Shown: positions 1-64,000 of the stretch, in pieces
Numbering within the stretch: position 1 is the first letter of the stretch
Layout of the letters: every line of letters starts with the position of its first letter
Origin: Escherichia phage KEP4
Direction: 5' to 3' (one strand)
DNA: 64,000 nt
Sequence record: PP047754
Made by a program: the position numbers and the translations under genes
Notes under the pieces: generated by a model
Told to the model about the DNA's origin: nothing
The model's input: the letters and a program-made list of their open reading frames with translations, nothing else
The model's database searches: none

Positions 1-269
1 ATGACGCGTTTACACGTGGTCTGTTCAGCAATGCGGTTCGTCCATATATTCGCCAGCTGGCGAATATGGGCGCGATTTACGATGGTAAAGTCAAGTGTGA
101 TGAAGATAACAACACTGCTGATGTCATTGCGGCAAACCAAATGGTTGCTGGTATCTGGTTGAAACCGGAATACAGCATAAATTGGGTGTATCTTGACTTT
201 GCTGCAGTTCGACCAGATATGGAGTTCAGCGAAATCGAATCCGGTGGCGGCATCGTTGCTGCTTCATAA
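1..269 (+). CDS. tail sheath protein (gp18-like), C-terminal fragment; 5' end upstream of window
   Basis: Open frame runs from the window edge to TAA 267-269; sits immediately upstream of gp19/gp20/gp21/gp22/gp23 in T4 order; followed by a terminator hairpin. Confidence 0.5.
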   Translation, partial: DAFTRGLFSNAVRPYIRQLANMGAIYDGKVKCDEDNNTADVIAANQMVAGIWLKPEYSINWVYLDFAAVRPDMEFSEIESGGGIVAAS

Positions 270-277
270 AATGACCA

Positions 278-298
278 ACCCCGCTTCGGCGGGGTTTT
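278..298 (+). terminator. rho-independent terminator after sheath gene
   Basis: Hairpin accccgc-ttcg-gcggggt followed by TTTT; same core hairpin recurs after gp23 at 6634-6655. Confidence 0.6.
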
Positions 299-326
299 CC
301 TTTGTCTTATTGATTTGAGTTATTGA

Positions 327-785
327 ATGATATACGCATACAAAATTGAAACGATAACTAATGGAAAGGTCTACATCGGTGTGACCAATCACCCACAACG
401 AAGATATGATCAGCATTTTGCGAATGCTTTTCATCATGGAGTCCAAAGTGAATTGTATGATGCCATGCGTAAGTATGGAACATCTGGATTTACTTTCGTT
501 GTAATTGCTCAGACCGATGAAGTCCATAAATGGGAATTAGAGAAGCAACTCATCGCTCAATATAATTCTTATGAGATGGGTTACAACATGAATAAAGGCG
601 GTAATGATGGAAGTCATATGCTGGGTAAAACTGCAGCAAAATTGACATCTACAGGTGAACACATTGGTCTTGTTTCTCTCATAGATCCCCGTTGGGAATT
701 GTGTGAAATCGAACCCGTTTTAAGCAATGTTGACCACGGATTTGATTTTTCTTCCATGAAGATTAAAAGATTGACGACTAATTAG
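327..785 (+). CDS. GIY-YIG family endonuclease (Seg-like homing endonuclease candidate), 152 aa
   Basis: N-terminus IYAYKIETITNGKVYIGVTNHPQRRYDQHF matches the GIY...YIG...R...H motif; inserted between gp18 and gp19, which are adjacent in T4. Confidence 0.6.
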   Translation: MIYAYKIETITNGKVYIGVTNHPQRRYDQHFANAFHHGVQSELYDAMRKYGTSGFTFVVIAQTDEVHKWELEKQLIAQYNSYEMGYNMNKGGNDGSHMLGKTAAKLTSTGEHIGLVSLIDPRWELCEIEPVLSNVDHGFDFSSMKIKRLTTN

Positions 786-815
786 AATTGTGTACTCTTA
801 TTTGGAGATATAAAA

Positions 816-1349
816 ATGGCGACAGTCAATGAGTTTCGCGCAGCCATGTCACGAGGGGGCGGCGTACAACGCCAACACCGCTGGCGTGTGACTGTAAACT
901 TTCCTTCTTTTGTTGCTGGTTCCGACACAATTCGTGACGTGTCCTTGCTGGCTGTAACCACCAACACCCCAACAGGTCAGCTGGGCGAAATTCTGGTGCC
1001 CTGGGGTGGTCGTGAACTTCCGTTCCCAGGGGATCGTCGTTTCGAAGCGCTTCCTGTGACGTTCATTAACGTGGTGAACAACGCTCCATACAATGCTTTT
1101 GAAGTGTGGCAGCAATTCATCAACGGTAGTGAAAACAACCGCGCCAGCGCGAATCCAGATGATTATTTCCGTGATATCATCATGGAACTTCTGGACGCGA
1201 ATGACAACGTGACTAAGACATGGACTTTGCAGGGTGGCTGGCCTCAAAACCTCGGCCAATTGGAACTCGATATGTCGGCAATGGACTCTTACACACAGTT
1301 CACTGTCGACTTGCGTTATTTCCAAGCCGTTTCTGACAAGTCATTGTAA
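816..1349 (+). CDS. tail tube protein gp19
   Basis: 177 aa; C-terminal TWTLQGGWPQNLGQLELDMS pattern resembles T4 gp19; position between sheath and portal. Confidence 0.75.
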   Translation: MATVNEFRAAMSRGGGVQRQHRWRVTVNFPSFVAGSDTIRDVSLLAVTTNTPTGQLGEILVPWGGRELPFPGDRRFEALPVTFINVVNNAPYNAFEVWQQFINGSENNRASANPDDYFRDIIMELLDANDNVTKTWTLQGGWPQNLGQLELDMSAMDSYTQFTVDLRYFQAVSDKSL

Positions 1350-1416
1350 TGTCCTCGGTGCTGGGGGAATGTTATTCCCCCTCACTAATTACAAGAAAAT
1401 GTTGAGGACTTAGATC

Positions 1417-3099
1417 ATGGCTGGATACGGCAGAGGGTTCTTCGGTTTGTTTGGCGGCGGCGGTTTAGTCAATGCCAAAGTCGACACCGATAAGTTAGCC
1501 CAAAAACAAGATGAATTGTTGCTCACCAAGGCGACAGTTGTTGCTCTGGACGATGCTCAAGACGGTTCTATAATCCTTCAGGGCGGTGCAAACACCTACA
1601 ACTATGTTGGCGTTGAGAGTGAACTTCTCAGCGTTAAAACAGTTGTGGAAGAATATCAGTCCATGGCTCAACAGCCTGAAATTCGCAAAGCGGTGGACAT
1701 TATTGTCAATGATGTTGTCACCTGTGAGGAAGATGAAACTCCAGTGACAGTAAACCTTGACAAAGTTGAAGGGATATCTGATACTGTTAAAGAATCTATC
1801 ACCGAATGCTTCAAAGAAGTTATGCACTTGATGGACTTTGACAATACAGCATATCAGAAGATCCGGAAATGGTATGTTGACGGTCGACAAGCATATCATG
1901 TCATCGTTGATCCCACGAATAAAAAAGGCGGGATCAAGAAATTGGTTATGCTTGATTCTCGTTGCATTCGTCCTGTCTATATCGTTGAGAAGGCGATGCG
2001 TGAAGGCGGTATTGAAGCAATAGAATCTGTAACATTGAAGTATTATTACAACCCGAATTATAATCGAAACCAATTCACTGGCCAATCTGGTACTTCCCAG
2101 AACTTCCAGCCTTCACAGCAAGAACTCGTATTCGATGACGAAAGCATTGTTTACATCGATAGTGGTGAAGAGCCATTGGCCAATGGTATTGTCCCAGGCC
2201 TTTTAAATCCTGCTATCCGTCCGTTGAACAACCTGGTTACGACTGAAGATGCGACTGTAATTTATGCCATCACTCGCGCCCCTGAGAAACGCGCATTCTA
2301 TCTTGACGTCGGTACTCTCGGTAAGAAATCTGCTGAAGAATACATGACCATGATGATGGGTAAATTCAAAAACCGCAACGCATATGACCGCACCACTGGT
2401 AAGATAACAGGTAATGCCCATCTTATGGGTATTGCAGAGGATTATTGGTTGCCGCGCCGCGAAGGTCAGAATGCTACAGAGATTGCGACTGTTGGGGGTG
2501 GGAATCAATTGGGCGAAATGGATCACGTGAACTATTTCCGTGAAAAACTCTATGATGCTCTAATGATCCCTAAGAGCCGCCTCCAAGAGGAAGGATCTAT
2601 TAACATTGGGGGTTCTAACCTTGCGGAGATTACACAGGAAGAGCTGCGCTTCAGCAAGTTCTGTGCTGGGTTACGACGCCGTTACTCCCATTTCTTCATG
2701 GAATTCTTGCGCCGCCAGTTAATTTTGAAAGGCGTTACGGATGAAAAGGATTGGAATGAGAAGATCAAACCGTTTATAAAGTTTGAATTCACATCCGATA
2801 GTTACATTCGTGAACAACAAGAAAACGCTATCTTGAATGATCGTCTGGCTTCATTGAACACTGTTGAGCCATTTGTTGGTTCCATTTTCTCCATAGACTA
2901 CGTCATGAGAAATGTATTGCGTATGTCTGATGAAGAAGTTAAAGAACAACAAACGAAGATCGCGGAAGAGAAAAAGAAAGGTCTCTATCCGAAGGTTCAA
3001 GCAGATGAAACTGGCAATTATAGCGGTTCAGATGTTAGTCCGTTGAAGTTTAAACCTGAGACTATCCCATTCTCCGGTTCAACAGACGATAGTATTTAA
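1417..3099 (+). CDS. portal vertex protein gp20
   Basis: 560 aa ORF with RBS; size and position (after gp19, before prohead core/protease/scaffold/capsid genes) match T4 gene 20. Confidence 0.7.
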   Translation: MAGYGRGFFGLFGGGGLVNAKVDTDKLAQKQDELLLTKATVVALDDAQDGSIILQGGANTYNYVGVESELLSVKTVVEEYQSMAQQPEIRKAVDIIVNDVVTCEEDETPVTVNLDKVEGISDTVKESITECFKEVMHLMDFDNTAYQKIRKWYVDGRQAYHVIVDPTNKKGGIKKLVMLDSRCIRPVYIVEKAMREGGIEAIESVTLKYYYNPNYNRNQFTGQSGTSQNFQPSQQELVFDDESIVYIDSGEEPLANGIVPGLLNPAIRPLNNLVTTEDATVIYAITRAPEKRAFYLDVGTLGKKSAEEYMTMMMGKFKNRNAYDRTTGKITGNAHLMGIAEDYWLPRREGQNATEIATVGGGNQLGEMDHVNYFREKLYDALMIPKSRLQEEGSINIGGSNLAEITQEELRFSKFCAGLRRRYSHFFMEFLRRQLILKGVTDEKDWNEKIKPFIKFEFTSDSYIREQQENAILNDRLASLNTVEPFVGSIFSIDYVMRNVLRMSDEEVKEQQTKIAEEKKKGLYPKVQADETGNYSGSDVSPLKFKPETIPFSGSTDDSI

Positions 3100-3140
3100 A
3101 GTTCAACTAAATATAGAAAATTAATTCGGAGATCAAAATC

Positions 3141-3311
3141 ATGAGCGCAATTGATATCGTTCGTGCAGTAATTGACGGTGACACTGAAACTGCTGTTGCA
3201 GAATGCAACATGGAACTTGATGCACGTAGTCAAGAACTATTAAACCAAGGCACCGCATATGTTCTGGATTCTATCGCAGCTGATATGAATTCAAACAACA
3301 ACGGCCAGTAA
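3141..3311 (+). CDS. small prohead core protein candidate (gp67 position), 56 aa
   Basis: Short ORF (below the ORF-track cutoff) with ATG at 3141; sits where T4 gene 67 lies between portal and gp68/gp21. Confidence 0.3.
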   Translation: MSAIDIVRAVIDGDTETAVAECNMELDARSQELLNQGTAYVLDSIAADMNSNNNGQ

Positions 3312-3319
3312 GGAGATGC

Positions 3320-3637
3320 ATGATGGAAATCACAGAGATCGCCACGTTCGCTGATTTCCTGGCCTCTCGTATGGACGAGCAGCGAGTCATCGATAAAGTG
3401 AACGCTCGTGGTAAACGCCGCCGCCGCTTGAAATGTGCCCCTGGGTTCAAATTGTCGGCTGATGGTTCACGTTGTGAAGTTATGGACGCCAGCGAACGTC
3501 GTGTTCGCAAGATCGGCAACCGCAAAGCCCTCCGCTCTAAAAAGCGTATGGGAATGGGCTATCAACGTAAAATCGAGCGCCGCAAGAAAAAGGCTATGAA
3601 GTTCCGCAAAATGATGGGACTGAGTAAGAACAAGTAA
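3320..3637 (+). CDS. prohead core protein candidate (gp68 position), very basic 105 aa
   Basis: AAGGAG RBS at 3311-3316; Arg/Lys-rich; position between portal and prohead protease as for T4 gene 68. Confidence 0.4.
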   Translation: MMEITEIATFADFLASRMDEQRVIDKVNARGKRRRRLKCAPGFKLSADGSRCEVMDASERRVRKIGNRKALRSKKRMGMGYQRKIERRKKKAMKFRKMMGLSKNK

Positions 3638-3644
3638 GGAGTTT

Positions 3645-4313
3645 ATGATGAAACTGTTGCGTGAGATCACAGCGATAGGGAAGGATCTTCAAATCGGTGA
3701 GGCCACAACCTCAACTGGTGGGAAGGCCATGTTCATCGAAGGTCCGTTTGTGATGTGTAACCAAGTCAACCGTAACGGGCGTAACTATGATCTGCAGAAA
3801 GTGGGTATTCCTGCTGTCGAAGCATACGACAAAGAGTATATCCAAGATCGTCGCGCAATCGGTGAAGTCACACATCCTGACTATCCTTTCCCTAATCTGG
3901 TGGAAGCTGCGCTCAAAACCGAATCCCTTCGCTGGGAAGGCACTAATGCCATCGGTCGGGCGCGAATTTTAAATACACCAAAAGGCCAAATCATACGTGC
4001 ATTGGCCGAAGCAGACTTCAATCTGGCCGTGTCTACACGTGGCCTGGGTGAGACCAAGTCAGTAAACGGTTATGATGACGTTCAGCCTGGCTTTATGCTC
4101 ACCGCTGTTGATGCAGTCGACCGTCCTTCTGGACAAGTTTGTTATGTTAAGGCTGTGAGTGAATCTGTTGAATGGCAGCTTGATGAGGCTTCGGGTATTT
4201 GGATGCCTCGTGATGTTAAAGGGAAAGTTGTAGACCAGTTGGTGAAAACCAATATCCAGGTTGAAGACGATTTCCTGCGCCGCCTTGATGCAGCATTGAA
4301 TCATCTGGGCTGA
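3645..4313 (+). CDS. prohead core scaffold/protease gp21
   Basis: 222 aa; T4 gp21-like size and position immediately upstream of scaffold gp22 and capsid gp23. Confidence 0.75.
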   Translation: MMKLLREITAIGKDLQIGEATTSTGGKAMFIEGPFVMCNQVNRNGRNYDLQKVGIPAVEAYDKEYIQDRRAIGEVTHPDYPFPNLVEAALKTESLRWEGTNAIGRARILNTPKGQIIRALAEADFNLAVSTRGLGETKSVNGYDDVQPGFMLTAVDAVDRPSGQVCYVKAVSESVEWQLDEASGIWMPRDVKGKVVDQLVKTNIQVEDDFLRRLDAALNHLG

Positions 4314-4359
4314 ATTTCAGCTCACTAAATACTGAAAAATCGTTCAGAAGGAAACTATC

Positions 4360-5199
4360 ATGAAACCTGAATTGCAAAATCTGTTTGAAGGCGTTAACGG
4401 CATCAGCCCAGATTTCCTGGATAAAGTATCCAATTTGCTGGAATCGAAAGTTGAAGCGGCTCGTCTGAAAGCTATCCAAGAAACCGAAGCAGCTGGCAAC
4501 GTCGAGCGCCTGAATTTGGTAGAATCTCACCAGAAAGAAATCGCCGACCTGAAAGAAAATTTCATTCTGCAATTGGCTGGGAAAGTTGACTCATTCCTCA
4601 ACGCGGTGGTTGAAGAATGGGCTAACAAAAATGCCCCAGCTATTGACGCTCAGATCAAAACTGAAGCTGCTGAACGCTTCCTCACTGGTTTCTCCAACGT
4701 GCTGAAAGAAGCAGGTGTGAGTTTCGCTACTGACCCAGACGGTCAGATTGCTGCCCTCACCAGTCGCCTTGCTGAAGCAGAACAACGCGCCAGCATTGCC
4801 AATACTGAATTGGCTCAGCTCAAAGAAAGTGAAACCAAACGCCAGCGCAATGATGTCATTGATCGTATTTGTGAAGGTATGGTTGACACCAAGAAAGACA
4901 CTGTTGTCAACCTGCTGGAAGGTATTGAATTCCAGACCGAGTCTGAATTTGAATCCCGTGTGCGCACCTTCCGTAACCTGGTAGAAGGCAAAGATGACTT
5001 CTCTGATAAAGTCGGCAAAGACAATGAAAAAGGCAAGCCGGATGGCGACAATTCTGAAAAAGACATCAAAGAAGGTAAAAAACCGAAGAAAGAAGGTGAA
5101 GCCGACGATGATGACGATGACGATGATGACAAAGACGAAGTTGGCAAAGAAGTCAACGAAGCCGTCCGTCGCCAGATCAGTGCTTTGATGAACGGCTAA
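4360..5199 (+). CDS. prohead scaffold protein gp22
   Basis: 279 aa, coiled-coil-like, poly-Asp/Lys-rich C-terminal tail (EADDDDDDDDDKDE); directly upstream of the capsid gene. Confidence 0.7.
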   Translation: MKPELQNLFEGVNGISPDFLDKVSNLLESKVEAARLKAIQETEAAGNVERLNLVESHQKEIADLKENFILQLAGKVDSFLNAVVEEWANKNAPAIDAQIKTEAAERFLTGFSNVLKEAGVSFATDPDGQIAALTSRLAEAEQRASIANTELAQLKESETKRQRNDVIDRICEGMVDTKKDTVVNLLEGIEFQTESEFESRVRTFRNLVEGKDDFSDKVGKDNEKGKPDGDNSEKDIKEGKKPKKEGEADDDDDDDDDKDEVGKEVNEAVRRQISALMNG

Positions 5200-5213
5200 T
5201 TTTAGCAGCCACA

Positions 5214-5237
5214 GCCCTCGAAAGGGGGCTTGATTTT
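5214..5237 (+). terminator. stem-loop / weak terminator after gp22
   Basis: gccctc-gaaa-gggggc hairpin followed by T-rich run. Confidence 0.35.
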
Positions 5238-5290
5238 GAACTACTAAGTAATTTCAACTTAACTGAATATCAATGTAAGGAACGAGCATC

Positions 5291-6613
5291 ATGACTAAGA
5301 AACTTGTAACCGAAGAAATGCGCAAACAGTGGCTGCCAGTTCTCCAAAAAGAATCTGAAGCTATTCAACCTCTGTCTGCCGAAAACGTAACCATCCGTCT
5401 GATGCAGAACCAGGCTGAATGGAACGCAAAAAACCTGGGCGAATCTGACGCACCTGGTTCTGTGAACAGCACTGTCGGTAAATGGCAGCCAGTTCTGATC
5501 GACATGGCAAAACGTCTGGCGCCGATCAACATCGCGATGGACTTCTTCGGTGTTCAGCCGCTGTCTGGTCCTGACGGTCAGATCTTTGCACTGCGCGCTC
5601 GCCAGGGTGTTGGTGACAGTTCCAACACCGCACAGTCTCGTAAAGAACTGTTCATGCAGGAAGCCGATTCCGGCTATTCCGGTGATGGTACTGTACAGGC
5701 TGGCGACCCGTCAGGCTTTAGTCAGGCTGAAATCGAAGGTTCTGGCTCTGGCGTGACCACTATCGGTAAAGGTATGCCGTCAACCGACGCGGAACTGCTG
5801 GGTACTACCACCAATCCGTGGGCGCGTGTTGGTATCACCGTTCAGAAAGCGACCGTTACTGCCAAGTCTCGCGGCCTGTATGCTGATTACAGCCATGAAC
5901 TGCGTCAGGATATGATGGCAATTCACGGCGAAGACGTGGATAATATCCTGTCTGACGTGATGGTAACTGAAATTCAGGCGGAAATGAACCGTGAATTCAT
6001 CCGTACCATGAACTTCAGTGCTGTTCGCTTCAAAAAATTCGGAACCAACGGTGTTGTTGATATCGCGCAGGACATCTCTGGTCGTTGGGCGCTGGAAAAA
6101 TGGAAGTTCCTGACTTTCATGCTGGAAGTTGAAGCGAACGGTATCGGTGTTGACACCCGTCGTGGTAAAGGCAACCGTGTTCTGTGTTCTCCGAACGTGG
6201 CATCCGCTCTGGCGATGTCTGGCATGCTGGACTATGCTCCAGTTCTGCAGGAAAACACTAAACTGGCTGTTGACCCGACTGGCCAGACCTTCGCTGGTGT
6301 TCTGTCCAACGGTATGCGCGTCTATGTTGACCCGTATGCTGTAGCAGAATATATCACTCTGGCATACAAAGGCGCAACTGCGCTGGATGCTGGTATCTTC
6401 TTCGCGCCGTATGTGCCGCTGGAAATGTACCGCACCCAGGGTGAAACCACCTTCGCTCCGCGTATGGCGTTCAAAACCCGTTACGGCATCTGTGCTAACC
6501 CGTTCGTACAGATTCCGGCTAACCAAGACCCGCAGGTTTACGTGACTGCTGACGGTATCGCTCAAGACAGCAACCCGTATTTCCGCAAAGGTCTGATCAA
6601 ATCTCTGTTCTAA
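5291..6613 (+). CDS. major capsid protein gp23
   Basis: 440 aa; motifs GVQPLSGPDGQIFALRA, FAPYVPL and KTRYGICANPF match T4 gp23; strongly biased, highly-expressed-type codon usage. Confidence 0.9.
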   Translation: MTKKLVTEEMRKQWLPVLQKESEAIQPLSAENVTIRLMQNQAEWNAKNLGESDAPGSVNSTVGKWQPVLIDMAKRLAPINIAMDFFGVQPLSGPDGQIFALRARQGVGDSSNTAQSRKELFMQEADSGYSGDGTVQAGDPSGFSQAEIEGSGSGVTTIGKGMPSTDAELLGTTTNPWARVGITVQKATVTAKSRGLYADYSHELRQDMMAIHGEDVDNILSDVMVTEIQAEMNREFIRTMNFSAVRFKKFGTNGVVDIAQDISGRWALEKWKFLTFMLEVEANGIGVDTRRGKGNRVLCSPNVASALAMSGMLDYAPVLQENTKLAVDPTGQTFAGVLSNGMRVYVDPYAVAEYITLAYKGATALDAGIFFAPYVPLEMYRTQGETTFAPRMAFKTRYGICANPFVQIPANQDPQVYVTADGIAQDSNPYFRKGLIKSLF

Positions 6614-6633
6614 TCGACAGGTTTTGATAACAA

Positions 6634-6655
6634 ACCCCGCTTCGGCGGGGTTTTT
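6634..6655 (+). terminator. rho-independent terminator after gp23
   Basis: ccccgc-ttcg-gcgggg hairpin followed by TTTTT; same hairpin core as at 278-298. Confidence 0.65.
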
Positions 6656-6747
6656 CTTTATAGGGATTCACTATAAGACCGCTAATAGTTTTCAATAAAT
6701 GGGCAATGAACGATCATTACCCAACTTTCACAATAGGAATACAACTC

Positions 6748-6942
6748 ATGGCAAAAGAAACTCTTAACAATGAAAACTCCAACTTTGCAGAATGGCATAC
6801 CGAATTAGAGCGCGTTGCCCGTTCTCAACATGGTTCTGCCGCTGATGCAGATGCTTGGCGTGAAGATTATGAATCTGGAAAAACTCCACGTCAGGCTTGG
6901 GAAGACGAATGGGGGTGGGATGATGCCGACTCTAATCCGTAA
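6748..6942 (+). CDS. hypothetical protein, 64 aa, acidic/Trp-rich
   Basis: ATG preceded by an AGGAA leader resembling the conserved cassette leader; start chosen inside ORF-track frame 6706. Confidence 0.35.
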   Translation: MAKETLNNENSNFAEWHTELERVARSQHGSAADADAWREDYESGKTPRQAWEDEWGWDDADSNP

Positions 6943-7153
6943 GATATATCTGGATAAGAACTATTTGGAATCTAAAATCGAAGTTTTCACGGCTCAAAAA
7001 ATATTTGAAGACGGTGAAACGAGATATTATCTGAATCCAGACCTTTATCTCCCAGGAAGTAATTTGAATCGCGACATATCCCAAATAGATGGCACAATCA
7101 TTCGTTGGGAAATAGCGACGCAAGAAGACAACTGTCACAACATAACACTTTGA
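6920..7153 (+). CDS. hypothetical protein, ~77 aa
   Basis: Tandem ATG at 6920/6923 overlapping the stop of the previous ORF; ORF-track frame 6815. Confidence 0.35.
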   Translation: MMPTLIRKIYLDKNYLESKIEVFTAQKIFEDGETRYYLNPDLYLPGSNLNRDISQIDGTIIRWEIATQEDNCHNITL

Positions 7154-7168
7154 AGAGAGAACTACATC

Positions 7169-7615
7169 ATGTCTAAACAAAATTATATCTTTATTAGTCC
7201 AGGACGTTCCCAGTTTTTTCGTAGCGACATCGATACACCTATCGAAGGTTTTCGCATTTTCAAATGCTATAAATTGGCCAGCGGTGACATTGATTATCAA
7301 AGTCACGACAATGACCGCCAAGACTTGGTTGATAACGGTTGGGAAGAAATAGATTCTCCTCAATATCTGACCGTCAACCTTTATTATATGAAGGAAAGCG
7401 GTAAATATTATTCGACTGGGGAGTTGAAAATCCGAGTTTCAGAAGCCCAATCCAATCCAGCAAAAAGTTGGTATGACACGCAAGAGTTAGTGCGTGATCT
7501 CCTGAAGAAAGGCGAACTGCCTGGCTTGGTTAAAGGTTCCCGTTTTGATACCTTCATGTCCTGTGAACAACACCCGTGCTATGTTCCGACTTTATTTAAA
7601 ATCAGCAACATATGA
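7169..7615 (+). CDS. hypothetical protein, 148 aa
   Basis: ATG preceded by gagaactacatc leader (same leader family as the cassette genes). Confidence 0.45.
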   Translation: MSKQNYIFISPGRSQFFRSDIDTPIEGFRIFKCYKLASGDIDYQSHDNDRQDLVDNGWEEIDSPQYLTVNLYYMKESGKYYSTGELKIRVSEAQSNPAKSWYDTQELVRDLLKKGELPGLVKGSRFDTFMSCEQHPCYVPTLFKISNI

Positions 7616-7626
7616 GAGATTAATAT

Positions 7627-8001
7627 ATGAGCAATTTACCACTGCTTCAAGTCGGCGATGTGTTCGTTCTCACAGAAGAAATGACCATTGAAACTCAGGT
7701 GCCTAAACATTTCTTGTATTCTAATTGCAAGGGAGATTGGCAAACGGACTCTGGTTATATCACCCCTGAGGGATTCTTCGGTTACATGCAAGGGCATTAT
7801 GTCGTTACCAAAACAGCTCTACAAGGAGGTAGCGCTGGTCACGACCCATACCCAGACGGTCATCATGTTTGGGCACAGCATACCGAAAATGAACGCATCA
7901 GGATCTGTTTTTATCAGACAGGCAGCTTCAGAAACATGCACCGTAACGTTCCAGTAGTCGGAAAAGCCAAGGCGCAAACATGGACTTGGGAGAAATTATG
8001 A
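7627..8001 (+). CDS. hypothetical protein, 124 aa
   Basis: ORF with ATG start, tightly packed after the previous gene. Confidence 0.45.
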   Translation: MSNLPLLQVGDVFVLTEEMTIETQVPKHFLYSNCKGDWQTDSGYITPEGFFGYMQGHYVVTKTALQGGSAGHDPYPDGHHVWAQHTENERIRICFYQTGSFRNMHRNVPVVGKAKAQTWTWEKL

Positions 8002-8234
8002 GAATCAAAAAGATTGGAGCAAGCCCGTTGACGGGCACTATCTTCCAAGGTACATTGAATACCAAAACCAGTATGTGGGTAGGTGAGAAGACCGACGTGA
8101 CTAACGACTGTGTAGCGGCTACGGCTGAACACATGCGCCACATCAAGAAAGACTACTGCTTCCCTACTAAAGACGGCAAGTTTCTGGTGCTGAGCGCTGA
8201 GGTTCACGACACTCTTCCTGATCGCTTCAAATAA
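7998..8234 (+). CDS. hypothetical protein, ~78 aa
   Basis: ATG at 7998 after GGGAGA; overlaps previous stop by 4 nt. Confidence 0.4.
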   Translation: MRIKKIGASPLTGTIFQGTLNTKTSMWVGEKTDVTNDCVAATAEHMRHIKKDYCFPTKDGKFLVLSAEVHDTLPDRFK

Positions 8235-8245
8235 ATTTAAAATTT

Positions 8246-8337
8246 ATTCAATAAACGGGGTTTACTTCTTCAATAAACCCCGTATACTTCATTCCATAAG
8301 CAGCACAACACTGACTCTGAAATGAAGGAACTACATC
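8246..8337 (+). promoter_or_regulatory. early promoter + stem-loop cassette (PeSL-like), copy 1
   Basis: ttattcaataaa - hairpin cgggg/ccccg - TTTACT (8261-8266) - 17 bp - TATACT (8284-8289) - conserved leader aggaactacatc - ATG. Confidence 0.55.
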
Positions 8338-8802
8338 ATGACAACCGTAAAAATCTCCGTCTGGGCATTCAACAATTTCACCAAATTTGACGCGTTTGTT
8401 AAAAACGCTCTGGGCATCACCAACATAGAATCTTTCACTTCTTATGACCGCGAAGATCAGGTCAAAATGCTTCGTCCTGAAATCGACCTTGATGCAATGC
8501 TGAACGCCATCAAGAATCACGATGACAATCTGGCTGAATTCGAAAACCTCCGCACCTCTATCTTCAAAAAGAATGGTGGCATCCGTAAGCTGAGCAACAA
8601 AACCATCAAATATGTCACCGAAGGGTTCTTTGTGGTGTTCGACTTCATAGAAACCAAGCCGAACGAACTTCGTAAAGATTTAGACGGCAACGTTATCACC
8701 CTGAAAATGTTTGGCGAAGCCAAGGCCGATATGATGCGTGACGGCCTGTGTGATGAGACATTCACATACGACGAATATTGCGATCAGTGCCAAGATCTGT
8801 AA
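8338..8802 (+). CDS. hypothetical protein, 154 aa (cassette-driven)
   Basis: ATG directly after the conserved aggaactacatc leader. Confidence 0.5.
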   Translation: MTTVKISVWAFNNFTKFDAFVKNALGITNIESFTSYDREDQVKMLRPEIDLDAMLNAIKNHDDNLAEFENLRTSIFKKNGGIRKLSNKTIKYVTEGFFVVFDFIETKPNELRKDLDGNVITLKMFGEAKADMMRDGLCDETFTYDEYCDQCQDL

Positions 8803-8870
8803 TTTGTTCTAAACCATTTGAACGGGTATGTTAAAATCATACCCAACCCCTACAAATAGAGGACTATAAC

Positions 8871-9188
8871 ATGGCTTGTAAAACACCAGAAATGAAATTA
8901 GTTGTTTCGTCAAAGGGGCGTCGCAGCCGCAGTCGAAATCTCATCACCCGTTTAGATATTCTACGTCAAAAATATCAAGGTCACAGCGTGTTCACACGCA
9001 TCCGTAACGCATTAAAGGAAGGGCGAATCGAGTTGGAGCTATATCGTCCAAACGGTTCGACTCGTGCGTATCAGACCACCGACGGTTTGCTGGAACTGAT
9101 CCGCCTCTCGGGAATGAGCATAGAACCTCGTTCATCAGGGACTCCCTTGTGCAGCCTGTATGTAATCGGCAATCTTGGGGCGCTGTGA
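8871..9188 (+). CDS. hypothetical protein, 105 aa
   Basis: ORF with GAGGA RBS. Confidence 0.45.
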   Translation: MACKTPEMKLVVSSKGRRSRSRNLITRLDILRQKYQGHSVFTRIRNALKEGRIELELYRPNGSTRAYQTTDGLLELIRLSGMSIEPRSSGTPLCSLYVIGNLGAL

Positions 9189-9193
9189 GTTCT

Positions 9194-9616
9194 ATGAAGA
9201 AGTATATCGTTCTTATAACGGGTTCCCGTTCTATAACTGAGCGGGATAAAATCTTCGCCAAACTGGATGAACTGTTAGATCCCCACGAGATCGAAACTTT
9301 TATAGAAGGTGAAGCGGTTGGTGTGGACTTGATATCTCGTGATTGGTGTGAAATCAATTATGTTCATGTTACACCAATGGAGATCCCTAAGAATTATCAC
9401 ACGATATATGGGAAAGGCGCAGGAAACCAACGTAACAAAGATATGTTAGACAAAGCTACAACCCTGGCCAAACAAAAAGGTCTTGAGGTCTTTGGAATTG
9501 CATTATGGGATGGTTCGTCTACTGGGACGCAAGACATGATTACCCGCATGAAAAAAGCAGGTGTCAATGTCAATATCACTCTCATGGGCAAACCCAAAAC
9601 CAAACGATTGTTATAA
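9194..9616 (+). CDS. SLOG/DUF2493-like Rossmann-fold protein, 140 aa
   Basis: N-terminal KKYIVLITGSRS motif typical of the LOG/DprA/YspA-type SLOG fold; assignment by motif only. Confidence 0.35.
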   Translation: MKKYIVLITGSRSITERDKIFAKLDELLDPHEIETFIEGEAVGVDLISRDWCEINYVHVTPMEIPKNYHTIYGKGAGNQRNKDMLDKATTLAKQKGLEVFGIALWDGSSTGTQDMITRMKKAGVNVNITLMGKPKTKRLL

Positions 9617-9619
9617 ATA
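9612..9619 (+). promoter_or_regulatory. T4-type late promoter TATAAATA
   Basis: Exact TATAAATA about 30 bp upstream of the 9651 ORF. Confidence 0.4.
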
Positions 9620-9650
9620 TGTTTGCCTTCACACCCATATGGAGTTAGCT

Positions 9651-9821
9651 ATGCTGCAATTAATTTTGATTCTTTGTGTCGCTTTTACCATGTACTTTCT
9701 GGCGCGAATCAGTTATATCACACTAAATGATCTGAAAGATACACCACGCGAACCTAAATTTATATTTCTAAAGAAATACACCAAAAAGTTCTGCGAGAAT
9801 TTTATCTATCATCTTCCGTGA
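9651..9821 (+). CDS. small hydrophobic membrane protein, 56 aa
   Basis: GGAG RBS; N-terminal hydrophobic helix LQLILILCVAFTMYFLA. Confidence 0.35.
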   Translation: MLQLILILCVAFTMYFLARISYITLNDLKDTPREPKFIFLKKYTKKFCENFIYHLP

Positions 9822-9822
9822 T

Positions 9823-9830
9823 TATAAATA
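9823..9830 (+). promoter_or_regulatory. T4-type late promoter TATAAATA
   Basis: Exact TATAAATA 22 bp upstream of ATG 9853, overlapping hairpin taccccc-aaaatt-gggggta. Confidence 0.45.
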
Positions 9831-9852
9831 CCCCCAAAATTGGGGGTATTTT

Positions 9853-10581
9853 ATGAACGCACAAATCTACGATGTCCTTTCCTCTGGTAATGCATTTAGC
9901 AACCCGCTTCCGTCCCTCTCCGGTCCCTCACAGGATTTAATCACCAGTGGTAGTACCAATATACCATTGATAACTGCCAACGCGACTCCGGAGATGCAGG
10001 CGGCTATGGTTGCTGGTGGACTAACACCAGAAAAACTCACAGCAGCCACCACCATGTATAGCGCCGCCAACACGGGGATAACGACACTGAACACATATGG
10101 AGACCAAAGTATCAATGACGCGTATTCTCGCATCGGTACTTCCGTGTCATACAAATCAGGTCTGAAGGGTATATCACGAGAGCCAAACAATTGTGATTTG
10201 ATCAACAAGGCTTTTGGTGTTGTTCAGGATTTAGGACGCCAATGGCTGAATGCTATGGAAGGTGCTCTACAGACCGTAACAAACAAGATATCGGAATTGT
10301 ATGACATGATTATGGAAGGTGCCTCAGAAGGGATGGCAAAACTACAGCAATTGGCTGCTGAAGTAACAGGACATATCAATGAGGCAATAACCGCCGTCAA
10401 TGGAGTTATAAACGATATCACCGATGGGATAGCTGCAGAACTTGCTCATATTGAAAGTATGATCAAAGAATGTCTAAACTTCTCTTTTGCGAATGTTCTT
10501 GGAGAATGGGCTAAAGATCTCTGTGCTGGAGGCGTTATTGATAAAATAGGGACTCCAGAATTAAAAGAGTCCCTGAAATAA
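9853..10581 (+). CDS. hypothetical late protein, 242 aa
   Basis: ORF immediately downstream of a consensus late promoter. Confidence 0.5.
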   Translation: MNAQIYDVLSSGNAFSNPLPSLSGPSQDLITSGSTNIPLITANATPEMQAAMVAGGLTPEKLTAATTMYSAANTGITTLNTYGDQSINDAYSRIGTSVSYKSGLKGISREPNNCDLINKAFGVVQDLGRQWLNAMEGALQTVTNKISELYDMIMEGASEGMAKLQQLAAEVTGHINEAITAVNGVINDITDGIAAELAHIESMIKECLNFSFANVLGEWAKDLCAGGVIDKIGTPELKESLK

Positions 10582-11202
10582 TCAATGTCTAGCGGGGAGA
10601 ACTCCCACTGGTTCGATACCTTCCATCACCAGGGAGTTCACCCCAACATCACTCATTCGAATCCATACTTTACCGCCTGGTCTTATTTCATAGATGTTCA
10701 TTTCATTACCCACAGCAGATCCATTAACGAAAACACCCTGAGTGGCAATTCGGATCGGAGATTTGGTGTTATTAACTATCTGAAATGATATTGCAACGTC
10801 TCTGGTGATTTCTACGTCCCTTGCTTGAGTATTCCTTCTGAGTTTGTCAAAGAAAGAAGGGTTGAAAGTCGCTATGATGCTATTATTCTGAGAGTAATAA
10901 ATACTTGCGGATAGATATGGGATCTTTCCTTCGTCACCTTTCCTCAATAGGGGAATCGTGGTTTTCCAGTATGGTCTCAGTGACTGGTTGTTATCATCAA
11001 AACAACCAACAGCTTGAAGAGTCTGGAAGTTCTGAAAATCAGATACTACTTGATTCAGAATATTTTTATTGCATTTATCAATGTCGGCTGAGATGTTAAC
11101 AGGTATGGTTCTGATTTCAGGATCCCAGAGGTCGGTTACAGAAATGACGGACGTGACAAAGATACGGCAACTTGTGAGTGCAAGCACCATTATCATCGTC
11201 AT
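10582..11202 (-). CDS. membrane-anchored or lipoprotein-like protein (start uncertain)
   Basis: 232-codon reverse ORF with no competing forward ORF; hydrophobic N-terminus MTMIMVLALTSC with lipobox-like LTSC; ORF-track start 11280 is a TTG, ATG at 11202 chosen. Confidence 0.4.
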   Translation of the reverse strand: MTMIMVLALTSCRIFVTSVISVTDLWDPEIRTIPVNISADIDKCNKNILNQVVSDFQNFQTLQAVGCFDDNNQSLRPYWKTTIPLLRKGDEGKIPYLSASIYYSQNNSIIATFNPSFFDKLRRNTQARDVEITRDVAISFQIVNNTKSPIRIATQGVFVNGSAVGNEMNIYEIRPGGKVWIRMSDVGVNSLVMEGIEPVGVLPARH

Positions 11203-11265
11203 GATCCATTTTCTGAATCCGCGTATCAGGAACACTAAAACGTTCTCCACAGCAAAGGTGCTAAC

Positions 11266-11760
11266 ATGACAGGTGTACAATTCAAAAACGAAAATCCTAA
11301 TTTCGCGGCTTCCGATAAATGGCGCTTAACTATCGGAGACCTAATATTGCTTACTCGTTCAATACATGACTTCAGTATTCCTGGAGTGTATTCTGAAGGT
11401 ATCGAGGGACCATCCCCTGGCGATGTGCTCAACTCCATACCTTCAGAACGTCTCACGTATGACCCCATCGTATTTACGTTCGTTATCGATGAGAGTTGGT
11501 ACAACTGGGAACAGATTTACAATTGGATTGCGTCCAATGCTGGATCTGATTTAGCTGTTAGCCGTGACATCACCATCGACCTTCTTGATAACATGAATCG
11601 ACCTGTTGGTCTACAATTGTTGTTGGAAGAAGCCCGTCCCACAGCTTTGGACAACGTATTGGTGGATGTGGATGCTGCGGTTCCCCAACTGGTCACGACT
11701 GTCACGTTCAAATATTTGAAACTGACTCCGACTCGCGTCACCCGCGAAATTGATAAATAA
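11266..11760 (+). CDS. hypothetical protein, 164 aa
   Basis: ORF with AAAGGTG RBS. Confidence 0.5.
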   Translation: MTGVQFKNENPNFAASDKWRLTIGDLILLTRSIHDFSIPGVYSEGIEGPSPGDVLNSIPSERLTYDPIVFTFVIDESWYNWEQIYNWIASNAGSDLAVSRDITIDLLDNMNRPVGLQLLLEEARPTALDNVLVDVDAAVPQLVTTVTFKYLKLTPTRVTREIDK

Positions 11761-11801
11761 TAAGTTATAATACAGAGAGTTGAAACAGCAGGGAATAAAT
11801 C

Positions 11802-12257
11802 ATGAGCGAAACAAAACTTGAAACGATGAAAACCGAAGATATAATGGCAGAATTGGAGCCTCTTATTTCGGTAAATCCTGAAGACATGAACTTAGACCAA
11901 ATGTCATTGAAAATTGGTCGTTCGTGGATGACTGTGCAACGCCATTATATTCGTGAAGGAAGATATCTGGAGTATCTAACTGGCAAATTCCGCCAAATAG
12001 ATCTCTATTTACGCCGATTTTATGCAGGGGAATTGCCGCCCAACGTTTATGTTGAACGCCCATTAAAAGTTCGACCCCTGAAATCTGATATAGATGTTTG
12101 GGTAAAAGCAGATGATGATTATATCGAATTGTCTAGCATGCTTCAAGAGCAGAAAGCCAAAGTCAAGTTTATCGAAAGTTGCTTAGATCGTTTGAACAAA
12201 CTCGGATATGAAGTGAAGAATGCTATTGATTGGCGAAAATATTTGGATGGGATGTAA
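11802..12257 (+). CDS. hypothetical protein, 151 aa
   Basis: ORF with ATG start. Confidence 0.5.
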   Translation: MSETKLETMKTEDIMAELEPLISVNPEDMNLDQMSLKIGRSWMTVQRHYIREGRYLEYLTGKFRQIDLYLRRFYAGELPPNVYVERPLKVRPLKSDIDVWVKADDDYIELSSMLQEQKAKVKFIESCLDRLNKLGYEVKNAIDWRKYLDGM

Positions 12258-13003
12258 TGGTTTCTCTACAGGCTTTGCGCAAACTTAATGACTTTGAAAA
12301 TCGTCATCATACATTTCAGCAATATTCCTTGCCGTTTAAGGAACTGACTTGCGTAACTACCGAAAATGGTCGTCACTATGTTTCCCCCACTGGAGTCAAA
12401 CTAACTTCAGTGACGACCATGTTAGGGCGTACTGGTGACCACACATGGTTAGAAGCCTGGCGGGACAAGTTGGGGCATGAAGCTGCTGATATAGAAACAC
12501 ATCGTTGCGCAGACCGTGGGGAAAAACTTCATTTGGCTTGTGAGTTGTATCTCAAAAACAGACCAATGAAGGAAGTTCTGGAAGCTGCAGGGGAATACGT
12601 GTTTATGTTCAAACAGGTTTTCCCCTACCTTAACAAAATGAGCAAGATATATGCACAAGAGATTCCATTATATAGCGAAGTCCTGGGTCTTGCTGGTCGT
12701 GTTGACCTCATCGGGGTTTACGAAGGAATTCCAAGCATAATCGATTTCAAAACATCTAACACCCTAAAAACTCGAAGCATGATAGAAGATTATAGTATTC
12801 AATTGTGTCTATACTCAGTCATGTTTCAACAAATGTTTAATGTCAAGATAGAGCGTTTAATCAATATTATATCCAACGAAAATGCCCTTGTTCCCACCAT
12901 AATCGAATTCGATCGCAAAGACGTTATTTCTAAAATGTTTGACCGTGTCCGTCTGTATCACAAAATGGACAAAGAACAGAAAGGAATCTGGGCGGATCGC
13001 TAA
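12257..13003 (+). CDS. PD-(D/E)XK family nuclease candidate (RecB/Cas4-like), 248 aa
   Basis: GRVDLIGVY ... IIDFKTS (D...E/D.K) and QLCLY motifs; start ATG overlaps previous stop (TAATG). Confidence 0.45.
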   Translation: MVSLQALRKLNDFENRHHTFQQYSLPFKELTCVTTENGRHYVSPTGVKLTSVTTMLGRTGDHTWLEAWRDKLGHEAADIETHRCADRGEKLHLACELYLKNRPMKEVLEAAGEYVFMFKQVFPYLNKMSKIYAQEIPLYSEVLGLAGRVDLIGVYEGIPSIIDFKTSNTLKTRSMIEDYSIQLCLYSVMFQQMFNVKIERLINIISNENALVPTIIEFDRKDVISKMFDRVRLYHKMDKEQKGIWADR

Positions 13004-13032
13004 ATACTCCATAATATTGGGGGAAATTAGTG

Positions 13033-14532
13033 ATGTCTGAGATCCAAATAGTCAAAGTGAACGAAGTTAGAATGCGGATCCTCGCCGAGGATTATATCCG
13101 TGAAGAACTCAACGATTACTTCAAATTTGAAGATCCTAATTTCCAACCGAATCCGTTCAGTAAATGGGACGGCGTAGTGCGGCTGTTCACAAAGAGTTCT
13201 GGGCTTATCGACATCGGCCTGTTATTTGAGGTGTTCAAATTCTGTAAGATGAACGGTTACACCATCAAATTAGATCCGACCTTAAAATATATTCAAGATA
13301 TTCCGGATGAAGAAATTCATGCGTTCATCGATACATTGAATGCGGTGTACCGAGACGAAAACAAACAATATCAAAAAGCGATTGTCCGTGATTATCAATT
13401 TGATTCTGTTGCCACAGCAATACGCCAAAGCAGATGTGTCCTCGAAGCTGCCACGAGTGCTGGCAAATCCTTTATTTTGTACATCATGGCGCGTTACTAC
13501 AGGCAACGCAGAGATGCCCTCGAAAGTAATCTGAGGACGTTAATTGTTGTACCATCCATTCATTTGGTGACTCAGTTGTATGACAACTTCGAAGAATATA
13601 GCCACGGGACAGAATGGAAGCCATTGATGAACGTCCAGACAATATACGAAGGGGCAACGAAAGAGATTTTCAAACCCATAGTTATTTCAACTTGGCAAGG
13701 TATCCAGAACCAACCCAAAGAGTGGTTCCATCAATTTGGAGATATCGTCGTTGACGAAGTACATACATCAAAATCAGATAAATTGTCTTACATCTTGAAC
13801 AACTGTATTAACGCTGATCAACGTTTGGGAGTAACCGGAACCCTGGCGAATACAAAGGTCGCAGGGTTACAAGTCGTTGCTCACTTTGGCGCATATCATA
13901 AAATTATTACAGCGCGCGATTTAATCGATCTAGGATATGCGGCAGACATCAATGTTAATATGATTGAAGTCATACATCCTATGGCAGACTGTATTGAAAT
14001 GCACGGTGCTGAGTATCAAAAGGAAATAGAATTCCTCATTGCTAACGAACGCCGAAATGAATTGATAGCTCGAATGGCTCTATCTTTGAAAGGGAACGTG
14101 GCAGTCATGTTCGAACGTATCGATGCACACATGATGTTGGTTTATGAAATGCTATCGGCAGTCAAGAAAAACGTATTCGTCATCAACGGGGAAGTCAAGA
14201 CAGAAGTTCGTAAACAGATTCAGGCTGCTATGGAAGAAGGGGAAGATATAACACTGTTGGCATCATATGGTACTATGCAACAGGGCGTATCTATCAAAAA
14301 ACTCCATCATCTGATATTGGCCCATCCCAGCAAATCTTATATCCGTGTTATACAGACATTGGGGCGTTTGATGCGTCAGCATTCCTCTAAGGATGTTGCG
14401 CGAATCTGGGACCTGGTAGACAACCTGCGTTACAACGGTTCCTACAACCATGCTCTCAGGCATTCTCATGAGAGATATAAATTTTATCTTATGGAGCGCC
14501 ACCCTGTTAAAATGAAAAAAGTGGCGCTCTAA
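13033..14532 (+). CDS. uvsW: UvsW-like SF2 DNA/RNA helicase
   Basis: 499 aa; Walker A LEAATSAGKS, DEVH box (VVDEVHT); T4 UvsW size; lies after the capsid region as in T4. Confidence 0.75.
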   Translation: MSEIQIVKVNEVRMRILAEDYIREELNDYFKFEDPNFQPNPFSKWDGVVRLFTKSSGLIDIGLLFEVFKFCKMNGYTIKLDPTLKYIQDIPDEEIHAFIDTLNAVYRDENKQYQKAIVRDYQFDSVATAIRQSRCVLEAATSAGKSFILYIMARYYRQRRDALESNLRTLIVVPSIHLVTQLYDNFEEYSHGTEWKPLMNVQTIYEGATKEIFKPIVISTWQGIQNQPKEWFHQFGDIVVDEVHTSKSDKLSYILNNCINADQRLGVTGTLANTKVAGLQVVAHFGAYHKIITARDLIDLGYAADINVNMIEVIHPMADCIEMHGAEYQKEIEFLIANERRNELIARMALSLKGNVAVMFERIDAHMMLVYEMLSAVKKNVFVINGEVKTEVRKQIQAAMEEGEDITLLASYGTMQQGVSIKKLHHLILAHPSKSYIRVIQTLGRLMRQHSSKDVARIWDLVDNLRYNGSYNHALRHSHERYKFYLMERHPVKMKKVAL

Positions 14533-14537
14533 CCATT

Positions 14538-14903
14538 TCAAATATCTTGATTCACATAGGCGGGGGTTGCCTCGCCTTCTTTGTTGGAACCAAATAAACA
14601 GTCGATCGTGCCAATACATTGTTGTAGCACTTTCGGCTCAAGAATCTGAGAAAACAATTCTTCATTAGATGCCAGCAGTGGAACAACTTTCACTTCCCGC
14701 GCCTGGCCTTGTTGAATAATGCCAACATACAGACCTTTGTTATTTGGGAGTAATGGTATCACCAACATCGGTGACACAATAAACCCCGATGTACAGAAAA
14801 GGCTTTGTAAATAAACGCCTTTTAATGACGAACGTTGTTCTGATATGGAAAGAATTGCTTCTTGGTCTTCCCCTACTGCGTATAAACCAACAAATTGCTT
14901 CAT
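14538..14903 (-). CDS. hypothetical protein, 121 aa, reverse strand
   Basis: ATG-initiated reverse ORF convergent on uvsW; no competing forward ORF. Confidence 0.4.
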   Translation of the reverse strand: MKQFVGLYAVGEDQEAILSISEQRSSLKGVYLQSLFCTSGFIVSPMLVIPLLPNNKGLYVGIIQQGQAREVKVVPLLASNEELFSQILEPKVLQQCIGTIDCLFGSNKEGEATPAYVNQDI

Positions 14904-15242
14904 ATATTATTTCTCACGTGTTAGCAAACTTGGCTACATAATAATGTCATGCTCTGTTTAGACCAAATAAAATATTTTACTTGTTGAATAAAAATCGCTT
15001 TCTTGTTGAACAATCCGTGCGTAATATACGAGTTGTGAGCTTTGCGAGCAACGAGTATTATCACGAGCGAAGCGAGTAGACTGATAAAGAAAGGTTTTAT
15101 TAAAACAGAATATTATAAATGCCGTCAGGCATTTATTTATCGCGCGTAGGGCAATTTATCACTTGTTCTATAACTACAAACACGCGATACTAATTTGCGT
15201 CAAATATGACTTGAACCCCACTATATTTTGAGGATACAACTA
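14904..15242. promoter_or_regulatory. 340-bp AT-rich intergenic control region upstream of gp45
   Basis: Largest non-coding gap in the replisome region; contains TATAAATg (15114-15121), clustered GCGAG/CGAGC repeats (about 15038-15078), duplicated cttgttgaa. Confidence 0.4.
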
Positions 15243-15911
15243 ATGCAAGAGATCACTCTCTCCGAACGCACTTTACAACTGCTGGCTAACTTTGAAACCA
15301 TCTGCCCCTCTATCGTTCTGGCACCTGGTAAAAAGTTGCGCACTGTTAACGATTCCAGTACAGTTATCGCTATTGCCGACATTGACGAAGACTTCCCGTT
15401 CGAATTCCCGATTCTGGATCTGACCAAATTGCTGGCAATCCAGCGTCTGCCGAGTTTTAAAGGCGGTAAAATTGAAATGTCGGAAGACCACATTTTGCTG
15501 AAAGGTGAAAACTCCCAACTGCAATTCTGGCGTTCCGCTAAAGAACTGACTGTCGTTCCGGCAGACAGCATCGATCTCCCGTCTGTAGAATTTGAAGCAA
15601 CAGTCACTCCTGAAAAAATGAAAGAGCTGACCCGCGCATGTTCTACTCTGGGCCACAAAACTGTACGCCTGGTTGCCAGCGGCGGTAAAACTCGTCTGGT
15701 GGGCACGACCACTACTATCGACAATTCCAACGATTACACTGTTGAGTTGGGTGAAACAACTCTGGGTGATTTTGCTATGCCTGTTGATGTGGTCAACCTG
15801 AAAATGATCGAAGGCAACTACGTGATCCGCGCCTGTGCCGAAATGCAACTGGTTAACTTCCAATCCGCAGACGGCACCATCAACTATTACGTCGGCATGC
15901 AGCTGGATTAA
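15243..15911 (+). CDS. sliding clamp gp45
   Basis: 222 aa; N-terminus LSERTLQLLANFETICPSIVL resembles T4 gp45 (DTTALLKNFATINSGIML); upstream of clamp loader genes. Confidence 0.8.
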   Translation: MQEITLSERTLQLLANFETICPSIVLAPGKKLRTVNDSSTVIAIADIDEDFPFEFPILDLTKLLAIQRLPSFKGGKIEMSEDHILLKGENSQLQFWRSAKELTVVPADSIDLPSVEFEATVTPEKMKELTRACSTLGHKTVRLVASGGKTRLVGTTTTIDNSNDYTVELGETTLGDFAMPVDVVNLKMIEGNYVIRACAEMQLVNFQSADGTINYYVGMQLD

Positions 15912-15941
15912 TCAATAACGATTCGGCGCTTTATTATCGGT

Positions 15942-15964
15942 GGCGGGGGTTTCCCCGCCCTTTG
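15942..15964 (+). terminator. terminator after gp45
   Basis: ggcggggg-ttt-ccccgcc hairpin followed by T-rich tract. Confidence 0.5.
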
Positions 15965-15989
15965 AAACGTTTTATCTAAAGAGGCTGCA

Positions 15990-16979
15990 ATGTCTAACAT
16001 CACTATCGTCACAGATCAATACGCGTGGGAAAACAAATATCGTCCTGACAATCTGGATGAGATCGTCCTCCCTTCAGACGTCCGTGCAAAAATCCATGGC
16101 TATGTTACATCAGGTAATGGAAACATCCCCTCAATGCTGTTCTATTCCCCTCAGCCTGGTACGGGCAAGACTACTTCTGCTCTGGCTGTGTGCAACGAAA
16201 TCGGTTGTATCAAACCGTTGACGATCAATGCGTCACTGGATAACAGCATTGATGTCATCCGTGACCGTGTTATTCAATACGCAACTGGCGTCAGTGTTTT
16301 CGGTGGCCGCAAAGTCGTTATCCTCGATGAAGTTGAGCGACTTTCCATGGCGGCGCAGGAATCCCTGAAAGGCATCGTAGAGAAAGTCTCAAAAAACTGC
16401 TCCTTCATCCTGACGACTAATGCGAAACAGCGCGTTAACGAACCTCTGCGTTCCCGCTGTCGTGAAATTGATTTTATCTGGTCTGAAAAGGAAGCAGATG
16501 AAGTTAAACTTCAATTCATGCGTCGTTGCGCAACTATCCTGACAGAGGAAGGCATTCCGTATGAAGCTGGTGTAATTGCTTCCATTGTGAAATCATATTT
16601 CCCAGATAATCGCAAAATTATGGGAACTCTTCAGGATAATGCCACCACGTTTGGTAAAATCGATGAACGCGCTCTGGCACAGGTTAAAGCAGGGGAATTC
16701 CAAGCGTTGGTGGATTTCCTAAAAACCAATGATTGGGCTGGGATGAAGCAGTGGGTGACCGACAACCAAAACTACATCACTGAAGATTTTTATTCCCGTT
16801 TCTTCCATTTCTGCGTTCCCCAGAACAAGGAAAAGACTCCTTTGATTCAAAACGAGTCAATCCCTGATCTGGTATGTGTCTGTGGTCAGTCTCAGATTGA
16901 ACATCGTTCCGTCGGCGACGTCTGGTTACACGGCGTTTACTTCTTGACTAACGTCATGCTCAACATCAAATGGAAGTAA
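15990..16979 (+). CDS. clamp loader large subunit gp44 (AAA+)
   Basis: Walker A PQPGTGKTT, Walker B VILDEVERL, SRC motif PLRSRCREI. Confidence 0.9.
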   Translation: MSNITIVTDQYAWENKYRPDNLDEIVLPSDVRAKIHGYVTSGNGNIPSMLFYSPQPGTGKTTSALAVCNEIGCIKPLTINASLDNSIDVIRDRVIQYATGVSVFGGRKVVILDEVERLSMAAQESLKGIVEKVSKNCSFILTTNAKQRVNEPLRSRCREIDFIWSEKEADEVKLQFMRRCATILTEEGIPYEAGVIASIVKSYFPDNRKIMGTLQDNATTFGKIDERALAQVKAGEFQALVDFLKTNDWAGMKQWVTDNQNYITEDFYSRFFHFCVPQNKEKTPLIQNESIPDLVCVCGQSQIEHRSVGDVWLHGVYFLTNVMLNIKWK

Positions 16980-16983
16980 TATT

Positions 16984-17406
16984 ATGGCCGCTCCGTCACT
17001 GTTCGATTACCTCGGTGCGTTGAATAGCACCAAAGAGAATCTGTTGATGACCGAAGACCCCGAAATCAGAAAGGCTTTTGATCCTTTCATGACTCGGCGC
17101 GGCCTTGCTCAGAGTAAAGACACGCTTGTGGTTGCTGAACAAATGAACCGCTTCCATGCCATTACTCCTTGGATGCAATGGAACCTGGCGTTTCATAGCA
17201 TTCCGGCAAAACGTCGCTATGGCAAGTGGTCTAAGAAGGGAGCTATGGATCCTGATGTGAAATTGATTTCTGAGTATTATTACATCAGTCCTGAAAAGGC
17301 TTCAGAATATGTTCGATTCCTGCCGAAAGAAGTCCTGGCTGAAATCAAGGCGAAGGTCGAACGTTCCAACAGCAACGAAAAAGCCAAACCGCGCAAGGCT
17401 AAGTAA
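16984..17406 (+). CDS. clamp loader small subunit gp62
   Basis: 140 aa between gp44 and regA as in T4; KRRYGKWSK motif. Confidence 0.6.
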   Translation: MAAPSLFDYLGALNSTKENLLMTEDPEIRKAFDPFMTRRGLAQSKDTLVVAEQMNRFHAITPWMQWNLAFHSIPAKRRYGKWSKKGAMDPDVKLISEYYYISPEKASEYVRFLPKEVLAEIKAKVERSNSNEKAKPRKAK

Positions 17407-17435
17407 TTCAAATAATTGTTAAAGGGGTATGAGTC

Positions 17436-17900
17436 ATGGCGCGTAATACGCTGGACATCTTAAAACTTTCAGCTGTCAACGATGAGGCCAGCATTGTTGA
17501 CTGTATGGTTGAAGTTCAATTGAACCAAGACAAACCAGGGATTTTCCTGGGTATCAAGGAAACGCTGAGTCGGATAGGGGTTAACACTCGTCAAGAGCCT
17601 AACACCTTGTATCAAACGTGCCATATCCTGCATAAATTTGGCAGATATCACATCGTGCATTTCAAGCATTTGTTCATGCTAGATGGGCACTACAACGGCT
17701 TTACGCGTGAAGATGTCCTGCGTATGAATCGGATTATACGGCTTCTGGAGCAATGGAATATGGTTAAGATCTTGCATCCGGAACAAATAACCGAAGTGGC
17801 TGACATGTCTCGGATCAAAGTTGTAAAACATGACCAAGTTTCTGAGTGGAAATTGGTTCCAAAATACACTATTCGCCCAAGTCGGGCAAAAAGCGAATAA
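17436..17900 (+). CDS. regA: translational repressor RegA
   Basis: Matches T4 RegA in KETLSRIGV ... LYQTCHILHKFGRYHIVHFKHLF ... SEWKLVPKYTI. Confidence 0.85.
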   Translation: MARNTLDILKLSAVNDEASIVDCMVEVQLNQDKPGIFLGIKETLSRIGVNTRQEPNTLYQTCHILHKFGRYHIVHFKHLFMLDGHYNGFTREDVLRMNRIIRLLEQWNMVKILHPEQITEVADMSRIKVVKHDQVSEWKLVPKYTIRPSRAKSE

Positions 17901-17916
17901 CTGGAGTCGCTATATT

Positions 17917-18780
17917 ATGACAACTACATTTAATAAAAACGTGAGATTGAATTTGGCTTTTGGTAATGCGGCTGGAGATATTACAGCCCCTGACTTCGGT
18001 AAAATTCGCAATCAGGCCAAACTGGTTCTGGAAGAGACCCGCGAATTACTGGAAGCGGCTTATTTCGATCATGACATCAAACTTGAGCTGGTGGCAACTC
18101 CAAAAGAAGACACCGATGATGTTGATATGGATAAAATCCTGAAAGCCATCATGGACGCTCAGGGTGATATCACAACTGTTAATGACGGCGTGGCCCATAT
18201 CGCTGGTTTTAATGGTGATGAATGTTTACAACGTGTGTTTGCCTCTAACATGAGCAAATTTATTCGCTCAGAAGATGAAGTCGGTCCGGCACTGGAATAT
18301 TATTATTCACGCGGTTTCCCAGATGGCCAGTTACGCGTTGAAGGTGAATTCCCTCAGGCATGCATCAAAGTGAATGAGACTGTGATGTGGAATGGAAAAG
18401 AATATCCGAAAGGAAAATTCCTGAAAAACATGGCTGTGTTCAAAGAGCCTGATTTCTCTGATATGCTGACGAATACCCCTTCCCGTCAGATCAATGACAT
18501 CGTTGCCAGCATGGCAATTGAAGAAGGTCAGGTATTTGTTGATGATCTGAACGGCGTGGCGTTGGTATCTCCAAAAACGTTGGAAGTAATTCTTTCTATG
18601 GCAGTTGAAAAATCTTCTCGACCCGTAGATGTTAACGGCCAAATTGAAAGTTATGTGCCAGCGTATATCATTAACGATACCAATATGCCTAAGCTGTGTG
18701 GGGTGTGGGGTGCTAATGTTCGTGTATACGCGTGCGCACCTGTTCAAAACACTGTGACACACCTCTCTCGCTTCGATTAA
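17917..18780 (+). CDS. hypothetical protein, 287 aa; N-terminal MazG/all-alpha NTP-pyrophosphatase-like motif (tentative)
   Basis: AKLVLEETRELLEA ... VDMDKILKAIMD resembles the EExxE ... ExxD signature; not verified by search. Confidence 0.3.
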   Translation: MTTTFNKNVRLNLAFGNAAGDITAPDFGKIRNQAKLVLEETRELLEAAYFDHDIKLELVATPKEDTDDVDMDKILKAIMDAQGDITTVNDGVAHIAGFNGDECLQRVFASNMSKFIRSEDEVGPALEYYYSRGFPDGQLRVEGEFPQACIKVNETVMWNGKEYPKGKFLKNMAVFKEPDFSDMLTNTPSRQINDIVASMAIEEGQVFVDDLNGVALVSPKTLEVILSMAVEKSSRPVDVNGQIESYVPAYIINDTNMPKLCGVWGANVRVYACAPVQNTVTHLSRFD

Positions 18781-18804
18781 TATAATCCGTTATTCACTAA
18801 ACAA

Positions 18805-18830
18805 CAGAGGCTATAATGGCCTCTGTTTTT
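18805..18830 (+). terminator. rho-independent terminator
   Basis: cagaggc-tataatg-gcctctg hairpin followed by TTTTT. Confidence 0.6.
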
Positions 18831-18849
18831 GTATTCTAGAGAGGATACC

Positions 18850-20076
18850 ATGAAAGATAAACCGTGTGACATTCCTTATTGCGGTGTTCGGGAAGCTAAA
18901 ATTAAATCTGCACATCCCATGTTAAGCCCATTCCATAAACAACTCGCATACGAATGGATGAGCGAGCGCTATAAGATCCACGTGAGAAAGGACGTCCAGC
19001 GTCTTCCTGCTCCTTGGACGGATAATCCCATACTACGGCAGGTCAAGTTCTGTAACGTCCGGAGAGAGCACGACAGGCAGTCTCTTAACCTGATCAATAA
19101 TATCGTCAAGAACGACGCTCTGAGCATGGCCGACAAAATGTTCAACTGTGTTCTGTTCCGCATGTTCAATCTCTGGGATCCGATCAAGGTGGCGCTCGAG
19201 GGCGCTATGACGATTTCAGACTTTGCTAAAATCAACCTGGACGAGACCCGCGCCCGTCTTCAGAAGTTTGAATCTGAAGGTGGTAAGATCTTCACCAACG
19301 CATTCAACACAGGCGGTCTAAAACAATGTCTGGCGTTCCCCGAACTTGTTGTCAACCACAAGGAGCAGCGCTTCGGTGGCATGATGGTTAAGGTACACCG
19401 TGTTGGCCAGGGTGTCGTGGATGAATTGGATTACAAGGTCGCCAAGAAGCTGGTTGAAGAGAATCCTGGGGAGTACACCATTGAGGGTTGGGAGCCGTAC
19501 ATGCCAATGCGTGTCATCCGCTCTTTGAAGGCATTCGTCAACAAGTACCCCGATTACTTCAATGATCTTTTACGTCTTGACTCTCCGCTGAAAGTTTACC
19601 AGCGCATGTATGATGACATTGAAGGGCTTGGGCCATTCCTGGCATATCAGATCTGGGTGGACTTCACATACATCCCTGAGTATCCATTCAGTGAGAATCA
19701 TTTCACTATTGCTGGTCCAGGTTGCCGTGCGGGTATTGACCTGATGTTCCTGGATAAGGACGGCATGACTCATGAAGAATGCATATTCTGGGTTCGTGAT
19801 CATCAGTATCAATTGTTTGCTCAGTATGGTTATGTCCAAGAGCAGTTCTGGTCAGCCGAAGCGCCGGAAGATCAGTGCATGAACGTCATGCAGCTGGAGA
19901 ACATGTTCTGTGAATTGAGCAAGTACACCCGCTGTGTTGAGGCTATCGAGAGAGGGGAAAAGCCACGCGGCAAGGTCGGTTATGATGGAGGCGGGAGATA
20001 CAAAAATCGATGCGATGAAATTGTCCTCAATCGCGGATCGGTCAATTTATTAGATCGTTTGAAGAAACCTGAATAA
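18850..20076 (+). CDS. hypothetical protein, 408 aa, with helix-hairpin-helix-like motif; candidate DNA base-modification enzyme
   Basis: GAGAGGA RBS; DIEGLGPFLAYQIWVDF fits an hxGhGxxxA HhH signature as in DNA-glycosylase-like folds; no P-loop. Confidence 0.3.
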   Translation: MKDKPCDIPYCGVREAKIKSAHPMLSPFHKQLAYEWMSERYKIHVRKDVQRLPAPWTDNPILRQVKFCNVRREHDRQSLNLINNIVKNDALSMADKMFNCVLFRMFNLWDPIKVALEGAMTISDFAKINLDETRARLQKFESEGGKIFTNAFNTGGLKQCLAFPELVVNHKEQRFGGMMVKVHRVGQGVVDELDYKVAKKLVEENPGEYTIEGWEPYMPMRVIRSLKAFVNKYPDYFNDLLRLDSPLKVYQRMYDDIEGLGPFLAYQIWVDFTYIPEYPFSENHFTIAGPGCRAGIDLMFLDKDGMTHEECIFWVRDHQYQLFAQYGYVQEQFWSAEAPEDQCMNVMQLENMFCELSKYTRCVEAIERGEKPRGKVGYDGGGRYKNRCDEIVLNRGSVNLLDRLKKPE

Positions 20077-20189
20077 AGAATCGCGTTACTTCGTTCTTCA
20101 ATAACTTTTTCAACGTATATATTGACCTCACTTTAACGACGCGCCCCGATAAGGGCGCTCACTTTGAACTGAAACAGGAAGACTATACC

Positions 20190-22205
20190 ATGGCAGAATT
20201 CAAACCCTTCGCAACGGCAGTTAATAACAACGTGCTGGCGATGTCCGCAACTGGTCTGTTCATGACCAATATCGATAAAGATGCTCTTTGGGATCTGTAT
20301 CTGGCATCTTTCCCTGCTGGTACCAACCCGCTCTACCGTGAGCGTACTGAGCACGACTGCACCTGCTGTAAACAATTCATCCGTAACATCGGCGGTGTGG
20401 TCACCATCGACTCCGACCTGAACGTAATTTCTATCTGGGACAACATTGATCTGGGTAATGAATATGACGTGGTGGCTGCGGCTCTTTCCGCGTATGTCAA
20501 ACAACACGCAATCGTCGATGTTTATTTTAACGATTCTGCCAAAGTCGGCCTGTCTCACAATCACGAAATGAAAGACGGCAATGTCCGCACCTACAACCAC
20601 TTCCACACCGACCTGCTGGGTAGCTATGTTCTGCGTCCGGACGCAATCGCTTCGAAAAAAGGTGAAATCCGCCAGGCTATTGAATTGTTTGAACGCGGTC
20701 TGCGTGAAATTACTCTGGAATCAGCTGAAATCGTTCTGGAACTGATTGACCAGAATTCTCTGTATCGCGGCGCAGAACACAAAGCAGCAGTGAAGGGATT
20801 TGTTGAAACCAAAAAGGCATATGAACAAATCCCCGAATCAGCCCGTTCTCTGTGGGCATGGCATACTGGATACCGTTCAAACAATCATGTTCCACACGGC
20901 ATCCGTAACACAGTTATCGGCACTCTGCTGACAGATATCAGCGAAGGCGTGGAACTGGAAAAGGCTGTTAAATCGTTTGAATCCAAAGTTGCTCCGGCGA
21001 ACTACAAACGTCCGACAGCGCTGGTTTCAAAATCCATGATCGAAAACGCTCAGAAAGAAGTTATTGCTCTGGGTTTGGAAGACTCACTGGCGCGTCGTTA
21101 TGCGGTTTATGATGATCTGACAATCAACAACGTTCTGTTCGCAGATCTGGCTGCTCAGAAAGCGATGGATCCGTTTGCTCAGCTGGCTGCCGAAGTGAAA
21201 ACTCCGACCAAGTCCCTGGAAAAAGTTGAAGAGATCAGCGTTGATGATTTCCTGAGCAATGTTCTGCCAAAAGCGCATTCAATGGAAGTGCTTGTAGAGA
21301 ATTCTCATACTAGCAACCTGATGTCCCTGGTTGCTCCGGCGAACCCAGATGCGCCTAACCTGTTCAAGTGGAACAACGGTTTCTCCTGGTCTTACAACGG
21401 TGAAGTGACCGATTCCATTAAAGAACGTGTAAAGGCTGCTGGCGGTAAAGTTGACGGGTATCTGCGCGTTTCCTTGGCGTGGCACAATAACGACGACCTC
21501 GATCTGCATATGTTCAACAACATGGAGCACGTTTACTTCCGCGATCGCCGCTCTATGACAGGTGCCCATCTGGATATCGATATGAACGGTATGGATGGTA
21601 TTGATCCAAACCGCGCTCCGGTGGAAAATATCATCTTTACAGATGAAAGCAAGCTGCGCGATGGTGAATACCGTTTCGAAATCCACAACTACAATCAACG
21701 TGAAAAAATCGACGAAGGGTTTGAAGTCGAAGTAGAATACAAAGGCGCAACGCATCGTTTCAGCCATCCTGGCCTGAAAGATCAGGGACGTATCACCGCA
21801 GTCATCTTGACTGTTAAAGACAAACAAGTTGTTGGCATTAAGTCCGAACTGGCTAATGTTGATAAGTCTAAAGAAGTTTGGGGTATCAAGACAGCGACCT
21901 TCCAGAAAGTACAGCTGGTCCTGAACTCACCAAACCATTGGGATGGCGAGCAGACAGGCAACAAGCACGTGTTCTTCATCCTGGAAGGTTGTGCTAATCC
22001 TGAAGGTACTCGTGGTTTCTACAACGAATATCTGAAGCCAGAACTGGATAAACATCGTAAGGTTTTTGAAATGTTGGGTAGTAAAATGAAAGTCCAGCCG
22101 AATGAAAACCAACTGTCCGGTCTGGGATTCTCGACGACGCAACGCAACCATGTGTTCGTCAAAGTGTCCGGCGCGTTTAACCGTACTGTAAAAGTCATTT
22201 TCTAA
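20190..22205 (+). CDS. hypothetical protein, 671 aa, highly-expressed-type codon usage
   Basis: Strong AGGAAG RBS and cassette-like upstream region; N-terminal Cys cluster HDCTCCKQF; no recognised catalytic motif. Confidence 0.5.
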   Translation: MAEFKPFATAVNNNVLAMSATGLFMTNIDKDALWDLYLASFPAGTNPLYRERTEHDCTCCKQFIRNIGGVVTIDSDLNVISIWDNIDLGNEYDVVAAALSAYVKQHAIVDVYFNDSAKVGLSHNHEMKDGNVRTYNHFHTDLLGSYVLRPDAIASKKGEIRQAIELFERGLREITLESAEIVLELIDQNSLYRGAEHKAAVKGFVETKKAYEQIPESARSLWAWHTGYRSNNHVPHGIRNTVIGTLLTDISEGVELEKAVKSFESKVAPANYKRPTALVSKSMIENAQKEVIALGLEDSLARRYAVYDDLTINNVLFADLAAQKAMDPFAQLAAEVKTPTKSLEKVEEISVDDFLSNVLPKAHSMEVLVENSHTSNLMSLVAPANPDAPNLFKWNNGFSWSYNGEVTDSIKERVKAAGGKVDGYLRVSLAWHNNDDLDLHMFNNMEHVYFRDRRSMTGAHLDIDMNGMDGIDPNRAPVENIIFTDESKLRDGEYRFEIHNYNQREKIDEGFEVEVEYKGATHRFSHPGLKDQGRITAVILTVKDKQVVGIKSELANVDKSKEVWGIKTATFQKVQLVLNSPNHWDGEQTGNKHVFFILEGCANPEGTRGFYNEYLKPELDKHRKVFEMLGSKMKVQPNENQLSGLGFSTTQRNHVFVKVSGAFNRTVKVIF

Positions 22206-22243
22206 TTGATTTTGACCACAAATTCGTAATAAGGAACAATGAA

Positions 22244-22615
22244 ATGTTTGATCAAGCAACCCGTTTAAAACTGCGTTTCAACTCTAACAAAGGTCTGCTA
22301 TCTGTTGAGCAGGTTTGGGATCTGAATCTGAACGCACTGAACGAGCTGGCGAAAGATCTGAGCCGTCAGGTGAAAGAAGCAGCCAGCGATGAAGAAGACT
22401 TCATCGGTGTGAAAAGCGCGGTCGATTCTCAGTTACAACTGCGGTTCGATATCGTGAAAGCGATCATCGGTGTTAAACTGAAAGAACGCGATGAAAGCGC
22501 GACCGCAGCAGAGCGTAAAGCGAACAACCAGGCGATCATGGAACTGATCCAGCGTAAGAAACAACAGGAACTGGAAGGTCTGTCTGTTGAAGAACTGGAA
22601 AAACTCCTGAAATAA
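22244..22615 (+). CDS. hypothetical charged/helical protein, 123 aa
   Basis: AAGGAAC RBS; followed by a strong terminator. Confidence 0.5.
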   Translation: MFDQATRLKLRFNSNKGLLSVEQVWDLNLNALNELAKDLSRQVKEAASDEEDFIGVKSAVDSQLQLRFDIVKAIIGVKLKERDESATAAERKANNQAIMELIQRKKQQELEGLSVEELEKLLK

Positions 22616-22636
22616 TCTGACGGCTCCGGCCTGAGA

Positions 22637-22663
22637 AACCCCGCCGTGTGCGGGGTTTCTTTT
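22637..22663 (+). terminator. rho-independent terminator
   Basis: aaccccgc-cgtgt-gcggggtt hairpin followed by TCTTTT. Confidence 0.6.
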
Positions 22664-22674
22664 GGACAAAAATC

Positions 22675-23085
22675 ATGAAATCTATTACGTGTGATTACTG
22701 CGGTCAACCTGCCCAATACGTCGGGTGTGATGTTGTATACCCCCACCGCCCCGACCTCCGCAATCTGAAGTTCTGGGTATGCTCGCCATGCGACGCTCGT
22801 GTGGGTTGCCATACCCATGGGGATGGTAGACAACCTCTGGGAAGGATGGCGAATGCCGCTCTCCGTGCTGCTAAGCAGGAAGCTCATAGATCGTTTGACC
22901 CTATCTGGAAAGGTGGGCAGAGGAGCAGGAGTGATGCTTACAGCTGGCTGGCTCATAATCTGGGGATCAAGAAGCGCGATTGCCATATCGGCTTGTTCGA
23001 TATCGATATGTGCCGTAAAGTAGTCGCTGTGTGTAATCAACTAAAGGCACAAGATAATGTCAAAGGAAATACAAGAAGCATTTGA
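22675..23085 (+). CDS. zinc-finger protein (phage DUF3268-like), 136 aa
   Basis: CDYCGQPA ... VYPHRPDL ... FWVCSPCDARVGCH Cys-rich pattern. Confidence 0.45.
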   Translation: MKSITCDYCGQPAQYVGCDVVYPHRPDLRNLKFWVCSPCDARVGCHTHGDGRQPLGRMANAALRAAKQEAHRSFDPIWKGGQRSRSDAYSWLAHNLGIKKRDCHIGLFDIDMCRKVVAVCNQLKAQDNVKGNTRSI

Positions 23086-23308
23086 AAATTTATCTCAGGT
23101 AATGACCGACTGTAACCGCCGGAATTATTGTGATGAAGCGTATACCAAATTGAAAACTACTGTTGAAACCGAGCTGGCAGGTCTTTCCGTTTTCAAAGAT
23201 ATTCAGACCGAAGCGCTATATCTGTCGGATGAAGATTTAAGGCGTTGCCCCCGCAAGATTTACCAATTACTGGATCGTTTGGTGAAAGTGGGGGTGAATA
23301 ATGGGTAA
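23057..23308 (+). CDS. hypothetical protein, 83 aa
   Basis: ORF overlapping its neighbours at both ends. Confidence 0.3.
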   Translation: MSKEIQEAFENLSQVMTDCNRRNYCDEAYTKLKTTVETELAGLSVFKDIQTEALYLSDEDLRRCPRKIYQLLDRLVKVGVNNG

Positions 23309-24026
23309 TCGTGAAGGGATTAAACTCACACCAGAACTTCTGAAGTCACATATTGCTGAAGTGATTTATGAAGACCGTGAAGTTGGTGGTCACCGCGTCA
23401 TTACATGCCATTTCAAGATGGACAATGGGTTCGTTGTGTGGGGTAAGAATAGTTCCACATCGGTAGACCCTGCCAACTTCGATGAAGAAATGGGCAAGCA
23501 GCTGGCCTATGAAAAGACCTTTTCTCAACTGTGGGAACTGGAAGCATATCGCGCGATGGTAGAAAAGCAGATCATCGATGTGTCTGCCGAAGATGCTAAG
23601 ATCAACATTGATGAATATGTGTCAGAAAGGGAAGCGATACATGAGATGGGTGGTTCTGAATTTCTTAAGGGTAAAGGACAATCCATCGTGTTTCGTCATC
23701 CCAAAGATCCAAGTCGGGGATTTCGCGTTGAATTTGTTCGCACCGATAATGAACGTTATAACGAACGACGCAATGGTGAGGCACGATCTTTGGTGGAAGC
23801 GTATCTTCGCTCGTTCATGACTTCTGAAGAACTAAATTCTGAACTTGTCTTGCGTTTGGCGAAAACGTGTAATGCTGCTTCAGGGGATTATCCGTGGTGT
23901 GACCTGTCAGAAGACAAACGCCAAGCAGCCTGTGATCGTGTTAAGAAATTCTTGTTAGATCCGAAAGCCCAACCTGGTGATTCCGTAGGGGCACTGTATA
24001 GAGCCATTGTGGTGTCCTACTTGTAA
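23301..24026 (+). CDS. hypothetical protein, 241 aa
   Basis: ORF with ATG start and GGTG RBS. Confidence 0.5.
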   Translation: MGNREGIKLTPELLKSHIAEVIYEDREVGGHRVITCHFKMDNGFVVWGKNSSTSVDPANFDEEMGKQLAYEKTFSQLWELEAYRAMVEKQIIDVSAEDAKINIDEYVSEREAIHEMGGSEFLKGKGQSIVFRHPKDPSRGFRVEFVRTDNERYNERRNGEARSLVEAYLRSFMTSEELNSELVLRLAKTCNAASGDYPWCDLSEDKRQAACDRVKKFLLDPKAQPGDSVGALYRAIVVSYL

Positions 24027-24293
24027 TTCTTCAAAAGTCTTTCAAAATCAATAACGTCCGGCAAAATGCTGGGCGTTTCAATTAATAAGCCAAGGTATAA
24101 TGGCCCAACTGAAAACGCGGGGGAATTTCTTTGTCCAAGCCATTCATTCGTTCCGGAGTTGATTCTCTAGACTCCCAATTTAAGCCGAGCGAAGTTTTAA
24201 TCCAACAAATTGAAACCAATCGTGAATTCATAGAACACATGTTGGCAAAGCCGGAAGGTGAAGCCGCTCAAACCACCAAAGAAGGTAATAACG

Positions 24294-26510
24294 ATGATTG
24301 AATCATTAACATTTAAAAATGCGGTAGCAACCGTCGCGCCGTCTAACCATGTAATCGTTGTGGATATCTCCGGTTCCATGTACCGTTCACTTCCTGAAGT
24401 TCGCAAGCATCTGAAGGAAAATCTCCCGTCTCTGGTTAAACCAGAAGATACCGTCAGCATTCTTTACTTTTCATCCCGTGGTGATTTCGGTACGGTATTC
24501 GCTGGCCGTCAGATCAATAGCGCGACCGATCTCAGTGAAATCAATAAACTGATTGACCGCTTCCTGCAACCGTCCGGTTGTACGGGATTTGTAGAACCTC
24601 TGAAGTTGGCTGCTGAAACCGCGTTGAGCCTGAACAAACCTGGTTATGTCAATAACCTGGCGTTCATGACCGACGGCTATGACAACTGCTGGCGCTCTAA
24701 TGAAATTCTGGCAGCAGCTGAAGTACTGCCCAAGGCGTTCGATAATATTACATTCATCGAATATGGCTGGTATTGTAACCGCGAACTTCTGGCTCTGATG
24801 TCCGAGCGTTCTGGCGCGACTCACGTGTTTGCCGAAGGTCAGACTGAATATCAGACCGAACTGGAAAACGTACTGAAATCATCTACGCCGAAAGTGGTTG
24901 TTGATGTTCCCCTGGTTTACACTCATGCCATCTACGTTGAAAACGGCGTGGCAACTGTGCTAGCCGTACAACCCGATGAAGAACACCCGATTGGCCACGT
25001 CAGCATCCCTGAAAGCGTTTCTCAGCTGTGGGTTGTAAACCCTAACATGATCGACCAGCTGGATAATCTGGCAGACACCCAGGCGGCATACGTGCTGGCA
25101 TTCTATGGCGTGTACACCATGGACGCCGATCTGGTCTGGGCCGCGCTGAAGAAGACGGGTGACGTCCGCTTCATCAAACAATACAGCAACTGTTTCACCA
25201 AGCAGGACTATTCCAACATCAAAGTCGATCTGACCCAGGCTATCGTGGATGAAACTCTACGCGGCGTAGATGGCATCGATTACAATATGGTTCCAGCTGA
25301 AGATGCAACGACCATTGTTGATGTCTTGACCTACCTGGCCGAAGCCGATGTCTCTGTTGTCACTAAGCATCCATTGTTCTCTTACAACAGCATCGGTCGC
25401 GGCACTGTGCAGAAAGTTGATGACACTGAAGACAAGCTGGCTGAACAAATCGCCGAAGCCAAAACCAAAGCAGAGCGTAAAGCGCTGGCTCTCAAACTGG
25501 CTGAGCACGAAGATTGGACACCGGAATTTACTCCGGTTGATGACAAAGGGATTGTCCCAATTAGCAATCTGGTCTACAATTCAGAGCGCCCTAACATCAG
25601 CATTCAGACCGTTCAGCATGGGACGGTTGTTGTGCCGGAGTTCGTACAGAAGAAATATGAACTCCCTGAAGAACTGGGAACCTGGCGTTATCGTAATTAC
25701 ACCATCGTCAAAGATGGAATCATCAACCTGAAGACGATGCCGATTACTGCCGAATCTCCGATTGTCCGAGCTAAGGTTGTCCAAGATTTGATCGCCATGG
25801 GCGTTAATGTATTTGGTGGACCGGAAATCTTCATCGTTAATTTAGAAAGCGTTCCGATGGTCAACCGCGCCATGACCAAGAACATCAGTGCTGCCGAATT
25901 CTTCGCTGACAACGTTCGTCGCGAAGCGCTGAAGGCAAAACAGAAAGTTCTGAAATTCTATCGTGATGAACTGGTTGGCAAAGGCAATGCAACTGGTCTG
26001 GCTTCTAAATATGGTAAAGAAGCCGCCGATTTCTTGTCGGCAAATGGCATTCGCGACTACGGGTTCTCGCCGAAAACTACTTCTGTGGAATCAACCGATG
26101 TCTACATGAGCCGTGAGCTGAATGTGAAAATCAAAGGTGCTTCGTCGCTGCCGAGCATTGCGTCAGTTATCAAAAAGCAAGCAGATGGTAAAAAACTGAA
26201 TGTCGCTGATCAGTTGATTGCCAATGCTTTGGCCGAATACGACGCTTTTGTTAAATCGCCAATGATCACCAGCGTACCTGAAGAGACTCAGAAAAAGCTG
26301 ATTGAAAGCTGGATCGGGGACGCAGCAAAAGCGGCCATTAACGAAGTCCGCGCCCTGAACAAAACTCTGTCTAAAGTAGTTTACGGCATCGTCGCTGGTC
26401 ATGGTTGGTTCACTGATTTGGATCTGGAAGAGTCTACGATGGATGTAGAAGTTGATGGGGTGAAATACACCGTCACTGCCGAACTGGCCGAAAAAGAAAT
26501 CAAAATCTAA
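24294..26510 (+). CDS. von Willebrand factor A (vWA) domain protein, 738 aa
   Basis: MIDAS motif VVDISGSM (DxSxS) near the N-terminus, then MTDGYDN; ORF-track start 24258 is a GTG, ATG 24294 chosen. Confidence 0.6.
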   Translation: MIESLTFKNAVATVAPSNHVIVVDISGSMYRSLPEVRKHLKENLPSLVKPEDTVSILYFSSRGDFGTVFAGRQINSATDLSEINKLIDRFLQPSGCTGFVEPLKLAAETALSLNKPGYVNNLAFMTDGYDNCWRSNEILAAAEVLPKAFDNITFIEYGWYCNRELLALMSERSGATHVFAEGQTEYQTELENVLKSSTPKVVVDVPLVYTHAIYVENGVATVLAVQPDEEHPIGHVSIPESVSQLWVVNPNMIDQLDNLADTQAAYVLAFYGVYTMDADLVWAALKKTGDVRFIKQYSNCFTKQDYSNIKVDLTQAIVDETLRGVDGIDYNMVPAEDATTIVDVLTYLAEADVSVVTKHPLFSYNSIGRGTVQKVDDTEDKLAEQIAEAKTKAERKALALKLAEHEDWTPEFTPVDDKGIVPISNLVYNSERPNISIQTVQHGTVVVPEFVQKKYELPEELGTWRYRNYTIVKDGIINLKTMPITAESPIVRAKVVQDLIAMGVNVFGGPEIFIVNLESVPMVNRAMTKNISAAEFFADNVRREALKAKQKVLKFYRDELVGKGNATGLASKYGKEAADFLSANGIRDYGFSPKTTSVESTDVYMSRELNVKIKGASSLPSIASVIKKQADGKKLNVADQLIANALAEYDAFVKSPMITSVPEETQKKLIESWIGDAAKAAINEVRALNKTLSKVVYGIVAGHGWFTDLDLEESTMDVEVDGVKYTVTAELAEKEIKI

Positions 26511-26518
26511 ATCTAATT

Positions 26519-26540
26519 GGCGGGGAAACCCGCCTTTACT
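26519..26540 (+). terminator. stem-loop after vWA gene
   Basis: ggcggg-gaaa-cccgcc hairpin followed by TTTACTTT. Confidence 0.45.
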
Positions 26541-26548
26541 TTCAGGAA

Positions 26549-26866
26549 ATGAATATGAGCAACAAACCGACTTATGTTGATGTCATGCGCGATTTGGCCC
26601 AATACGCATGTGACAACCTGAACATGGAAACTTGGCGCGACGGCGATCATAAAGAAAAGTTCGATAATATCGACGACAACATCGATGCGTTGGCTCCTCT
26701 TCGGGCCAAGAGCGATCTCGGCGGTGATGATCTTGACATGATTGAACTCATCATGGAAGTTGAAGAACAATATGATGTTGAAATCAGTGATGACTGGGTA
26801 GGCAAACATGGTGATGATCCCACGCTCGGCGAATTAGCTGAATTGGTAGTTGCCCTCAGCAAGTAA
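26549..26866 (+). CDS. acyl carrier protein-like protein with Ser-to-Asp at the attachment site, 105 aa
   Basis: DLGGDDLDMIELIMEVEEQYDVEISDD aligns with E. coli ACP [27 protein letters not shown]; the phosphopantetheinylated Ser is Asp; AGGA RBS. Confidence 0.55.
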   Translation: MNMSNKPTYVDVMRDLAQYACDNLNMETWRDGDHKEKFDNIDDNIDALAPLRAKSDLGGDDLDMIELIMEVEEQYDVEISDDWVGKHGDDPTLGELAELVVALSK

Positions 26867-26874
26867 ACCAAAAG

Positions 26875-26986
26875 AATCCCCAATATTTATTGGGGATTTT
26901 TACTTTTAGGGGTTTACTTCTTCTAAAGAATATCCTATTATTCAATAACTGGCTAACGTGGGGTTGGCTAGAAAAGGAGATACAAA
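26875..26986 (+). promoter_or_regulatory. early promoter + stem-loop cassette (PeSL-like), copy 2
   Basis: Hairpin aatcccc/ggggatt + TTTTT, TTTACT (26913-26918) - 17 bp - TATTAT (26936-26941), ttattcaataa box, AAAAGGAGA RBS. Confidence 0.5.
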
Positions 26987-27226
26987 ATGAAACTACCAGG
27001 TCATATTGAAGTTTATATGCGGTTATACAAAGAAGGTAACGCCGCTGCTAAAGAACTACACGAACTGATTTTGTCATACGGCGTTAAGTCTGTTACAGAA
27101 GTAAAGAACAACAAAATAGACGGCGAATATGTGTCAATCAATGGGCGTGGTCTGAAAACCAACCCAACATATTTTGTGGGTGTCCATTTAGACACAGGGA
27201 AAGAAGTCGTGGAGATCGTGGCATAA
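26987..27226 (+). CDS. hypothetical protein, 79 aa
   Basis: ORF after AAAAGGAGA RBS. Confidence 0.45.
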   Translation: MKLPGHIEVYMRLYKEGNAAAKELHELILSYGVKSVTEVKNNKIDGEYVSINGRGLKTNPTYFVGVHLDTGKEVVEIVA

Positions 27227-27465
27227 TGTCTAATAAGAAAGTTGAAACGACGGTAGAAATTGATCGTAATTGGGGATTACTCCGCGCTAAAGGTTTTCGT
27301 CGTGTTTATATGACCAAGGAAGTTTATGTTCAGCGTCGCGACGTTATTATCAGCAAGAAAGGTAAAGAGTGGGTTGCTGAAGAAGTTGACATTGAAACAG
27401 GTGTCGTGGGCAAAGTAAAAGCGAAGGCGGCTATTTTGTTTTCTCTTCTGAAGCATATCAATTAA
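27226..27465 (+). CDS. hypothetical protein, 79 aa
   Basis: ATG overlaps previous stop (TAATG). Confidence 0.45.
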   Translation: MSNKKVETTVEIDRNWGLLRAKGFRRVYMTKEVYVQRRDVIISKKGKEWVAEEVDIETGVVGKVKAKAAILFSLLKHIN

Positions 27466-27478
27466 TTCTATAAACTCC

Positions 27479-27506
27479 GGCGGGGTATGATTACCCCGCC
27501 TATTTG
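27479..27506 (+). terminator. rho-independent terminator
   Basis: ggcggggta-tgat-taccccgcc hairpin followed by T-rich run. Confidence 0.55.
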
Positions 27507-27549
27507 AAATTGCAGGAACTTATATCATGATCTCTGTCGAGGGTATAAT

Positions 27550-27837
27550 ATGACAAAGGAACAAGAACTCGCTTTGTTCTCTATGGTTCGCAGTAATGTT
27601 AAATTGAGTTTTAGACAAGTGGACTCCATTATTGATCTTATGAAAATTAAGAATTCCATAGATAACGATCATTTGCGCACCGCTCTTTTGGGATTGTTGG
27701 AATTCGTTTTGCGCGGATCTGATCTTGGACCAGTGAATGATATTGACGACCTGACCAAATTGTTAAACACTGGCGGTGATGGTTTCGATACCGCTCGTAT
27801 TCTGATTAACTGTGGTCCTAACAAAGAAGAGGTATGA
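27550..27837 (+). CDS. hypothetical protein, 95 aa
   Basis: ORF with ATG start. Confidence 0.4.
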   Translation: MTKEQELALFSMVRSNVKLSFRQVDSIIDLMKIKNSIDNDHLRTALLGLLEFVLRGSDLGPVNDIDDLTKLLNTGGDGFDTARILINCGPNKEEV

Positions 27838-28029
27838 TGTGGACAAAGATTTGGTTTGGGAAATCGTGAAAGGTATCCTGGTAATAATTGCTGTGGTCTT
27901 TATCCTAGGAGGAAACTTCTTCTATTGGTTATTGCGGTATGAAGAGAAGCGTCGAGAGCGGAAAGAACAGAAGAGAAAAGATCGATGGATGAACTAACTA
28001 AGGGATAACCCTATATCCCGAGGTGTGTC

Positions 28030-28479
28030 ATGTTTCTTACATCCTTTATTGACTGGATGAATATCATAAATGGCCTGAGGATTCCTGTTGGGAATCTTGG
28101 GCTTTCTCGTTCTTCTATGCCGCAAATCGATACCGACAAACAAGAAGATTTTCACAAATATCTTGAAGACAACGGCGTGTCCATAGATGCTGCGCAAGTG
28201 CCCATCAAAATGCTTCGTCTTACCCAGAACGAAATCAATAAAATGAAGGTCTGGAAGATCATGAAGCAAATCAGAAATAAGAAACCTATGGGTAGAGTTT
28301 GGGTGTCTTCTGACAATTACGTTGTTGACGGTTCTCACCGATTTGTCGCTGCGTTGAACATGGATGGTAAACAGCGCATGAAGGTCTACAAAGTTGATTT
28401 GCCTGCGATGGAATTCGTAAAACTCGCCAAACAATTTCATGGTGTGCGGTACAGAACGGTCAGCGATACCCGTTTCTGA
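28030..28479 (+). CDS. ParB-like nuclease domain protein, 149 aa
   Basis: VVDGSHRFVAA resembles the ParB/Srx DGxHR box; GAGGTG RBS. Confidence 0.45.
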   Translation: MFLTSFIDWMNIINGLRIPVGNLGLSRSSMPQIDTDKQEDFHKYLEDNGVSIDAAQVPIKMLRLTQNEINKMKVWKIMKQIRNKKPMGRVWVSSDNYVVDGSHRFVAALNMDGKQRMKVYKVDLPAMEFVKLAKQFHGVRYRTVSDTRF

Positions 28480-28558
28480 ATACGATAGTTTATTGAAACC
28501 CTTTACTCAACATGGTGAGTCGACTATCATTTTATCCAATGAAATAAGGAGAATCACC

Positions 28559-29248
28559 ATGAAACGTTTAATCCTCGGGGTTGTGCTGGCAGGTCTGGCA
28601 TTACCCGCCGCCGCCAAGCTGAACTCCACAGGTGACAAACTGTGGTCTGATCTTTCCTACTGTGCTGGGTTCTCCCAGGCGGTCGCTATCGACAAGTCCG
28701 GTTCCATAGAGAATTTCGCTGAACTTTGGAACACGGGTAACGTCTCCACTGCTGTTGTTAATGCTGGGATTGAGTTCAACCGTTACAAACAGGGAGCCTA
28801 CAACTTGAAAGGCTACCTGAATGACGATGAATTTAACCGAGGAGGCATGGAGGCTGGCGATCTCATCATGACTGGCCGTATGGGCACACAAGGCCGTATG
28901 ACTGTAAGGCAATGCCGTTCTCTCCCCTCTCCGGCATTACAGAAGGGTGTGCAAATCGGGCGTCGACATTTGGATCTGATCAATGATGGCAACCAATGCA
29001 TCAAGGTGTTTGAATATAGTGCCGACCAAGAATCAGATCGACGTTTGAAAAAGGAATGGCGGACACGTGCCCTTGGATTGAGAGCATGGCTCGTAGAAAA
29101 CGATTATTACTACGAGGATCGTGTTCAGAACGGATTGAAAGATCTTTCTACTAATTTGTCTGTCAATCTAGACGACCCAAGGCTTTCGCGTGAACTCAAG
29201 CAAACACGGATTGACTGCGACAATATGATGAAGGAGAACGAAAGATGA
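28559..29248 (+). CDS. secreted/periplasmic protein with signal peptide, 229 aa
   Basis: AAGGAGA RBS; N-terminus MKRLILGVVLAGLALPAAAK is a classic Sec signal peptide. Confidence 0.55.
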   Translation: MKRLILGVVLAGLALPAAAKLNSTGDKLWSDLSYCAGFSQAVAIDKSGSIENFAELWNTGNVSTAVVNAGIEFNRYKQGAYNLKGYLNDDEFNRGGMEAGDLIMTGRMGTQGRMTVRQCRSLPSPALQKGVQIGRRHLDLINDGNQCIKVFEYSADQESDRRLKKEWRTRALGLRAWLVENDYYYEDRVQNGLKDLSTNLSVNLDDPRLSRELKQTRIDCDNMMKENER

Positions 29249-29565
29249 GAAACATAATATTCTTGTTATTCTTTTCTATGTTGGCATCATTCCAAGTTGT
29301 GGCAACTCCGGCTAGCAAATTGAATATCTGTGCGGCCTGGTTGTCTACTTATCAACAATTTCACCCTGATGATAAAGATACATCCATCCTTTTATCAGAT
29401 TATGAAGGTGAGTTGAAACGCCTTGATCTCTACAGCGTGGATCAAATAGAGAATGCTTTGGATTTGCCAATGATGGAGTCCGCTGCCGACAATAGCAAAC
29501 AGACGATCAAAGATCTGACTATGTGTCGGGAAATAGCGACTAATTTCGTTGGAAATCAAAGATAA
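29245..29565 (+). CDS. small secreted/periplasmic protein with signal peptide, 106 aa
   Basis: Overlaps previous gene by ATGA; N-terminus MRNIIFLLFFSMLASFQVVA. Confidence 0.5.
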   Translation: MRNIIFLLFFSMLASFQVVATPASKLNICAAWLSTYQQFHPDDKDTSILLSDYEGELKRLDLYSVDQIENALDLPMMESAADNSKQTIKDLTMCREIATNFVGNQR

Positions 29566-29615
29566 TTTTCAGGTTAAAATTTAACTTCCATTGAACTGAA
29601 AGGAAATACTTCGTG

Positions 29616-30578
29616 ATGATTATTACTAAAAAGATCGCCGAATCGATCGTTGAAAAGAATAAGATGTTCGCGCCCAACAAAGCAAAGGTCATTCTGATTC
29701 ACGAAGACGGGCGCGTCATCTTCGCTGAGAAGTTTGAGCAGGGTTGTGCTTTCTGGTTCGCAGATACTATGCGCGAAAGCAAGCTGCAGGGCATCATCTA
29801 TAAATTGACTCTGGTTGCCAAGCGCAATGATCAGGGTGATTGGGTTACGGTCTGCGATTTCAGCTCTAAAGTTGAAACTAAACCCAAAACCCGCCAAGAA
29901 AGGATTTTAGAGGCTCAGGAAAAACTTCGAGTCGCTCGCACATCATCCGCGGAGAAGCCGGAAATCAAACCAGCCGTTATGCCTGTCACCAAACTGCCTC
30001 CAGTGAGTGAAAAATCTGTTGAGCAGTACGCCGAGAAGCGCAAGGGTGACGGCATGTCTGTTTCTAAGATGTGTAAGATTGTTGAGCCTTTTAAGGGCGA
30101 TTCTCCACATGAGCCGAATCCAGTATCTGAATCCCAGCGTTTGGTGAAACTGGAAGACGGCCATGTTGTGGAGAAGTCTGTTTTGACAGTAGAACCGTTC
30201 TTTCCAGATACAGCAAAAGTCAAATCGCTGGCTGAAAAAGTTCACGGTTCAGAATTCATCTCCCTGCGCGAACTCGAACCACCTACCCGCCGCCGGATCG
30301 CAAATGAGTTATTTGTGTCTTTCAGACCTGACGGGAAGATCATCCTGTGTAAAGCCCTGCGGGATTCTCTACCTTGGACAACCTTGAACATGGTAGTGAC
30401 ACGCGACTTCAATAGATTCGGTATCATGCAAGGCAAGGATTACAACGTTAACCAGAGCGGCACTTACGTCAATCGTGCCATGTGTTCCAAGTTGGTCTTC
30501 CCTGAAGATACCGGAACCATACGTGTTCGTTTAGAATGGGATGAAACCCTGAACATGTATGTTGGTGATATAAAATAA
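29616..30578 (+). CDS. hypothetical protein, 320 aa
   Basis: AAAGGAAA RBS; ATG 29616 (GTG 29613 also possible). Confidence 0.5.
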   Translation: MIITKKIAESIVEKNKMFAPNKAKVILIHEDGRVIFAEKFEQGCAFWFADTMRESKLQGIIYKLTLVAKRNDQGDWVTVCDFSSKVETKPKTRQERILEAQEKLRVARTSSAEKPEIKPAVMPVTKLPPVSEKSVEQYAEKRKGDGMSVSKMCKIVEPFKGDSPHEPNPVSESQRLVKLEDGHVVEKSVLTVEPFFPDTAKVKSLAEKVHGSEFISLRELEPPTRRRIANELFVSFRPDGKIILCKALRDSLPWTTLNMVVTRDFNRFGIMQGKDYNVNQSGTYVNRAMCSKLVFPEDTGTIRVRLEWDETLNMYVGDIK

Positions 30579-30590
30579 TTCAATAACATT

Positions 30591-30620
30591 AAGGCGGTTA
30601 TTATTAAACCGCCTTTTATT
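30591..30620 (+). terminator. rho-independent terminator
   Basis: ggcggtt-attatta-aaccgcc hairpin followed by TTTTATTT. Confidence 0.6.
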
Positions 30621-30635
30621 TGAGAGATCTATATT

Positions 30636-31304
30636 ATGAATAAGAAGAGTCGTATCATCATCGGCGCGGATCAGGGAAATCTGTATTTTGATACAACTGG
30701 TGCTATCGCCCACGCCATCCTTCCAACAGGTATTTCTGTTTATTGCGTCGAACATCCAGATCCAGCGATCAAACGACTTTGTTACATCCATCGTGAAAAG
30801 GGATTGATCGTATTACCAGAAGGCGCAATTATGCGCGCTCGTTTTTGGCCGATTGATTTTAATTCCATGAGCAATAGGGAGATCGACGCCCGTTTCTTCG
30901 CATATAATATGAACCGGACTCTAAAAAATGAAACTCAGAGAGTTGTTCATTTCGACAATGAAACTCATGGAGTGACGTTAGAATTCAGAATTCGTGGTGA
31001 AGCTATTCAGGTGAAGAAATCAAGCTGGAAAACTGAAGGGACGTTCACATATGATTATGCGTTAATCGACAAATTGTGCAATCAGTTTCGCATTAGTCTG
31101 ACTGCCAACGACGATTTAGGTCAGTATGTTGTATGGACAGCCCGTTCACCACATATGAACGGTATCATGATGGAGAGTGAAACTCGTAATCGCGCTGTGC
31201 TCCAACTGCTGCTGTTAGACGCGTATTCTCGCAACCCGTTGGAATATCTGTCTCGGGAACAGATTGATAACGCGCTTTCTCATTGTAACCGTCTGGAGGT
31301 GTAA
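30636..31304 (+). CDS. hypothetical protein, 222 aa
   Basis: ORF with ATG start. Confidence 0.5.
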   Translation: MNKKSRIIIGADQGNLYFDTTGAIAHAILPTGISVYCVEHPDPAIKRLCYIHREKGLIVLPEGAIMRARFWPIDFNSMSNREIDARFFAYNMNRTLKNETQRVVHFDNETHGVTLEFRIRGEAIQVKKSSWKTEGTFTYDYALIDKLCNQFRISLTANDDLGQYVVWTARSPHMNGIMMESETRNRAVLQLLLLDAYSRNPLEYLSREQIDNALSHCNRLEV

Positions 31305-31305
31305 T

Positions 31306-31593
31306 ATGTCCGGCGTATGGTGTGATGTATTATTAGTGAGATTTTCAAATGGGATGGATAACCAGATTATTTCATTCTTTTATCCTGTTCCCTTTTCTTC
31401 TATGGGTCTGACTGTCAAGCGCGTTCTTGACATAGAAGAAAACCTCAACGCTATGCCGTATATGGCGCGACCACACGTGCTGGGTTGTGAACTGTTAAAC
31501 GAAATGATGATTGATGAGAATCTTGTTGAAACAATTATCACGCGTGAACAGATGAAAACCATACTGGCTCAGGGAGAACCCCATGTCGAATAA
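31306..31593 (+). CDS. hypothetical protein, 95 aa
   Basis: ATG after GGAGGTG; ORF-track start 31264 is an alternative codon. Confidence 0.4.
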   Translation: MSGVWCDVLLVRFSNGMDNQIISFFYPVPFSSMGLTVKRVLDIEENLNAMPYMARPHVLGCELLNEMMIDENLVETIITREQMKTILAQGEPHVE

Positions 31594-31903
31594 ACCGTTT
31601 GAACTTAAATTTCGCGTTTGGCATATTCCCCAGGTTCCTGGGATCGCTTTTCATGTTGAGGTTCCAACATTTGAAGAAGCGCAGCGCCTGAAGAATGCTC
31701 TGGGTGATTATGATTTGTTCCAGTTCAACAACAATATCAAGCCGGATTATTGCAATGCTTCGGGCATTCAGATTTATCAACATGATCTGACCGATGATGA
31801 TCTTAATGATATGGGTCTGGATGATCGTTGGGTTGATATGGAAGATGTTGACGAACTCAACGATTATTTCGAGCATCTGCGCAGTACAGGGTGGGAAATA
31901 TGA
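31583..31903 (+). CDS. small acidic protein, 106 aa (DNA-mimic-like composition)
   Basis: AGGGAGAA RBS; C-terminal half very Asp/Glu-rich (DLTDDDLNDMGLDDRWVDMEDVDELNDYFEHL). Confidence 0.45.
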   Translation: MSNKPFELKFRVWHIPQVPGIAFHVEVPTFEEAQRLKNALGDYDLFQFNNNIKPDYCNASGIQIYQHDLTDDDLNDMGLDDRWVDMEDVDELNDYFEHLRSTGWEI

Positions 31904-32208
31904 TTTCAAAATATATTGTAAAGCCTGGGGATACTCTGTCCAGGATCGCTCTAAAATTATATGGTGATGCCCAACAGTATATCAAATTAGCCAGATTCAA
32001 CAATATCCAAAACCCAGGCCATATCACGGTTGGTCAGATTATTTGTTTACCCACACCTGTCGAAGACAAAGAACACATTATGATTCCGGTTCAACCGACT
32101 CAGAAGTGTTTGGATGCGATAGCTGGTTTATTTCGGCCAGGTTTTTGTGATGGAACTATTGAACGTCACATTTATCAAGCGATTGTGGAAAACGCAGGTG
32201 TAAAATGA
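31900..32208 (+). CDS. LysM domain protein, 102 aa
   Basis: YIVKPGDTLSRIALKLYGDAQQYIKLARFNNIQNPGHITVGQIICLP matches the LysM peptidoglycan-binding motif. Confidence 0.6.
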   Translation: MISKYIVKPGDTLSRIALKLYGDAQQYIKLARFNNIQNPGHITVGQIICLPTPVEDKEHIMIPVQPTQKCLDAIAGLFRPGFCDGTIERHIYQAIVENAGVK

Positions 32209-32414
32209 TCGGATTAATTCGTTACCTGTTCATATTCGTAATTTCAACATTCATTTTATTTTTCTTTTTCAAATACTTGAAAGAGACTAAAATCTACCGA
32301 AGTAAACGTTGGCGCAAACGGGTGAGGGTAACTTTCCTGCTGCTGATTTCTTCGGTTACAATAACCGCACTCACATTGGGTGCATATATCTACATTTTTG
32401 AAGGGGTACATTGA
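32205..32414 (+). CDS. small membrane protein with two predicted TM helices, 69 aa
   Basis: Hydrophobic segments LFIFVISTFILFFFF and VTFLLLISSVTITALTLGAYIYIF separated by a basic loop; start and stop overlap both neighbours. Confidence 0.45.
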   Translation: MIGLIRYLFIFVISTFILFFFFKYLKETKIYRSKRWRKRVRVTFLLLISSVTITALTLGAYIYIFEGVH

Positions 32415-33205
32415 TGTTCAAGAAATTGGTGTTCGGTGCAATTATGGTTCTGGCTGCAAGTCTACTTTCTGGTTGTGGCGGCGTTATCGATGAAGGTAAT
32501 GTCGGCGTTCGCACCCAATGGGGTGAAGTAGACATGAACCCTGTAACAGCGGGGATCTACACCAGCTTTGTTTCAAGCGTGGATGTTTACACGACCAAAG
32601 AAGCCGTTGTGAGTCTGACTAAAATGACGCCAAAGGCCAAAGACAACCTGACTCTGGAAGACTTGGATGTGGATGTTTATTACACACCCAATGTCGCAAA
32701 GGTTCCGTGGTTCCATACCAAATTTGCTGGCCAGAGCGCCGAACTCGATGATGGCACGATAGCGGTGGGTTTCAATCTAGTTAAAACTGCTGCAGCATCT
32801 TCTTCGATGGACGCCGTTTCTTCTCTTGATTCTATGACAATTCACACCCAACGTGCTGAATTAGAGAAGATGATTAAAGACCGCACTCAGCAACAATTAG
32901 AGACTGCTGCGCCTGGCATGTTCACAATCACACGCGTGTTGGTCAAAAAGGCGCTGACGGATCCTTCTATTGAGCAGTCTATCCGTGATAATGTTATGGC
33001 GGACAAACGATTGGATACGGCAAGAAAGAACGTTGAAATTCGCGAGCAAGAAGCCCAAGCGAACCAGAAACTGACCACTTCGCTGACGCCTGAATATCTT
33101 CAACATGAATATAACATGGTATTACAATCATGTGCCAATAGTGGAAAATGTACTCTGATCGTTGACGGATCCGGCTCAGGTAAAATGCTGAACGTCGGCA
33201 AATAA
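32414..33205 (+). CDS. SPFH/band-7 (HflK/C-, stomatin-like) lipoprotein, 263 aa
   Basis: Lipoprotein signal MFKKLVFGAIMVLAASLLSGC (lipobox LSGC), then GNVGVRTQWGEV SPFH-type N-terminal motif and coiled-coil region. Confidence 0.5.
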   Translation: MFKKLVFGAIMVLAASLLSGCGGVIDEGNVGVRTQWGEVDMNPVTAGIYTSFVSSVDVYTTKEAVVSLTKMTPKAKDNLTLEDLDVDVYYTPNVAKVPWFHTKFAGQSAELDDGTIAVGFNLVKTAAASSSMDAVSSLDSMTIHTQRAELEKMIKDRTQQQLETAAPGMFTITRVLVKKALTDPSIEQSIRDNVMADKRLDTARKNVEIREQEAQANQKLTTSLTPEYLQHEYNMVLQSCANSGKCTLIVDGSGSGKMLNVGK

Positions 33206-33288
33206 ACGCTTTATTCAATAATATTTGTTAGGTAAGCTGTAGTCCTCTTGTAGTGAAACATTGTAAACAACTAACTGGAGTAATCCGA

Positions 33289-33567
33289 ATGAACCGTACT
33301 GATTTTATCGCTCACATCGCCCAGACTCAGGGTATGACCAAAGGCGAAGCAGAGAAGATCGTGGCATCCTTTATCAACGGCGTAAAAACTGCAGTCGCAG
33401 CTGGCCAATCTGTCCAATTCGTCGGCTTTGGCGCGTTTGAAGTTAAACATCAGGAAGCGCGCACTGGCCGCAACCCGCTGAACGGGCAAGCGATTCAGAT
33501 CGAAGCGAAAAATGTTGTTAAATTCAAAGTCGGTGAAGGTCTGAAAGCTGCTGCCAACGGCCAGTAA
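33289..33567 (+). CDS. HU/IHF-family histone-like DNA-binding protein
   Basis: 92 aa; VQFVGFGAFEVKHQEARTGRNPLNGQAIQIEAKNVVKFKVG matches the HU signature GFGxF...R.GRNP.TG. Confidence 0.85.
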   Translation: MNRTDFIAHIAQTQGMTKGEAEKIVASFINGVKTAVAAGQSVQFVGFGAFEVKHQEARTGRNPLNGQAIQIEAKNVVKFKVGEGLKAAANGQ

Positions 33568-33615
33568 TCACATCCAGAGCGGTCGTGCCTAGCACAGCGT
33601 GTTAGGCTAAAAGAG

Positions 33616-33645
33616 AAAGCCGAGGTTAATGCCTCGGCTTTTTCG
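33616..33645 (+). terminator. rho-independent terminator after HU gene
   Basis: aagccgagg-ttaat-gcctcggctt hairpin followed by TTTT. Confidence 0.65.
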
Positions 33646-33692
33646 TTGTTGGAATTCGGGTAAACTATAACAGAACCCAAAGGAGGAACAAC

Positions 33693-35414
33693 GTGACAGC
33701 ATTTAATCAATACCGAAAGGCGATTGACGCCATAGGCCGTAAGGTTCCTATAGAAGAAATACAAAGCCTTGCCAAAAACGAATTTCCATATGACAAGGCG
33801 AACCAAGGCCAGATGGAATGTATCGTCGAAGCCGTTGATGCCTTGGTCAACAAAAAGGTCAAACACGTGATCATTGAAGCCCCAACTGGCGTGGGGAAAT
33901 CTTTGATTGGGACAACAATTCATAAAGTGATTCGCCATTTGGTTTTACAGGCCGATCCTTATGGGCAATTCCGCACGTCTATCAGTACGCCTACCAAAGG
34001 TCTACAAGATCAGTATGCTGCTGAAAAGGCGGTAGCGATAGACATCCTGAAAGGCAAGAAGAACTATCGTTGCCACGTACACCCAGATGTGTATTACAAC
34101 GCTGTGCAATGCCGTATAGCATGCCGCGACGGGCATTGTAGCAAACGCCGTTGTCCTTATGTACAGGCGCGTAATTTGTGGACGGATATTTCATCATTGC
34201 GTTGTACTAATGCTGCCATGATGATCGAAATGTGTACAACCATCTGCATGAAGCCCGAAAACCGTTCCGATATGCTGATCCTTGACGAGTGCCATAAAAT
34301 GCCCTCTACGCTCCTAGAGCACACGATCATGGAATACAATACAAAGGCCGTGGAGGGGCTGCGTTCTATCCCTGAGGGCAAGGAGATCGTCTCTACCATT
34401 GGTGATATCGTAGAACGTACCAAGGACTATGTCCTGGGCAAGTTATATTCTTTGTCTGGTGAACTACATTCAATGTTTGAAGACCTCCATCTCAAAGTAG
34501 AAAATTTGTTGGAAGTTCTTGAAGAATTGGTCGAAGATGATCGCTTGAGTGAAAGCCAAGTGATGAAACTCGCCGACATTATAGATGTCTTGCATAACTT
34601 GAGTGATTATTGTGGTATTATGTCACAAACCCAAGCAAGTACATTTATTGTGCAAGATAAGGGGGAAGATTTTATCCGGTTTAAACCTGTTATGCCTTCT
34701 GATGTAAGCGAATTCGGGTTATTCCGAAAAGCCGATTATCACGTTCATATGTCAGCAACGATCTGTGGTATAGATTCGTATGCTCGTTCATTGGGTATTC
34801 GACAGGGGGATTATCATTCCATTCAGATCGGCAATCCTATCCCAATTGAAAACAGAAAAGTCAACTATATGCCCATAGTGAAGATGACTAACAATATGGG
34901 CGACTATGAAATGAAAAGGTTGACGGAATATATTGATGAAATAATCGCGTTCCACCCAGGTCAGTCCGGCATTATCCATACAGTGAGTTATGATCGCGCC
35001 TTGGCAATACAAAAATTCAGCAAATATCAGAATTTTATCCATGTTCCGCGTACCCGAAAGGCGTTGATGGATATTATGGAAAATGCTTTTAGAACAAAGT
35101 CCCCATGCGTCATTGCCAGTCCGGCTATGGAAGAAGGTTATGATTTCAAAGGGGATTACAGCCGTTTCCAAATACTGATCAAAGTCCCTTATGATTATCT
35201 GGGCGATCCACTGATAGCACATATCAATTCAGTGGATCCGTCGGCATATTTCCGCAATGCAGTACTGCGCATTGTTCAAATGTGTGGACGTTCGGTCAGG
35301 GGTGTTGATGACTGGGCTGCGACATACATCATTGATTCATCCTTTGAATCTCTTATGATGCGCAACCCAGAATTCTTCCCAACCTGGTTCACCGATGCAG
35401 TGTTTGAGGTTTAA
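33693..35414 (+). CDS. DinG/Rad3(XPD)-family Fe-S helicase, 573 aa
   Basis: Walker A APTGVGKS, DECH box LILDECHKM, four-Cys cluster CHVHPDVYYNAVQCRIACRDGHCSKRRCPY; GTG start 7 nt after AGGAGG. Confidence 0.65.
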   Translation: MTAFNQYRKAIDAIGRKVPIEEIQSLAKNEFPYDKANQGQMECIVEAVDALVNKKVKHVIIEAPTGVGKSLIGTTIHKVIRHLVLQADPYGQFRTSISTPTKGLQDQYAAEKAVAIDILKGKKNYRCHVHPDVYYNAVQCRIACRDGHCSKRRCPYVQARNLWTDISSLRCTNAAMMIEMCTTICMKPENRSDMLILDECHKMPSTLLEHTIMEYNTKAVEGLRSIPEGKEIVSTIGDIVERTKDYVLGKLYSLSGELHSMFEDLHLKVENLLEVLEELVEDDRLSESQVMKLADIIDVLHNLSDYCGIMSQTQASTFIVQDKGEDFIRFKPVMPSDVSEFGLFRKADYHVHMSATICGIDSYARSLGIRQGDYHSIQIGNPIPIENRKVNYMPIVKMTNNMGDYEMKRLTEYIDEIIAFHPGQSGIIHTVSYDRALAIQKFSKYQNFIHVPRTRKALMDIMENAFRTKSPCVIASPAMEEGYDFKGDYSRFQILIKVPYDYLGDPLIAHINSVDPSAYFRNAVLRIVQMCGRSVRGVDDWAATYIIDSSFESLMMRNPEFFPTWFTDAVFEV

Positions 35415-36178
35415 TAACCCGCAATAAACGATAAATGGCACTTGATATTTGGTTCAAGTGTCGTTATCGTGATAATCATATTGTCCACATCTTGGCTGAA
35501 AGATATATTTGCGATCGGTTTGGTTTGAACATGATTATACAGGCTATAAATCAGATCTTCACCACGATAACCGATTTTGCCATCAGTGTCCTGCCAATGA
35601 CCGAGGGTAGACTCTCGAGCGTGTACTCGGAATTCGACCATATGAAACAATGCTTTTGGGATTGTCTTCAGTATGCTGGTCCCAACAACCGGAATATCAA
35701 TAGAAGAGTCGTTGGAGTTTCCTTCATAAACAGATTCCCAACCAAATGTTGGATCCCCACCAGCTACAGGAGTTCTTTTCCAGTATTGGAATTCTGGGTT
35801 TCCGGCGGAGTTCTTTTGTAGGAGTATTACTTCACCGCCTTCAAAATTGGAAGTGTCTATATCGTCCCTTGCTAATAAATCTGCCGGAGAACCAATAAAT
35901 TTCCAAGTTTCGCGATCTAAAATAGACTTATAATGATCGGTGAATACGTTACTGTCGTCAGCTGAATTAATTGCGTCTTTAAGACCTTGACCTGTGACCA
36001 TCTCATTGAGTTTGATCCACATGTTCTTAACAGCTGACGCAGCTGCGACCTGACCTTCAGTCCCACCCGCCGTGTAGTCATATACGATGTCCAGCTTTTG
36101 GATGGAGTCGTTTATGGACAAGAGCAAACGCTCAATTTCTGGGGCGGTCAGACTGAAACGATATGCGCGTTCTGACAT
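35411..36178 (-). CDS. hypothetical protein, 255 aa, reverse strand
   Basis: ATG start with GAGGAAC RBS on the - strand; convergent with the helicase gene, 4-nt overlap. Confidence 0.5.
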   Translation of the reverse strand: MSERAYRFSLTAPEIERLLLSINDSIQKLDIVYDYTAGGTEGQVAAASAVKNMWIKLNEMVTGQGLKDAINSADDSNVFTDHYKSILDRETWKFIGSPADLLARDDIDTSNFEGGEVILLQKNSAGNPEFQYWKRTPVAGGDPTFGWESVYEGNSNDSSIDIPVVGTSILKTIPKALFHMVEFRVHARESTLGHWQDTDGKIGYRGEDLIYSLYNHVQTKPIANISFSQDVDNMIITITTLEPNIKCHLSFIAGY

Positions 36179-36220
36179 GATTCGTTCCTCATCGATAAAA
36201 CCAGTTTGGGATACTTATAC

Positions 36221-36748
36221 ATGATTGAAATATACACTGACGGGGCATCATCCCCTCAGAAGACACAAGCCGCAGGTTGGGCATTTGCTATCAGTCCAAT
36301 CACTGGAGAGCAATGGAAAGTGTTTTATGGGTATTTACCCCCACCGTCAACGAATAATATCGCTGAGTTGCTTGGGGTTATAAACGCCTTGAAGATTCTA
36401 TGGAAATTCTCTAATTGCGGGGAACGCTGTATTCCCCCAGCCCGTATTATATCCGACAGCCAATATGTTATCAATAGTGTTTTGGAGTGGCGTAGAAAAT
36501 GGGAATATGAAGGGATGCCGCCTAAGAACACAGAACTCCTACTCGAATTGTTCAATTATTATGACAAAGTTTGTTCAATTTGTGAACTTGAATTAAAATG
36601 GGTGAAAGGTCATGCGGGGAATATCGGCAACGAAATCGCGGATCAGTGGAGCGTCAGAGCCAAAGAAAATAGCTCGATGGTTCTTGAAAATAATCGTTTC
36701 CTGGTCAGAAAGGTTGTTGGTTCTTTCAATGAATTCATTGGTATTTGA
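36221..36748 (+). CDS. ribonuclease HI (type 1 RNase H)
   Basis: IYTDGAS, NNIAELLGVINAL, KWVKGHAGNIGNEIADQ match the RNase HI DEDD catalytic motifs. Confidence 0.8.
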   Translation: MIEIYTDGASSPQKTQAAGWAFAISPITGEQWKVFYGYLPPPSTNNIAELLGVINALKILWKFSNCGERCIPPARIISDSQYVINSVLEWRRKWEYEGMPPKNTELLLELFNYYDKVCSICELELKWVKGHAGNIGNEIADQWSVRAKENSSMVLENNRFLVRKVVGSFNEFIGI

Positions 36749-36759
36749 GGATTATCACG

Positions 36760-37530
36760 ATGGGTATGAATTTTGTAGACAGGGGTGATAACGTCACCAA
36801 ATATTTCACTGACGAAGATAACGATCGAGTTGTGGGGATATTGCGTGATTGGATCCCTGCTCGTAAAAAGGCATTAGCCGAAGGAACACCCCTACCAAGA
36901 ATCCCCAATTATGTGGCCATGAATGTTCAGATGATAATCAAGAATATGAGTATGCGCTACAACTACCGTGATTATCCATATCGTGAAGACATGGTGAGTG
37001 AAGCGGTTGTGAACATCCTTCGTTACCTTCACACCTTTGATGTTAGCCATATCGGCAAGAAAGGAAAGATCAACTTCTTCTCTTGGGTGACTATGTGTGC
37101 CGATCGCTCATTCGCCAAGAAACTCACGAGTGAAGAAGAACACAACTACATTAAATTGCGTTCCTTTGAAGAAGCAGGTGGGTTCGCAGCTTTATCGGAT
37201 GACCCAGACTTCCAACAACAAACCTTCGTTGATAGCACTGGGATAACGATGGACTTTCGTGAACGCATCGGTAATTTCGAAAATAAGAAAGAAGCCCAGC
37301 GTGAAAAGGAACGCCAAAAGCAAACGGCTATCAAAGAAGAGGAAAAGAATAAGAAAATCCCTCGCGGTATACTTCAATGTCTTACGAAGAGTGAAAATAC
37401 CATTACTGCTGACGCCGAAGATAATTCAGATAATGACTTCGGCTCTACTCAATTTAGTCTTGAAGATATAATGGACAGTCCCACATTGTTAGCCGAATCA
37501 GTTGGAGAAAAGAATAATGGCGATTGCTAA
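36760..37530 (+). CDS. late-transcription sigma factor gp55
   Basis: NYVAMNVQMIIKNMSMRYNYRDYPYREDMVSEAVVNILRYLHTFD parallels the T4 gp55 N-terminal region; adjacent to gp47/gp46 as in T4. Confidence 0.6.
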   Translation: MGMNFVDRGDNVTKYFTDEDNDRVVGILRDWIPARKKALAEGTPLPRIPNYVAMNVQMIIKNMSMRYNYRDYPYREDMVSEAVVNILRYLHTFDVSHIGKKGKINFFSWVTMCADRSFAKKLTSEEEHNYIKLRSFEEAGGFAALSDDPDFQQQTFVDSTGITMDFRERIGNFENKKEAQREKERQKQTAIKEEEKNKKIPRGILQCLTKSENTITADAEDNSDNDFGSTQFSLEDIMDSPTLLAESVGEKNNGDC

Positions 37531-38632
37531 AATTGGCGATTTACACATCGGGAGCCGCAATGGTTCCCGTTACGTTCGTGAATTCATAAAGAATTATCTC
37601 ATCAACTATTTTATTCCCGAATTGGTAGATGCAGACATTAAAGAAGTTTGGCAATTCGGCGACACATTTGATGTTCGTAAATTTATGTACGGGCGCGACA
37701 AAGATTGGTTGAAAGATGAACTGACTCCAGCCCTGAGAAAGGCGGGTATCAAATGGAATGGCATCGTTGGAAACCATGATATCACCTTAGAAGAATCTAA
37801 CCGTATCAACTGGCCATCCTATCTGAATGAATTAGCGCCAGACGTCTATCATTATTACAGTGAACCCACTGAAGTTTCGATTGAAGGCGAAAAGGTATTG
37901 CTTCTCCCATGGATCAATAAAGAGAATTATGATGCATCTGTTAAAGCGATACAAGATACAGACGCCAAGTACTGTTTTGCGCATCTGGAGTTGGCAGGGT
38001 TCAAAATGTACCAGTCCTCTGTTTGTGATAAAGGTCAGATCGACGTGGCGCTCCTTTCCAAGTTCGAACGCGTGGATACCGGACATTTCCATACCCGTTC
38101 GATGGAAGGTAACATTCAGTATATTGGGACTCCTTATCACCTTACCTGGGAAGACCATAAAGACGGGACGAACCGAGGATTCTATGTAGACGACATGAAA
38201 GGCGGGGAATTGTTTATTCCCAACAACGAGCAACAAACGTTGTTCCGATTCATCGAATACGACTACACCCAAATGTCTTCCGACACCGAAGGAAACTGGA
38301 TTGACCCAGATTGGCTAAACAATGGTTTGGGTATTGAAGGGCAAATCGTTAAAGTGATTGTACAGAACCGCGATAATGCCAAGCATTATGAAAAGTTCTG
38401 CGACGCGCTGAAGCGCTGTAAATGCATCGATTACAACTTTATAGATCGGACTATCACAGTCTCGTCTGAGAAGGTAGAAGTCACTGAAGAGATGGTGGCG
38501 ACTGATGCTGTGGAAGTCCTGAAGAAAGATATCCGCGCCGCCAATAATATCCAGCGCCCTGAAAATGTTTGCAAATTAGCAGAACAATTCTATAATGCTG
38601 CCCAACAACGCCTGAACACATTGGATGCATAA
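37517..38632 (+). CDS. recombination endonuclease subunit gp47 (Mre11/SbcD-like)
   Basis: N-terminal IGDLHIG phosphoesterase motif, GNHD; start overlaps the gp55 3' end. Confidence 0.8.
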   Translation: MAIAKIGDLHIGSRNGSRYVREFIKNYLINYFIPELVDADIKEVWQFGDTFDVRKFMYGRDKDWLKDELTPALRKAGIKWNGIVGNHDITLEESNRINWPSYLNELAPDVYHYYSEPTEVSIEGEKVLLLPWINKENYDASVKAIQDTDAKYCFAHLELAGFKMYQSSVCDKGQIDVALLSKFERVDTGHFHTRSMEGNIQYIGTPYHLTWEDHKDGTNRGFYVDDMKGGELFIPNNEQQTLFRFIEYDYTQMSSDTEGNWIDPDWLNNGLGIEGQIVKVIVQNRDNAKHYEKFCDALKRCKCIDYNFIDRTITVSSEKVEVTEEMVATDAVEVLKKDIRAANNIQRPENVCKLAEQFYNAAQQRLNTLDA

Positions 38633-38634
38633 TA

Positions 38635-40968
38635 ATGAGAAACGTAGATCTATTATCAAAATTTGGTTCGCTGTTGAAAGAAGCGGACGCTCCTGTTATT
38701 GTTGAAGCACCATTTGAAATCCGTGGGGATATTACTCACAAACTGACTTTCCATCGTGGTCGCGCTAAGAACTTTCGTTCTATCGGTAATGAATTCATGG
38801 AAATTGATTACCAACGCAATTCGGCAACCTTGGTTACATCCGATGACAATGGCGCTGGTAAATCCACCATGCTTGTCTGGCTGCTGTTCTTCGTTCTGTA
38901 CAACGACACGTACAGCAAGAAAGAGAAGAAAGCCGGATTGGTTAACTCTCAAAACAAAAAAGAATGCGTGGGTGAAGTTGAGTTCTCAACTCGCGGTAGT
39001 GAATGGAAAGTCCGTCGCGGTATCAAACCAGATTTTGTAGAAGTTTATCAGATGGTGGAAGGAGAGTGGAAGCAAGTCGTGAACGATGCGGCCAAAGCTG
39101 ATATGAACAAGTACATCGTGAATCTCATCGGTGTGGACCAGAAGATGTTCGAGAACTCTTTGGTTCTGGGTAAGGAGAAGTTTATTCCTTTCACAGAGAT
39201 GTATACTGCTGACCGCCGCGCCATGGTTGAAACAATTTGGGACTTGGGTTTCTTCAGCCTGATGAATGAGGATGTTAAAGCATCTATCAAGGCGGTAACG
39301 AACGAACTCACGACGGTCACCAATGATTACGCCTTTCATGATGTGAATCTAAAAGGCCAGCAAGCGCAGTTGGAACAGATCAATAATTCCAATGCGATGA
39401 TTCAGCAACAATCTGCGGATATCCTTGTCCAAGAGAAGGAACGTCTGAATAGCCTGAATTCAGATATCGGCGCAGTGCAGGAACAACTGACAGAGTCCCG
39501 TGCTCAAGACTCTAAATTGGAATCAGAATTATCAGAAGTCCGTAATCGTCTGAACGCTGAAATGAAGGTGGATATCGATGCCATCAATGACGAGTATTTT
39601 GCCAAAATTCAAGCGGTTCAGGATGAGGCTGATACCAAGGCTGAAGACTATGAACGTATCGAGGTGTCTGATGGCGAACGTTCATTACAAGAAATTCGGG
39701 AGAGAATGGCGGTAGTCGCGGAACGTAAAAATGATCTGGTCAGCCAACGGAATGCTAACCTGGATGAACTGAACAAAGCATTAGCGCGGCGTCAGCAGGG
39801 TGAGAACTTCCGTATCAAATTCGTAACAGAAATGGAAGGACATGAATCTGCCATCAAACGTTTCCACGATATGGGCACTTGCCCTACGTGTACGCAATTA
39901 GTGTCGGACGATACCAAATCACGCATTGAAAGTCAATATTATCCACAAATCAGTGAACTGACTGACAAGATTCTTCAGGTTGACACAGCCCTAGAAGAAG
40001 TTAATTCCCTGATTGAGAATTACAATGTCAGAGATTCAGAATTATCTTCTCAGATTTCGGTTATTGACAAAGAACTGGATGCTTTGCGCAATGAAATCCG
40101 AGAAGCGGAATCAGCGATCGCAGCTTTAAAACGCGACATCCAAGGATTCTATGATGTCGCTGCTGTTGAGAAAACATCTTTACAGCGGGAACAACAGTCC
40201 AAAATTAACGATATCCTCAAGGCCGTAGACACCCGTTATGAAGATATCACAACTTCTATTCGCCAAGCCCGTGAGCAGCTCTCTAAGAGTATCAACGACA
40301 CGGCTGATAAACTCACCAGCCTGAAATCACGCCGTGCCCCTCTGGAGGCATCCATTGCCGATTTAGAGCGTAAATTGGCGGTTAAGCCGACACCAACTGA
40401 CGCCCTGGAAGAAGAGATCGCTCGCATCACGGCGTTAATGGAAGATCTGAATGCGCGGCGCGTAGAGTTGGATGAGAAATTGCAAGACCTGAACCATCTT
40501 CTGTTCTTCCTAAAAGATGATCAGACCAAGGCTCGAATTATCAGCCTGTATTTGCCTTTCCTCAATAGTAAAATAAACGAGTATCTTGAAGCACTCAATA
40601 TGTTCTTGGATATTGCTGTTGATGATACATTTGAAATCACCATGAGCGCTGCAGGTCGTAAAGGGCAAAGCATCTTCTCATTATCTACTGGTCAGCGTAG
40701 TCGCCTGAACCTGGCTGTGACATTAGCTTTACGCGATGTTGCAAACCTCAAGGCGTCGGTGCAATGTAACCTGTTTGTGTTAGATGAAATCCTTGAGAAC
40801 ATGAGCGAGCGCGGCGTACAAGAATCGGTTGAGATGCTGAAGCATAAATTTGGCGGGAACAATCTGTTCGTTATCAGTCAACGCGAGCAGGAATTCCAAG
40901 AGTATTTCCAACACAACATCCGTTATGGTCTGCGTAATGGCATGACTGAAGTGATTAAGAAGGATTGA
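38635..40968 (+). CDS. recombination endonuclease subunit gp46 (Rad50/SbcC-like ATPase)
   Basis: Walker A NGAGKSTM, long coiled-coil, ABC signature LSTGQRSRL, Walker B LFVLDE. Confidence 0.85.
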   Translation: MRNVDLLSKFGSLLKEADAPVIVEAPFEIRGDITHKLTFHRGRAKNFRSIGNEFMEIDYQRNSATLVTSDDNGAGKSTMLVWLLFFVLYNDTYSKKEKKAGLVNSQNKKECVGEVEFSTRGSEWKVRRGIKPDFVEVYQMVEGEWKQVVNDAAKADMNKYIVNLIGVDQKMFENSLVLGKEKFIPFTEMYTADRRAMVETIWDLGFFSLMNEDVKASIKAVTNELTTVTNDYAFHDVNLKGQQAQLEQINNSNAMIQQQSADILVQEKERLNSLNSDIGAVQEQLTESRAQDSKLESELSEVRNRLNAEMKVDIDAINDEYFAKIQAVQDEADTKAEDYERIEVSDGERSLQEIRERMAVVAERKNDLVSQRNANLDELNKALARRQQGENFRIKFVTEMEGHESAIKRFHDMGTCPTCTQLVSDDTKSRIESQYYPQISELTDKILQVDTALEEVNSLIENYNVRDSELSSQISVIDKELDALRNEIREAESAIAALKRDIQGFYDVAAVEKTSLQREQQSKINDILKAVDTRYEDITTSIRQAREQLSKSINDTADKLTSLKSRRAPLEASIADLERKLAVKPTPTDALEEEIARITALMEDLNARRVELDEKLQDLNHLLFFLKDDQTKARIISLYLPFLNSKINEYLEALNMFLDIAVDDTFEITMSAAGRKGQSIFSLSTGQRSRLNLAVTLALRDVANLKASVQCNLFVLDEILENMSERGVQESVEMLKHKFGGNNLFVISQREQEFQEYFQHNIRYGLRNGMTEVIKKD

Positions 40969-40970
40969 TC

Positions 40971-41279
40971 ATGGGAAGTCTGATTCGTGTTTCTAAGATA
41001 TCCAAGGGCGCTGAAAAGCGCCTGTACAAAGCCGTTCGCCTGATGATCCTCTACAAGTACACTGCTGAGAATCGGTGCTGGCGAAAGAAAACACGTGCCC
41101 GATATCAGTTAGCTCAGTACAATATGAGGCGTCATGTCGTCCGGTTGGCGTTGAAGATCGCGGGGAATTACAAGTATTGGACTTGTGAGGCTGTTGGTAG
41201 CCGCAAGGCTATTGACCTCATAAATGACCGGAATCTGTCTTTCCTGATCAATCTATCGGATTATGAGGACATGTCGTGA
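40971..41279 (+). CDS. hypothetical protein, 102 aa
   Basis: AAGAAGGA RBS; overlaps gp46 stop. Confidence 0.4.
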   Translation: MGSLIRVSKISKGAEKRLYKAVRLMILYKYTAENRCWRKKTRARYQLAQYNMRRHVVRLALKIAGNYKYWTCEAVGSRKAIDLINDRNLSFLINLSDYEDMS

Positions 41280-41605
41280 AAGTCGTCCACTTCAAGAAGG
41301 AGCCATATGACGTCTACATTGGGCGGCCTGGCAAATGGGGTAATGACTTCGAAGTCAAAGACCATGGGCGCGGCGTTTGTATCGAGTTATTCGAAGACGA
41401 TTTGTATGTGCGTCTGATTGAAGGGGAAATCACTGAGGATGAACTCCTTGAACTGGACGGAAAGATTCTAGGGTGCTGGTGTAAACCACGCCCCTGCCAC
41501 GGGGATGTTTACGTCAAAGTGATCGGTCGTATTAAACTATTCCGTAAGTTGGGTAAATCTTTTACTGAATATTTGAGACAAACATATGTCAGAAGAGAAA
41601 GATGA
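41276..41605 (+). CDS. hypothetical Cys/His-containing protein, 109 aa
   Basis: GTG start after GAGGA; CWCKPRPCHGD motif. Confidence 0.35.
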   Translation: MKVVHFKKEPYDVYIGRPGKWGNDFEVKDHGRGVCIELFEDDLYVRLIEGEITEDELLELDGKILGCWCKPRPCHGDVYVKVIGRIKLFRKLGKSFTEYLRQTYVRRER

Positions 41606-41870
41606 AATACAGATTGCTTGTGATATCGCTGTGGAATTATGGAATCAGCGAAATAAACATCATCAGGTAGCATTGACACCAAAACGTTACCTAGAGCAAG
41701 GTGGGTTGATCGTTGTTGACGCCGTCTTGGGTTTCAACAAGTACACAGATATGCAAATCCTCCAAGGGGATTTCATAGTGGCATCAAAATCAGCATGGGA
41801 CGATCCTATGGAATTTGTCTACGGTTGGTTGGAATGCATCGAGGAATCATACCATCTGATCTACGAATAA
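41586..41870 (+). CDS. hypothetical protein, 94 aa
   Basis: ORF with ATG start. Confidence 0.4.
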   Translation: MSEEKDEIQIACDIAVELWNQRNKHHQVALTPKRYLEQGGLIVVDAVLGFNKYTDMQILQGDFIVASKSAWDDPMEFVYGWLECIEESYHLIYE

Positions 41871-41875
41871 GGTGA

Positions 41876-41907
41876 AGGGCACTAAATATCAAGTGCCCTT
41901 TATCTTT
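41876..41907 (+). terminator. rho-independent terminator
   Basis: gggcac-loop-gtgccc hairpin followed by TTTATCTTTT. Confidence 0.5.
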
Positions 41908-41966
41908 TAACCCTGTCAGGAGGCTCAATCGAGCTGCAAGTCGACAAACACATAAGGAACGCCATC

Positions 41967-42584
41967 ATGACGATGACAACGTTGAAGGCCATGGCCTTGT
42001 CCGTGACCTTTACCATTGCCAGCGGGAGTGTGCACGCTTCCCAAAGTACCACCCAATGTGATTACGAATTTTCTGATCAACAACTTTCAACCATGGCCAC
42101 AGCCTATCACATAGGCAAACAACAAGACCTTGGTTTCACCCTCGCCGCGATATCATGGAGGGAAAGCCGCGCCGGAGAAGATGTTGTATCCATGCGGAAT
42201 AACCTGAAATCGGCTAACATGGGGGCATTTCAAAATCGCGTCCAAACCGTCGGGAAACGGGAGGGATGCAAAACACAGAAGTGTTACGCCAACGTGGCGA
42301 TTAAATTGCTGGTCAATCAAGAGTACGCAGCCAATGCTGCCCTTGATGAAATGAATTTCTGGCTAGAATATCATAACCAAAACATCCGCAAATCCCTTTC
42401 CTCTTACAATGCCGGTTTCAGTCGTAACCAAAAATCCAATTCATACGCTGCTGATGTCGTGAAGAAGGCTAAATATCTTCAACGATGTGTGTCTTTCAAA
42501 GGCATGGCAATAAACCCAAAGGTCGACCCAGGAGTGATCGCCATGAATAAGCGCACGATTGAGAAACTCAAGAGGACCCGATAA
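41967..42584 (+). CDS. secreted lytic transglycosylase (SLT domain), 205 aa
   Basis: Signal-peptide-like N-terminus; AISWRESRAG (catalytic ES), GAFQ, SYNAGFS motifs of family-1 lytic transglycosylases; AAGGAAC RBS. Confidence 0.55.
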   Translation: MTMTTLKAMALSVTFTIASGSVHASQSTTQCDYEFSDQQLSTMATAYHIGKQQDLGFTLAAISWRESRAGEDVVSMRNNLKSANMGAFQNRVQTVGKREGCKTQKCYANVAIKLLVNQEYAANAALDEMNFWLEYHNQNIRKSLSSYNAGFSRNQKSNSYAADVVKKAKYLQRCVSFKGMAINPKVDPGVIAMNKRTIEKLKRTR

Positions 42585-43222
42585 TGAATATCACTCCATC
42601 TCAGACCGGATACGAGCACTTAATGGTGTTTATTGCGATTCAGGGGGCAAAAGAAGGCATCATCAGTTCTGAATATTCTGGAACGATGCGCCTGGCTGAT
42701 TATGTTGCTCCCGAAGCGTTTATCAAGAAATGTATCGACGCATGGTGCCTTTATGCTATCGGCACGTATCCTACTCCTCCGGCAGGTGAGCTACTGTTTA
42801 CCGTTCCGACCCCAGCCGCTGGCGACACAGACGCGATCTTTGCTGATATGTTGGCCAAAGGTTATCTGGCATATGATAGTGCTCACAATGTCTATGACTT
42901 CTCGGCATTGAATCGTATCTTCGGATACACCATAACATCCGAAGCCAATATTCCGGACTATGGAATTCTGGCATGGGGTATTGACGGTCTCGGCGCAACA
43001 TATGCGTCTTCTGATGTTGGTCCTGTATTGATTGACACAGGTGTGACAATGGAGCAATACATGTCACAATTCCCTCAGCATAATGTTACCGGAAGCGACA
43101 TCATTATTGTCTATCCTGGTTCTAATGCGTTGTCCCGCCTGGTGGACGGCTGGAAGCCTCAGCTGAAAGACATCGTTGCTGGAATCAGATTTCACATCCC
43201 TGTCGTCAATCCCACACCTTAA
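42584..43222 (+). CDS. hypothetical protein, 212 aa
   Basis: ATG overlaps previous stop (TAATG). Confidence 0.5.
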   Translation: MNITPSQTGYEHLMVFIAIQGAKEGIISSEYSGTMRLADYVAPEAFIKKCIDAWCLYAIGTYPTPPAGELLFTVPTPAAGDTDAIFADMLAKGYLAYDSAHNVYDFSALNRIFGYTITSEANIPDYGILAWGIDGLGATYASSDVGPVLIDTGVTMEQYMSQFPQHNVTGSDIIIVYPGSNALSRLVDGWKPQLKDIVAGIRFHIPVVNPTP

Positions 43223-43326
43223 ATTATTCAATAAAAGGGGCGTTTGCCCCTTTACTTCTTCAATAACCCACGTATAATTCTAAACATAAGCAGTACGACA
43301 CCAACTTGAAAAGCAGGAACTATATC
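43223..43326 (+). promoter_or_regulatory. early promoter + stem-loop cassette (PeSL-like), copy 3
   Basis: ttattcaataaa - hairpin ggggc-gttt-gcccc - TTTACT (43251-43256) - 16 bp - TATAAT (43273-43278) - leader aggaactatatc - ATG. Confidence 0.6.
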
Positions 43327-43695
43327 ATGACCAAAACTGAATTGAACAACATTCTGAACGTTGCTGGGTACAAGAATATTCTTCGTGGGAACAACAAAAT
43401 CGCGCGTGACCGTAGCAACAAAATCATCAAGGGGTTCCCCCTGTGTAAAACTGGTCCGCTCGATATCAGCAACCCGTCCAAGCGCTTGTTTAAAGACTTA
43501 TTGCGTGAACTCGGCACTAAAGGCCTGGTGCTAGATAAAAAGGATGACCTGGTTGACTTTGGCATCGCGGTTATGAAGATTGCCAAATTCAAAATAACTC
43601 TGTGCGTACAGACAATTCAGACATATGACTACTCTGAAGGCCGTGACCCGAATTACGAAACAAAATATGTCAACGTAAGGATTGAAGGGTTATAA
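43327..43695 (+). CDS. hypothetical protein, 122 aa (cassette-driven)
   Basis: ATG directly after the conserved leader. Confidence 0.5.
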   Translation: MTKTELNNILNVAGYKNILRGNNKIARDRSNKIIKGFPLCKTGPLDISNPSKRLFKDLLRELGTKGLVLDKKDDLVDFGIAVMKIAKFKITLCVQTIQTYDYSEGRDPNYETKYVNVRIEGL

Positions 43696-43704
43696 TACGA
43701 ATAT

Positions 43705-43730
43705 GCGGGGGCTTGATGCCCCTTTCTTTT
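43705..43730 (+). terminator. rho-independent terminator
   Basis: gggggc-ttgat-gcccc hairpin followed by TTTCTTTT. Confidence 0.55.
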
Positions 43731-43776
43731 CGCTAATTAAGGAAAACCGCACCGATTTATTATCAGGAGAATTACA

Positions 43777-46164
43777 ATGGCCATCCAATCTTTCTTAAAT
43801 TTCCTTGACGAGTCCAAACAATTGGACGAAGCGTTTAACTCCGCTCCATACGAATTGACTTTCGGCAAGAAAAATGCTGGTGACATTTTCTTCACGTTCG
43901 TAGACGAAGATGAAAAAGAATTCCGCATTCAATTTTATACCCCGCAGGGGCTGGGCAAGAACGTTCGTCAGGTCTTCATAGGCCAGAAACGTGGTTCAAC
44001 CTATCCAGACGCAATCGGTCGTTTCAAAAACCCAATGCGTGTCATCGCATCCATGATCGAAGCGACTAAACAATTCATGGCGACACCGCTGGGTAAAACC
44101 ATTGATGGGTTTGCGATTAACTTCTCCAAGAAAGCTCTAGAACGCGGAACGACGTTACTCCCAAAAATTATTCGTCAATCTGGTCTGAAGCAGAAACTCA
44201 ACGTCATGGATCTGACTTATACCCCAATCCCTGACCGTGCCTTCGTATGGGTTGTACGCAAAGGCAAGGATCCTGCTCAGGTATTCGATGGTCCGAAAAT
44301 GAAAGGCGTGACTTGGGACGACCCAGACAAAGTCGGTGACGTTCCTGACCAGGCTGCTCGTGACGCCGCACTACAAGGTGACATGGATGATTTGAGCCAA
44401 TCCATAAATGCCGATTCTCGCTGGATTCTGACCAAAGCTGATCATACTCAGCCTATGCTGGTCTGGTCTGGTAAAGAACGTGGGCGGACTATTACCGCCA
44501 ATATCGCACCTCACGCGAATGAACCTGGTGTGTATGCTGGTAGTATCATGAACGAGAAACGGATCCGCGCTCAATCCCCAGACGCTATTGTACGCCAACT
44601 GGGATTACCGCAGATCCCTGTGAATATTCTGAATGATTTCACCAAGCAGTCGTCCATCTTCTGGAAAGAGATGACGGGGGATTCTGGAAAAATAGACATG
44701 CAGACTTTGCCAAAAACAGGATCTGTGGATGACTTACGAAATCAGGGTTATATTGCTCGCCTTCTGGGGATTGTAGACACATATGCTCCACAACAGGTCG
44801 GTATGTATGCAGGTGAGAAACTAACACGAATCGGCGCGGGCAAATATCGTACTTCGGGTGGTCTGGACATTCAGGTTTATTTCTGGGGAATTGTCAACGG
44901 AAAACTTTCTGTAGAAGTAGTATCAGATTTGTCTGGTCATGACCAACTTATGCTGGAAGGAGACGTGAAAAACTCCGCTTATGAAATAGTGGGCGCAATC
45001 TCCCGTGCAGCCGATTCTCAATTTGCTGGAGAAGTAGAATGCCGTGTGGTTCCTATCAATAACGCCCCATATCCGATTCAAAAAATTTCCCGTTCCCAGG
45101 GATATTCTTACGTTGATTGTGGTTCTTTCACATTGAAGATCGCTGACGCTCTGCTGAATCGGTTTACCTTGGGCAAGGCGGTCAAACTTGATCTGATGAA
45201 AGAGTTTCCTCGTACAACATTCAAAGTCCGCTATGATTGGCGTGGAAAAGATACTCTGTTGGTTCAATCTTCCGACGAGCGTACTATCTTTGGTGAAATC
45301 AACACCAATTCCAGTGAAAATGCAGTGATCACTGCAAACATCAAAGTACCAAGCAACGCTAAATTTTTTGGTGAAACCGTTCATGGCTTCTCTGTGGCTT
45401 GGGACTTCCAGTTCCCTGCGGGTAGCCAGCTGCAAGCCGCACGGTTCGTTACGAACGTGACTTACGACTTCGATCGTAATAAGGCCAACATCACGACCAT
45501 GCTGACAGAAAATGGCCGAAATGTAGTCAATAGCAGCGGATATGACATTCAGTTATCTGTCAAGTCTGTGCAAGATGCATTGAATGAGACTTCACAACGC
45601 CTGAAAGACGCTGCGGCTCAATTGAGCCACCTCAGTTCATCAAACTATAACCCGAACAAGCTGTTCCTGAATGATATCACCGTCAGTAAGTTTGGTGCAA
45701 TTATGTTCCAAGACAAAGATCTGGCACAGTCCAAAAACCGCACGGCAGTCATTGATGCTTTGGCTCGGGCGAAAGATCAGGTCGCTGGTGGTAAGAATGC
45801 AGGCGATCTGGCCACCTATGCCGGATCCATTCGTGATAGCGCTCCTAATGGACGAGATCTGGATTGGCAGGTATACACAGCCAGTAATGGTACAGTTCTG
45901 AATGTTGCCTGGGATATCACTTTCCGTCGCAATACGACCGAAGGAGCATATCGTGAATTCAAGGATCAGATCAACCGTGCCAACCAATACCTGCAAACGG
46001 TATACAACGACGCGAAATCTAAAGGCTATAATCCTACCGAGCCAAATCTCATGACTCTTGAACGCGCTCGCCAATCCGACGAATGGGCTATGAGTAATGG
46101 TGATAGTGCATACAGTGAATATGAACAATCGCTGGGTGGTAATCTTCAGATTAGTCTGAAATAA
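43777..46164 (+). CDS. large hypothetical protein, 795 aa; candidate capsid-packaged internal protein
   Basis: AGGAGA RBS; N-terminus MAIQSFLNFLDE resembles a T4 capsid-targeting sequence with an LxE cleavage site; shares LGLPxIPxNxLxxF motif with the next gene. Confidence 0.45.
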   Translation: MAIQSFLNFLDESKQLDEAFNSAPYELTFGKKNAGDIFFTFVDEDEKEFRIQFYTPQGLGKNVRQVFIGQKRGSTYPDAIGRFKNPMRVIASMIEATKQFMATPLGKTIDGFAINFSKKALERGTTLLPKIIRQSGLKQKLNVMDLTYTPIPDRAFVWVVRKGKDPAQVFDGPKMKGVTWDDPDKVGDVPDQAARDAALQGDMDDLSQSINADSRWILTKADHTQPMLVWSGKERGRTITANIAPHANEPGVYAGSIMNEKRIRAQSPDAIVRQLGLPQIPVNILNDFTKQSSIFWKEMTGDSGKIDMQTLPKTGSVDDLRNQGYIARLLGIVDTYAPQQVGMYAGEKLTRIGAGKYRTSGGLDIQVYFWGIVNGKLSVEVVSDLSGHDQLMLEGDVKNSAYEIVGAISRAADSQFAGEVECRVVPINNAPYPIQKISRSQGYSYVDCGSFTLKIADALLNRFTLGKAVKLDLMKEFPRTTFKVRYDWRGKDTLLVQSSDERTIFGEINTNSSENAVITANIKVPSNAKFFGETVHGFSVAWDFQFPAGSQLQAARFVTNVTYDFDRNKANITTMLTENGRNVVNSSGYDIQLSVKSVQDALNETSQRLKDAAAQLSHLSSSNYNPNKLFLNDITVSKFGAIMFQDKDLAQSKNRTAVIDALARAKDQVAGGKNAGDLATYAGSIRDSAPNGRDLDWQVYTASNGTVLNVAWDITFRRNTTEGAYREFKDQINRANQYLQTVYNDAKSKGYNPTEPNLMTLERARQSDEWAMSNGDSAYSEYEQSLGGNLQISLK

Positions 46165-46215
46165 GTCATAGCCCCTTCGGGGGCTAAATACATCAAAATC
46201 CTTAGGAGATCCACG

Positions 46216-46761
46216 ATGAAACCGTTTATCGAATATTTTAAAGAACAAGCTCAACAACCGCAAACTCATGGCGGCATACAAGGCAAAAGTGTAACCATCA
46301 CCAAACAGGCCGACGGAACCCAATGGTGTACTGGTGCCACCGTGACCCAGATCACTCCAGATAATCAGGCCGACATCTATAATCTGGAATTGACTAATGG
46401 CAACACCATCAAAGTGAAGCTAACTCCAGACCAGACCCACGGCATTACCCAAGGCCAAGAAGTCGTTGCCGTCCATGATGGTTTTGAATTTTTCTTCGGC
46501 AAGTCAGCTGACAAAGGTCAGGTTACTGAAGCGGAAGGCTGGCGTTTCGTCGGTGACCGTGGCGCTCATATTCTGATGTATGACGCAAAAGTTGGCGGTG
46601 CCTCCACTATCCTTCGCAGTCCAACAGATCGAACCAAATTTGTTGGTGGTCTCATCAACGGTAGAAAAATTTTGGGTAATTCCCCAGAAGAACTGGCGGC
46701 AAAATTAGGTCTTCCAAAAATTCCTGATAATTTATTAAAATCGTTTTTTGGTAAAAAGTGA
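46216..46761 (+). CDS. hypothetical protein, 181 aa; candidate internal head protein
   Basis: N-terminus MKPFIEYFKE closely resembles the T4 internal-protein CTS MKTYQEFIAE; C-terminal LGLPKIPDNLLKSF motif shared with the 795-aa protein. Confidence 0.45.
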   Translation: MKPFIEYFKEQAQQPQTHGGIQGKSVTITKQADGTQWCTGATVTQITPDNQADIYNLELTNGNTIKVKLTPDQTHGITQGQEVVAVHDGFEFFFGKSADKGQVTEAEGWRFVGDRGAHILMYDAKVGGASTILRSPTDRTKFVGGLINGRKILGNSPEELAAKLGLPKIPDNLLKSFFGKK

Positions 46762-46773
46762 TTATAAAATACA

Positions 46774-46805
46774 ATCCCCCTAAATACAGGGGGATTTTCT
46801 TTTTA
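46774..46805 (+). terminator. rho-independent terminator
   Basis: atccccct-aaatac-agggggat hairpin followed by TTTCTTTTT. Confidence 0.55.
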
Positions 46806-46817
46806 GGGGTAAATATC

Positions 46818-47171
46818 ATGGTCAATGCGAGTATATTCATCAACCGTGGACTGCTTGCTATAGCCCACTCTCATGCCCTCCACTTCGTTACAACGTCCTA
46901 TGCCAAGCACAAGGCACTCGGGGAGTTCTACGGGGAACTGGAGGACTTGCTGGATACCTTTACGGAAGCGTATATTGGTGCGGGAGGTATATACATTCCA
47001 GGATTCGAGAACATCAAATTGTACAATCCTGAACCGATATCGTATATCAACAGCGTGGTCATCGACGTTAATGGGATCTACAATCAGTGTGATAGCCATT
47101 TACAAAACACGCTTGATGAAATCAAAACTTTGTGCTATCAAACGATTTACAAACTGAAGCAATTGTCCTAA
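46818..47171 (+). CDS. hypothetical protein, 117 aa
   Basis: ATG within ORF-track frame 46758. Confidence 0.4.
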   Translation: MVNASIFINRGLLAIAHSHALHFVTTSYAKHKALGEFYGELEDLLDTFTEAYIGAGGIYIPGFENIKLYNPEPISYINSVVIDVNGIYNQCDSHLQNTLDEIKTLCYQTIYKLKQLS

Positions 47172-47234
47172 CTCAATAGGATCATCGTCAGGTTATAATT
47201 TTGCCCATTCGTCATCAATAGGATACAGATAACA

Positions 47235-47852
47235 ATGGGCAAAATCTTTATACCTTCTCACTCAGAAGGTTGTCAAATCGCTGCAAAATTTCTACACAAA
47301 CAAATGAATTGTGGTGCTGTGTTCGTAGAACCAAATTCATTCGATAATCGTGAATCCCCTGACGCCATCGGGTTCAGACCTGGGGGTTGTTCTATATTAA
47401 TGGAAGTTAAAGTCTCCCGCGCCGACTTCCTGACAGACAAAAAGAAACCTCATCGCATGAATCCTTCCATAGGCATGGGAGCATATCGTTTCTATGTTTG
47501 CCCAGCAGATGTTATTAAAATTGAAGACCTCCCTCCCAAGTGGGGTTTGTTTTACTTCACCCCCAGAAAATCTTTGAAGCCCGTTCACGTTCCGAATATG
47601 CAATATTCCTCTTTGTCTTCACCGGAACATTATGCATCATATTTGTCTAAATCTTTGGGCAAAAGAAGACCTACAGATATCCCTCCTTATCTATTAGGGT
47701 ACAAACAGATGCTGGAAGAATTCGCCCACTTTGAACGCAATCAGGTTGCGGAACAAAATATTCTGTATGGGGCTTGGCGACAGCTTTGCATAGCTCAAAG
47801 TCGCGGGGTGGATTATAATGTGACAGAAGTGTTCCAGAGGCCAAATATCTAA
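47235..47852 (+). CDS. hypothetical protein, 205 aa (possible PD-(D/E)XK-like core)
   Basis: PDAIGF ... SILMEVKVS arrangement reminiscent of a D...E.K nuclease core; weak. Confidence 0.4.
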   Translation: MGKIFIPSHSEGCQIAAKFLHKQMNCGAVFVEPNSFDNRESPDAIGFRPGGCSILMEVKVSRADFLTDKKKPHRMNPSIGMGAYRFYVCPADVIKIEDLPPKWGLFYFTPRKSLKPVHVPNMQYSSLSSPEHYASYLSKSLGKRRPTDIPPYLLGYKQMLEEFAHFERNQVAEQNILYGAWRQLCIAQSRGVDYNVTEVFQRPNI

Positions 47853-48916
47853 TGAAATTCTTGGACGAACAATACATCAATTTTCTCGCCCCCCGACTTG
47901 ATAAATTCAGTTGGGAACGTGTTGGCGCTGTCGCCAAATTTCGTTGCCCATTATGTGGGGATTCTAAGAAGAGTGCCAACAAGCGTCGTGGTCACTTCTT
48001 TTATGATCGTGATGACGATGTGTTTCGTTTCAAGTGCCACAACTGTAATGAAATGAGCGGTTGGGCGTTTGAATTCTGGTTGAAGAAGTTTGACGAGCGT
48101 CTGTATAATGAATACAACCTTGAAAAATTCAGGATCATGGGGGATACCAGTTCCCGCCCGTTACAAAAACTCAAACCACTACAGCGCCTGACCCAGACAG
48201 CACGTATCGGTTCTCAGGTCGCCAAACGGGATGAAGAGCACCTTGGGAATATGATACGCCTTGATCTTCTTGACCGTGATCATATCGCCCGTCGTTATGT
48301 TGAAGGCAGGGGAATGCCGGAGAGCACGTTATCTTTGTTATATTACAGCAGGAATTTTCGTCAAGATCTTCTGAGTTTTGAAACGGATGTTGAGAAGCAA
48401 AAGAAGATACCCGAAGATGAGCGGCTGGTAATCCCATTCTGGACCCAAGACGGGCGCATGAAGATAGTTCAGGGGCGCGCATTCGGCGATAACCTTCCTG
48501 ATGGGGTATTACGGTATGCCACTGTCAAGCCTAAGAACGAAGACACTAAAATCTACGGGGAAGAGCGCATCATTTGGAACAAAACAAAGTTGGTAGTAGA
48601 AGGTCCAATTGATAGCTTGTTTCTACCCAATTGTCTTGCGACTGCCGATGCCGACTTATTAAGTGCTAAGGGGGATATCTATATCCCCGATAACCAATAC
48701 AGGAACAAACAAGTTTGTGACGGTATACAGAAGATGATAGACAGCGGAGTCAAAGTCGTTCTGTTTCCACCGGAAATACCGTGGAAGGATATCAATGATA
48801 TGGTTCGCCCCGACAAGGGAAATATCCCGATACGGGATCTGCTTCAGATCATAGCCAAGAACGTATATCAGGGACTGTCGGCGTCCTTACGATTTTCTGA
48901 CTTGAGGAAGATATGA
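47852..48916 (+). CDS. DNA primase gp61
   Basis: N-terminal zinc ribbon FRCPLCGDSKK ... FKCHNC and Toprim-like VVEGPIDSLFL. Confidence 0.65.
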   Translation: MKFLDEQYINFLAPRLDKFSWERVGAVAKFRCPLCGDSKKSANKRRGHFFYDRDDDVFRFKCHNCNEMSGWAFEFWLKKFDERLYNEYNLEKFRIMGDTSSRPLQKLKPLQRLTQTARIGSQVAKRDEEHLGNMIRLDLLDRDHIARRYVEGRGMPESTLSLLYYSRNFRQDLLSFETDVEKQKKIPEDERLVIPFWTQDGRMKIVQGRAFGDNLPDGVLRYATVKPKNEDTKIYGEERIIWNKTKLVVEGPIDSLFLPNCLATADADLLSAKGDIYIPDNQYRNKQVCDGIQKMIDSGVKVVLFPPEIPWKDINDMVRPDKGNIPIRDLLQIIAKNVYQGLSASLRFSDLRKI

Positions 48917-49122
48917 TGGATTTGAAAGAACTGAATAGTATGGACGATGAAGAGATTCTTCGCGGGTATATGCAAGCCCGTGAAGGATATGTCCTATCTG
49001 GTTTAGAATCTAAGAGTTTCATCCATGGTTGGAGGAACGGAATGGTGGACTTCGGCGGTTGTCCTATCACTGAAGAACAAATGAATTTGGCTCGCCAGTA
49101 TTTGAAAAAGAAGCCGACCTAA
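48913..49122 (+). CDS. hypothetical protein, 69 aa
   Basis: ATG overlapping primase stop (ATGATG). Confidence 0.4.
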   Translation: MMDLKELNSMDDEEILRGYMQAREGYVLSGLESKSFIHGWRNGMVDFGGCPITEEQMNLARQYLKKKPT

Positions 49123-49150
49123 AACTTTTTAACTCAAAAACCTTCTCTCT

Positions 49151-49321
49151 AGGCCTCATTCTACGAGGCCTTTTAAAATACTTCAAAAATAATTTAAAAA
49201 TTTATTGAAAAAGACTTTACTCTTCAATAATCATGCACTATTATAGTTCACATAGGGCGGTACACAACACCCCGCCGAATGAAAAGTGAAACGACCCAAC
49301 TACATTATGAGGAATTACATC
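49151..49321 (+). promoter_or_regulatory. terminator + early promoter cassette (PeSL-like), copy 4
   Basis: Hairpin aggcctc-attctac-gaggcct + TTTT, TTTACT (49216-49221) - 17 bp - TATTAT (49239-49244), leader aggaattacatc - ATG. Confidence 0.55.
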
Positions 49322-49810
49322 ATGGCTACTACCAAAACTCTGATCACCAACGGCACCATCTCTTTTGAACTGAACACCGAAGTTGCAAAAGTTGAAATGT
49401 TCCGCATCGCTCAGGCAGCTGGTTTCACTGGTGGCAAAACTTCCTTCATGAATCTGCTGAACGGCAAAGTGAAAGCGACCAACGGCTTCACCCTGGTAGA
49501 GCAGGTTGTCGTAGACAAAGCCGTGGTTGCCAAAACTGCTGACAAGGTTGGCATGCTGAAAGACCTGGGCCATGACATCCACGTTGTCGAAGCGAATACC
49601 GAAACTTACGGCACCATCGTAGTCGGTAAAGGTCGCATTCAGCTGAACCCGCTGAACAACGGAACCTTCTCCGTGATGGTATTCCCGAAAAAGGGTTATG
49701 ACAACAGTGATATCGTGAAAGCCGCTGGCGGTGAAGCGAAATCCCAGTATGTCAAAATGGGTAAACTGAGCGCCGACGCAGTAGAAACTCTGGTGAACAA
49801 ACTGGCTTAA
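49322..49810 (+). CDS. hypothetical protein, 162 aa, highly-expressed-type codon usage
   Basis: Cassette-driven; codon usage similar to gp23; followed by a strong terminator. Confidence 0.55.
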   Translation: MATTKTLITNGTISFELNTEVAKVEMFRIAQAAGFTGGKTSFMNLLNGKVKATNGFTLVEQVVVDKAVVAKTADKVGMLKDLGHDIHVVEANTETYGTIVVGKGRIQLNPLNNGTFSVMVFPKKGYDNSDIVKAAGGEAKSQYVKMGKLSADAVETLVNKLA

Positions 49811-49815
49811 CCGCA

Positions 49816-49836
49816 AGGGGGAAACCTCCCCCTTTC
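49816..49836 (+). terminator. rho-independent terminator
   Basis: aggggga-aacc-tccccct hairpin followed by TTC. Confidence 0.55.
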
Positions 49837-49860
49837 AAAGTTTTGGTAGGAGAATGAGAC

Positions 49861-50049
49861 ATGAGTAGAGCAATTATCCAAGCCTCTCCTGGCGCTCTAT
49901 GGGTTGCCGACCGAATTCCCAACGCGCACTTTCCTCAGTTCCAAGAGGAACTGGAACAAACGATGTTGAAAATATTTGAAAAATATGGGTATGATTCCGA
50001 AGTTAGGACTTCCTTCAAAGAAATCATGCCTGTCGTCGTAGTCAGATAA
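49861..50049 (+). CDS. hypothetical protein, 62 aa
   Basis: Short ORF with GGAGAATGAG upstream. Confidence 0.3.
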   Translation: MSRAIIQASPGALWVADRIPNAHFPQFQEELEQTMLKIFEKYGYDSEVRTSFKEIMPVVVVR

Positions 50050-50118
50050 TCGACACTAAATCCTCAAGTTCGACTTTCACTTTAAATACCTTCGCATACA
50101 TTGCGGAGGTATTTTCTT

Positions 50119-50913
50119 ATGGCCATTCTAAAACTTGGCAACCGAGGTTCTGAAGTCAAAGCACTTCAACAAAGCCTCAACAAAATCGGTTTCTCCCTTA
50201 CAGCCGATGGCATATTTGGTAAAGCAACAGAGAATGCAGTCAAATCCGTTCAGGCAGGTGCTGGATTGGTTATTGATGGTATTGCTGGGCCAAAGACCTT
50301 CTATGCTATCCGCAACGCTGGAGACGCTCACCAGGAACATCTGACCGAAGCGGACTTGGTTGACGCAGCACGTGAACTTGGTGTTGAGCTGGCCAGTATG
50401 AAAGCTGTGAATCAGGTAGAATCCCGTGGCACGGGTTTTACCAAAACTGGCAAGATCAAAACTCTGTTTGAGCGCCACATCATGTACAAAAAGGTGACGG
50501 CCAAATTCGGGCAAGCAAGAGCCAATGCTCTGTACCAACTCTACCCAACATTGGTTAACCCCAATTCTGGCGGGTATATCGGCGGAGACGCGGAGTTGGA
50601 ACGCCTTCAGGGTGCAATCGCCCTTGACGAGGACTGCGCTTACGAGAGTGCTTCCTACGGCCTATTCCAGATCATGGGGTTCAACTGCCAAATCTGTGGA
50701 TATCCAAATGCCAAAGAGATGTTCACTGATTTCCTGACTGGTGAACGCGCTCATCTTCTGGCATTTGTCAAGTTCATCAAGGCTGATGCCAATATGTGGA
50801 AAGCCCTGAAGAACAAGAATTGGGCCGAGTTTGCTCGTCGGTACAATGGTCCGGCATATGCGAAAAACCAGTATGATACTAAACTGGCGGCAGCATACAA
50901 GAGTTTCTGCTAA
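50119..50913 (+). CDS. endolysin: N-terminal peptidoglycan-binding domain + C-terminal muramidase-like domain
   Basis: GGAGG RBS; LKLGNRGSEVKALQQSLNKIGF ... DGIFGKATENAVKSVQ (PG_binding_1-like); C-terminal YGLFQIMGFN ... WAEFARRYNGP. Confidence 0.7.
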   Translation: MAILKLGNRGSEVKALQQSLNKIGFSLTADGIFGKATENAVKSVQAGAGLVIDGIAGPKTFYAIRNAGDAHQEHLTEADLVDAARELGVELASMKAVNQVESRGTGFTKTGKIKTLFERHIMYKKVTAKFGQARANALYQLYPTLVNPNSGGYIGGDAELERLQGAIALDEDCAYESASYGLFQIMGFNCQICGYPNAKEMFTDFLTGERAHLLAFVKFIKADANMWKALKNKNWAEFARRYNGPAYAKNQYDTKLAAAYKSFC

Positions 50914-50918
50914 TTCTC

Positions 50919-50944
50919 AAGGCCGGAAACGGCCTTTTTCTTTA
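50919..50944 (+). terminator. rho-independent terminator after endolysin
   Basis: ggccg-gaaa-cggcc hairpin followed by TTTTTCTTT. Confidence 0.6.
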
Positions 50945-51020
50945 TCTGATATACAGGTATGCTGGGCGTGTCGCTTAATTAAAGGTGTCGACAACCCCTG
51001 TAGATATAGGAAGGTTCAAC

Positions 51021-51860
51021 ATGCAATCTGCGTCTAAAGTTGTATCCATGAAGCCAGCGAAGACAAAATCTGCTCGTAAGAAAGACACCATCCAGAAGGA
51101 AGAAGACTGGATGAAGTTTTCCAAAGGCGATTTCAAAATTGCTCCGTTCAATGGCCTCTCAGAAAATCAGAACCTCGCATATCAATCCGCACTCAATGAA
51201 CATCTCACTATCGCTATCGGTCCGGCAGGTACAGGCAAATCCTATTGTGGTGCGTCCGCTGCTGCCAAGCATCTGATTGACAAAACAATCAACAAGATCA
51301 TCATCACACGTTCTCCCCTTCCAACTGGCACCACAGCGGGGTTCCGGCCTGGTGACACATATGAAAAACTGATGCCTTATTTGATGCCGCTCATACAGAC
51401 ATTCAAAAAGGTTCTCAAAACAGATACGGGTTCCGACGGTTTCTTCAACTATCTGTGGGAGAAACGCATCATAGAAATTCAAGACCTTGAAACTGTAAAA
51501 GGGATGACTTTCGATGATTGTTTCCTGATTATCGAAGAGGCGCAGGAATGCGATATGGAGCAGCTGAAAAACTTGTTGACTCGTGCTTCAGATTCTTCGT
51601 ACATCTTCGTAAATGGAGATATCAAACAGTCTAACAAGCGACTGCGTGATAGTGCGTTACAGACGTATGTGGATTCCTTTAAAGACTTCAACAACAAGCT
51701 GGAAACAGGTTCCTTGCAAATTGACGGTGTAGAAATCGGGGATGAATATCCAGAGTGGGTTCAACCATTCAGCATCATCGAATTCGATAAGTCTGATCGT
51801 AATGGTCGCGGCAACTTCACCCGCCTGATGTTAGAAATTAACGACCTGTACAACATTTAA
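51021..51860 (+). CDS. phoH: PhoH-like ATPase
   Basis: Walker A GPAGTGKS, Walker B-like FLIIEEAQ, overall PhoH architecture. Confidence 0.8.
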   Translation: MQSASKVVSMKPAKTKSARKKDTIQKEEDWMKFSKGDFKIAPFNGLSENQNLAYQSALNEHLTIAIGPAGTGKSYCGASAAAKHLIDKTINKIIITRSPLPTGTTAGFRPGDTYEKLMPYLMPLIQTFKKVLKTDTGSDGFFNYLWEKRIIEIQDLETVKGMTFDDCFLIIEEAQECDMEQLKNLLTRASDSSYIFVNGDIKQSNKRLRDSALQTYVDSFKDFNNKLETGSLQIDGVEIGDEYPEWVQPFSIIEFDKSDRNGRGNFTRLMLEINDLYNI

Positions 51861-51944
51861 ATACCACACGAACTTCCCCGCCGCCTTCAATCCATGGAGG
51901 CGGTGTATAATAACAGCCTGCATAAACACAAACCGAGGATCGCT

Positions 51945-54221
51945 ATGATTAACATCATAAAGCGGGACGGATCTTCTGTCCCCTTTGACATTGAAAAACT
52001 CCATACCGTTATTGAACGAGCATGTGACGGCCTTGAAGGAGTATCAGTGTCTGAGGTGGAAGCTGCATCGAAGATTCAATTCACCGATAACATGAAAACC
52101 GAACGCATTCAGGATATCATTATCCAAGCTGCGGCCACCTTAATTTCTGTTGATAAACCCAATTATCAATATGTTGCTGCCCGCCTGAAGTCGTATGACC
52201 TGCGCAAGGTTGTCTATGGTCAGTACAAACCACCTCATTTGCTGGATATCTTTGCAAAGAACACCAAGCTGGGTGTTTATGACCGCGAATTCCTCGAACT
52301 TTACTCTAAAGAAGAATTCGAAGAACTTAACACAGTCATCAACCACAAACGCGACAAGAATTTCACTTGGGCAGCAATGGGCCAGCTGACTCAAAAATAT
52401 CTTTTGCGTGATCGTTCTTCTGACAGCAAAGTGTATTATGAAACCCCTCAAGTCATGTACATGGCAATCGCTATGGCATTATTCTCAGCGTGGGATAAAG
52501 AAAGCAGACTGACAATGGTGAAGAAGTTCTATGAATACGCCAGTACAGGCAAATTCAGTCTTCCAACACCTATTATGTCCGGCGTCCGCACCCCGACCCG
52601 ACAGTTCAGCTCTTGTGTATTGATCAAAACTGGTGATACATTGGACTCAATTAATGCCACTGCGAAAAGCATCGTGGATTATGTTTCCAAACGTGCTGGC
52701 ATCGGATTCGATGTTGGAGCAATTCGTGGCATCGGTAGCCCTATCCGTAAAGGGGAAATGGTCCATACAGGTCTGGTTCCATTCATCAAGTATTTGACTG
52801 GTGCCCTGAAGTCTTGCTCTCAAGGCGGTATCCGTGGTGGATCGGCAACATGCTATGTTCCCATCTGGCATTATCAATTTGATGATGTCGTTGTTCTCAA
52901 AAACAACCGTGGATTGGAAGAGAACCGTGAACGCCGTATCGACTATGGGATTCAGATTAACCGCGTCATGTTCGAGCGCCTGGTGAACAAACAGCCTCTA
53001 TACCTGTTTGATCCAAAAGACAACCGCGAAATGTATGAAGCATTTTTCGCAGACGTCAATAAATTCCGCGAAATGTACGACAATATGATCAAGGCCGCCG
53101 ACGCCGGATTATGTCGTTCCAAAAAGCTGCAAGCTGAAGAAGTGTTCCAAATGCTACTAGACCAGCGTTCTGACACTGGCCGGATCTACATCGCATTCGT
53201 TGATCACATGAACGAGTATAGTCCGTTCAATTTGGACACGATTTATAGCTCTAATCTATGTTTAGAAATCGCGCTCCCGACTCGTGAGTTCCAACAGTAT
53301 GATGATGAAGATGGTCGCATTGCCCTGTGTACACTCGCATCATTTAACCTGACGGCATTTGAAGATCCAACAGAAATGGAAGATGTTGCTTTCGTTCTGG
53401 TTTCAGCTTTGGATATGTTGTTGGAATATCAGGACTACCCAGCTCGCCAAGCCCGTTTGGCCGTAGAAGAATATCGTCCTCTGGGTATCGGTATCGTCAA
53501 CGTCGCACATTTCCTGGCCAAGAATTTCACGGGTTATGGATCGCCTATCGGATTAGAACTTCTAGACAAGTGGATGGCGCATCTTCATTTCTACTTGGTC
53601 AAAGCGTCCAACCGTCTGGCCATGCGTTTCGGATCTTGTAAGAAGTCAACTATCCATGATTCCGGATTTGTAACAGCCGACCTTCAGCCTCTCCCGCTGG
53701 ACATCCTACCCAATGGCAAAAAGCCTGTTGGGCAAGCCTATGGTCTTGACTGGGAAGGTCTTAAGCAGAACCTATCCGAGTATGGGATCCGTAACGCCAC
53801 GTTGTTAGCCGTAGCACCAACTGAAAGCTCCTCTCAGGTGCTGAACGCAACGAACGGTATAGAGCCACCAAAAGGTCTCATCAGCATCAAAGGCAGCAAG
53901 GATGGCGTCTACAAGCAGATCGTTCCGGACGTTGAAACCCTTGGTCCTCTATATGACCTGAAATGGAATCTGGATTGTATTGAATACCTGAAGACGGCTG
54001 CGGTCATACAACGTTGGGTAGATCAATCTATCAGTACCAACACATGGTATGACCCAGAGAAATATCCAGAAGGCAAGATCCCGCGCTCTCTTATGATGCA
54101 GGATATTCTGTCTTTCTACATGTGGGGTGGTAAAACTCTGTATTACAACACCAACAAAGACTCCAAGGAAGATGAAGAGTTGAAACAAGTTGAAGAAATT
54201 TGTGATACCTGTGTTGTTTGA
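51945..54221 (+). CDS. nrdA: ribonucleotide reductase class Ia large subunit NrdA
   Basis: N-terminal ATP-cone MINIIKRDGSSVPFDIEKL; about 758 aa; GAGGA RBS before 51945 (in-frame ATG at 51894 has no RBS). Confidence 0.9.
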   Translation: MINIIKRDGSSVPFDIEKLHTVIERACDGLEGVSVSEVEAASKIQFTDNMKTERIQDIIIQAAATLISVDKPNYQYVAARLKSYDLRKVVYGQYKPPHLLDIFAKNTKLGVYDREFLELYSKEEFEELNTVINHKRDKNFTWAAMGQLTQKYLLRDRSSDSKVYYETPQVMYMAIAMALFSAWDKESRLTMVKKFYEYASTGKFSLPTPIMSGVRTPTRQFSSCVLIKTGDTLDSINATAKSIVDYVSKRAGIGFDVGAIRGIGSPIRKGEMVHTGLVPFIKYLTGALKSCSQGGIRGGSATCYVPIWHYQFDDVVVLKNNRGLEENRERRIDYGIQINRVMFERLVNKQPLYLFDPKDNREMYEAFFADVNKFREMYDNMIKAADAGLCRSKKLQAEEVFQMLLDQRSDTGRIYIAFVDHMNEYSPFNLDTIYSSNLCLEIALPTREFQQYDDEDGRIALCTLASFNLTAFEDPTEMEDVAFVLVSALDMLLEYQDYPARQARLAVEEYRPLGIGIVNVAHFLAKNFTGYGSPIGLELLDKWMAHLHFYLVKASNRLAMRFGSCKKSTIHDSGFVTADLQPLPLDILPNGKKPVGQAYGLDWEGLKQNLSEYGIRNATLLAVAPTESSSQVLNATNGIEPPKGLISIKGSKDGVYKQIVPDVETLGPLYDLKWNLDCIEYLKTAAVIQRWVDQSISTNTWYDPEKYPEGKIPRSLMMQDILSFYMWGGKTLYYNTNKDSKEDEELKQVEEICDTCVV

Positions 54222-54291
54222 TTAGGTCTATACAACACAAACGTTTAATATCAGGGGTGATTCGTCACCCCTTATTCATCAGGAAAGAAAC

Positions 54292-55395
54292 ATGAACGAA
54301 CAAAAGCAATTTTCAGTATTTGACCCATCTTCAGATAATACAGGACTGCCGTTCTTTGGCGACCCTGTGAGCATTCAGCGCTATGACATCGTGGCATGGC
54401 CTTTTGTACAGAAGTGGTATGAGAAAGGTCTCAGCCAGTTCTGGCGTCCGGAAGAAGTGGATGTCACCAAAGACAAAGCAGACTTTGCCACTCTATCCGC
54501 TGCGGAACAACACATCTACTTCAGCAACCTGAAACGCCAAACCATGCTGGACTCTATTCAGGGCGCTGCTCCGTTCGAAGCGTTTGGCCCATGGGCATCA
54601 ACTCCGGAAATCCAATTTGCTATTCTGGAGTGGACGCGCCAAGAAGCCATCCACTCACTATCTTACACGCATATCCTTCGTAACACAGTGAATGATCCTG
54701 GTATCGTTTTTGACCATGTTCTGGACGTTCAGGAGATCGTCGATTGCGCCGGACAGATCAGCGTGTACTACGACGACATGGTGCGTTACAGCGGGATGCG
54801 TATGGCTGGACGCGCGTTCACCCGTGAAGACATCATGAACGCCAAGCGTGCATTCTGGCGTGCTCTGTTTGCTGCTAACTCCCTCGAAGGCGTTCGTTTC
54901 TATGTTTCATTTGCGTGTTCTTGGGCATTCATGCAATTCCTCAACAAAATGGAAGGCAACGCTAAAATCATCCGTCAGATTGCTCGTGATGAGCAAGATC
55001 ACCTCATCCTGACCCAGACTTTCCTGAACCGTCTGCCGCTGTTGGACCCTGATTTTGCCATTATTAGAGAAGAACTGCGCGGCGAAATGACCCAGATGTA
55101 TGTCGACGTTGTCAACCAAGAAAAAGAATGGGCGAATTATCTGTTCAAAGACGGCTCAATGCTGGGACTGAATGCCAATATCCTTCATCAAATGGTGGAC
55201 TGGTTGGCAACACATCGTATGGGGGCTATTGGCCACCCATACCCAGGACAAGCCCGTAAAGACAATCCGGTGCCATGGATAAATGAGTGGCTAGATAATA
55301 AAACAATGCAATATGCATTACAGGAAGCGGAAGCTCCTGATTATCTGACTGGTGTCCTTACTGGATCAGTCTCCGACGGTCTGAAATTTGCCTAA
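54292..55395 (+). CDS. nrdB: ribonucleotide reductase small subunit NrdB
   Basis: 367 aa; di-iron ligand motif EAIHSLSYTHI; directly downstream of nrdA. Confidence 0.9.
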   Translation: MNEQKQFSVFDPSSDNTGLPFFGDPVSIQRYDIVAWPFVQKWYEKGLSQFWRPEEVDVTKDKADFATLSAAEQHIYFSNLKRQTMLDSIQGAAPFEAFGPWASTPEIQFAILEWTRQEAIHSLSYTHILRNTVNDPGIVFDHVLDVQEIVDCAGQISVYYDDMVRYSGMRMAGRAFTREDIMNAKRAFWRALFAANSLEGVRFYVSFACSWAFMQFLNKMEGNAKIIRQIARDEQDHLILTQTFLNRLPLLDPDFAIIREELRGEMTQMYVDVVNQEKEWANYLFKDGSMLGLNANILHQMVDWLATHRMGAIGHPYPGQARKDNPVPWINEWLDNKTMQYALQEAEAPDYLTGVLTGSVSDGLKFA

Positions 55396-55404
55396 AGGTG
55401 AGAA

Positions 55405-55629
55405 ATGATTACGATTTATTCCAAACAAGGTTGTGCGCAATGTTTACAAGCTGAAAACATCTGTCGCATTCGCGGTATTGAACACCAAATTCTGAAGCTA
55501 GACAAAGACTACAAGCTGGAAGAATTACAGAAAATCACTGGTAAGCAACGCATGTCTATGCCCGTGATTGTTCTGGCTGACCAAACCGTGACCGACGTTA
55601 CTGGACTCGCCGCAAGTTTGAAACGCTGA
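55405..55629 (+). CDS. glutaredoxin/NrdH-like redoxin, 74 aa
   Basis: MITIYSKQGCAQC CxxC active site; adjacent to nrdAB. Confidence 0.6.
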   Translation: MITIYSKQGCAQCLQAENICRIRGIEHQILKLDKDYKLEELQKITGKQRMSMPVIVLADQTVTDVTGLAASLKR

Positions 55630-55637
55630 TCTTTCAA

Positions 55638-55735
55638 AGCCCCTCAATGAGGGGCTTTACTTTTGAAACCTTTCCGCCTATACTTCCCAGTAATTCATTG
55701 GCAAACGCCACAAATTGAATAGCAGGAACTATATC
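55638..55735 (+). promoter_or_regulatory. early promoter + stem-loop cassette (PeSL-like), copy 5
   Basis: Hairpin agcccctc-aat-gaggggct, TTTACT (55656-55661) - 17 bp - TATACT (55679-55684), leader aggaactatatc - ATG. Confidence 0.6.
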
Positions 55736-55969
55736 ATGACCAACTCTGAAATATATCATGCTTCTATGCATTATCACGACCTACGCGCCCGTCCAGGACA
55801 CGCCAAACAAAAAGCATTCTGGGTGGCAGAACTCAGATTACGCCGTGCTGTCGTTAACCACCAAATAATCATGAATCGGAAAAACGACAAATCACCGTTG
55901 TTGGCAGATTCTTATCTTGAACTCCGCACAGCCTATGAACAAGCCAAACAGCACGTAATAGGAGCATAA
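55736..55969 (+). CDS. hypothetical protein, 77 aa (cassette-driven)
   Basis: ATG directly after the conserved leader. Confidence 0.45.
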   Translation: MTNSEIYHASMHYHDLRARPGHAKQKAFWVAELRLRRAVVNHQIIMNRKNDKSPLLADSYLELRTAYEQAKQHVIGA

Positions 55970-55970
55970 T

Positions 55971-56432
55971 ATGTCCAACAAATTACTCACCAACCCCCGC
56001 CACAACTTTGGTTATATCCAATTACCAGAAGTGATAGACACGTTGTTTGCTGAAGACAAGGAAGAAGTTTGTTGGGCACCAGCGACCCTTATTGAACGCG
56101 AAATTTTCAAATCTGAAGTAGACGTGATGTTCCGCATCGGTTCATCCGGAGACCTCCATTATTTGGGGAAAGTGACCGAGTTAAAGACCTGCCATGCTCA
56201 AAGATTTTTGCGCATTGACACCACTCAATGTGAAGACTTTTCATTCAGCATTCTGCGTGAATATGTTCAGGTCAACCGTCCTGTGTATCAACACCGTCCT
56301 TATTTGACGTCGATGCATATAGACAATTATATTTCTGACATTCATTTACGTGCATCAACTATCCATGAAGAAGATTCTGGTGTCGCGGTTGATACGGTAC
56401 TCAACATGATTGTGATTACGTTGGTGCCATGA
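55971..56432 (+). CDS. hypothetical protein, 153 aa
   Basis: ATG overlapping previous stop (TAATATG). Confidence 0.45.
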   Translation: MSNKLLTNPRHNFGYIQLPEVIDTLFAEDKEEVCWAPATLIEREIFKSEVDVMFRIGSSGDLHYLGKVTELKTCHAQRFLRIDTTQCEDFSFSILREYVQVNRPVYQHRPYLTSMHIDNYISDIHLRASTIHEEDSGVAVDTVLNMIVITLVP

Positions 56433-56433
56433 T

Positions 56434-56772
56434 ATGTATAAATTCCCGATATTAGAGACGGTGTATTCCGTCAATAACAAAGAAGAACCTTTATTTGAAA
56501 ATTTAGATATCCTGTTAAAGGAAAGCGCACATGTTCCTCTTGTCCTCAAAGGGAAAGAAATAGGGTACAGCCATGACTGTCAAATAATGCGTTCTGAAGG
56601 CAGTGATGTCCTGCGCATTCGTTTAACATTTGTGTTGACGGGGAGACTAGATGGTATGGTGGTTAACCTAAAGCCAACCACCATAGTCCATAGAATAGGT
56701 GGGAAATTACTGTACCGTTTACTGACGCATTTTGAAATAATTACCAACCGCTCCAATACCAACGCACCTTAA
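56434..56772 (+). CDS. hypothetical protein, 112 aa
   Basis: ATG overlapping previous stop. Confidence 0.45.
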   Translation: MYKFPILETVYSVNNKEEPLFENLDILLKESAHVPLVLKGKEIGYSHDCQIMRSEGSDVLRIRLTFVLTGRLDGMVVNLKPTTIVHRIGGKLLYRLLTHFEIITNRSNTNAP

Positions 56773-57153
56773 TCAGTTTGTGCGTTTTAACCATATGGTG
56801 TCTGTTATCGGCTCTGGGTTGTTGACCACATAGAACGTGATGGTTACGCCCAGAGAATGATAATCGTCCGACAATGATACATCAACAGATTGCAATTCAG
56901 CTCTTGGCTCAAAAAGAGCAATGGCATCTTCAACTTTGTTCTTCACGTCGACCTGTATCGTGGGATTTGTGTTTTCCCCCAACATGGTATACAACCCTGC
57001 CCCAATACTCGGATACGTCGGCCAATCACCTACCGTCGACATCACTATATTACGCACAGATTGTAGTACAGCATAAATGCCTGTTTTCTTAGTGACATCT
57101 TTGGTGACCGGATGCATGCCAAACTTCAGGTCAATGTCCTTGTACTCTTTCAT
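56773..57153 (-). CDS. baseplate wedge protein gp25 (GpW/lysozyme-like fold)
   Basis: 126 aa; PSIGAGLYTMLGEN ... VEDAIALFEPRAEL pattern parallels T4 gp25 (FGCDLSDQLFEN ... YEPRIDKL). Confidence 0.65.
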   Translation of the reverse strand: MKEYKDIDLKFGMHPVTKDVTKKTGIYAVLQSVRNIVMSTVGDWPTYPSIGAGLYTMLGENTNPTIQVDVKNKVEDAIALFEPRAELQSVDVSLSDDYHSLGVTITFYVVNNPEPITDTIWLKRTN

Positions 57154-57217
57154 GTTAAACCCCTTTGGATATTGCCTCTCCAGCACGAGAGGGCATTATC
57201 TGCCCTCACCAGTGTAA

Positions 57218-58843
57218 TCATGCGCCTTTACCACCAAAATTGCCGCCGTTATCCTCTAACTCCGGTTTTATATCAATTGGACCTGGGCCTGTAGTTGTTA
57301 CAGGAGTTGCCCCCGCACGTGAGGCGGCGCGACCAGCGCCTTCAGCATATTTGATGTTGCCTTCAATAGTCTGCGCCACCGACAACTTATCACAAACTAT
57401 TTCACTAGCCAGTATTTTAGGCACTTTCAAAGTATTGGAAACTTCCAACATTTCACAGATGAGACGCAACACGTTCTGTGCCTGTATCTCTGCCAATTGG
57501 GAAAATTTCATCAACGCCGTGCCAGCGACCACATTGGAGTAGTTAGAAGAGTGCAAGTGGTAAACTTCTCCTGTCTTACGCTGTACTTCAGTCCCGCCGA
57601 TAGTCAGGTTGTGATCACGACCAACATAGTAACGTTTGTCAAACATCGTCAGATCATAATGATCTTTGACTGATTTATTGACCACGTCCCCGTCAGGAAG
57701 CATCTGCTTATAAGACCCCGAGGAGTGCATCCAATGGAGACGTTCCCCGCCTGGTGTGTCATCAACCTCCATAATATGCCCCGACCGAGATGCCATGACA
57801 TTGTTGTAAGGATAACGAGACCCGCCAGCAGAAGGAACCGACACCTCTCCTGTGTTATCAATATCTTGAACACGCCCAGAAGGAGGCGGAGTTTCCTGAA
57901 CTTTTGGTGTACGATCAGGGATTGGCTCAGACCATTTACCATTTTGTTGTGTAGGAGCCGCCGATGCTGTCGTAGCAGGACCAGGCCAACGATAACCCAA
58001 CACAGATGAGCGGCTGAAGCGACTCACCTTCACAGAATCTGATTGGTTGCCTCCAATACACCAAACATAATTGGCATCGAATTTCTGCACGAACGCAACG
58101 TGTCCGAATGTTGGGTTGTTGCCACGCCGGAATACAACAACAGCGCCGTAGCGGGGTTCCGACAAAGGGGAACCCCATTGCAAATATGAACGAGCCAAAG
58201 CCGAGCGCGTTGAAGTGTATCCTGCTTGGATCAACACCCATCCCACAAATGAAGCGCACCAGCTGACTTCATCTTCCGAAGCGCCCAAAGATGTTGTCTT
58301 GTGATATTCCAAAATCCTTGGGTTATTATTGAATTTGCCAGAATATTCTTTGACACCTAATTCACCACGAGCCACTGTCATCCATTTCTCAGGATCATAA
58401 CCGTCTACAGGCGGTTGAGGTTCTGGTTGTGGGTCGTCTTCAATCTTGACAGGAACATTTTCAACGGCGTTATATTTCTGTCTTTCTATAGATTGAACAA
58501 CCTGGCCCAGCGCCAACGGGTTTGTGTCTGAACCATCCGTTGGTGTCGCCGCTGGCCAAACCCAGGCGATACGAATATTTTGGTATGCTTCATCCAAAGC
58601 AAATCCCATAACATCCGACCCGACTGTAATACCCGTTGGAGACCAGCCTAAACCTGCCGAGGAGGCGTTGGATGCTGGCATGAGCATTTTACCCCAAGGC
58701 AATAATTCGGTAGGTAAGAGAGTGGTATCTTCCGTGTGTACACCATAGATGCGCACAGCGACGCGCCCGTTCTGGTCGGGATCATTCACGTCTTCAACGC
58801 GCCCGTAAAACCAACGCAAGTTGTCTAACATATTGAAACCCAT
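57218..58843 (-). CDS. baseplate central spike/hub protein gp5 with CHAP/NlpC-P60-like peptidase domain
   Basis: N-terminus LRWFYGRVEDVNDPDQNGRVAVRIYGVHTEDTTLLPTELLPW matches the gp5 OB domain; middle VSWCASFVGWVLIQAGY ... GHVAFV resembles a Cys/His CHAP core, not a T4-lysozyme domain. Confidence 0.65.
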   Translation of the reverse strand: MGFNMLDNLRWFYGRVEDVNDPDQNGRVAVRIYGVHTEDTTLLPTELLPWGKMLMPASNASSAGLGWSPTGITVGSDVMGFALDEAYQNIRIAWVWPAATPTDGSDTNPLALGQVVQSIERQKYNAVENVPVKIEDDPQPEPQPPVDGYDPEKWMTVARGELGVKEYSGKFNNNPRILEYHKTTSLGASEDEVSWCASFVGWVLIQAGYTSTRSALARSYLQWGSPLSEPRYGAVVVFRRGNNPTFGHVAFVQKFDANYVWCIGGNQSDSVKVSRFSRSSVLGYRWPGPATTASAAPTQQNGKWSEPIPDRTPKVQETPPPSGRVQDIDNTGEVSVPSAGGSRYPYNNVMASRSGHIMEVDDTPGGERLHWMHSSGSYKQMLPDGDVVNKSVKDHYDLTMFDKRYYVGRDHNLTIGGTEVQRKTGEVYHLHSSNYSNVVAGTALMKFSQLAEIQAQNVLRLICEMLEVSNTLKVPKILASEIVCDKLSVAQTIEGNIKYAEGAGRAASRAGATPVTTTGPGPIDIKPELEDNGGNFGGKGA

Positions 58844-59350
58844 TAGTCAATTAGAATCATGGGTTATTTATGGCGGGGATTTGAAATCTGTCGAATAGTA
58901 ATATTATAGGAAGCTCTGCTTCCGTTCAATTTTATTCTTTTCGTTTCTACTCGCTGAAGCTCGTAACACCGCCTTGACAGGCAGTCCCATTCCAATGCCA
59001 TGGAGGCATAAAGGCGAGGAAAATACTGTACACCTCAGAACATGCGTAGAAAAGGATTATTTTTGCTTCAAAACAAATTCAAACCCCAATTTACACAACA
59101 CTTACTTCAGCAACAACGGTGTTATAGCAATTTAAGGTTAAACGTTCCTGTCTTAACCTATAAAACAGGTAAGCAAAGAAAACCCCACATTACGTGGGGT
59201 TGGAAGATTTCTTGGACAAACGTATCTTTAGTGTCTCTGTTAGCAAATCAAGATGCCAAGGCATCGACTCGCTTATTTCAAATATGCTATAGCCATGTGC
59301 CTTTAATTCGTCACACATCACAAAGTAGGAGAGTAAATCAATTTCAAAAA

Positions 59351-60154
59351 TTAAATGAAAATTTCAGTGACACTGTTAAATTTGACTTCATGTTCTTTCC
59401 CACACGAAGGACATTTAATTTTCGTCGCGTAACGGATACGAGGAATCTTTTTAAAGAAATCGTCGGATATATCTTGAACAATCTCAGATTCAATATTTTC
59501 CCCCACCCATTTAACAAATTCATCTTTGACGCGTTGACGTTCTTTAGCAACATCAGGTGCTATGCCAGGCTCTGCCGGATTCTCTACTTTCCAAACCTGA
59601 CCATCATCGTCATACAAACAATCAATAAATGTCGCGATCATTTGCTCCACAGATGATGCTTCGTTGAGCACTGAGGCGTCCGAGAAGGACGGTTGACGCA
59701 TCTTGATGTGATAGCCACCAGGGAGGTCAAATGTTTCCCTGAAGCCTTCTGGGGACACGCATTTCACTTGGTTGAGGGGGATCGGTAAAACAAGTTCTTG
59801 ACCACATTCTTTAAGGCCAGAAACTGGTTCTTCACCTTCATTTGTGTCGGATGGAACTTTGTTGTTACATTTGTATCGTATCTTCATGACCTCGCCGATA
59901 GATATACAGCGCATCTTTAAAAATACTTCTTCAGTAACACCGATTGGCAGTTTACTAAAGGGAACCCCAGCGTCAACACAACTATCAAACAGTTGCTCCA
60001 GCGTCGCCACACGTTCACTCATAGGAGTGTTCGGATCAGCAACCTGAAGTAACATGGTCTGTTGCCCTGCTGTGAAAGCGCGGTATTTAATCACCGTCGG
60101 CCAGAAATCACTTTTGTGTGTTCTCTCAGTTTTGGGCAATGATGGTAAATTCAT
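59351..60154 (-). CDS. late structural protein, probable baseplate component (identity uncertain), 267 aa
   Basis: GGAGA RBS and TATAAATA late promoter upstream on the - strand; co-oriented with gp5 and gp25; C-terminal CPSCGKEHE zinc-ribbon-like motif; ORF-track start 60247 not used. Confidence 0.4.
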   Translation of the reverse strand: MNLPSLPKTERTHKSDFWPTVIKYRAFTAGQQTMLLQVADPNTPMSERVATLEQLFDSCVDAGVPFSKLPIGVTEEVFLKMRCISIGEVMKIRYKCNNKVPSDTNEGEEPVSGLKECGQELVLPIPLNQVKCVSPEGFRETFDLPGGYHIKMRQPSFSDASVLNEASSVEQMIATFIDCLYDDDGQVWKVENPAEPGIAPDVAKERQRVKDEFVKWVGENIESEIVQDISDDFFKKIPRIRYATKIKCPSCGKEHEVKFNSVTEIFI

Positions 60155-60182
60155 AATGTATCTCCACGGTATATTGTAACCA

Positions 60183-60190
60183 TATTTATA
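60183..60190 (-). promoter_or_regulatory. T4-type late promoter TATAAATA (reverse strand)
   Basis: Forward tatttata = TATAAATA on the - strand, about 29 bp upstream of reverse ATG 60154. Confidence 0.45.
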
Positions 60191-60203
60191 ATGAGGACCG
60201 AAA

Positions 60204-60728
60204 ATGCACGCGTTCTGTTTCAGTAAAGTTGGAGAACAACTTACCATTAATTATCCGGATACAAATACGGATTTCTTTGTATTGCTAACGGATTTCGCAA
60301 ATAAATTGGGGATCAAGAATATCGCCATGACTGTGGACGATATGAAATTTGGTCGTCTGGGTGTAAAAGATTTATTGAATTACGGATTCAACGTAATCAT
60401 CGTCGATCAGACATACAGCCCAATTGACGAGGAAGATGTTATTCCAGTTTGGGTTCAACGAGACATAAACACTCTGGATAAACATTATCCCGATTGTGTC
60501 ATCATTGGCGAATTAATACTATATTTTCATAAACGTCGTCGGCTTGAATCAATTAAAAGTTATTTTCAAGATAGCGATGACGGATATAAAATGGATGTCC
60601 TTACGAGCGGTTGGGTTGTGAAGAATACCACAGGCAATGCCGACCGAATTACTTCCCGTCTTTATGAATATGTTAAAGAACGGGATTATGAACTGGAGAA
60701 CAATAATGCCAAACGTAGAACGCGCTGA
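60204..60728 (+). CDS. hypothetical protein, 174 aa
   Basis: ATG after GAGGA RBS; divergent from the baseplate gene. Confidence 0.45.
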   Translation: MHAFCFSKVGEQLTINYPDTNTDFFVLLTDFANKLGIKNIAMTVDDMKFGRLGVKDLLNYGFNVIIVDQTYSPIDEEDVIPVWVQRDINTLDKHYPDCVIIGELILYFHKRRRLESIKSYFQDSDDGYKMDVLTSGWVVKNTTGNADRITSRLYEYVKERDYELENNNAKRRTR

Positions 60729-61191
60729 TATTCAGCAGGTACAAGACGTCATCCTTCAACGCCTCCGCGCTGTGATCACAAATGAAAAGGGAGAAATTGC
60801 GCCAGGGTTTGAAGGCGCATTCGACAGTTTCGTTGCCGATGACCAGGGGAACCCCGTTGTACAAACGATCGCTGGCATGATTATGCTGAATAGCGAATTT
60901 ATGGCTGATGGTAAAATCCATTATTCTCCCAATCTCAGTGTTGACGGAGAATCTTTGGCTTCCGAAGTGGTTGATTTAACGGTTGCCGTTGGTGAGTTGG
61001 GTTATGTTTTGATGGTTTGCACCGCGCATTATGTGGACGCCAACGGCCATGTGTCATATGGTGATGAAGCGCGGGGAATCAAACGTCATGTAGATACTGC
61101 GGCGGTTCTGCAGCAGATCCGTCAGATGCAAGACAATATGGATTCCAAACCCCGCCTGATTTTGCCAGATAGTAAAATCGTGACAAGATAA
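60706..61191 (+). CDS. hypothetical protein, 161 aa
   Basis: ATG after GGAGAA; overlaps previous gene by 23 nt. Confidence 0.4.
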   Translation: MPNVERADIQQVQDVILQRLRAVITNEKGEIAPGFEGAFDSFVADDQGNPVVQTIAGMIMLNSEFMADGKIHYSPNLSVDGESLASEVVDLTVAVGELGYVLMVCTAHYVDANGHVSYGDEARGIKRHVDTAAVLQQIRQMQDNMDSKPRLILPDSKIVTR

Positions 61192-61240
61192 TCCGGTCTA
61201 AATACCCATAACACAATGAAACTTCGTTATGGGTATTTTT

Positions 61241-61840
61241 ATGAAATTTTGCGGAATCGACTATTCTTATGGCTGTCCTGCCATGTGCTTCTGGGATGAT
61301 AAAGATCCTTTGGATTTTGACCATCTTCATTTCTATGCGCATCATACTGTAGAAAAACATTGTCGTCAGGTACGGCATAACATCCTCATTTTACGCCAGC
61401 CGAAATATGAATCCCCAGAAGAACGCTTCTACAATATCTCCAAATGGGCCGAAGCTGTTCTTCTAACCGAGAAGCCTGATTTCATCACCCTTGAGGGGTA
61501 CGCAATGGGCAACTCGAAGAATTCCAATAACATATGCCAGACTGCTGAAAATACATCTTTATTGAAGCAAGCAATGCGCCGGAATAATATGGAATTCCAG
61601 ATCGTCACTCCTTCTTTCGTTAAAAAGCATTTCTGTGGTAAAGGAAACGCCGATAAATTGGTAATGATCGATCATTTCGAGAAGCTGTTCAACGTTAAGA
61701 TGCGTGGTATAATGGACATGTTGGACGTGAAGGATCCAAAGCCTATCGATGATCTTGTAGACTCATTCGCAAACATGGTGTCTGGACCTTACTTCATAGA
61801 AAATTATCCCGATTTCAATAGAGGTGTAAGAAATGATTAA
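61241..61840 (+). CDS. RuvC-like Holliday junction resolvase candidate, 199 aa
   Basis: N-terminal FCGIDYS (cf. RuvC ILGIDPG catalytic Asp) and downstream FITLEGYAMG acidic motif; by eye only. Confidence 0.35.
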   Translation: MKFCGIDYSYGCPAMCFWDDKDPLDFDHLHFYAHHTVEKHCRQVRHNILILRQPKYESPEERFYNISKWAEAVLLTEKPDFITLEGYAMGNSKNSNNICQTAENTSLLKQAMRRNNMEFQIVTPSFVKKHFCGKGNADKLVMIDHFEKLFNVKMRGIMDMLDVKDPKPIDDLVDSFANMVSGPYFIENYPDFNRGVRND

Positions 61841-62129
61841 TTACTGGCTGTTGGCAGACATACTGCTTTTCGCCTTGCTGTTGATAACGGCATTTATTTG
61901 GGTTAAGGGATTTCTGACATTCCTACACTCGTTGAGTGCCATGATATCTTTCTATGCTGTGTCCCCCCATAGTGACGTCAATGTACGAGCAGCAAATCAA
62001 TCTGACATGTTGGCTGAATACGTCATGATGCGTGATAAAGCAACCAGGATCGTCCTGTTTTCTACACTGGCGGGGGCGGTTATTATATTCATACAACACG
62101 TCTTGGAGGCAACTCATGCCGTTTTATGA
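61833..62129 (+). CDS. small membrane protein, two predicted TM helices, 98 aa
   Basis: GAGGTG RBS; hydrophobic segments WLLADILLFALLLITAFIWV and IVLFSTLAGAVIIFI. Confidence 0.4.
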   Translation: MINYWLLADILLFALLLITAFIWVKGFLTFLHSLSAMISFYAVSPHSDVNVRAANQSDMLAEYVMMRDKATRIVLFSTLAGAVIIFIQHVLEATHAVL

Positions 62130-62361
62130 TTATGCCTGTACAGGTTGTGGTAATTCTTTCAGTACCAGAAGGTCTTGTGCTGAACGCCATACGCCTGAAT
62201 TAGATCCATGTTCTGAATGTGGCGGTGAAATCAAAATGGTCATTGGAGCACCAAAGATCGTATCTGGTGTCCGTGGCCCACAATCCGCACCTGATGGCTT
62301 CAAAGACGTATTGCGTCATATTAAGAAGCAGTCTGGGAAGGGGAATACAATCGATGTCTGA
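62116..62361 (+). CDS. FmdB-type zinc-ribbon protein, 81 aa
   Basis: GGAGG RBS; MPFYDYACTGCGNSF ... CSECGG has the CxxC...CxxC zinc-ribbon pattern. Confidence 0.45.
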   Translation: MPFYDYACTGCGNSFSTRRSCAERHTPELDPCSECGGEIKMVIGAPKIVSGVRGPQSAPDGFKDVLRHIKKQSGKGNTIDV

Positions 62362-62596
62362 TCAACAAATAGCACAAGTGCTCACACCAGATTCTTTTTC
62401 TGAATTGGTGTTGATGAGAGCAAGCCAACGCAAGGAATCAATCCTTGAAACGATGGCCAGTGTTTGTGAAGAGTATGACATCGAAGAAGCAAAGGTCAAA
62501 AAATTGATCACGCCTCCTCTTCTGTCAAGGCTAACAGCTGAATGTTCTGATGCTCGGTTGTTGAAGGGTGAATTGAAATCTAAAAAACTCATTTAA
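62354..62596 (+). CDS. hypothetical protein, 80 aa
   Basis: ATG after AAGGGGA; overlaps previous stop. Confidence 0.35.
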   Translation: MSDQQIAQVLTPDSFSELVLMRASQRKESILETMASVCEEYDIEEAKVKKLITPPLLSRLTAECSDARLLKGELKSKKLI

Positions 62597-62605
62597 GGTT
62601 GTAAC

Positions 62606-62845
62606 ATGAGCAAAGAGCAAATCTATAAAATGTTGAAGGCGCAAGAGTATCTGCCAGGTTCTATCCGCTGGCGTCATGGTAGCCTCAATGAACATGCTGA
62701 TGATATGGATCGTGTACGTTACACGACGCCGGAAGGTAAATCCTATGTCATCGAATACCATACATTCTTGGAAGGACACAAAACCTTCTCAGATGTGTAC
62801 GACATTATTGAAATAGACCCAGCAAAACAAATGATTGCGGGTTAA
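62606..62845 (+). CDS. hypothetical protein, 79 aa
   Basis: ORF with ATG start. Confidence 0.4.
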   Translation: MSKEQIYKMLKAQEYLPGSIRWRHGSLNEHADDMDRVRYTTPEGKSYVIEYHTFLEGHKTFSDVYDIIEIDPAKQMIAG

Positions 62846-62941
62846 CTCAATAGCAAAACGCAGTATAATTACACCGTCGGAATAATTGACAAATACATTT
62901 ACAGAATAGCCCGAAGGGGCGGATTATAGAGGAATATTAAA

Positions 62942-63973
62942 ATGGGTAATTTATTTGATCGTCTTAAACAATCTCGTGGCCAACAAGCCGAAGCTATGCA
63001 ACAGCGACTCGCTCAGCAAGGCCAGCGTGTTGGTGGCGGTCGTGACCCACGCATCTGGAAGTGGACCTGGAATGACAAGGGTACTTCTGAAAACATCATT
63101 CGTTTCCTGCCGATCCCTTTGGTGGACATGAAGGCTCAAGAAGAAGGCACTATCCCTGAAGATGCTGTGTTAACTCCGTGTGCCATGATCATGAAACACG
63201 CATTCCAGGGCGCTGGCGGCTGGTATATCGAAAACTCTCCGCAGACTTTCGGTAACGATGATCCTGTTCGTGACCACGATCGTCCTCTGTGGGCACAACA
63301 GAAAGAAACGAATGATGAAAAGCTGAAAACAGTTCTCAAAAAACGTCTGCCGGACACCAAATACTACGCCAACATCCTGGTGATCAAAGATGGCAACAAT
63401 CCGGAAAACAACGGCAAGGTCTTCTTGCTTGAGTTCGGTAATGCCGTCAAGAAAATCCTGGATTCGGCTCAGAATCCTAAGTTCTCAACTGACCCTAAAT
63501 TCGACCCGTTCGATATGTGGGAAGGCGCGAACCTGATTCTGAACCTCTTTGGCGAAGAGAAAGAGTTCGGCAACTGGAAAGGTCTGGTGGCCAACTTCAC
63601 CAATGTGAAGTGGGATACTCCGGCACCTTTGGGGACAGACGAATACATTGAAGAGATCTGGGAAAAAGAACACAGTCTGTTTGAGTTCTTTAATCCGGCC
63701 AACTTCAAATCGTACGAAGATCTGGAAAAACGTTTGCGCAAAGTTCTGGCCATCCCTGATAATCAGCCTCTGGTTGAAGGTGGTGCTTCTACTATGGCAC
63801 ATGCGCCTACCCAGTCTCAGGAACCCCAGCGCCCAACAGCGCAGGAAAGTCTGAACCAACAACAATCTCAGCCTTCTAATGCACAGCAATCTGTTCCAGC
63901 CAATAATGGTGGTGCCGATGCGAAACAGACGGCTTCCATTGATGAGTTCGAGCAGTTCCTGAAGCAAGACTAA
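62942..63973 (+). CDS. single-stranded DNA-binding protein gp32
   Basis: IIRFLP, GWYIEN, GKVFLLEFG, DMWEGANLILNL, FEFFNPANFKSYEDLEKRLRK and acidic C-terminal tail parallel T4 gp32. Confidence 0.85.
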   Translation: MGNLFDRLKQSRGQQAEAMQQRLAQQGQRVGGGRDPRIWKWTWNDKGTSENIIRFLPIPLVDMKAQEEGTIPEDAVLTPCAMIMKHAFQGAGGWYIENSPQTFGNDDPVRDHDRPLWAQQKETNDEKLKTVLKKRLPDTKYYANILVIKDGNNPENNGKVFLLEFGNAVKKILDSAQNPKFSTDPKFDPFDMWEGANLILNLFGEEKEFGNWKGLVANFTNVKWDTPAPLGTDEYIEEIWEKEHSLFEFFNPANFKSYEDLEKRLRKVLAIPDNQPLVEGGASTMAHAPTQSQEPQRPTAQESLNQQQSQPSNAQQSVPANNGGADAKQTASIDEFEQFLKQD

Positions 63974-63980
63974 TTTCGCT

Positions 63981-64000
63981 AAAGCCCCTTCGGGGGCTTT
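63981..64000 (+). terminator. stem-loop after gp32 (runs to window edge)
   Basis: aaagcccc-ttcg-ggggcttt hairpin; T-run not visible. Confidence 0.4.

What the first reader, a model, noticed from the sequence alone, without database searches (positions are those of the whole stretch)
9194..9616. Stand-alone SLOG/DUF2493-like nucleotide-binding domain
The KKYIVLITGSRS N-terminus is characteristic of the SLOG (LOG/DprA/YspA) Rossmann-type fold. SLOG domains bind nucleotide-derived ligands and occur as sensor domains in bacterial defence systems. A free-standing phage copy could sequester a host signalling nucleotide or take part in nucleotide or DNA processing.
Basis: inference. Interest (0 to 1): 0.4.

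Follow-up and report, generated by a model that had tools for sequence, protein, structure and literature searches.

The report
Phage SLOG domain with clamp-docking tail
A small phage protein is confirmed to belong to a very common nucleotide-binding family of unknown function, and in this phage lineage it ends in the same short peptide as the late-transcription factor gp33, which in phage T4 uses that position to dock onto the DNA sliding clamp, so it probably works on DNA rather than as a free decoy for host alarm signals.

Summary
ORF 9194..9616 (+, 140 aa) is a stand-alone SLOG domain of the YAcAr/DUF2493 family: Pfam PF10686 at 35.1 bits against a cut-off of 28.2, and an AF2 model with pLDDT 93.7. 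Its nearest solved relatives are DprA Rossmann domains. The window is a Kuttervirus (Ackermannviridae). The family is huge (19,240 clusters at 50% identity), mostly stand-alone, with no characterised member that I could find. The domain assignment is therefore already known, and a 2022 survey had already proposed that viral SLOGs counter ADP-ribose-derived signals.

The new element is a disordered C-terminal peptide, GKPKTKRLL, invariant within this lineage and absent elsewhere in the family. Its best match among all protein C-termini of the phage proteome is the tail of the gp33 homologue. This holds in two distant genera (Serratia phage 3M: KPKSKRLI against KPRSKKLI, with no equal among 2,000,000 random 8-mers). 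In T4 that gp33 position is the essential sliding-clamp-binding motif, and the same ranking recovers gp43 in a T4-type genome.

Distant homologues sit among helicase, primase, polymerase and nucleotide-metabolism genes, not ADP-ribose-processing genes. No defence-sensor profile matches. LOG's catalytic Glu is replaced by Met.

My best reading, which is inference, is a DprA-like base/ssDNA-binding module tethered to the phage clamp. Function remains untested.

The parts
9194..9616 (+). SLOG (YAcAr/DUF2493) gene, 140 aa plus stop
   Evidence: ORF. PF10686 at 35.1 bits, above GA 28.2. AF2 pLDDT 93.7. Foldseek finds DprA, ShosA and Moco-carrier in PDB and DUF2493 proteins in BFVD.
9194..9586 (+). 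SLOG core domain, residues 1-131 (b1 4-10, a1 17-27, b2 33-38, a2 44-54, b3 59-61, a3 66-95, b4 98-105, a4 110-121, b5 125-130)
   Evidence: Secondary structure of the AF2 model. The family profile match ends near residue 128-131 in distant members.
9221..9229 (+). G10-S11-R12 loop after strand 1 (equivalent to the DprA 'G-S/T/A-R' ssDNA-binding motif)
   Evidence: G10 131/134, S11 105/134 and R12 130/134 in distant members. Aligned to DprA VGSR by hmmsearch. Motif defined in PMC3950713.
9308..9328 (+). G39-E-A41-V-G43-V-D45 (GxAxGxD; the YpsA-clade GxD/E signature; DprA SG-A-GID)
   Evidence: G39, G43 and D45 are 134/134 and A41 is 122/134. Aligned to DprA SGLAKGID. The GxD/E signature is described in PMC6459960.
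9410..9445 (+). G73-K-G-A76-G77-N-Q-R80-N81-K-D-M84 at the start of the helix after strand 3 (R-N equals DprA Arg143-Asn144)
   Evidence: R80 and N81 are 134/134, M84 is 129/134, and G73, A76 and G77 are nearly invariant. DprA's F/L/Y-x-x-R-N/D motif is described.
9506..9538 (+). W105-D-G-S-S-T-G111-T112-Q-D-M115 loop after strand 4 (counterpart of LOG PGGxGTxxE, but with Met115 at the catalytic Glu position)
   Evidence: W105 109/134, G107 117/134, S109 122/134, G111 133/134, T112 131/134. Position 115 is M 91, C 16, T 12 as the three commonest residues, with Glu not among them. The LOG motif is quoted.
9587..9613 (+). Lineage-specific C-terminal tail G132-K-P-K-T-K-R-L-L140: candidate sliding-clamp-binding (gp33-type) peptide
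   Evidence: Invariant G132, P134, K135, K137, R138 and L139 in 21 Ackermannviridae homologues. Absent from distant family members. Low pLDDT of about 60. Best C-terminal match in the proteome is gp33, in two genera.
8871..9188 (+). Upstream partner gene (105 aa, phrog_4663), ending 5 nt before the SLOG ATG; unannotated in RefSeq SE14
   Evidence: ORF with an AGGA ribosome-binding site. phrog_4663 at 1.3e-60. Conserved next to SLOG in Kuttervirus, Limestonevirus, Taipeivirus and Miltonvirus. AF2 pLDDT 72.8 with no significant fold match.
62219..62596 (+). gp33 homologue (late-transcription co-activator); the true start is probably Met46 at 62354; tail ...LKSKKLI at 62570..62593
   Evidence: PF16805 Trans_coact at 1.6e-18. 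Homologues start at M46 and the K-S-K-K-[LI]-hydrophobic tail is invariant.
15228..15911 (+). gp45-type sliding clamp (proposed docking partner)
   Evidence: 27% identity to T4-type gp45 over 226 aa, E 5e-17. 57% identity to the phage 3M 'DNA polymerase processivity factor'. Clamp-loader genes follow at 15990..17406.
9612..9619 (+). T4-type late-promoter-like TATAAATA overlapping the SLOG stop codon (a second copy lies at 9823..9830)
   Evidence: Exact matches; only 3 in the window and not enriched overall. They sit upstream of the 56-aa ORF 9651..9821 and of the DUF7217 gene 9853..10581.

Best explanation
The gene encodes a minimal, stand-alone SLOG domain of the YAcAr/DUF2493 family. Its invariant pocket (G10-S11-R12, G39-x-A-x-G-x-D45, R80-N81, G111-T112) is the same pocket that DprA uses to hold one flipped-out base and the adjacent phosphate of single-stranded DNA. 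In the Ackermannviridae the domain has acquired a disordered basic C-terminal peptide, K-P-K-[TS]-K-R-L-[LI]-COOH, that copies the extreme C-terminus of the phage's gp33 homologue. By analogy with T4, I propose that this peptide docks the protein onto the phage gp45-type sliding clamp, or onto whatever partner the gp33 tail binds. That would concentrate the SLOG domain on phage DNA at forks, nicks and recombination intermediates, where it binds ssDNA or an exposed nucleotide, or senses a nucleotide ligand there. The small basic protein encoded by the coupled upstream gene is probably its partner. Shown here: family membership, fold, conserved pocket residues, the shared tail and its statistical significance, and the replication-type gene neighbourhoods of homologues. 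Inferred: that the tail binds the clamp, that the pocket binds DNA rather than a free nucleotide, and any biological role.
For: Family and fold.

Pocket residues invariant family-wide. The closest solved sequences are DprA Rossmann domains, with the GSR and SG-A-GID motifs aligned. DprA's own ssDNA-binding motifs are defined as G-S/T/A-R and x-x-x-R-N, with Arg52, Arg143 and Asn144 holding a thymine in the pocket (PMC3950713). ShosA, another DprA-like SLOG, binds ssDNA (PMC11961720).

Tail: it is invariant in the lineage and absent elsewhere, and has low pLDDT. It is the unique best strict C-terminal match to gp33 among 208 ORFs in SE14 (19 against 12) and among 204 ORFs in Serratia phage 3M (33 against 12; KPKSKRLI against KPRSKKLI). 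In phage 3M, 0 of 2,000,000 random and 0 of 47,823 internal 8-mers reach that score. The gp33 tail is itself invariant in 21 homologues. In T4 the gp33 C-terminus is the essential clamp-binding motif and is interchangeable with those of gp43 and gp55 (PMC2988020; PMC7892883). The same ranking recovers gp43 from the gp33 tail in a T4-type genome. The phage encodes a gp45-type clamp.

Context: homologues lie next to DNA polymerase, Dda helicase, helicase/primase and nucleotide-metabolism genes. In 72 viral loci the commonest neighbour domains are DnaB_C, Toprim, dCMP deaminase, 5'-3' exonuclease and Pol A. ICP1 HelB is an SF1B helicase fused to DUF2493. In this window UvsY, a PD-(D/E)XK exonuclease, UvsW, the clamp and the clamp loader lie 2-8 kb downstream.
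Against: No experiment exists for any YAcAr protein that I could find.

The Ackermannviridae DNA polymerase and gp55 do not end in the same peptide as gp33 (K[KR]RVNLLSMMGK.. and ..QQNNGDC/..KRGVKCQ), whereas in T4 all three are alike. So it is not established that the gp33 tail is this lineage's clamp-binding motif. It is also basic, whereas T4's is acidic.

With a tolerance of 0-2 residues from the C-terminus, the Kuttervirus genome alone gives decoys of similar score (17-18). The strong statistics therefore come mainly from phage 3M.

DprA's stacking aromatic (F/L/Y of F-x-x-R-N) is Gly77 here, and DprA binds ssDNA as a dimer with a larger, nine-stranded domain.

Replication-module neighbourhoods are also where phages keep many early accessory and anti-defence genes, so context discriminates only weakly.

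The gene itself sits between head and tail genes, and its timing of expression is unknown.
Confidence: 0.4

Rival explanations
1. It is a free cytosolic counter-defence factor. The SLOG pocket binds (as a sponge) or cleaves the N-glycosidic bond of an ADP-ribose-derived or other nucleotide immune signal produced by host TIR/Thoeris-type systems. This is the first reader's main suggestion and the published prediction for viral SLOG domains.
For: Iyer, Burroughs and Aravind 2022 assign viral stand-alone SLOG domains mainly to the YpsA-like clade and predict they degrade or sense cADPR-like signals, citing fusions to Macro, NADAR and DUF4326 in some viruses. The YpsA-clade GxD/E signature is present. 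ThsA uses a SLOG domain to sense 3'cADPR (abstracts). The strictly invariant polar pocket fits a specific small ligand.
Against: No PADLOC defence-system profile, ThsA included, matches at E<=10. No Macro, NADAR or Nudix domain is among the 25 commonest Pfam families in 150 neighbours of 72 viral loci. The nearest sequence and structure relatives are DprA and ShosA, not ThsA. A soluble sponge has no obvious need for a gp33-type docking tail. The family occurs in viruses of bacteria, archaea and amoebae alike, which favours a host-independent role.
Confidence: 0.25
2. It is a nucleotide-pool enzyme: a LOG-like phosphoribohydrolase or N-glycosidase acting on free (d)NMPs or modified nucleotides. 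That would serve nucleotide-pool remodelling in a phage that replaces thymidine with a hypermodified base.
For: SLOG/LOG/DrHyd enzymes hydrolyse N-glycosidic bonds of nucleotides. R80 aligns with the R of LOG's conserved helix motif (my own knowledge of the LOG family, not tested here), and G111-T112 with LOG's GT. Neighbours of homologues often include dCMP deaminase, ThyX/ThyA, MazG, RNR and dUTPase.
Against: The position of the Glu in LOG's PGGxGTxxE motif is Met115 here, and M, C or T across the family. The preceding position is D, H or N, so it is not conserved either. No Pfam hit to Lysine_decarbox/LOG for this protein. The family is common in phages with unmodified DNA. The tail is unexplained.
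Confidence: 0.12
3. The shared tail is not a clamp-binding motif. It could be a proteolysis or remodelling tag, such as a ClpX 'C-motif 2' basic-hydrophobic degron like the MuA C-terminus ...RRKKAI (from my own memory of the literature, not checked here). Or it could be a generic DNA-backbone-binding basic tail carried by both gp33 and SLOG. The role of the SLOG domain is then independent of the clamp.
For: The tail is basic plus two hydrophobic residues at the very C-terminus. It differs in charge from the T4 clamp-binding motif ...TLDFLL. The Ackermannviridae polymerase tail differs from it. T4 gp33 also contacts upstream DNA through its backbone.
Against: Its position in gp33 is homologous to the T4 clamp-binding epitope, a few residues after the last helix of the flap-binding body. 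The invariance of each residue, including Ser/Thr and Pro, is more than a non-specific basic tail needs.
Confidence: 0.12
4. It is a virion-packaged protein, injected with the DNA to act at the very start of infection, since the gene lies between head and tail morphogenesis genes.
For: The gene lies between the major head protein (5291..6613) and the tail-completion gene (11266..11760), next to probable structural genes such as DUF7217. Iyer et al. note that ADPr-processing genes are sometimes embedded in morphogenesis clusters and may be packaged.
Against: I found no proteomic evidence. Homologues in other phages lie in replication modules, not structural modules. UvsY, an exonuclease and UvsW are interleaved in the same region, so the cluster is mixed.
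Confidence: 0.05

Closest known systems
YAcAr / DUF2493 (Pfam PF10686), a YpsA-like family of the SLOG superfamily
   Same: Passes the Pfam gathering threshold. Same five-stranded Rossmannoid fold. All family-wide invariant residues are present. Stand-alone and about 120-140 aa, like most members. TM 0.7-0.8 to many viral DUF2493 models, including mycobacteriophage D29 gp61-like, Marseillevirus and Pandoravirus proteins.
   Different: It carries a 9-residue basic C-terminal extension found only in the Ackermannviridae-like subclade, and is paired with a lineage-specific small upstream gene.
DprA/Smf recombination mediator (Pfam PF02481; PDB 3UQZ, 4LJK, 4LJR, 5MLL) and the DprA-like antitoxin ShosA (8ZVA)
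   Same: These are the best PDB fold hits (E about 3e-4, probability 1.0) and the best PDB sequence hits for the family profile. The G-S-R loop, SG-A-G-I-D motif and R-N helix motif are shared. In DprA they form the pocket that holds a base of ssDNA. ShosA binds ssDNA.
   Different: It is much smaller (about 130 aa and 5 strands, against about 205 aa and 9 strands). It has no SAM or DML1 domains. The aromatic residue of F/L/Y-x-x-R-N is Gly. No PF02481 hit for this protein. TM scores are only 0.45-0.6.
LOG / 'lysine decarboxylase-like' cytokinin phosphoribohydrolases (PF03641) and Moco carrier proteins (2IZ7, 3IMK)
   Same: Same superfamily and fold, with a glycine-rich loop and a G-T loop after strand 4.
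   Different: The Glu of PGGxGTxxE is replaced by Met115, and there is no Pfam hit.
SLOG sensor domain of Thoeris ThsA (binds 3'cADPR)
   Same: Same superfamily. This is the basis of the sponge or sensor hypothesis.
   Different: No detectable profile similarity (PADLOC). Not among the Foldseek PDB hits with E<=0.015. No SIR2 or other effector is attached.
T4 sliding-clamp clients (gp43, gp33, gp55) with C-terminal clamp-binding motifs
   Same: A short disordered peptide at the extreme C-terminus, near-identical to that of the phage's own gp33. The phage encodes a gp45-type clamp and clamp loader.
   Different: The peptide is basic-hydrophobic (K-[ST]-K-[KR]-L-hydrophobic) rather than acidic-hydrophobic (LDFL[LFY]). 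The lineage's polymerase and gp55 end differently. No SLOG protein has been reported as a clamp client, as far as my searches show.

Membership tests
SLOG superfamily, YAcAr/DUF2493 family (PF10686) | Match to the curated Pfam model above its gathering score | tested here: met
   35.1 bits against 28.2, E 1.1e-8, residues 5-59. The precomputed PF10686 label is on all full-length homologues.
SLOG superfamily, YAcAr/DUF2493 family (PF10686) | Three-layer alpha/beta Rossmannoid fold with a central five-stranded sheet | tested here: met
   AF2 pLDDT 93.7 with b-a-b-a-b-a-b-a-b topology. Foldseek TM 0.7-0.8 to viral DUF2493 models, and SLOG proteins (DprA, ShosA, Moco carrier) among the top PDB hits.
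SLOG superfamily, YAcAr/DUF2493 family (PF10686) | [quoted passage not shown] | tested here: met
   G10-S11-R12, plus G73..A76-G77..R80-N81..M84, all invariant or nearly so in 134 distant members.
SLOG superfamily, YAcAr/DUF2493 family (PF10686) | GxD/E signature of the YpsA-like clade (PMC6459960) | tested here: met
   G43-V44-D45; G43 and D45 are 134/134.
DprA/Smf (PF02481) | 'G-S/T/A-R' ssDNA-binding motif | tested here: met
   G10-S11-R12, aligned to DprA VGSR/IGTR by hmmsearch.
DprA/Smf (PF02481) | 'F/L/Y-x-x-R-N/D' motif in the helix | tested here: not met
   R80-N81 are present, but the F/L/Y position is Gly77, which is Gly in 129/134 family members.
DprA/Smf (PF02481) | Match to the DNA_processg_A model, an extended domain of about 205 residues, and SAM/DML1 accessory domains | tested here: not met
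   No PF02481 hit for this protein at E<=10. The core is 131 residues with 5 strands. Foldseek TM normalised to DprA length is 0.26-0.42.
DprA/Smf (PF02481) | Binds ssDNA and loads RecA-type recombinase | not testable with these tools
   Needs EMSA or fluorescence anisotropy, and strand-exchange assays with the phage UvsX.
LOG phosphoribohydrolase (PF03641) | PGGxGTxxE motif with catalytic Glu | tested here: not met
   The sequence is D106-G-S-S-T-G111-T112-Q-D-M115: Met at the Glu position, and M, C or T family-wide. No PF03641 hit.
Nucleotide-signal sponge or sensor SLOG (ThsA-like) | Detectable similarity to a defence-system SLOG sensor | tested here: not met
   No PADLOC hit at E<=10. ThsA is not among the leading Foldseek PDB hits.
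Nucleotide-signal sponge or sensor SLOG (ThsA-like) | High-affinity binding of a cyclic ADPR isomer or other immune nucleotide | not testable with these tools
   Requires ligand-binding assays.
Sliding-clamp clients of T4-like phages | Short peptide at the extreme C-terminus shared with established clients of the same phage | tested here: met
   It is the best strict C-terminal match to gp33 in SE14 (19 against 12) and in phage 3M (33 against 12), with P about 0 in phage 3M. It is not shared with the polymerase or gp55 of this lineage, so this is met for gp33 only.
Sliding-clamp clients of T4-like phages | Peptide is flexible and separated from the folded body | tested here: met
   pLDDT falls to about 60 for residues 131-140, after strand 5.
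Sliding-clamp clients of T4-like phages | Physical binding to the gp45-type clamp | not testable with these tools
This needs AF-multimer or biochemistry.

The most novel reading that the evidence does not exclude
YAcAr/DUF2493 SLOG proteins, one of the commonest uncharacterised protein families of DNA viruses, may be DNA-replication or recombination accessory factors: minimal DprA-like base/ssDNA-binding modules. Different lineages would tether them to the replisome in different ways: a clamp-binding peptide copied from gp33 in Ackermannviridae, fusion to a Dda-type helicase in ICP1, and translational coupling to polymerase or helicase genes elsewhere. They would then be a previously unrecognised class of sliding-clamp client, not anti-defence nucleotide sponges.
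Probability: 0.25. Interest if true: 0.7.

Novelty: new variant of a known kind. Interest (0 to 1): 0.45.

Why it matters
DUF2493/YAcAr proteins are present in a large share of tailed phages and in giant viruses: 19,240 clusters at 50% identity in the library searched. I found no tested function for any of them. The only published idea is that they counter ADP-ribose-based immune signals.

A lineage in which the domain carries the same docking peptide as a known sliding-clamp client gives a concrete, cheap and falsifiable handle on the whole family. The tests are peptide-clamp binding, ssDNA binding, and a tail-deletion phage.

If the tether is real, it moves the family from 'anti-defence sponge' to 'replisome or recombination accessory', and adds a new client type to the phage clamp tool-belt. 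It would also define the clamp-binding motif of Ackermannviridae, which differs in charge from the T4 paradigm.

If it is not real, the finding is an ordinary member of a known domain family.

Tried and rejected
1. **'GTP-binding domain' label.** This is the PHROG 289 and RefSeq annotation, and I reject it. The phrog_289 profile is 500 positions long. It matches three separate genes here: SLOG at positions 20-146, ORF 9651..9818 at 161-207, and the DUF7217 gene at 259-500. It evidently includes a mis-fused 475-aa annotation from Salmonella phage 38. Nothing supports GTP binding.
2. **NCBIfam and direct PDB sequence search** with the single protein gave no usable hits. The narrow lineage profile against PDB gave noise only.
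3. **The search for related loci with the broad alignment** failed for lack of a conserved seed. A subset sharing WDGKS[RK]GT worked.
4. **Covariation of SLOG tails with clamp motifs in other lineages.** The KVP40-like Vibrio phage D481 SLOG has no tail. Metagenomic members with suggestive tails (P0061 ..SLDMFYE, P0050 ..TTLDDF, P0099 ..KSKHLF, P0037 ..KSRRLI, P0038 ..KSKRLF) have no cultured relatives. Their contigs lack gp33 and clamp genes. The result is inconclusive.
5. **Partner protein 8871..9188.** Weak excisionase and PrtN hits are not significant. The AF2 model is only moderate and has no significant fold match. Its function is unresolved.
6. **Promoter and terminator scan and TATAAATA search** around the operon did not settle expression timing. 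A literature search for Ackermannviridae transcriptomes returned nothing relevant.
7. **Multi-domain family members** turned out to be tandem SLOG repeats without informative fusion partners.
8. **The paper that defined YAcAr** (Burroughs et al. 2015) is not held in the library.
Full report
**1. The observation**

The window carries an ORF from ATG 9194 to the stop at 9614-9616 on the + strand. RefSeq annotates a longer 155-aa form from an upstream GTG at 9149 in a 99%-identical phage. That form would overlap the conserved upstream gene, and 140-aa homologues start at the ATG. By DNA identity the window is a Kuttervirus of the Ackermannviridae, 99% identical to Salmonella phages ISTP3, SE14 and SFP10 and related to Det7 and ViI.

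**2. Family and fold**

- Pfam PF10686 (YAcAr, 'YspA, cpYpsA-related SLOG family', the former DUF2493) matches at 35.1 bits, above its gathering score of 28.2.
- An AlphaFold2 model built on 21 homologues is confident (pLDDT 93.7, pTM 0.87). It shows a b-a-b-a-b-a-b-a-b Rossmannoid fold; only the last ten residues are poorly defined.
- The best Foldseek PDB matches are DprA from S. pneumoniae and H. pylori and the DprA-like ShosA. Moco-carrier/LOG-type proteins follow, with modest TM scores of 0.45-0.6.
- Against predicted viral structures, Foldseek finds dozens of stand-alone DUF2493 proteins at TM 0.7-0.8. They come from tailed phages, an archaeal virus, Marseilleviruses and Pandoraviruses.
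- An exhaustive profile search finds 19,240 cluster representatives at E<=1e-3. Most are 115-140 aa.

It is also not new: some GenBank and UniRef records already call this protein a DUF2493 or YspA-cpYpsA SLOG protein.

The commoner label 'GTP-binding domain' comes from PHROG 289. That profile is 500 positions long and matches three adjacent genes of this window. It evidently incorporates a mis-fused 475-aa annotation from Salmonella phage 38. I regard the label as an artefact.

**3. Conserved residues**

In 134 distant family members the following are invariant or nearly so, and all are present here:
- G10, (S11), R12
- G39, A41, G43, D45
- W51, A52
- G73, K74, A76, G77
- R80, N81, M84
- A103, W105, D106, G107, S109, G111, T112

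G43-x-D45 is the GxD/E signature of the YpsA-like clade. A family profile searched against PDB sequences finds DprA first. It aligns G-S-R with DprA's G-S/T-R and GeArGvD with DprA's SGxAxGID.

Wang et al. showed that in H. pylori DprA the G-S/T/A-R loop (Arg52) and the helix motif F/L/Y-x-x-R-N/D (Arg143, Asn144) form the small pocket that holds one thymine of ssDNA. They also noted that LOG enzymes are instead marked by PGGxGTxxE (PMC3950713).

Here the G-S-R and R-N parts are present, but the stacking aromatic is Gly77. The position of LOG's catalytic Glu is Met115, and M, C or T across the family. So the protein keeps the SLOG base/phosphate pocket, is not a LOG-type hydrolase by that criterion, and is not a bona fide DprA either: it has no PF02481 hit, five strands rather than nine, and no SAM or DML1 domains.

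**4. Published ideas**

Iyer, Burroughs and Aravind (2022, PMC9503650) surveyed viral SLOG domains. They placed most in the YpsA-like clade, noted that they are typically stand-alone, and proposed that they degrade or sense cADPR-like immune signals. They stated that this is experimentally uncharacterised. Their jumbo-phage paper mentions YAcAr SLOG domains in the same light.

The one experimental context I found for DUF2493 is ICP1 HelB, an SF1B (Dda-type) helicase with a C-terminal DUF2493. I found no paper characterising a stand-alone YAcAr protein.

**5. Gene context**

In this window the gene follows a conserved 105-aa ORF (8871..9188, phrog_4663) that ends 5 nt before the SLOG start codon. 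That ORF is unannotated in RefSeq SE14. The pair is conserved in Kuttervirus, Limestonevirus, Taipeivirus and, with a 4-nt overlap, Miltonvirus. Downstream lie, in order:
- a 56-aa ORF and a DUF7217 gene, each preceded by TATAAATA
- a tail-completion gene
- UvsY
- a PD-(D/E)XK exonuclease
- UvsW
- the gp45-type clamp
- the clamp loader

Distant stand-alone homologues sit in the following places:
- overlapping the end of a DNA polymerase gene (Klebsiella JustaPhage)
- 14 nt upstream of a Dda-like helicase (Vibrio D481)
- after helicase and primase genes (Bacillus Bak6)
- within a MazG/nucleoside-hydrolase/ThyX block (Rhodobacter RcIroh)

I then ran a census of 150 genes within two positions of the SLOG gene in 72 diverse IMG/VR contigs. 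It is led by DnaB_C (7), Toprim (6), dCMP deaminase (4), 5'-3' exonuclease (4), Pol A (3), ThyX and MazG. No Macro, NADAR or Nudix domain is among the top 25 families.

This context is what a DNA or nucleotide-metabolism role predicts. It is only weakly discriminating, because many early accessory genes live in the same modules.

**6. The tail**

Within the Ackermannviridae-like subclade the protein ends in an invariant G-K-P-K-[TS]-K-R-L-[LI]. This extension is missing from the rest of the family and has low model confidence, as expected of a short linear motif.

I scanned all C-termini in the window. The only close match is ORF 62219..62596 (...LKSKKLI), which is the homologue of T4 gp33, the late-transcription co-activator (PF16805, 1.6e-18).

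In T4 the extreme C-terminus of gp33 is the sliding-clamp-binding motif and is essential for activation. The C-termini of gp33, gp55 and the polymerase gp43 are highly similar and interchangeable (PMC2988020; PMC7892883).

Tests of the match:
- **Kuttervirus SE14.** I ranked the C-termini of all 208 ORFs by BLOSUM62 similarity to the SLOG tail. gp33 comes first (19 against 12).
- **Serratia phage 3M** (Miltonvirus; SLOG only 45% identical). The SLOG ends KPKSKRLI and gp33 ends KPRSKKLI. The score is 33 against a next best of 12 among 204 ORFs. None of 2,000,000 composition-matched random 8-mers, and none of 47,823 internal 8-mers of that proteome, reaches it.
- **gp33 tail conservation.** The tail K-S-K-K-[LI]-hydrophobic is invariant in 21 homologues.
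- **Positive control.** The same ranking in a T4-type genome, using the gp33 tail TLDFLL, returns the polymerase gp43 (ASLDFLFG) first of 262 ORFs (21 against 14).
- **Clamp presence.** The phage encodes a full-length gp45 homologue (E 5e-17).

**7. Caveats on the tail**

- The lineage's polymerase (K[KR]RVNLLSMMGK..) and UvsW (HPVxMKKVxL) have conserved basic-hydrophobic C-termini, but not the same peptide. gp55 ends quite differently. So, unlike in T4, there is no three-way agreement showing that this peptide is the clamp-binding motif.
- The peptide is basic, whereas T4's is acidic.
- If the motif is allowed to lie 0-2 residues from the end, two decoys in the Kuttervirus genome reach similar scores: a GIY-YIG endonuclease ending ...KIKRLTTN, and RIIA.
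- The peptide could instead be a ClpX-type degron or a DNA-contacting tail.
- I could not run a complex prediction, and I could not pair suggestive tails of other family members with clamp motifs.

**8. Verdict**

The sponge reading is a published, untested hypothesis that gains no support here: there is no PADLOC match and there are no ADPr-processing neighbours.

The evidence favours, at moderate confidence, a DNA-associated role. In that reading the protein is a minimal DprA-like base/ssDNA-binding module that Ackermannviridae tether to the partner of the gp33 tail, most probably the sliding clamp.

That tail is the one new feature and it makes the family's function directly testable. I rate the finding as a new variant of a known kind, with an interest of 0.45.

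Noticed in passing
window 9194..10581; PHROG 289: The 'GTP-binding domain' annotation carried by this gene in many RefSeq phage records traces to phrog_289. That 500-position profile matches three separate adjacent genes here: SLOG, the 56-aa ORF 9651..9818, and the DUF7217 gene 9853..10578. It apparently includes a mis-fused 475-aa ORF from Salmonella phage 38 (UniProt A0A0N7CDB8). The label looks like an annotation artefact.
   Followed up: partly
window 8871..9188 (+): A conserved 105-aa gene (phrog_4663) sits immediately upstream of, and is probably translationally coupled to, the SLOG gene. It is not annotated in RefSeq SE14. It has a variable, disordered, Arg/Lys-rich N-terminus and a conserved small a-a-b-a-b-b core with no significant structural match.
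   Followed up: yes
window 8824..8844 (+): A perfect 7-bp inverted repeat, GGGTATG-TTAAAAT-CATACCC, lies in the intergenic region between ORF 8338..8802 and the partner gene. No T-run follows it. It could be an RNA hairpin or a protein-binding site.
   Followed up: no
window 9612..9619 and 9823..9830 (+): Two of the only three exact T4-type late-promoter motifs (TATAAATA) in the 64-kb window lie within 220 nt of each other. One overlaps the SLOG stop codon and one sits 23 nt before the DUF7217 gene. The motif is not enriched in the window overall, so Ackermannviridae late promoters may use a variant consensus.
   Followed up: partly
SE14 locus L087 2713..5709 (-); 3M locus L089 11010..14003 (-); window 13030..14532 (+): The Ackermannviridae DNA polymerase (..K[KR]RVNLLSMMGK..) and the UvsW helicase (..HPVxMKKVxL) both have C-terminal basic-hydrophobic peptides conserved between Kuttervirus and Miltonvirus. 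These may be further clamp- or partner-docking motifs.
   Followed up: partly
window 62219..62596 (+): The mechanical ORF for the gp33 homologue is 125 aa, but homologues in other genera start at Met46 (window 62354) and are about 80 aa. The first 45 codons are probably not translated.
   Followed up: partly
window 15228..15911 (+): The gp45-type sliding-clamp gene lies in a stretch that carries no annotation in RefSeq SE14 (record gap 105593-106642), although it is annotated as a processivity factor in Serratia phage 3M.
   Followed up: yes
window 327..785 (+): A GIY-YIG (SegD-like) homing-endonuclease ORF between the tail sheath and tail tube genes ends ...SMKIKRLTTN. This contains a K-x-K-R-L core resembling the SLOG and gp33 tails, three residues from the end. 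It may be chance.
   Followed up: no
proteins P0061, P0050, P0099, P0112, P0171; loci L093-L096: Some distant YAcAr proteins carry short C-terminal extensions reminiscent of other clamp-binding classes..KTSLDMFYE and ..ATTLDDF (T4-like acidic-hydrophobic)..AKSKHLF (Ackermannviridae-like)..SQLAFDLDSA and ..QPSLFLL.. (bacterial beta-clamp-like). Their source phages could not be identified.
   Followed up: partly
proteins P0040, P0041, P0174: A few family members are tandem duplications of the YAcAr domain within a single polypeptide. This suggests that the functional unit may be a dimer, as it is for DprA.
   Followed up: no

What the first reader, a model, noticed from the sequence alone, without database searches (positions are those of the whole stretch)
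10582..11202. Reverse-strand membrane/lipoprotein gene embedded in a forward-strand late-gene run
The only substantial ORF in 10582-11265 is on the - strand, convergent with the late gene at 9853-10581 and divergent from 11266-11760. The product has a hydrophobic N-terminus with lipobox-like LTSC. Counter-oriented membrane genes inside structural clusters are often morons providing exclusion or host-interaction functions. The start codon is uncertain.
Basis: seen in the sequence. Interest (0 to 1): 0.45.

Follow-up and report, generated by a model that had tools for sequence, protein, structure and literature searches.

The report
Conserved phage outer-membrane lipoprotein gene
This is a real, strongly conserved reverse-strand gene of Vi01-like (Ackermannviridae) phages that encodes an exported lipoprotein of still-unknown function (Pfam DUF7424); it is a core family gene already annotated in public genomes, not a recently acquired add-on.

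Summary
The minus-strand ORF is real, and the window is a Kuttervirus (99.5% identical to Salmonella phage ISTP3). The product matches Pfam DUF7424 (E=1e-60) and is already annotated 'putative lipoprotein' in some records. The uncertain start resolves to GTG at 11235 (217 aa). Only this start gives a rule-conforming lipoprotein signal (MFLIRGFRKWIMTMIMVLALTS|C). The GTG and a GGAG 6-9 nt upstream are conserved across genera. Purifying selection is strong (dN/dS 0.04-0.14). The gene is not a moron. It occurs in 348 phage records against 356 for the adjacent gp3-like core gene. It is always counter-oriented and head-to-head with that gene, down to 22% identity in Vibrio phages, and its composition is normal. 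Two virion proteomes detect both flanking products but not this one. The confident AlphaFold model has no relative outside DUF7424, so function is inferred. Other DUF7424 lipoproteins sit beside a prophage CI-like repressor, beside tail-fibre or tail-tip genes, in an AbiH-bearing island, or as chromosomal orphans. This favours an envelope-acting exclusion role, like Llp/Cor/Rtp45 but unrelated to them. Conserved T4-type late-promoter cores (TAAATAC) embedded face-to-face in this gene and the gp3-like gene suggest late, overlapping transcription.

The parts
10582..11235 (-). DUF7424 prolipoprotein gene: 217 codons plus the TGA stop, GTG start; the mature protein is 195 aa, about 21.9 kDa
   Evidence: ORF. 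Pfam PF24199 at 9.5e-61 and phrog_3832 at 2e-109. Homologues are 213-219 aa with aligned N-termini. dN/dS is 0.04-0.14. Coordinates checked.
11170..11235 (-). Signal peptide, residues 1-22: basic n-region MFLIRGFRK followed by hydrophobic core WIMTMIMVLAL
   Evidence: Only the GTG-11235 start passes the PROSITE PS51257 rule. The n-, h- and lipobox regions are conserved in alignment A1.
11167..11178 (-). Lipobox L-T-S-C. Cys23 (11167-11169) is the predicted lipidated first residue of the mature protein. The +2 residue is Arg, not Asp.
   Evidence: Cys is nearly invariant in A1 and A3. Distant Serratia and Vibrio homologues keep LIGGC-R, ISSC-K and LMSC-R. 79 of 95 family members pass PS51257, and +2 is K or R in 57 of 79.
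11245..11248 (-). Shine-Dalgarno GGAG, 9 nt before the GTG start
   Evidence: GGAG(A) lies 6-9 nt upstream of a GTG in the window, Sajous1, Sa157lw, Klebsiella phi1_146041, Serratia IME250, LIMEstone1 and Serratia 3M.
11002..11073 (-). Segment bounded by the codons of Cys55 (11071-11073) and Cys78 (11002-11004), a family-conserved cysteine pair and inferred periplasmic disulfide
   Evidence: Both are invariant in A1. The equivalent C49/C81 are invariant in the bacterial alignment A2.
11470..11476 (-). TAAATAC, a T4-type late-promoter-like core on the gene's own strand. It lies 241 nt upstream of the GTG and is embedded antisense in the gp3-like ORF (codons P-I-V-F).
   Evidence: Present at -239 to -249 in all six enterobacterial lineages examined. 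It coincides with the longest run of codon-identical codons in the gp3-like gene, against a background codon identity of 0.19. The motif class is validated. Function as a promoter is not shown.
10898..10904 (+). TAAATAC late-promoter-like core on the + strand. It is embedded antisense inside the lipoprotein ORF (codons S-I-Y of the invariant SIYYS motif), 362 nt upstream of the gp3-like ATG.
   Evidence: Conserved in 7 enterobacterial relatives while flanking synonymous sites vary; absent in Serratia 3M and Vibrio. It coincides with the second-longest codon-identical run in the lipoprotein gene. Function is not shown.
9853..10581 (+). Convergent neighbour: DUF7217 virion protein gene. Its TAA stop abuts the lipoprotein gene's TGA.
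   Evidence: Pfam PF23854 at 2e-101. The orthologues LIMEstone1 ORF129 and Sajous1 gp166 were detected in virions. Stop codons checked.
9823..9852 (+). Late promoter TATAAATAC fused to a hairpin plus T-run (CCCCCAAAATTGGGGGTATTTT), immediately before the 9853 ATG. Transcripts from here would read antisense through the lipoprotein gene, because no terminator separates the genes.
   Evidence: Sequence. Motif statistics. No above-chance terminator in 10582-11265.
11266..11760 (+). Divergent partner: gp3-like tail-completion / sheath-stabiliser gene. Its start is 30 nt from the lipoprotein start, and the two Shine-Dalgarno sequences lie back to back in that spacer.
   Evidence: phrog_45 at 3e-33. 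Annotated as gp3-like and MS-confirmed in LIMEstone1 ORF127 and Sajous1 gp168. Spacer sequence.

Best explanation
The gene encodes a prolipoprotein of the uncharacterised DUF7424 family. Shown or near-shown from sequence: translation starts at a conserved, weak GTG codon. The 22-residue signal peptide with lipobox LTS|C is what the host Sec, Lgt, LspA and Lnt pathway processes. Inferred: because residue +2 is Arg rather than Asp, the Lol system should carry the mature 21.9-kDa protein to the inner leaflet of the outer membrane. The modelled fold starts directly at the lipidated Cys with no tether, so the domain should sit flush against that membrane, stabilised by a Cys55-Cys78 disulfide. It is a core, vertically inherited, non-virion gene of Ackermannviridae. 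It has its own transcription unit, opposite to the surrounding late genes. Most likely mechanism (inferred, not shown): during infection the lipoprotein binds a conserved component of the host envelope from the periplasmic side. It would thereby block entry or adsorption of further phage on infected cells and debris, that is, superinfection exclusion or receptor masking. This would work like T5 Llp, Cor or Rtp45 while being structurally unrelated and about three times larger. Timing is probably late: T4-type TAAATAC cores lie upstream on its strand. My layered confidence is about 0.9 that it is a real exported lipoprotein, about 0.85 that it is a core non-virion gene rather than a moron, and about 0.35-0.4 that its role is exclusion or receptor masking.
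For: Gene reality and start codon:
- The window is a Kuttervirus.
- Strong DUF7424 and phrog_3832 matches.
- 53 close homologues, mostly 213-219 aa, with a conserved basic n-region, h-region and lipobox.
- Only the GTG-11235 start satisfies PROSITE PS51257.
- GTG plus GGAG is conserved in 7 genomes.
- dN/dS is 0.036-0.14.

Lipoprotein character:
- It is retained at 22-36% identity in Serratia and Vibrio phages.
- It is retained in about 80 distant family representatives.
- Three cysteines are family-invariant.

Core gene with fixed synteny.

Non-virion:
- LIMEstone1 Table 2 lists ORF127 and ORF129 but not the orthologue ORF128 (PMC3296691).
- Sajous1 Table 6 lists gp166 and gp168 but not the orthologue gp167 (PMC10892097).

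Contexts of other DUF7424 genes that fit exclusion:
- 68 nt downstream of a CI-like repressor, same strand, in a lambdoid prophage.
- Between Baseplate_J and fibre-like genes of a myovirus prophage.
- Counter-oriented right after tail-tip genes.
- In an integrase/AlpA island between an AAA_15/21 ATPase and AbiH.

Known paradigm: small periplasm-facing outer-membrane lipoproteins Llp and Rtp45 block FhuA and LptDE (PMC9586334, PMC12685063).

Structure: the confident model (pLDDT 89.8) has its first strand beginning at Cys23 to Ile31.

Late-type cores:
- Motif validation.
- Vibrio phage K476 has CTAAATAC 23 nt before its orthologue's start.
Against: - Known exclusion lipoproteins are about 6-8 kDa, are encoded next to the receptor-binding protein gene, and are made early. 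In Ackermannviridae this gene is next to a tail-completion gene, far from the tailspikes, and the only promoter-like signals are of late type.
- Exclusion genes are usually accessory and fast-evolving. This gene is core and under purifying selection similar to its neighbours.
- About half of the sampled bacterial copies are orphan chromosomal genes with no mobile-element context.
- 13 of 79 family members have Asp at +2, so outer-membrane targeting is not universal.
- No sigma70-like promoter was found, and no transcript data exist.
- Absence from virion mass spectrometry is negative evidence.
Confidence: 0.45

Rival explanations
1. It is an envelope lipoprotein with a role other than exclusion. 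Examples: remodelling or stabilising the outer membrane, interfering with LPS, capsule or O-antigen export, or binding a small ligand or lipid during infection. Bacterial copies would do the same job for the cell.
Against: No ligand-binding family or pocket was identified, and all fold matches are at noise-to-weak level. Bacterial copies are non-syntenic and never in operons, which looks like horizontally moved accessory genes rather than housekeeping genes.
Confidence: 0.27
2. It is a lysis or egress factor acting on the outer membrane late in infection. It could be an unconventional o-spanin-like partner or an outer-membrane disruptor.
For: It is a predicted outer-membrane lipoprotein like o-spanins. 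The promoter-like signals are late type. The phage's annotated 'Rz-like spanin' (29245-29565) has no canonical lipobox, so the outer-membrane partner of the spanin system is not obvious.
Against: A two-gene, 4-nt-overlapping candidate spanin module exists 17 kb away (28559-29565). This protein is a 195-aa globular domain, not a short proline-rich o-spanin. It has no adjacent i-spanin and no C-terminal membrane helix. Family members next to a prophage repressor, in an AbiH island, or as chromosomal orphans are not in lysis cassettes.
Confidence: 0.12
3. It is a virion or tail-assembly component, as its position between two structural genes might suggest.
For: It is flanked by two MS-confirmed virion protein genes, and its head-to-head pairing with the gp3-like gene is invariant.
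Against: A conserved export and lipidation signal would remove it from the cytoplasm, where tails assemble. It was not detected in the LIMEstone1 or Sajous1 virion proteomes although both flanking products were. In Vibrio phages the DUF7217 neighbour is absent but the lipoprotein gene stays.
Confidence: 0.04
4. It is a recently acquired moron, or not a gene at all, with the functional element being the forward strand or a spacer in the late transcript.
For: Its opposite orientation inside a late cluster is a classic moron hallmark. Late transcripts from 9823 probably read antisense across it.
Against: There is no forward ORF above 73 codons. The minus frame has dN/dS of 0.04-0.14. It is present in 348 of about 356 related genomes at the same site. 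Composition is normal, and its dS matches the right-hand neighbours.
Confidence: 0.02

Closest known systems
Pfam DUF7424 (PF24199) / PHROG 3832; GenBank 'putative (conserved) lipoprotein' of Kuttervirus phages such as bering_40 and Marshall
   Same: This is that family. The match is full length at 205 bits against a 27-bit cut-off. A 100% identical protein is already in NCBI/UniRef (P0001), and the gene is annotated at the same place and strand in public genomes.
   Different: Nothing is known about the family's function. Many records use a wrong, shorter ATG start or truncate the gene.
T5 Llp (FhuA-blocking superinfection-exclusion lipoprotein)
   Same: It is a phage-encoded lipoprotein of a lytic phage that is periplasm-facing on the outer membrane, non-virion, disulfide-containing, and encoded in or next to the tail gene region (PMC9586334). 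Two temperate-phage DUF7424 genes sit beside fibre or tail-tip genes.
   Different: Llp is about 6-7 kDa, is expressed early and lies next to the receptor-binding protein gene pb5. DUF7424 is 21.9 kDa with a different fold, has no sequence or structure similarity to anything characterised, lies next to a tail-completion gene, and carries late-type promoter signals.
Cor (T1/phi80/N15) and Rtp45 (LptDE-binding) exclusion lipoproteins
   Same: They are small outer-membrane lipoproteins that act from the periplasmic side on an outer-membrane machine to stop receptor-binding-protein binding (PMC12685063). That is the same predicted compartment and topology.
   Different: They are about 6 kDa, are encoded next to the receptor-binding protein gene, and each is specific to one receptor. 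The DUF7424 target is unknown, and the gene is conserved across phages that use very different glycan receptors.
o-spanin (lambda Rz1 type)
   Same: It is an outer-membrane lipoprotein made late by a lytic phage.
   Different: o-spanins are short, proline-rich, and embedded in or adjacent to the i-spanin gene. This is a large globular protein far from the candidate spanin pair at 28559-29565.
Prophage exclusion genes co-transcribed with the repressor (lambda rexAB and P22 sieB type arrangement; from general knowledge)
   Same: One DUF7424 gene lies 68 nt downstream of a CI-like repressor gene on the same strand in a lambdoid prophage.
   Different: That is a distant bacterial family member (about 16-20% identity). 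The arrangement is a single observed case and its expression was not tested.

Membership tests
Bacterial (pro)lipoproteins (PROSITE PS51257 / Lgt-LspA substrates) | N-terminal signal with K/R in the first 7 residues, an uncharged h-region, the lipobox pattern [LIVMFWSTAG]2-[LIVMFYSTAGCQ]-[AGS]-C, and Cys at position 15-35 | tested here: met
   Met only with the GTG-11235 start (Cys23). All ATG or TTG alternatives fail.
Bacterial (pro)lipoproteins (PROSITE PS51257 / Lgt-LspA substrates) | Conservation of the lipobox Cys among homologues | tested here: met
   Cys23 is nearly invariant in A1 and A3. 79 of 95 members pass the full rule, and most failures are truncated annotations or near-misses.
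Bacterial (pro)lipoproteins (PROSITE PS51257 / Lgt-LspA substrates) | Actual diacylglyceryl modification, LspA cleavage and outer-membrane localisation | not testable with these tools
   This needs globomycin or palmitate labelling and cell fractionation. Outer-membrane sorting is inferred from Arg at +2 (E. coli '+2 rule', general knowledge).
Pfam DUF7424 (PF24199) | Score above the curated gathering threshold over the full domain | tested here: met
   205.4 bits against a 27-bit cut-off; residues 15-205 of the 206-aa query match profile positions 2-195 of 196.
Llp/Cor/Rtp45-type superinfection-exclusion lipoproteins | Sequence or fold homology to Llp, Cor or Rtp45 | tested here: not met
Llp/Cor/Rtp45-type superinfection-exclusion lipoproteins | Small size (about 6-8 kDa mature) | tested here: not met
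   The mature protein is 195 aa and 21.9 kDa.
Llp/Cor/Rtp45-type superinfection-exclusion lipoproteins | Gene adjacent to the receptor-binding protein gene | tested here: not met
   In Ackermannviridae the neighbours are the gp3-like and DUF7217 genes. It is adjacent to fibre or tail-tip genes only in two distant temperate-phage homologues.
Llp/Cor/Rtp45-type superinfection-exclusion lipoproteins | Early expression | tested here: inconclusive
   No sigma70-like promoter was found. Late-type TAAATAC cores lie upstream. One uncultured relative has TGCTATAAT instead. No transcript data were found.
Llp/Cor/Rtp45-type superinfection-exclusion lipoproteins | Binds a phage receptor and abolishes adsorption or infection | not testable with these tools
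   Requires expression and efficiency-of-plating or adsorption assays, plus pull-downs.
o-spanin | Short lipoprotein encoded within, overlapping or adjacent to an i-spanin gene | tested here: not met
   It is 195 aa mature with no i-spanin neighbour. The candidate spanin pair is at 28559-29565.
Moron (accessory insert in a phage structural cluster) | Variable presence among otherwise related genomes | tested here: not met
   348 records carry it against 356 with the adjacent core gene, with the same host distribution. Position and orientation are the same in all loci inspected.
Moron (accessory insert in a phage structural cluster) | Atypical composition or an evolutionary history distinct from the flanks | tested here: not met
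   G+C is 41.7% against 38.8-45.1% for the flanks. dS of 1.35 matches the right-hand neighbours at 0.90-1.33. Identities track the neighbours across genera.
Moron (accessory insert in a phage structural cluster) | Own promoter and terminator flanking the insert | tested here: inconclusive
   A promoter-like core lies 241 nt upstream inside the neighbouring ORF. No terminator is present and the stop codons abut.
T4-type late genes of Ackermannviridae | TAAATA(C) late-promoter core upstream on the coding strand | tested here: inconclusive
   The core is present and conserved at synonymous sites, but at -241 rather than the usual -18 to -36. It is at the canonical distance in Vibrio phage K476. 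Promoter activity was not tested.

The most novel reading that the evidence does not exclude
DUF7424 is a new, structurally unprecedented class of about 20-kDa envelope lipoproteins that phages and mobile elements use for superinfection exclusion or defence against a conserved outer-membrane machine. The class is fixed as a core gene in all lytic Ackermannviridae and scattered as a portable gene in prophages (immunity region, tail-fibre neighbourhood) and defence-like islands. In Ackermannviridae, two face-to-face late promoters, each buried in the other gene's coding sequence, would set its expression and that of the gp3-like tail gene. This would give about 570 nt of complementary 5' leaders, and hence transcriptional interference or antisense control.
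Probability: 0.25. Interest if true: 0.6.

Novelty: already known. Interest (0 to 1): 0.33.

Why it matters
Ackermannviridae (Vi01, CBA120, Det7, LIMEstone and others) are widely isolated and used for biocontrol and therapy. This is their one family-wide, non-virion, exported lipoprotein, and nobody knows what it does. If it excludes other phages or alters the envelope, it would affect cocktail design, progeny yield and host physiology, and it would give a function to a DUF family that also occurs in prophages and bacterial chromosomes. On the practical side, the analysis fixes the start codon: a conserved GTG that many GenBank records miss, so they lose the signal peptide. It also defines the late-promoter core (C/T)TAAATAC for this phage group.

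Tried and rejected
- Other libraries. NCBIfam and PADLOC returned no hits.
- Literature. No paper mentions DUF7424, and no Ackermannviridae RNA-seq was found.
- The 'gp214-217 ferrojan-horse operon' of Harris et al. 2024 looked as if it might include this gene ('tail completion protein, molybdate-binding domain protein'). In GenBank it is a different locus, and the true orthologue is gp167.
- Sigma70-type promoter. None is convincing or conserved upstream, in the window or in relatives.
- Plasmid (TraT-like) association. The only 'plasmid' hits are two mislabelled 4-Mb Proteus chromosomes.
- The search for related loci with the divergent bacterial alignment failed because it lacked a conserved stretch.
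- Disulfide geometry could not be checked because model coordinates were not exposed.
- Allelic-replacement idea. The lipoprotein's high dS within Kuttervirus is shared by its right-hand neighbours, so it does not have a separate history.
Full report
**What the window is.** The 4 kb around the finding is 99.5% identical to Salmonella phage ISTP3 and at least 99% identical to dozens of Kuttervirus (Vi01-like, Ackermannviridae) genomes. The local gene order is as follows:
- a SLOG/YspA-like gene (9149-9616);
- a small ORF;
- the DUF7217 virion protein gene (9853-10581, +);
- the target gene (-);
- the gp3-like tail-completion/sheath-stabiliser gene (11266-11760, +);
- uvsY, a PD-(D/E)XK exonuclease and the uvsW helicase.

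**Checking the observation.** A minus-strand open frame runs from 11280 down to a TGA at 10582-10584. No plus-strand frame inside 10582-11265 stays open for more than 73 codons. The stop codons of the convergent pair abut (TAA 10579-10581, TGA 10582-10584). The LTSC lipobox is there. The product hits Pfam DUF7424 at 9.5e-61 and PHROG 3832 at 2e-109. The same gene is annotated 'putative lipoprotein' in phages bering, kage, heyday, barely, LPST94 and pertopsoe, and 'hypothetical protein' elsewhere.

**Start codon.** Most homologues found in the 5.8-billion-protein collection are 213-219 aa. This includes a 217-aa protein with 100% identity over the aligned 206 residues. In the alignment the extra N-terminal residues are conserved. 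They form a basic n-region (M-x-L-M-R-G-I-x-R), a hydrophobic core and then L-[TVNAS]-[SG]-C. In the window this corresponds to GTG at 11233-11235. Of six candidate starts, only this one satisfies the PROSITE PS51257 lipoprotein rule, with Cys at position 23 and Arg within the first seven residues. A GGAG(A) lies 6-9 nt upstream of a GTG in the window, Sajous1, Sa157lw, Klebsiella phi1_146041, Serratia IME250, LIMEstone1 and Serratia 3M. The gene is therefore 10582-11235, encoding 217 aa and a 195-aa, 21.9-kDa mature protein. A non-ATG start conserved across genera suggests deliberately modest translation; that is my inference. Public records are inconsistent about the start. It is annotated as 615 nt in bering, ISTP3 and Sa157lw, 624 nt in IME250, 480 nt in PH4, 309 nt in 3M, and 651-654 nt in Sajous1, LIMEstone1 and phi1_146041.

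**It is a real gene under selection.** Nei-Gojobori dN/dS on the minus frame gives these values:
- 0.036 for window vs Sa157lw, at dS 1.41;
- 0.052 for Klebsiella phage vs Serratia IME250;
- 0.09-0.14 for LIMEstone1 vs the others.

Against Sajous1, its dS (1.35) and omega (0.039) resemble those of gp3-like, UvsY, the exonuclease and UvsW (dS 0.90-1.33, omega 0.013-0.032). It therefore shares the history of its right-hand neighbours.

**It is core, not a moron.**
- tblastn finds the gene in 348 phage records. The adjacent gp3-like protein is found in 356, with matching host counts: Salmonella 164/164, Klebsiella 44/44, Escherichia 28/28, Dickeya 19/19, Serratia 10/10, Vibrio 64/69.
- In every locus inspected the gene is counter-oriented and head-to-head with the gp3-like gene. 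This holds in Kuttervirus, Taipeivirus, Limestonevirus, an Aglimvirinae phage, Miltonvirus, Campanilevirus, unclassified Vibrio phages and two uncultured Ackermannviridae-like contigs.
- In Vibrio phages the DUF7217 gene is missing or replaced, but the pairing of lipoprotein and gp3-like gene persists.
- Amino-acid identity falls in step with DUF7217 and somewhat faster than gp3-like, UvsY and the exonuclease.
- G+C is ordinary.

**Lipoprotein character is the most conserved feature.** At 22-36% identity the Serratia 3M, Vibrio K476 and Vibrio YC proteins still have a signal peptide, a lipobox Cys and then Arg or Lys. A full HMMER scan of 1.84 billion representatives with the phage profile found 86 proteins. 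Nearly all are 190-240 aa with a lipoprotein signal followed by a C-[KRD]-x-h-x-[ST]-x-h-x-h-S-[DE]-L motif. All those tested score as DUF7424. Across phage and bacterial members the invariant or near-invariant positions are the lipobox Cys, two further cysteines (Cys55 and Cys78 here), an N-[DN]-T motif and an L-S-[DN]-V motif. From this I infer a periplasmic disulfide. From Arg at +2 I infer Lol-dependent sorting to the outer membrane (E. coli '+2 rule', general knowledge). However, 13 of 79 family members carry Asp at +2.

**Structure.** With 22 close homologues, AlphaFold gave pLDDT 71. With 95 diverse family members it gave pLDDT 89.8 and pTM 0.84. The model is an alpha/beta N-terminal part followed by a beta-sandwich. 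Its first strand begins at the lipidated Cys, so there is no flexible tether. Fold and sequence comparisons gave the following:
- Foldseek vs the PDB found nothing (best E 0.25).
- BFVD returns only DUF7424 proteins.
- A PDB sequence-profile search, NCBIfam and PADLOC are empty.

No function can be transferred by homology.

**Not a virion protein.** The LIMEstone1 virion proteome lists ORF127 (gp3-like) and ORF129 (DUF7217) but not ORF128, the orthologue, which its authors annotated only with 'putative signal peptide present' (PMC3296691). The Sajous1 CsCl-virion proteome lists gp166 and gp168 but not gp167, the orthologue (PMC10892097). Export and lipidation would in any case remove the protein from the cytoplasmic assembly compartment.

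**Context of other family members.** The sampled neighbourhoods fall into two groups.

Mobile-element contexts:
- a Paracandidimonas lambdoid prophage, with the gene 68 nt downstream of a CI-like repressor (phrog_12107, 3e-16), on the same strand and opposite a Cro-like gene;
- an E217-like myovirus prophage, with the gene between Baseplate_J and large wedge/Big_2 fibre-like genes;
- a phage contig with the gene counter-oriented immediately after tail-tip genes;
- an integrase/AlpA island, with the gene between an AAA_15/AAA_21 ATPase and AbiH;
- a copy about 1.2 kb from a Mu-like early region.

Orphan chromosomal genes: next to nap, next to gshA (one of these with a Schlafen/AlbA_2 gene nearby), and in Proteus mirabilis between folD, GrpB and ars genes.

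The positions next to a repressor and next to fibre genes, and the AbiH island, are where exclusion and defence genes typically live. The orphans are non-syntenic, which suits horizontally moved accessory genes. They also leave room for a housekeeping-type envelope role.

**Transcription.**
- No sigma70-like promoter is found or conserved upstream of the gene.
- The heptamer TAAATAC is enriched in the window: 14 copies against 6.5 +/- 2.4 expected, and 0 of 100 shuffles reach 14.
- Seven copies lie 18-36 nt upstream of plus-strand ORF starts at 4360, 9853, 13030, 46216, 50101, 51894 and 61229.
- The LIMEstone1 authors' annotated late -10 before uvsW is exactly TAAATA, at the homologous site.

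TAAATAC is therefore this phage group's T4-like late-promoter core.

Two further copies are embedded in coding sequence.
- One is on the minus strand at 11470-11476, 241 nt upstream of the lipoprotein GTG, inside gp3-like codons P-I-V-F. It is present at -239 to -249 in all six enterobacterial lineages compared.
- The other is on the plus strand at 10898-10904, 362 nt upstream of the gp3-like ATG, inside lipoprotein codons S-I-Y. It is present in seven enterobacterial relatives while flanking synonymous sites vary.

Only 16-19% of amino-acid-invariant codons are codon-identical across five genomes. Yet the longest codon-identical run in the gp3-like gene (CCC-ATC-GTA-TTT) is the first site, and the second-longest in the lipoprotein gene (AGT-ATT) is the second. 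In Vibrio phage K476 a CTAAATAC sits 23 nt before the orthologue's start. An uncultured relative has CTAAATAT at -59, and another has an extended -10-like TGCTATAAT.

My reading is a hypothesis, not a result. The lipoprotein gene is probably a late gene. In enterobacterial Ackermannviridae the two head-to-head genes may be driven by face-to-face late promoters about 570 bp apart, giving complementary 5' leaders. Independently of that, transcripts from the late promoter at 9823-9831 should read antisense through the whole lipoprotein gene, because no terminator separates the convergent genes.

**Mechanism.** Steps shown or strongly supported by sequence are a real gene, a conserved GTG start with a Shine-Dalgarno sequence, a conserved lipoprotein signal, core status, and non-detection in virions. 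Inferred steps are Sec/Lgt/LspA/Lnt processing, Lol transport to the outer membrane's inner leaflet, a Cys55-Cys78 disulfide, and late expression.

The functional step is the least certain. I favour an envelope-acting exclusion or receptor-masking role (about 0.35-0.4), for four reasons:
- the compartment and topology match Llp and Rtp45, which act from the periplasmic face on FhuA and LptDE;
- the protein is non-virion;
- it has its own transcription unit;
- its relatives sit at classic exclusion or defence positions.

Against this stand its large size, unrelated fold, core status, ordinary evolutionary rate, late-type signals, distance from the tailspike genes, and the orphan bacterial copies.

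The main rival is a different envelope function (about 0.27). A lysis/egress role (about 0.12) is weakened by a candidate spanin pair at 28559-29565, although that pair's 'Rz-like' member lacks a canonical lipobox.

**Comparison and novelty.** It is a member of Pfam DUF7424, with the membership test met. It is identical to proteins already in public databases and is annotated as a putative lipoprotein, so the feature itself is already known. It is not a member of the Llp/Cor/Rtp45 families: homology, size and gene position were tested and not met. It may nevertheless work like them. It is not an o-spanin and not a moron. The additions here are:
- the corrected start codon;
- the demonstration that the gene is family-core with invariant synteny;
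- the breadth of DUF7424 as a lipoprotein family shared with prophages and bacterial chromosomes;
- a confident model with no known fold relative;
- the late-promoter core and its two embedded, conserved copies.

**Verdict.** This is an ordinary, already-annotated gene as an object and an open question as to function. Interest is moderate-low (0.33). The most novel reading not excluded is a new class of exclusion lipoproteins with face-to-face embedded late promoters. I put that at about 0.25 probability and 0.6 interest if true.

Noticed in passing
window 4326-4332, 9825-9831, 13001-13007, 46185-46191, 50083-50089, 51858-51864, 61199-61205 (+ strand): (C/T)TAAATAC lies 18-36 nt upstream of seven ORF starts and is about 2-fold enriched in the window (14 copies vs 6.5 +/- 2.4 expected). 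It behaves as the T4-like late-promoter core of this phage. The LIMEstone1 authors annotated TAAATA as the late -10 at the homologous site before uvsW.
   Followed up: yes
window 9823-9852; about 46170-46191; about 46772-46800; 61199-61235: Several late-promoter cores are fused to G+C-rich hairpins with T-runs, for example TATAAATACCCCCAAAATTGGGGGTATTTT directly before the 9853 ATG and CCCCC-TAAATAC-AGGGGGATTTT. These look like composite terminator/late-promoter modules, in which a transcript started at the promoter would lack the 5' half of the hairpin.
   Followed up: partly
window 10579-10584: The stop codons of the convergent DUF7217 (+) and lipoprotein (-) genes abut with no intergenic base and no terminator. 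Each transcript must therefore run antisense into the other gene.
   Followed up: partly
public records: L001 7582-8196, L002 4583-5197, L003 3846-4154, L014 1540-2154, L015 1666-2145, L016 1531-2154: The start of this gene is annotated inconsistently. Several GenBank records use internal ATGs or truncate the ORF and so lose the signal peptide. LIMEstone1, Sajous1 and Klebsiella phi1_146041 use the conserved GTG.
   Followed up: yes
window 28559-29248 and 29245-29565 (+): This is a candidate spanin pair with a 4-nt overlap. The first gene is annotated i-spanin in phage bering but is 'unknown' in PHROGs and starts with what looks like a cleavable signal peptide. The 106-aa second gene matches the PHROG 'Rz-like spanin' family but has no canonical lipobox (LNIC). 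The outer-membrane component of lysis in this phage is therefore not clearly identified.
   Followed up: partly
L007 3642-7301 and L008 11478-13389 (Salmonella phage Sajous1, MW021757): Harris et al. 2024 describe Sajous1 gp214 as a tail-completion protein heading a 'gp214-217 ferrojan-horse operon'. In the GenBank record gp214 is a 795-aa hypothetical protein, and the tail-completion protein is gp168. The paper's text and the record's numbering or labels do not agree.
   Followed up: partly
window 9149-10581 vs 10582-14532, compared with L008: Against Sajous1, synonymous divergence is 0.39-0.55 for the genes left of the lipoprotein gene and 0.90-1.35 for the lipoprotein gene and everything to its right. 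This suggests a recombination boundary near the abutting stop codons.
   Followed up: no
L024 (NZ_OL790811.1) and NZ_OL790812.1: Two 4-Mb Proteus mirabilis records in the plasmid collection are evidently chromosomes labelled as plasmids. They carry an orphan DUF7424 gene between folD, GrpB and ars genes.
   Followed up: partly
window about 14538-14903 (-), by homology to bering_45 (L001 11538-11903): A second counter-oriented gene, annotated as a clamp-loader subunit, follows uvsW. Isolated minus-strand genes inside plus-strand runs are therefore a recurring feature of this genome region.
   Followed up: no
L009 7201-8660: In a Paracandidimonas lactea lambdoid prophage, the DUF7424 gene lies immediately downstream of a CI-like repressor gene and opposite a Cro/YdaS-like gene. 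This is the position typical of lysogen-expressed exclusion genes.
   Followed up: partly
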